Source of the DNA: a phage | Strand: one strand, 5' to 3' | DNA length: 1,024 nt | Sequence record: AM157367.1 | Shown: one piece after another, positions 1-1,024 of the stretch | How positions within the stretch are numbered: the first letter of the stretch is position 1 | Layout of the letters: every line of letters starts with the position of its first letter | Notes under the pieces: model-generated | What the model saw: only the letters and a program-made list of their open reading frames with translations | The model's database searches: none | Told to the model about the DNA's origin: nothing | Position numbers and translations under genes: made by a program

Positions 1-66
1 AAAAAATTCACGTATCCGGTCGCTGATGAGTGGCCGGGATTCTCAACAGTAATGGAGTGGACATGA
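1..66 (+). CDS. 3' end of an upstream ORF (partial; C-terminus ...KKFTYPVADEWPGFSTVMEWT*)
   Basis: Frame 1 is open from the window edge to TGA at 64-66, which overlaps the ATG at 63-65 of the next gene (ATGA), a classic translational-coupling junction. The other two + frames are also open from the edge (stops at 24-26 and 50-52), so the frame assignment is tentative. Too short to assign function. Confidence 0.35.
   Translation, partial: KKFTYPVADEWPGFSTVMEWT
53..56 (+). promoter_or_regulatory. Shine-Dalgarno (GGAG) for ORF1
   Basis: GGAG lies 6 nt upstream of ATG 63 (9 nt upstream of the adjacent in-frame ATG 66). This favours ATG 63/66 over the GTG at 30 used in the ORF track. Confidence 0.5.
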
Positions 67-518
67 TGGCAAAAATTCACGAGGTAAAGCTGCACGCAAA
101 ATATTTCGACCTTGTGCTGGAAGGAAAGAAACGCGCAGAGTTTCGGAAAAATGACCGTAATTATGAGCGCGGGGACACGTTGATTTCGCATGAATGGGGG
201 CAGGGTGTGTATACGGGGCGAAAGGTTGAAGCCCGGATAACAGATGTTACTGACCTGTCAGACTGGCTGGAAGACTATGTCTTGCTAAGTATTGAGCTGC
301 TTAGTACAGGCGCATATGAGATTGTGAACTGGAAAGAACTTAGTGAGCGTGGCCTGGTATTCAGAATTAATCATGAAATTATGCATCAGCTCGGCCTTGC
401 TGTTATGTATGAACCAGAGACGGGGATGTCTGGCGGGGCAATGGTTGCCACGGATGGAGCATGGAACTATTCAGATGAACAGATGGAGCGTGCACAGCAA
501 AACGGGTGGCTTGGATAA
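63..518 (+). CDS. ASCH-like / DUF3850-family domain protein with uncharacterised C-terminal extension (151 aa from ATG 63)
   Basis: Long ORF ending at TAA 516-518. N-terminal ~80 aa (MMAKIHEVKLHAKYFDLVLEGKKRAEFRKNDRNYERGDTLISHEWGQGVYTGRKVEARITDV...YVLLSIELL) fits my recollection of the DUF3850/ASCH-like pattern (H-E-hK-h-x-YF...G-K-x-x-E-h-R-K-N-D-R-x-a-x-x-G-D-x-L...YTGR). SD at 53-56 and ATGA overlap with the upstream ORF. Start could equally be ATG 66 or, less likely, GTG 30. Family assignment is from memory, not a search. Confidence 0.8.
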   Translation: MMAKIHEVKLHAKYFDLVLEGKKRAEFRKNDRNYERGDTLISHEWGQGVYTGRKVEARITDVTDLSDWLEDYVLLSIELLSTGAYEIVNWKELSERGLVFRINHEIMHQLGLAVMYEPETGMSGGAMVATDGAWNYSDEQMERAQQNGWLG

Positions 519-721
519 TGCACAGAATACCAGGCGAGATACCGCACCATAAAACTAAAAATATCAAGCTGATGGCTATTGTTCAGCGTTTACAGCGGAT
601 TATGGTCAACGAAAATCTGACGCCCGATGAGCTAGTCGGGTGTGCCGAAATAGTCCGGGATAATTACGGGCGGTTTAACCATATCGGTCAATCAAGAGTT
701 ACGCCACCACCACGCAGATGA
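518..721 (+). CDS. small basic hypothetical protein (67 aa; MHRIPGEIPHHKTKNIKLMAIVQRLQRIMVNENLTPDELVGCAEIVRDNYGRFNHIGQSRVTPPPRR)
   Basis: ATG 518-520 overlaps the TAA stop of ORF1 (TAATG). A weak SD-like GGTGG at 505-509 lies 8 nt upstream. Stop is TGA 719-721. Net positive charge (about 11 K/R against 6 D/E). Alternative starts are GTG 506 and ATG 572; the latter has no SD. No family recognised. Confidence 0.6.
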   Translation: MHRIPGEIPHHKTKNIKLMAIVQRLQRIMVNENLTPDELVGCAEIVRDNYGRFNHIGQSRVTPPPRR

Positions 722-863
722 TAGAGAACGCCCCAGTCGTGAAACTTGTGTTCAGGGCTGGCGGGGTTGAACAACGAGCGTAGCGAGGCGTTAGCTGGTT
801 ATCAGATTGACTCCTGGTATTATTGGCGCATAGCGCGGCCAGTAACCACAATGAAGCCGACTC

Positions 864-892
864 AAACCGGCAACCTGAATGCCGGTTTTTTT
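864..892 (+). terminator. rho-independent (intrinsic) terminator
   Basis: Perfect 9-bp stem AAACCGGCA (864-872) / TGCCGGTTT (880-888) with a 7-nt loop ACCTGAA, followed by a T-run (TTTTTTT, then ATGCGTTTTTT through 903). The T-tract is on the + strand only, so it terminates the + strand operon. Confidence 0.8.
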
Positions 893-928
893 ATGCGTTT
901 TTTCAGTATGTTCTGCCATTTTTAGCTC

Positions 929-959
929 TGCATGCACTACTGCATCGAATCGCATGCAT
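929..959. promoter_or_regulatory. cluster of palindromic GCATGC / TGCAT motifs (candidate operator or protein-binding site)
   Basis: TGCATGCA (929-936, 8-bp palindrome), TGCAT (941-945), GCATGC (952-957) overlapping ATGCAT (954-959). The two GCATGC hexamers are 22 bp apart centre to centre, about two helical turns. Lies just downstream of the terminator in ORF-poor sequence. Function is inferred, not demonstrated. Confidence 0.3.
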
Positions 960-1024
960 TTTCCTTCCCTGTCACGTGTGAGCGCCGCTGGTGCTGGCGC
1001 GCTTCCGGCGTGTTCGTGCATCTG

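What the first reader, a model, noticed from the sequence alone, without database searches (positions are those of the whole stretch)
1..721. Translationally coupled cassette of small genes (ATGA and TAATG junctions)
Both junctions are stop/start overlaps: TGA 64-66 with ATG 63-65, and TAA 516-518 with ATG 518-520. Tight coupling like this usually means the products are needed in fixed stoichiometry, as in toxin-antitoxin pairs, anti-defence modules or phage early-operon accessory genes. The pairing of an ASCH-like (PUA-like fold, putative nucleic-acid-binding) protein with a small basic partner is not a combination I recognise as a characterised system.
Basis: partly seen in the sequence, partly recalled or inferred. 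Interest (0 to 1): 0.55.

Follow-up and report, generated by a model that had tools for sequence, protein, structure and literature searches.

The report
Tail of P2-phage replication operon
The overlapping small genes are the last two accessory genes (orf91 and orf92) of the replication operon of a P2-type prophage of Escherichia: already catalogued, of unknown function and not an obligate pair, although comparison turned up a ClpX link for orf92 and a repeated RNA hairpin next to it.

Summary
ATG 63-65 overlaps TGA 64-66, and TAA 516-518 overlaps ATG 518-520. The first protein is ASCH-like and the second is small and basic (pI 10.4).

The window is the right end of the early (replication) operon of a P2-like prophage:
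- the last 21 codons of replication endonuclease gpA
- orf91 (DUF3850 mini-ASCH plus DUF7415)
- orf92 (67 aa)
- a 72-nt hairpin element
- a terminator
- the cos site, 28 nt past the window

Both ORFs are under purifying selection. Stop/start overlaps link every gene from orf80 to orf91 in P2, so they reflect operon compaction, not a two-gene system.

The pair is separable. Of the 91 loci that carry orf92, 35 lack orf91. P2 itself has a truncated orf91 and no orf92. Both orf91 domains also occur just upstream of gpA. No toxin-antitoxin (TA), defence or anti-defence family matches.

Two unexpected leads:
- Distant orf92 relatives, in the same gpA-to-portal slot, are fused to a ClpX zinc finger.
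- The hairpin element (window 725-798) recurs after each plus-strand gene in the interval between gpA and cos and shows covariation.

The genes themselves are already known; their function is not.

The parts
1..66 (+). 3' end of gene A (replication endonuclease, nicks the origin); last 21 codons, stop TGA 64-66
   Evidence: RefSeq CDS 1-2286 'replication endonuclease' in NZ_CP182142 ends at window position 66. P2 and Wphi have the same layout.
54..57 (+). Shine-Dalgarno GGAG for orf91, 5 nt before ATG 63 and 8 nt before ATG 66
   Evidence: Read from the sequence. Inference only.
63..518 (+). orf91 (151 aa from ATG 63; RefSeq starts at ATG 66): N-terminal DUF3850 mini-ASCH domain plus C-terminal DUF7415; stop TAA 516-518
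   Evidence: Pfam DUF3850 2.2e-16, DUF7415 1.9e-14, ASCH 1.1e-10. phrog_1812 4.5e-81. pN/pS 0.39 against the 52-56% lineage.
75..293 (+). DUF3850 / ASCH (PUA-like) domain of orf91, residues 5-77, with the GxKxxExR motif at LEGKKRAEFR
   Evidence: pLDDT about 90 or more over residues 1-80. Foldseek best match 3IUW: 40% identity, TM 0.94, rmsd 1.1 A.
321..449 (+). DUF7415 domain of orf91 (residues 87-129)
   Evidence: Pfam 54 bits against a cut-off of 27. Model confidence is low, pLDDT 50-64. The same domain also occurs fused to DUF5405 (orf83-like).
504..509 (+). GGGTGG, a weak Shine-Dalgarno-like site 8 nt before the orf92 start, embedded in the conserved Gly-Trp codons of orf91
   Evidence: Conserved in both orf91 lineages. 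That it acts as a ribosome-binding site is inference.
518..721 (+). orf92 (67 aa, pI 10.4): two-helix hairpin core, then a variable linker and a Pro/Arg C-terminal tail; stop TGA 719-721
   Evidence: phrog_11386 8e-39. 179 homologous clusters, among the 120 listed the named ones are all Enterobacterales. pN/pS 0.08-0.13 in frame against more than 1 in the other two frames. AF2 helices 10-31 and 36-59, core pLDDT 90-96.
725..798 (+). One copy of a roughly 72-nt repeated structured element (a 16-bp hairpin plus a small second hairpin) that starts 3 nt after the orf92 stop; similarity between phages ends right after its GTTAG
   Evidence: Covariance model R1: 75 bits, E 1e-16. 187 copies in 162 of 171 loci, all on the + strand. 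93.7% of cells paired and 9 pairs with compensatory changes. Plus-strand fold -31.5 kcal/mol (z -2.8) against -17 (z -0.4) for the minus strand. No Rfam match.
864..895 (+). Intrinsic-terminator-like hairpin (stem 864-888) followed by a T-run; probable end of the early transcript in this prophage
   Evidence: Consensus scan: 9 pairs, 5 of them G-C, tail TTTTATGCGT.
799..1024 (.). Short cos-proximal spacer, meaning the cargo hotspot is nearly empty here; cos (GGCGAGGCGGGGAAAGCAC) lies 28 nt beyond the window end
   Evidence: Exact cos match at L001 3273-3291, which corresponds to window 1053-1071, identical to the annotated cosR of P2. Segment 800-1024 is found in only 20 of 5426 E. coli genomes. 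The portal gene Q follows.
792..956 (-). 54-aa 'hypothetical protein' annotated in RefSeq relatives; probably not a gene
   Evidence: Annotated in NZ_CP182142. It overlaps the terminator hairpin. The only Pfam hit on the longer 76-aa frame is sub-threshold (E 0.009).

Best explanation
**Shown.** The window is the distal end of the early (replication) operon of a P2-like (Peduovirus) prophage of Escherichia. In order it holds the gpA C-terminus, orf91, orf92, a 72-nt structured element and an intrinsic terminator, with cos just beyond the window. The cargo hotspot between the early operon and the portal gene is almost empty in this prophage.

- orf91 and orf92 are real protein-coding genes.
- They are dispensable in some relatives: phage P2 carries only a truncated orf91, with no DUF7415 domain, and no orf92.
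- They are read from the long early mRNA, and their starts overlap the preceding stops, as do all genes from orf80 onward.

**Inferred.** The overlaps give translational coupling that lets weakly initiating accessory cistrons ride on translation of gene A. They are an operon-wide economy, not the mark of a two-component system, and the two genes are independent modules.

- **orf91.** Its two domains (a mini-ASCH nucleic-acid-binding domain and DUF7415) are found on either side of gene A in different phages. It is therefore most likely an accessory factor of gpA-dependent rolling-circle replication, or of its RNA/ssDNA intermediates.
- **orf92.** It is a helical-hairpin protein with a flexible linker and a Pro/Arg C-terminal peptide. 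Distant relatives in the same genomic slot carry a ClpX zinc-binding domain instead of that tail. It therefore most likely acts on or through the host ClpX(P) machine, as an adaptor-like, decoy or self-limiting factor, during the early phase.
For: **Identity of the locus**
- 97-98% nucleotide identity to Peduovirus genomes and E. coli prophages.
- Annotations of gpA, orf91, orf92 and the portal gene.
- cos 28 nt past the window.

**Both ORFs code for protein**
- orf92 pN/pS is 0.08-0.13 in frame and above 1 out of frame.
- orf91 pN/pS is 0.39 with synonymous sites saturated.

**Overlaps are operon-wide**
- P2 coordinates for orf80 through orf91; Wphi coordinates.

**The two genes are separable**
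- 56 loci have gpA-orf91-orf92. 35 loci have orf92 alone, preceded by GAGGG-N6-ATG and lying after tumA/tumB(DinI) or after cargo genes.
- P2 has a truncated orf91 without orf92.

**orf91 domains flank gene A**
- DUF3850 homologues (42-43% identity), and in one locus a DUF7415 homologue, end where gpA begins.
- DUF5405+DUF7415 proteins of 157 aa exist.
- ASCH fold: TM 0.94 to 3IUW.

**The ClpX link for orf92**
- Six family members (E 2e-11 to 2e-5 against 1.84 billion proteins), plus one in a Pectobacterium prophage, carry PF06689 above its cut-off.
- Their zinc finger aligns with E. coli ClpX 2DS5 at 6.6e-16.
- They sit between gpA and Q and never co-occur with a short orf92.
Against: - No experiment or expression data were available.
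- The window's own orf92 has no zinc finger, so the ClpX link rests on domain-fusion logic only.
- The P88-type zinc-finger proteins are not detectably homologous to orf92 in their N-terminal half.
- The orf92 model found no structural neighbour and no PDB relative.
- The DUF7415 model has low confidence.
- The orf91/orf92 overlap is kept in two diverged lineages with different junction sequences. That could mean a real functional tie between the two proteins.
- Only about 56% of family members end in a PPxRR-like tail.
Confidence: 0.8

Rival explanations
1. orf91 and orf92 form a dedicated two-protein system (toxin-antitoxin, defence or anti-defence) whose fixed stoichiometry is set by the overlap.
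For: - The two genes are adjacent and overlapping in 56 of 91 orf92 loci.
- They are also adjacent and overlapping in 18 of 22 loci of a lineage whose orf91 is only about 54% identical, with a different overlap (ATGA in place of TAATG).
- They form an acidic/basic pair, pI 5.1 and 10.4.
- They sit at the edge of a known defence hotspot.
Against: - No significant PADLOC match and no NCBIfam match, and no toxin or antitoxin domain.
- orf92 stands alone in 35 loci.
- P2 lacks orf92 and has only half of orf91.
- No convincing promoter of their own: the scan found only two weak 9-of-12 sites in total, one of them with its -10 hexamer over the orf92 start.
- Both orf91 domains occur elsewhere, next to gpA and without orf92.
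- Overlaps are general in the operon.
Confidence: 0.1
2. orf92 is not a protein gene. Its conservation reflects an RNA or DNA element at the hotspot boundary, and the ORF is incidental.
For: - A conserved structured element lies directly downstream.
- The 3' end of orf92 survives in loci where its core is deleted.
- Some records do not annotate orf92 at all.
Against: - pN/pS is 0.08-0.13 over codons 1-50 in the annotated frame, against 1.1-1.8 in the other two frames.
- Synonymous variation occurs within the conserved PPPRR tail codons (alignment).
- A confident two-helix model.
- Homologues down to about 30% identity keep the same motif.
Confidence: 0.03
3. orf91 (an RNA-binding ASCH protein), orf92 and the 72-nt hairpin work together as one unit. 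For example, the proteins bind or process the hairpin to set the 3' end or stability of the early mRNA.
For: - The element starts 3 nt after the orf92 stop in nearly every locus.
- ASCH domains are predicted RNA binders. PHROG 986 is labelled 'RNA-binding protein'.
- The structure is specific to the plus strand, with many G.U pairs.
Against: - The element also follows tumB and an unrelated membrane-protein gene.
- It is present in 517 E. coli genomes, against 363 that have orf92.
- It occurs in phages without orf91.
- There is no evidence of binding.
Confidence: 0.05

Closest known systems
Bacteriophage P2 Orf91 (NP_046796) and phage Wphi gp91/gp92; Salmonella phage PSP3 gp37
   Same: - Same position after gene A, on the same strand.
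- About 95% amino-acid identity in the DUF3850 part.
- orf92 is 75-79% identical to Wphi gp92 and PSP3 gp37.
   Different: - P2 Orf91 is cut to 109 aa (DUF3850 only) by the tin/old cargo, and P2 has no orf92.
- The Wphi record carries frameshifts that split orf91.
- In PSP3 orf92 follows tumA/tumB, not orf91.
- None of these proteins has an assigned function.
ASCH / PUA-like superfamily (e.g. PDB 3IUW from E. faecalis, ZmASCH ribonuclease, E. coli YqfB, human TRIP4 ASCH)
   Same: - Beta-barrel fold: TM 0.94 to 3IUW.
- Pfam ASCH and DUF3850 matches above their cut-offs.
- GxKxxExR motif present (read from the sequence; knowledge of the motif is from memory of Iyer et al. 2006).
   Different: - It is a minimal version of about 80 aa, lacking the extra elements of ZmASCH, YqfB and TRIP4. 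Matches to those are weak, E 5e-3 to 5e-2.
- It is fused to DUF7415.
- No activity is known for any DUF3850 protein.
ClpX N-terminal zinc-binding domain and ClpX adaptors such as SspB
   Same: - Distant orf92-family members carry a ClpX-type C4 zinc finger of about 42 residues that aligns with E. coli ClpX at 6.6e-16.
- The short forms share SspB's general layout: a folded domain, a variable linker and a short conserved C-terminal peptide. The SspB layout is cited from memory.
   Different: - The window's orf92 has no zinc finger.
- Its tail (PPPRR) does not resemble the SspB LRVVK peptide.
- No interaction has been tested.
The P2 'TO' / gpA-gpQ defence hotspot (Rousset et al. 2022, PMC9122126)
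   Same: The window spans the left edge of that hotspot. The paper's tables list 'DUF3850/ASCH + hypothetical', including WP_071337454, the accession RefSeq gives the orf92 CDS in strain CUPF09 (98.6% identical to the window), among the locus contents.
   Different: - Here the hotspot carries no cargo.
- orf91 and orf92 are conserved flank genes, not variable cargo.
- The repeated hairpin element is not mentioned in the texts that could be searched.
REP-type mRNA-stabilising hairpins and integron attC cassette ends (for the 72-nt element)
   Same: - A strand-specific imperfect palindrome placed right after the stop codon of each cassette-like gene.
- Sequence similarity between phages breaks exactly at its 3' end.
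   Different: - It is not dispersed over the genome: 1-3 copies per genome, only in P2-like prophages.
- No U-tract follows it.
- The attC core sites RYYYAAC and GTTRRRY are not matched beyond AAC...GTT.
- P2 has no integron integrase (from memory; not checked with the tools).

Membership tests
P2-like (Peduoviridae) early/replication operon | Gene lies directly downstream of, and on the same strand as, the gpA replication endonuclease | tested here: met
   Window 1-66 is the gpA C-terminus. RefSeq CDS layout; P2 and Wphi layouts.
P2-like (Peduoviridae) early/replication operon | Followed by cos and the portal gene Q on the opposite strand | tested here: met
   Exact 19-nt P2 cos at L001 3273-3291. 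Portal CDS at 3461-4495 on the minus strand.
ASCH superfamily / DUF3850 (PF12961, PF04266) | Profile match above the curated cut-off | tested here: met
   DUF3850 60.2 bits (cut-off 22.9); ASCH 42.6 bits (cut-off 21.2).
ASCH superfamily / DUF3850 (PF12961, PF04266) | PUA-like beta-barrel fold | tested here: met
   AF2 pLDDT about 90 or more for residues 1-80. Foldseek match to 3IUW: E 6e-9, TM 0.94.
ASCH superfamily / DUF3850 (PF12961, PF04266) | N-terminal GxKxxExR motif | tested here: met
   GKKRAEFR at residues 21-28 of the 151-aa protein, read from the translation. The motif definition is recalled from Iyer et al. 2006.
ASCH superfamily / DUF3850 (PF12961, PF04266) | Binding of RNA or modified nucleotides, or hydrolase activity | not testable with these tools
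   Needs biochemistry.
DUF7415 (PF24187) | Profile match above the curated cut-off | tested here: met
   54 bits against a cut-off of 27, residues 87-129.
Type II toxin-antitoxin pair | A recognisable toxin or antitoxin domain in either protein | tested here: not met
   Pfam, NCBIfam and PADLOC give none.
Type II toxin-antitoxin pair | The two genes co-occur as an inseparable unit | tested here: not met
   35 of 91 orf92 loci lack orf91. P2 has orf91 without orf92. 4 of 22 loci of the diverged orf91 lineage have lost the orf92 core.
Type II toxin-antitoxin pair | Own autoregulated promoter upstream of the pair | tested here: inconclusive
   No promoter-like site in 1-66. In total the scan found only two weak 9-of-12 matches on the + strand inside the genes. 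A consensus scan is not proof either way.
Known anti-phage defence systems (PADLOC-DB v2) | Match to a defence-system protein model | tested here: not met
   Only a 0.029 partial hit (20 residues) for orf91 and none for orf92.
ClpX zinc-binding domain proteins (PF06689) | C4 zinc finger CxxC...CxxC | tested here: not met
   The window's orf92 has a single Cys and no PF06689 hit. Distant homologues P0220-P0229 and L012 do have it.
Intrinsic (Rho-independent) terminator, for the 72-nt element at 725-798 | G+C-rich hairpin immediately followed by a U-tract | tested here: not met
   The hairpin is present but is followed by GGGGUUGAACAACG. The scan reports a terminator only at 864-895.
Any Rfam family (release 15), for the 72-nt element | Covariance-model match | tested here: not met
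   No match with E up to 1 anywhere in the window.
Integron attC site, for the 72-nt element | Paired R'' (RYYYAAC) and R' (GTTRRRY) core sites and an IntI integrase | tested here: not met
   Only AAC...GTT pair. GTTGAAC and GTTAGCT do not fit the consensus (read; the consensus is from memory). No IntI is annotated in P2 or PSP3.

The most novel reading that the evidence does not exclude
This reading combines two ideas.

- **orf92.** It is the short form of a class of small proteins, specific to P2-like phages, that act on the host ClpX unfoldase. They could be adaptor-like, decoys or anti-adaptors. Some members have captured the ClpX zinc-binding domain itself. The phage makes them together with its replication proteins.
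- **The 72-nt hairpin.** It closes orf92 and recurs after each plus-strand gene up to cos. It would be a cassette-boundary element, acting as an mRNA 3'-end protector, as a recombination anchor, or both. It would then organise cargo exchange in the P2 defence hotspot.
Probability: 0.2. Interest if true: 0.6.

Novelty: already known. Interest (0 to 1): 0.33.

Why it matters
As reported, the finding is ordinary: it rediscovers the tail of the P2 early operon. Its value is in two places.

**Interpreting the defence hotspot.** The work fixes where the conserved phage backbone ends and the gpA-to-Q defence hotspot begins. Surveys that take everything between gpA and gpQ as 'cargo' will count orf91 and orf92 as part of candidate defence systems.

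**Two cheap, testable leads.**
- The fusion of orf92 relatives to the ClpX zinc-binding domain suggests an undescribed way for a temperate phage to interfere with host proteolysis during replication.
- The covarying hairpin sits after each plus-strand gene in the gpA-to-cos interval. It could explain how cassettes in this hotspot are insulated or swapped.

Tried and rejected
**Searches that returned nothing useful**
- Rfam search of the window: no match.
- NCBIfam and PADLOC: nothing significant.
- Foldseek with the orf92 model: no hits at all.
- PDB profile search with the orf92 alignment: only chance-level hits.
- Literature searches for orf91, DUF3850 and ASCH in prophages: no functional study.
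- The older P2 papers (Odegrip 2006; Christie and Calendar 2016) are not held in the library. I cannot exclude that the hairpin element or orf92 is discussed there.
- The search for related loci with the mixed alignment A6 failed for lack of a conserved stretch.

**Ideas considered and rejected**
- The 21-aa ORF at 718-783: its ATG is not conserved (alignment).
- An internal start for orf92 at Met19, as used in some RefSeq records named 'meiotically up-regulated 80 protein': codons 1-18 show pN/pS 0.13.
- The conserved block after orf92 as part of cos: cos is 255 nt further right, and in other phages cargo genes lie between the two.
- Chimeric proteins (half of Cox plus DUF7415; DUF3850 plus a Baseplate_J fragment or a spike fragment; the gpA N-terminus plus DUF7415) as meaningful architectures: the partner domains are truncated, so these are deletion products in decayed prophages.
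- The P88/D6-type zinc-finger proteins as orf92 homologues: their N-terminal halves do not hit the orf92 profile.
Full report

Yes. Positions 61-70 read acATGAtggc. ATG 63-65 therefore shares three bases with TGA 64-66, and a second in-frame ATG follows at 66-68. Positions 511-520 read ttggaTAATG, so TAA 516-518 shares one base with ATG 518-520. The second ORF stops at TGA 719-721, which matches the reported end of 721.

Frame 1 of bases 1-66 is open and ends in ...KKFTYPVADEWPGFSTVMEWT*. The first full ORF is ASCH-like: Pfam gives DUF3850 at 2.2e-16, ASCH at 1.1e-10 and a second domain, DUF7415, at 1.9e-14. The second ORF encodes 67 residues with pI 10.4, and orf91 has pI 5.1.

**2. What the locus is**

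The window matches P2-like phages (Peduovirus P2, Wphi and the Yersinia 'YpM' phages) and E. coli prophages at 96-98% identity over positions 1 to about 795. Only 5 of 5426 complete E. coli genomes match over the full length.

In strain CUPF09 the annotation reads, in order:
- replication endonuclease (gpA), whose CDS ends at window position 66
- a DUF3850 protein
- a hypothetical protein, WP_071337454
- a doubtful 54-aa ORF on the minus strand
- the portal gene Q and the terminase gene on the minus strand

In P2 itself the gene after A is 'Orf91'. In Wphi the two genes are 'orf91' and 'orf92'. The 19-nt P2 cohesive-end sequence occurs exactly once in the CUPF09 locus. Its position corresponds to window 1053-1071, 28 nt past the window end, and it is identical to the annotated cosR of P2.

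The window is therefore the right end of the early replication operon. It runs into the gpA-gpQ 'hotspot', where P2 carries tin and old and where Rousset et al. 2022 catalogued many defence systems. In this prophage the hotspot is almost empty. About 330 nt separate the orf92 stop from cos. That stretch holds a structured element at 725-798 and a terminator-like hairpin at 864-895. The supplementary tables of that paper list 'DUF3850/ASCH + hypothetical', including WP_071337454, among the locus contents. The gene pair has thus been catalogued but not studied.

**3. Are both ORFs genes?**

Yes.
- Across 53 distinct orf92 sequences, pN/pS is 0.13 for codons 1-18 and 0.076 for codons 19-50. The same nucleotides read in the other two frames give 1.1 and 1.8. 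This supports the TAATG start over the internal Met19 used in some RefSeq records.
- orf91, compared with a lineage 52-56% identical, gives pN/pS 0.38 for DUF3850 and 0.41 for the rest. Synonymous sites are saturated in that comparison.
- AlphaFold2 gives a confident beta-barrel for orf91 residues 1-80, with pLDDT about 90 or more. Its best PDB match is the 80-residue E. faecalis protein 3IUW (40% identity, TM 0.94).
- The DUF7415 half of orf91 is modelled poorly, pLDDT 50-64.
- orf92 is predicted as two helices, 10-31 and 36-59, with core pLDDT 90-96 and disordered ends. It has no structural or PDB sequence neighbour.

**4. Do the overlaps mark a two-gene module?**

The overlaps are conserved. 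All 56 loci with the gpA-orf91-orf92 layout keep the TAATG junction or a near variant. In the diverged orf91 lineage, 18 of 22 loci are followed by orf92 through a different overlap, AAAATGA.

Three observations argue against a dedicated pair.
- **Overlaps are the rule here.** In P2 the coordinates of orf80, orf81, orf82, orf83, A and orf91 overlap by 1, 1, 4, 11 and 4 nt.
- **orf92 stands without orf91 in 35 of 91 loci.** In those loci it has its own GAGGG-N6-ATG site. It follows tumA/tumB (a DinI-like SOS module) as in Salmonella phage PSP3, or it follows cargo genes.
- **orf91 stands without orf92.** Phage P2 has only the DUF3850 part, 109 aa, before tin. Four loci of the diverged lineage have lost the orf92 core.

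The two orf91 domains also behave as modules associated with gene A. In several PSP3-like loci a DUF3850 homologue (42-43% identity) ends where gpA begins, and in one locus a DUF7415 homologue does so. A 157-aa architecture of DUF5405 (orf83-like) plus DUF7415 is also common.

In complete E. coli genomes the three pieces occur in similar numbers: 380, 350 and 363 of 5426. Those copies are close relatives, so they add little independent evidence.

No TA, defence or anti-defence model matches either protein. Both fall in PHROG families of unknown function.

**5. Mechanism**

*Shown:* the gene order, that both ORFs code for protein, the overlaps, and that the two genes are separable.

*Inferred:* the two accessory cistrons are translated by ribosomes coming off gene A and off orf91. 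The site before orf92, GGGTGG, is only weakly Shine-Dalgarno-like. It is locked into the conserved Gly-Trp codons of orf91 in both lineages.

For orf91 I infer an accessory role in gpA-dependent rolling-circle replication, or on its single-stranded or RNA intermediates. The basis is the nucleic-acid-binding fold and the way both of its domains flank gene A.

For orf92 the best lead came from a profile search of 1.84 billion representative proteins.
- The family is tiny, only 32 clusters.
- Six distant members of 101-122 aa keep the core motif RLQxxMxNENITPxELVxCAxxVR and end in a ClpX-type C4 zinc finger. PF06689 matches at 5e-11 to 6e-19, above its cut-off.
- A Pectobacterium P2-like prophage has such a gene right after gpA.
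- In viral contigs the close relatives of these fused proteins lie between gpA and Q and are never accompanied by a short orf92.
- The zinc finger aligns with the E. coli ClpX N-domain (2DS5) at 6.6e-16.

The short forms instead carry a linker of variable length and, in about 56% of clusters, a PPxRR-like C-terminus. Another large group ends in LLPRC. A folded domain, a flexible linker and a terminal peptide is the layout of ClpX adaptors such as SspB, and basic C-termini are one class of ClpX degron. Both statements come from memory.

My working hypothesis is that orf92 acts on or through ClpX(P) in the early phase. I put this at roughly 25%, because it rests on domain-fusion logic alone.

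**6. An element noticed in passing**

Similarity among phages continues about 75 nt past the orf92 stop and ends abruptly after GTTAG. This block is a repeated element. Its consensus is CAAACGCCGCCGGTGCTGAAACTTGCTTTCAGTGCTGGCGGGGTTGAACAACGAGCnnnGCGAGGCGTTAG.

- **Copies.** It has 187 copies in 162 of 171 fetched loci, all on the operon strand, and 25 loci have two copies.
- **Position.** It begins within a few bases of the stop codon of orf92, of tumB, or of a 243-257-aa membrane-protein cargo gene.
- **Structure.** A 16-bp stem is supported by 93.7% paired cells and by 9 pairs with changes on both sides. G.U pairs predominate at two of its positions. None of 500 shuffles reached the observed values, and slid controls paired at 44% or less.
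- **Strand.** The plus strand folds to -31.5 kcal/mol (z -2.8); the consensus folds to -37.9 (z -5.0). The minus strand does not fold convincingly, at -17 (z -0.4).
- **Classification.** It has no U-tract, so it is not a canonical intrinsic terminator. It has no Rfam match.
- **Distribution.** A covariance model finds it only in the gpA-to-cos interval of the complete PSP3 genome: two strong copies and one weak. It finds no copy in P2. In complete E. coli genomes it occurs in 517 genomes at 1-3 copies, and is never annotated.

Its function is unknown. Plausible roles are a protector or processing site for mRNA 3' ends, or a boundary and recombination anchor for hotspot cassettes. The two hotspot papers that could be searched contain none of the words tried for it: 'stem-loop', 'terminator' and 'palindrom' are absent from the 2026 preprint, and the 2022 paper was searched only for the gene terms.

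**7. Verdict**

The genes are already known as annotated ORFs of P2-like phages, and their function remains open. Interest in the finding as stated is low to moderate. The ClpX-domain fusions and the covarying cassette-end hairpin are the parts worth following up.

Noticed in passing
window 725-798 (+); also L093 3782-3855 and 4213-4287; L015 about 4673; L252 29554-29627, 29958-30032, 30544-30599: A roughly 72-nt repeated, plus-strand-specific two-hairpin element follows the stop codon of orf92, tumB and a membrane-protein cargo gene. It has a covarying 16-bp stem. Similarity between phages ends exactly at its GTTAG. It is confined to the gpA-to-cos interval, is absent from P2 and from Rfam, and occurs in 517 of 5426 E. 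coli genomes.
   Followed up: yes
P0220, P0222, P0223, P0224, P0227, P0229; L012 3980-4306; L172-L179 about 4001-4366: Distant members of the orf92 family are fused to a ClpX-type C4 zinc finger. The finger aligns with the E. coli ClpX N-domain at 6.6e-16 (about two-thirds of the 42 aligned residues identical, by eye). These genes sit in the same gpA-to-portal slot of P2-like prophages and never occur together with a short orf92.
   Followed up: yes
window 799-1024 and L001 2941-3461: The defence/cargo hotspot of this prophage is essentially empty. The orf92 stop is only about 330 nt from cos (L001 3273-3291, 28 nt past the window end). The segment 800-1024 is rare, found in 20 of 5426 E. coli genomes.
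   Followed up: yes
L070-L072, L077, L079, L084, L086 at about 271-522; L083 358-519: In PSP3-like phages that lack orf91 after gene A, a DUF3850 homologue (42-43% identity) or a DUF7415-containing gene sits immediately upstream of gene A. A DUF5405+DUF7415 architecture (P0192, 157 aa) is common. Both orf91 domains therefore travel with gene A.
   Followed up: partly
window 716-721: The window's orf92 ends one codon early (AGA TGA) compared with most relatives (AGA CGA TAG). Its tail is therefore PPPRR, not PPPRRR.
   Followed up: partly
L002 (Wphi) 5063-5578; P0127, P0129, P0136: Several records carry frameshifted orf91. In Wphi, extra bases split it into a 93-aa 'orf91' and a shifted 'gp92'. 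Some E. coli proteins read on into the +1 frame. These are either sequencing errors or decaying genes.
   Followed up: partly
L007 4270-4437: A Buttiauxella prophage has a partial duplicate of the 3' end of gene A (...GITPQRWELEVLSCGAVVSYAGK...) just after orf92. This suggests a past recombination or insertion at the end of gene A.
   Followed up: no
L159, L160, L162, L165 about 3462-3566: In four loci of the diverged lineage the orf92 core is replaced or deleted. The first codons (MSHRRP), the PPPRRR tail and the hairpin element remain.
   Followed up: partly
P0137, P0161, P0162, P0134: These are chimeric proteins with truncated partner domains: half of Cox plus DUF7415, the gpA N-terminus plus DUF7415, DUF3850 plus a Baseplate_J fragment, and DUF3850 plus a spike fragment. 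They look like large internal deletions in decayed P2-like prophages.
   Followed up: partly
H1, H2, H4, H5, H10 and others (match at record position 2221-3245): Several 'complete' E. coli chromosome records start exactly at the first base of the prophage gene A. The assemblies were probably rotated to a 'replication' gene that is not dnaA.
   Followed up: no
P0088, P0093, H114; H165-H171: Misleading database names. N-terminally truncated orf92 is called 'meiotically up-regulated 80 protein'. The small ClpX-zinc-finger proteins of phages P88 and D6 are called 'carboxylate-amine ligase'.
   Followed up: no
window 792-956 (-): The RefSeq 54-aa 'hypothetical protein' on the minus strand overlaps the terminator hairpin and has no family match. 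It is probably an over-prediction.
   Followed up: partly

Follow-up and report, generated by a model that had tools for sequence, protein, structure and literature searches.

The acidic tail of a P2-like Orf91 homologue belongs to DUF7415, a mobile domain family of tailed phages, and may act as a binding module

The phage DNA analysed here (sequence record AM157367.1; 1,024 nucleotides, hereafter the window) encodes a homologue of P2 Orf91 in which a minimal ASCH/DUF3850 domain is followed by a tail of about 70 residues, and our analysis places this tail in a catalogued protein family. Residues 81–150 almost certainly consist of one copy of DUF7415 (Pfam PF24187) followed by a C-terminal helix that is specific to a subgroup of the family. 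DUF7415 is a mobile domain of tailed phages, which occurs as a stand-alone protein of 60–90 aa or at either end of other proteins. The explanation that joins this identity to an inferred role in binding or as an adaptor is, taken as a whole, probably right; the mechanism itself, in which DUF7415 is a binding or adaptor module of the phage replication or nucleotide programme and not an enzyme, is put forward tentatively. An initial annotation, made from the letters of the window, had described an acidic extension of ∼70 aa behind an ASCH-like domain, had found no family for it and, with architectures of defence and anti-defence proteins in mind, had suggested that it might be an effector or interaction module. 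The extension is real, and the idea of an orphan module was a false lead that can now be removed, as the family is already catalogued and the protein is near-identical to widely sequenced ones. The searchable literature contains no paper with ‘DUF7415’, ‘PF24187’ or ‘Aeh1ORF298c’.

Megablast assigns the window to the right end of a P2-like phage (Peduovirus: P2, Wphi, P22H4 and Yersinia phages), with 96–98% identity over positions 1–795. The stretch up to ∼795 is common to 674 E. coli records (672 of 5,426 complete E. coli genomes) and is followed in those records by variable cargo, whereas the window runs straight on to cos without cargo and in this differs from most phage records; its full 1,024 bases are matched in five genomes only. 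The 19-nt P2 cohesive-end sequence was found with 19/19 bases 28 nt past the window end (0 expected by chance), and in E. coli CUPF09, a full-length match, the portal gene Q comes next. The gpA–gpQ interval is a P2 defence hotspot according to Rousset et al. (PMC9122126); in the present prophage this hotspot is therefore cargo-free. Annotated relatives have the order gene A end, orf91 homologue (‘DUF3850 domain-containing protein’) and small hypothetical ORF, and the features of the window are collected in Table 1. The start ATG of the downstream 67-aa ORF overlaps the orf91 stop (TAATG), and the ORF has 0 matches in Pfam, NCBIfam and PADLOC. The terminator-like hairpin beyond it is a probable end of the early operon, and no RNA family in Rfam matched anywhere in the window at E ≤ 1.

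Table 1. Features of the 1,024-nucleotide window, in window coordinates
Feature	Position	Strand	Details and basis
gpA (replication endonuclease, gene A), 3′ end	1..66	+	stop TGA 64–66; annotated gpA end in Wphi, P2 and CUPF09
Putative GGAG ribosome-binding site of orf91	54..57	+	8 nt upstream of ATG66; sequence inspection
orf91-homologue CDS, ASCH/DUF3850 then DUF7415	66..518	+	150 aa + stop; PGAP CDS in CUPF09
Minimal ASCH/DUF3850 (PUA-like) domain, residues 4–76	75..293	+	Pfam, 3iuw
Inter-domain linker, about residues 79–87	300..326	+	low pLDDT in block 81–90; indels in the alignment of two-domain homologues
DUF7415 core, residues 85–140 (two helices, beta-hairpin)	318..485	+	motif NWKELSxxGLVFRINHEIMHQLGLA...ETGMSGGAMVATDGAWNY; Pfam, homologue alignment
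Predicted C-terminal helix (residues 137–145) and GW[LM] end	474..515	+	AlphaFold2; outside the Pfam model
Downstream 67-aa ORF	518..721	+	PHROG 11386, E = 8.4e-39; hypothetical protein in CUPF09
Terminator-like hairpin and T-run	864..898	+	9-bp stem, 5 G-C pairs, then TTTTATGCGT

Within a mechanical ORF that spans 30–518 we place the biological start of the orf91 homologue at ATG 66–68, the start given by PGAP in CUPF09. The codon at 63–65 is ATA in a P2 record, and a conserved start at ATG63 is thereby excluded. The gene A stop (TGA 64–66) overlaps the start codon (TGATG); judged from the sequence, orf91 is translationally coupled to gpA. The orf91 gene of P2 and gp91 and gp92 of Wphi are the same gene at the same site immediately after gene A, within the stretch of 96–98% nucleotide identity (window 1–795). 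Wphi is annotated with two ORFs here, a DUF3850 protein of 93 aa and a second ORF of 64 aa, whereas the window copy is intact; the split is due to several 1-nt insertions in homopolymer runs, which are probably sequencing errors, and Wphi still encodes the DUF7415 tail, as gp92. PHROG 1812 spans the whole Orf91 homologue (E = 4.5e-81), and clusters of full-length 151-aa proteins, with 126–662 members, carry PF24187 and PF12961 as a precomputed pair. A single, uncited methods sentence of a preprint describes orf91 as ‘an essential protein’.

The N-terminal part of the protein is a DUF3850/ASCH domain, as the initial annotation had recognised. PF12961 scores 60.2 bits (cut-off 22.9, E = 2.2e-16) and PF04266 scores 42.6 bits (cut-off 21.2, E = 1.1e-10), the ASCH profile being matched partially (positions 2–67 of 103). 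The closest structure discussed here, PDB 3iuw, is an 83-aa stand-alone ASCH protein that shares 39% identity with the N-terminal 80 residues of Orf91 (sequence E = 3.9e-12) and superposes on residues 1–80 with a Foldseek E of 2e-8, a TM of 0.89 and an rmsd of 1.4 over 80 columns. As 3iuw superposes on these residues alone, the N-terminal domain is complete. The ac4C amidohydrolase YqfB, ZmASCH, YTH and EVE are more distant ASCH/PUA-like relatives of this domain only, and a DUF7415-like tail is absent from all of them as well as from 3iuw. DUF3850 has been described as a PUA-like domain that is often fused to ParB-CTPase folds in prophages (ParB-CTPase survey). NCBIfam holds no model for either the ASCH/DUF3850 domain or the DUF7415 tail.

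The tail itself is the 70-residue sequence encoded by positions 306–515 (TGAYE...NGWLG, residues 81–150); the version quoted in the initial annotation contains these 70 residues correctly and one leading S too many, encoded by 303–305. It is acidic, with a pI of 4.56, ten D+E against four K+R and a net charge of about –6.4, and the DUF7415 family is likewise acidic (median pI 4.77). Run on the tail alone, PF24187 scores 55.9 bits (E = 5e-15, gathering cut-off 27), and in the full protein it covers residues 86–128 with 54.1 bits. The tail also matches PHROGs 3954 (an 88-position profile), 2502 and 33705, and homologues are labelled ‘DUF7415 domain-containing protein’ by NCBI and UniProt, so that the tail has both a family and a name. 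The family consensus reads DWNE[LI]SxxGL[LIV]xRINxEI[LM]HP[LI]GLA...ETGxSxGA[LIV]VxxDGxWEY, and of its conserved positions the window copy lacks only P108. At this place, where the HP motif has a near-invariant P, the E. coli P2 group carries Q; it further differs from the rest of DUF7415 in an additional His, through which an HExxH-like sequence arises, and in an added conserved C-terminal helix ending GW[LM], which lies beyond the 53-position Pfam model. The ending A[KQ]xxGW[LM] is kept in the enterobacterial subgroup (rows P0047, P0048, P0051, P0055 and P0064). Two-domain homologues in Salmonella and Enterobacter show 51–55% whole-protein identity, and the linker varies in length and sequence between homologues. 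The polar residues N, R, N, E, H, S, D and Y are invariant or nearly so and constitute a fixed motif of DUF7415; the conserved E/H/D/S set could be a small catalytic or metal site just as well as part of a binding surface.

AlphaFold2 modelling of the whole protein with a 78-row alignment gave a mean pLDDT of 88.6 and a pTM of 0.54. By ten-residue blocks the tail (91–150) lies at 88–96, with 93–95 in the blocks of the C-terminal helix, and the linker block 81–90 at 69; the pTM of only 0.54 points to two domains that are each modelled with confidence but are not fixed relative to one another. Modelled alone, the tail reached a pLDDT of 94.5 and a pTM of 0.79, with helices at 9–14 and 17–29, strands at 31–35 and 42–47 and a further helix at 57–65 (tail numbering). 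The tail is accordingly modelled as a compact, autonomously folding alpha-alpha-beta-hairpin-alpha module on a flexible linker to the ASCH domain. A comparison of prediction confidence between the regions had been proposed in the initial annotation, and its outcome, together with the folding of the tail alone and the lower confidence of the linker, backs the suggestion made there that the tail is a module separate from ASCH. Foldseek of the tail against 350,542 PDB chains gave no significant match (best E 1.4, TM 0.34), nor did a sequence profile of the tail against the PDB (best E 0.52), and no ASCH, PUA or YTH structure aligned to it. Several of the top PDB fold matches, all below significance (E ≥ 1.4, TM ≤ 0.34), were to winged-helix folds: chain X of yeast Pol II pre-initiation complexes, the MarR-family proteins PcaV and MexR, and FoxO1. 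Against BFVD there were ten matches at E ≤ 1e-3, with E down to 1e-6, and those bearing names are all DUF7415 phage proteins or Wphi gp92; their TM is mostly 0.75–0.82, with two at 0.68–0.72 and the truncated Wphi gp92 at 0.46.

The initial annotation had named two outcomes that would refute its reading, a tail that belongs to one longer, well-described domain and a disordered, lineage-specific tail; the confident fold and the lack of any ASCH-like match to it speak against both. Were the tail the end of a single, longer ASCH domain, the partial profile match would be accounted for, and YqfB and ZmASCH are indeed 100–150 aa long; this is nevertheless extremely improbable, since 3iuw covers residues 1–80 by itself, since the tail occurs without ASCH in most homologues, and since it folds confidently alone into something to which no ASCH, PUA or YTH structure aligns. 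The chance that it is instead a lineage-specific, disordered acidic extension without a function of its own is practically nil: its acidity, its C-terminal position and the annotation of the 93-aa Wphi DUF3850 protein without a tail would fit, but its blocks have defined secondary structure at pLDDT 88–96, it has 195 representatives (see below), it persists in the Salmonella and Enterobacter proteins at 51–55% identity, and even the split Wphi gene still encodes it as gp92. A mini zinc metalloprotease or other metal enzyme could be read from H103-E-I-M-H107, which fits HExxH and in which E104 and H107 show little or no variation across the family. We consider this very improbable, as most homologues have R, K, T, N or Y in place of the first His (RINREILHP is the consensus of the family, and the Salmonella two-domain proteins read YEVLH), the core has only ∼55 residues, and neither a third ligand motif, a peptidase family match at E ≤ 1 nor a metalloprotease fold match was found.

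The reach of the family is seen by exhaustive searching only: a word-indexed search with the tail alone returned near-identical fragments, whereas exhaustive HMMER with the same query returned 195 cluster representatives at E ≤ 1e-3 among 1.84 billion proteins, with tail residues 5–60 aligned. Together with the PF24187 score and the pLDDT, this shows a protein segment whose conservation far exceeds chance. The initial annotation had asked whether the extension occurs elsewhere alone or fused to other domains, and it does both, being stand-alone in 45, N-terminal in 47, C-terminal in 38 and internal in 14 of the 144 classified representatives. A profile search retrieved 528 proteins, the best of which are stand-alone proteins of 57–100 aa from Pseudomonas, Aeromonas, Vibrio, Salmonella and Citrobacter; a 69-aa protein of Pseudomonas is one of the stand-alone homologues. 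By tblastn, DUF7415 is present in 792 of 50,697 phage genomes, and its carriers include T5 and T5-like phages, RB43/RB16-type and Klebsiella T4-like phages, Burkholderia phage BcepSauron and the P2-likes; a member in a Streptomyces phage is known by a fold-level match only. This is a domain, then, of ∼1.6% of phage genomes, with a confident predicted fold and no solved counterpart. Its motif is highly conserved across hosts (Enterobacteria, Vibrio, Pseudomonas and Burkholderia). The 85-aa proteins of the RB43/RB16-type and Klebsiella T4-like phages place DUF7415 in early regions of virulent phages, without ASCH.

An obligate partnership of ASCH and DUF7415 found only partial support in a Rosetta-stone test. 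Aeromonas P2-like prophages encode DUF7415 (81 aa) and DUF3850 in different genes downstream of gpA, at a distance of two ORFs, but among 87 diverse viral loci an ASCH fusion is present in 20 and a separate DUF3850 nearby in one, and the remaining 66 have no DUF3850 within 4 kb; as a control for sensitivity, the DUF3850 profile detected the Aeromonas protein at E = 1.8e-19. These 66 loci indicate that DUF7415 functions independently of ASCH and that the fusion seen in P2 is one of many arrangements, and among cluster representatives the ASCH fusion is likewise a minority (3 of 142). The other recognisable fused domains in the same 142 representatives are dATP/dGTP pyrophosphohydrolase (3) and, once each, Rv2179c-like 3′-5′ exoribonuclease, thymidylate kinase, PGDYG, DUF551 and a ClpX-type zinc finger. 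Pfam searches of the partner regions of 10 further fusions returned DUF7415 itself only. Since most fused regions have no Pfam family, the nucleotide-enzyme theme among the partners rests on few cases (8/142).

The commonest neighbours in 36 dereplicated viral loci (±2 genes) are Phage_GPA and DNA methyltransferases, with eight each, and NUDIX and primase/helicase genes are found as well. Many phages express the domain from their early or replication module. Immediately before gpA, a Salmonella 186-like prophage has a stand-alone DUF7415 gene that overlaps one of the PAPS-reductase family, and in a T4-like Klebsiella phage the DUF7415 gene lies between nrdD and nrdG. The stand-alone DUF7415 gene of Pseudomonas P2-like prophages is a late-operon gene flanked by gpL and gpX, a location at odds with a replication theme.

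We favour binding over catalysis because a core of only ∼55 residues is small for an enzyme. A specific binding surface would explain the invariant polar residues, the acidic charge disfavours direct binding to nucleic acid, the one third of representatives that stand alone argue against a mere linker or oligomerisation tag, and such partners and neighbours as can be identified, few as they are, suggest a link to nucleotide or DNA transactions. In the model that we tentatively propose, a conserved polar surface of DUF7415, formed by R100, E104 and H107 of helix 2 together with S122, D130 and Y135 of the hairpin region, would bind a partner common to many infected cells; by helical-wheel arithmetic R, E and H, spaced i, i+4 and i+7, would share one face of helix 2. 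The most likely partner would come from phage DNA replication or nucleotide metabolism, as one of their components or products. The ASCH fold recognises RNA or modified nucleosides, and in Orf91, which would be translated together with gpA from the early replication operon, DUF7415 may tether or regulate the ASCH domain.

A different role was implied by the initial annotation and has to be weighed against the binding model, namely that the tail and stand-alone DUF7415 proteins, small and acidic as they are, inhibit a target in host defence or host takeover, with ASCH as the sensing or targeting part. Small acidic DUF7415 proteins are widespread in virulent and temperate phages, at early or accessory positions, and DNA methyltransferases, which are often anti-restriction, are frequent neighbours. 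The orf91 homologue also lies inside the gpA–gpQ hotspot of Rousset et al. (PMC9122126), and the authors of the ParB-CTPase survey speculated about an anti-defence role for DUF3850 fusions. However, PADLOC-DB 2.0 yields a sole match, to PDC-M11B, at E = 0.029 and over 20 residues of the N-terminal domain, and a large P2 survey with DefenseFinder anti-defence models found only Anti_RM and Anti_CRISPR, in 28 P2 elements. Throughout the 674 E. coli records orf91 is conserved backbone beside gene A and not variable cargo, anti-defence proteins, which evolve fast, seldom keep a motif as constant across hosts as this one is, and the one homologue that bears an ‘Acb1’ label draws no support for it from sequence or profile. 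A defence or anti-defence effector is thus unsupported, and we judge an inhibitor of this kind to be quite improbable.

The label in question, ‘anti-CBASS protein acb1’ on an 85-aa homologue from Klebsiella phage Roth27, is a misannotation: Acb1 is an anti-CBASS 2H phosphoesterase, and comparison with its T4 form, 57B, gave an hhalign probability of 0.6% and a BLASTP E of 0.46. A sequence search of the Roth27 homologue against the PDB gave no significant match (best E 0.88, to an unrelated beta-propeller).

An extended form of the binding model, which we think unlikely and yet worth stating, is that DUF7415 is a new fold, a small acidic phage ‘plug’ that binds one universal target in replication or nucleotide metabolism, whether bacterial or phage. 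If this is true, stand-alone DUF7415 would inhibit or hijack the target, ASCH, MazG-like, exonuclease or kinase domains would be brought to it through fusions, and P2 Orf91 would offer, in a model phage, the first case amenable to genetics. As P2 is tractable and the gene lies directly behind gpA, it is in any case a convenient place to learn what DUF7415 does.

Finally, T5 carries two adjacent DUF7415 paralogues in its early region, upstream of the origin-binding protein. These paralogues, ORF098 and the adjacent ‘Aeh1ORF298c-like’ protein (130–139 aa), are both without ASCH and have two Pfam-matched stretches each, which suggest an internal duplication and hint that the domain may form a dimer; a narrower in-house profile matches the C-terminal copy only.

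From about position 795 on, the window diverges from most P2-like phages, and its full length is matched in only 5 of 5,426 E. coli genomes, where the sequence runs straight to cos and the portal gene. The site itself was located as an exact match, 28 nt beyond the window end, to the 19-nt P2 cohesive-end sequence. This prophage therefore has an empty gpA-gpQ defence hotspot. Within this segment lies a terminator-like hairpin that is probably the end of the early operon; it is overlapped by a short minus-strand 'hypothetical protein' annotated in CUPF09, which may be spurious.

Between orf91 and this segment, a 67-aa ORF whose start ATG shares bases with the orf91 stop (TAATG) is kept in P2-like phages; it has no match in Pfam, NCBIfam or PADLOC.

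In Wphi, orf91 and gp92 are a single gene: compared with the window and P2, extra single bases in homopolymer runs break it in two, and the 2003 record probably contains sequencing errors at these points. Among database proteins, several singletons (P0023, P0025, P0028) pass from the orf91 frame into the +1 frame (...GCLAGQWLPRMEHGTIQMNR...), and these look like frameshift errors or pseudogenes rather than evidence of programmed frameshifting.

The DUF7415 tail of orf91 also occurs apart from its ASCH domain. Downstream of gpA, Aeromonas P2-like prophages (L007-L009) carry a series of small genes with separate DUF7415 and DUF3850 members, the latter having a C-terminal half of about 80 residues that differs from the orf91 extension and is unassigned. 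In a Salmonella 186-like prophage (L010), a stand-alone DUF7415 gene shares 8 nt with the beginning of the PAPS-reductase-family gene directly upstream of gpA, and the two may be a functional pair. The 'anti-CBASS protein acb1' label on a DUF7415 protein of Klebsiella phage Roth27 appears to be a misannotation, since the protein has no similarity to T4 Acb1 (57B). In T5, two neighbouring early genes both encode DUF7415 proteins with two Pfam-matched stretches apiece, an arrangement that suggests gene duplication together with internal domain duplication. The T5 pair is immediately preceded by a Sir2-like gene.

Locations of features in the window and in comparison loci
Feature	Location	Strand	Details
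+1-frame reading	window 343-552	+	
67-aa ORF	window 518-721	+	PHROG 11386 match, E 8e-39
CUPF09 'hypothetical protein'	about window 792-956	-	
Divergent segment	window 795-1024		
Terminator-like hairpin	window 864-898	+	9-bp stem, then T-run
cos match	L003 (CUPF09) 3273-3291		
Wphi orf91 + gp92	L001 4063-4578		93 aa + 64 aa
Aeromonas series	L007-L009, about 5498-7270		166-170-aa ORF, DUF7415, 76-78-aa ORF, DUF3850 protein, then 111-aa ORF (L007/L008) or 82- + 110-aa ORFs (L009)
Salmonella DUF7415 locus	L010 6001-7195		
Roth27 DUF7415 protein	L012 2992-3249		85 aa
T5 DUF7415 genes	L013 2416-3237		ORF098, 139 aa; 'Aeh1ORF298c-like' gene, 130 aa
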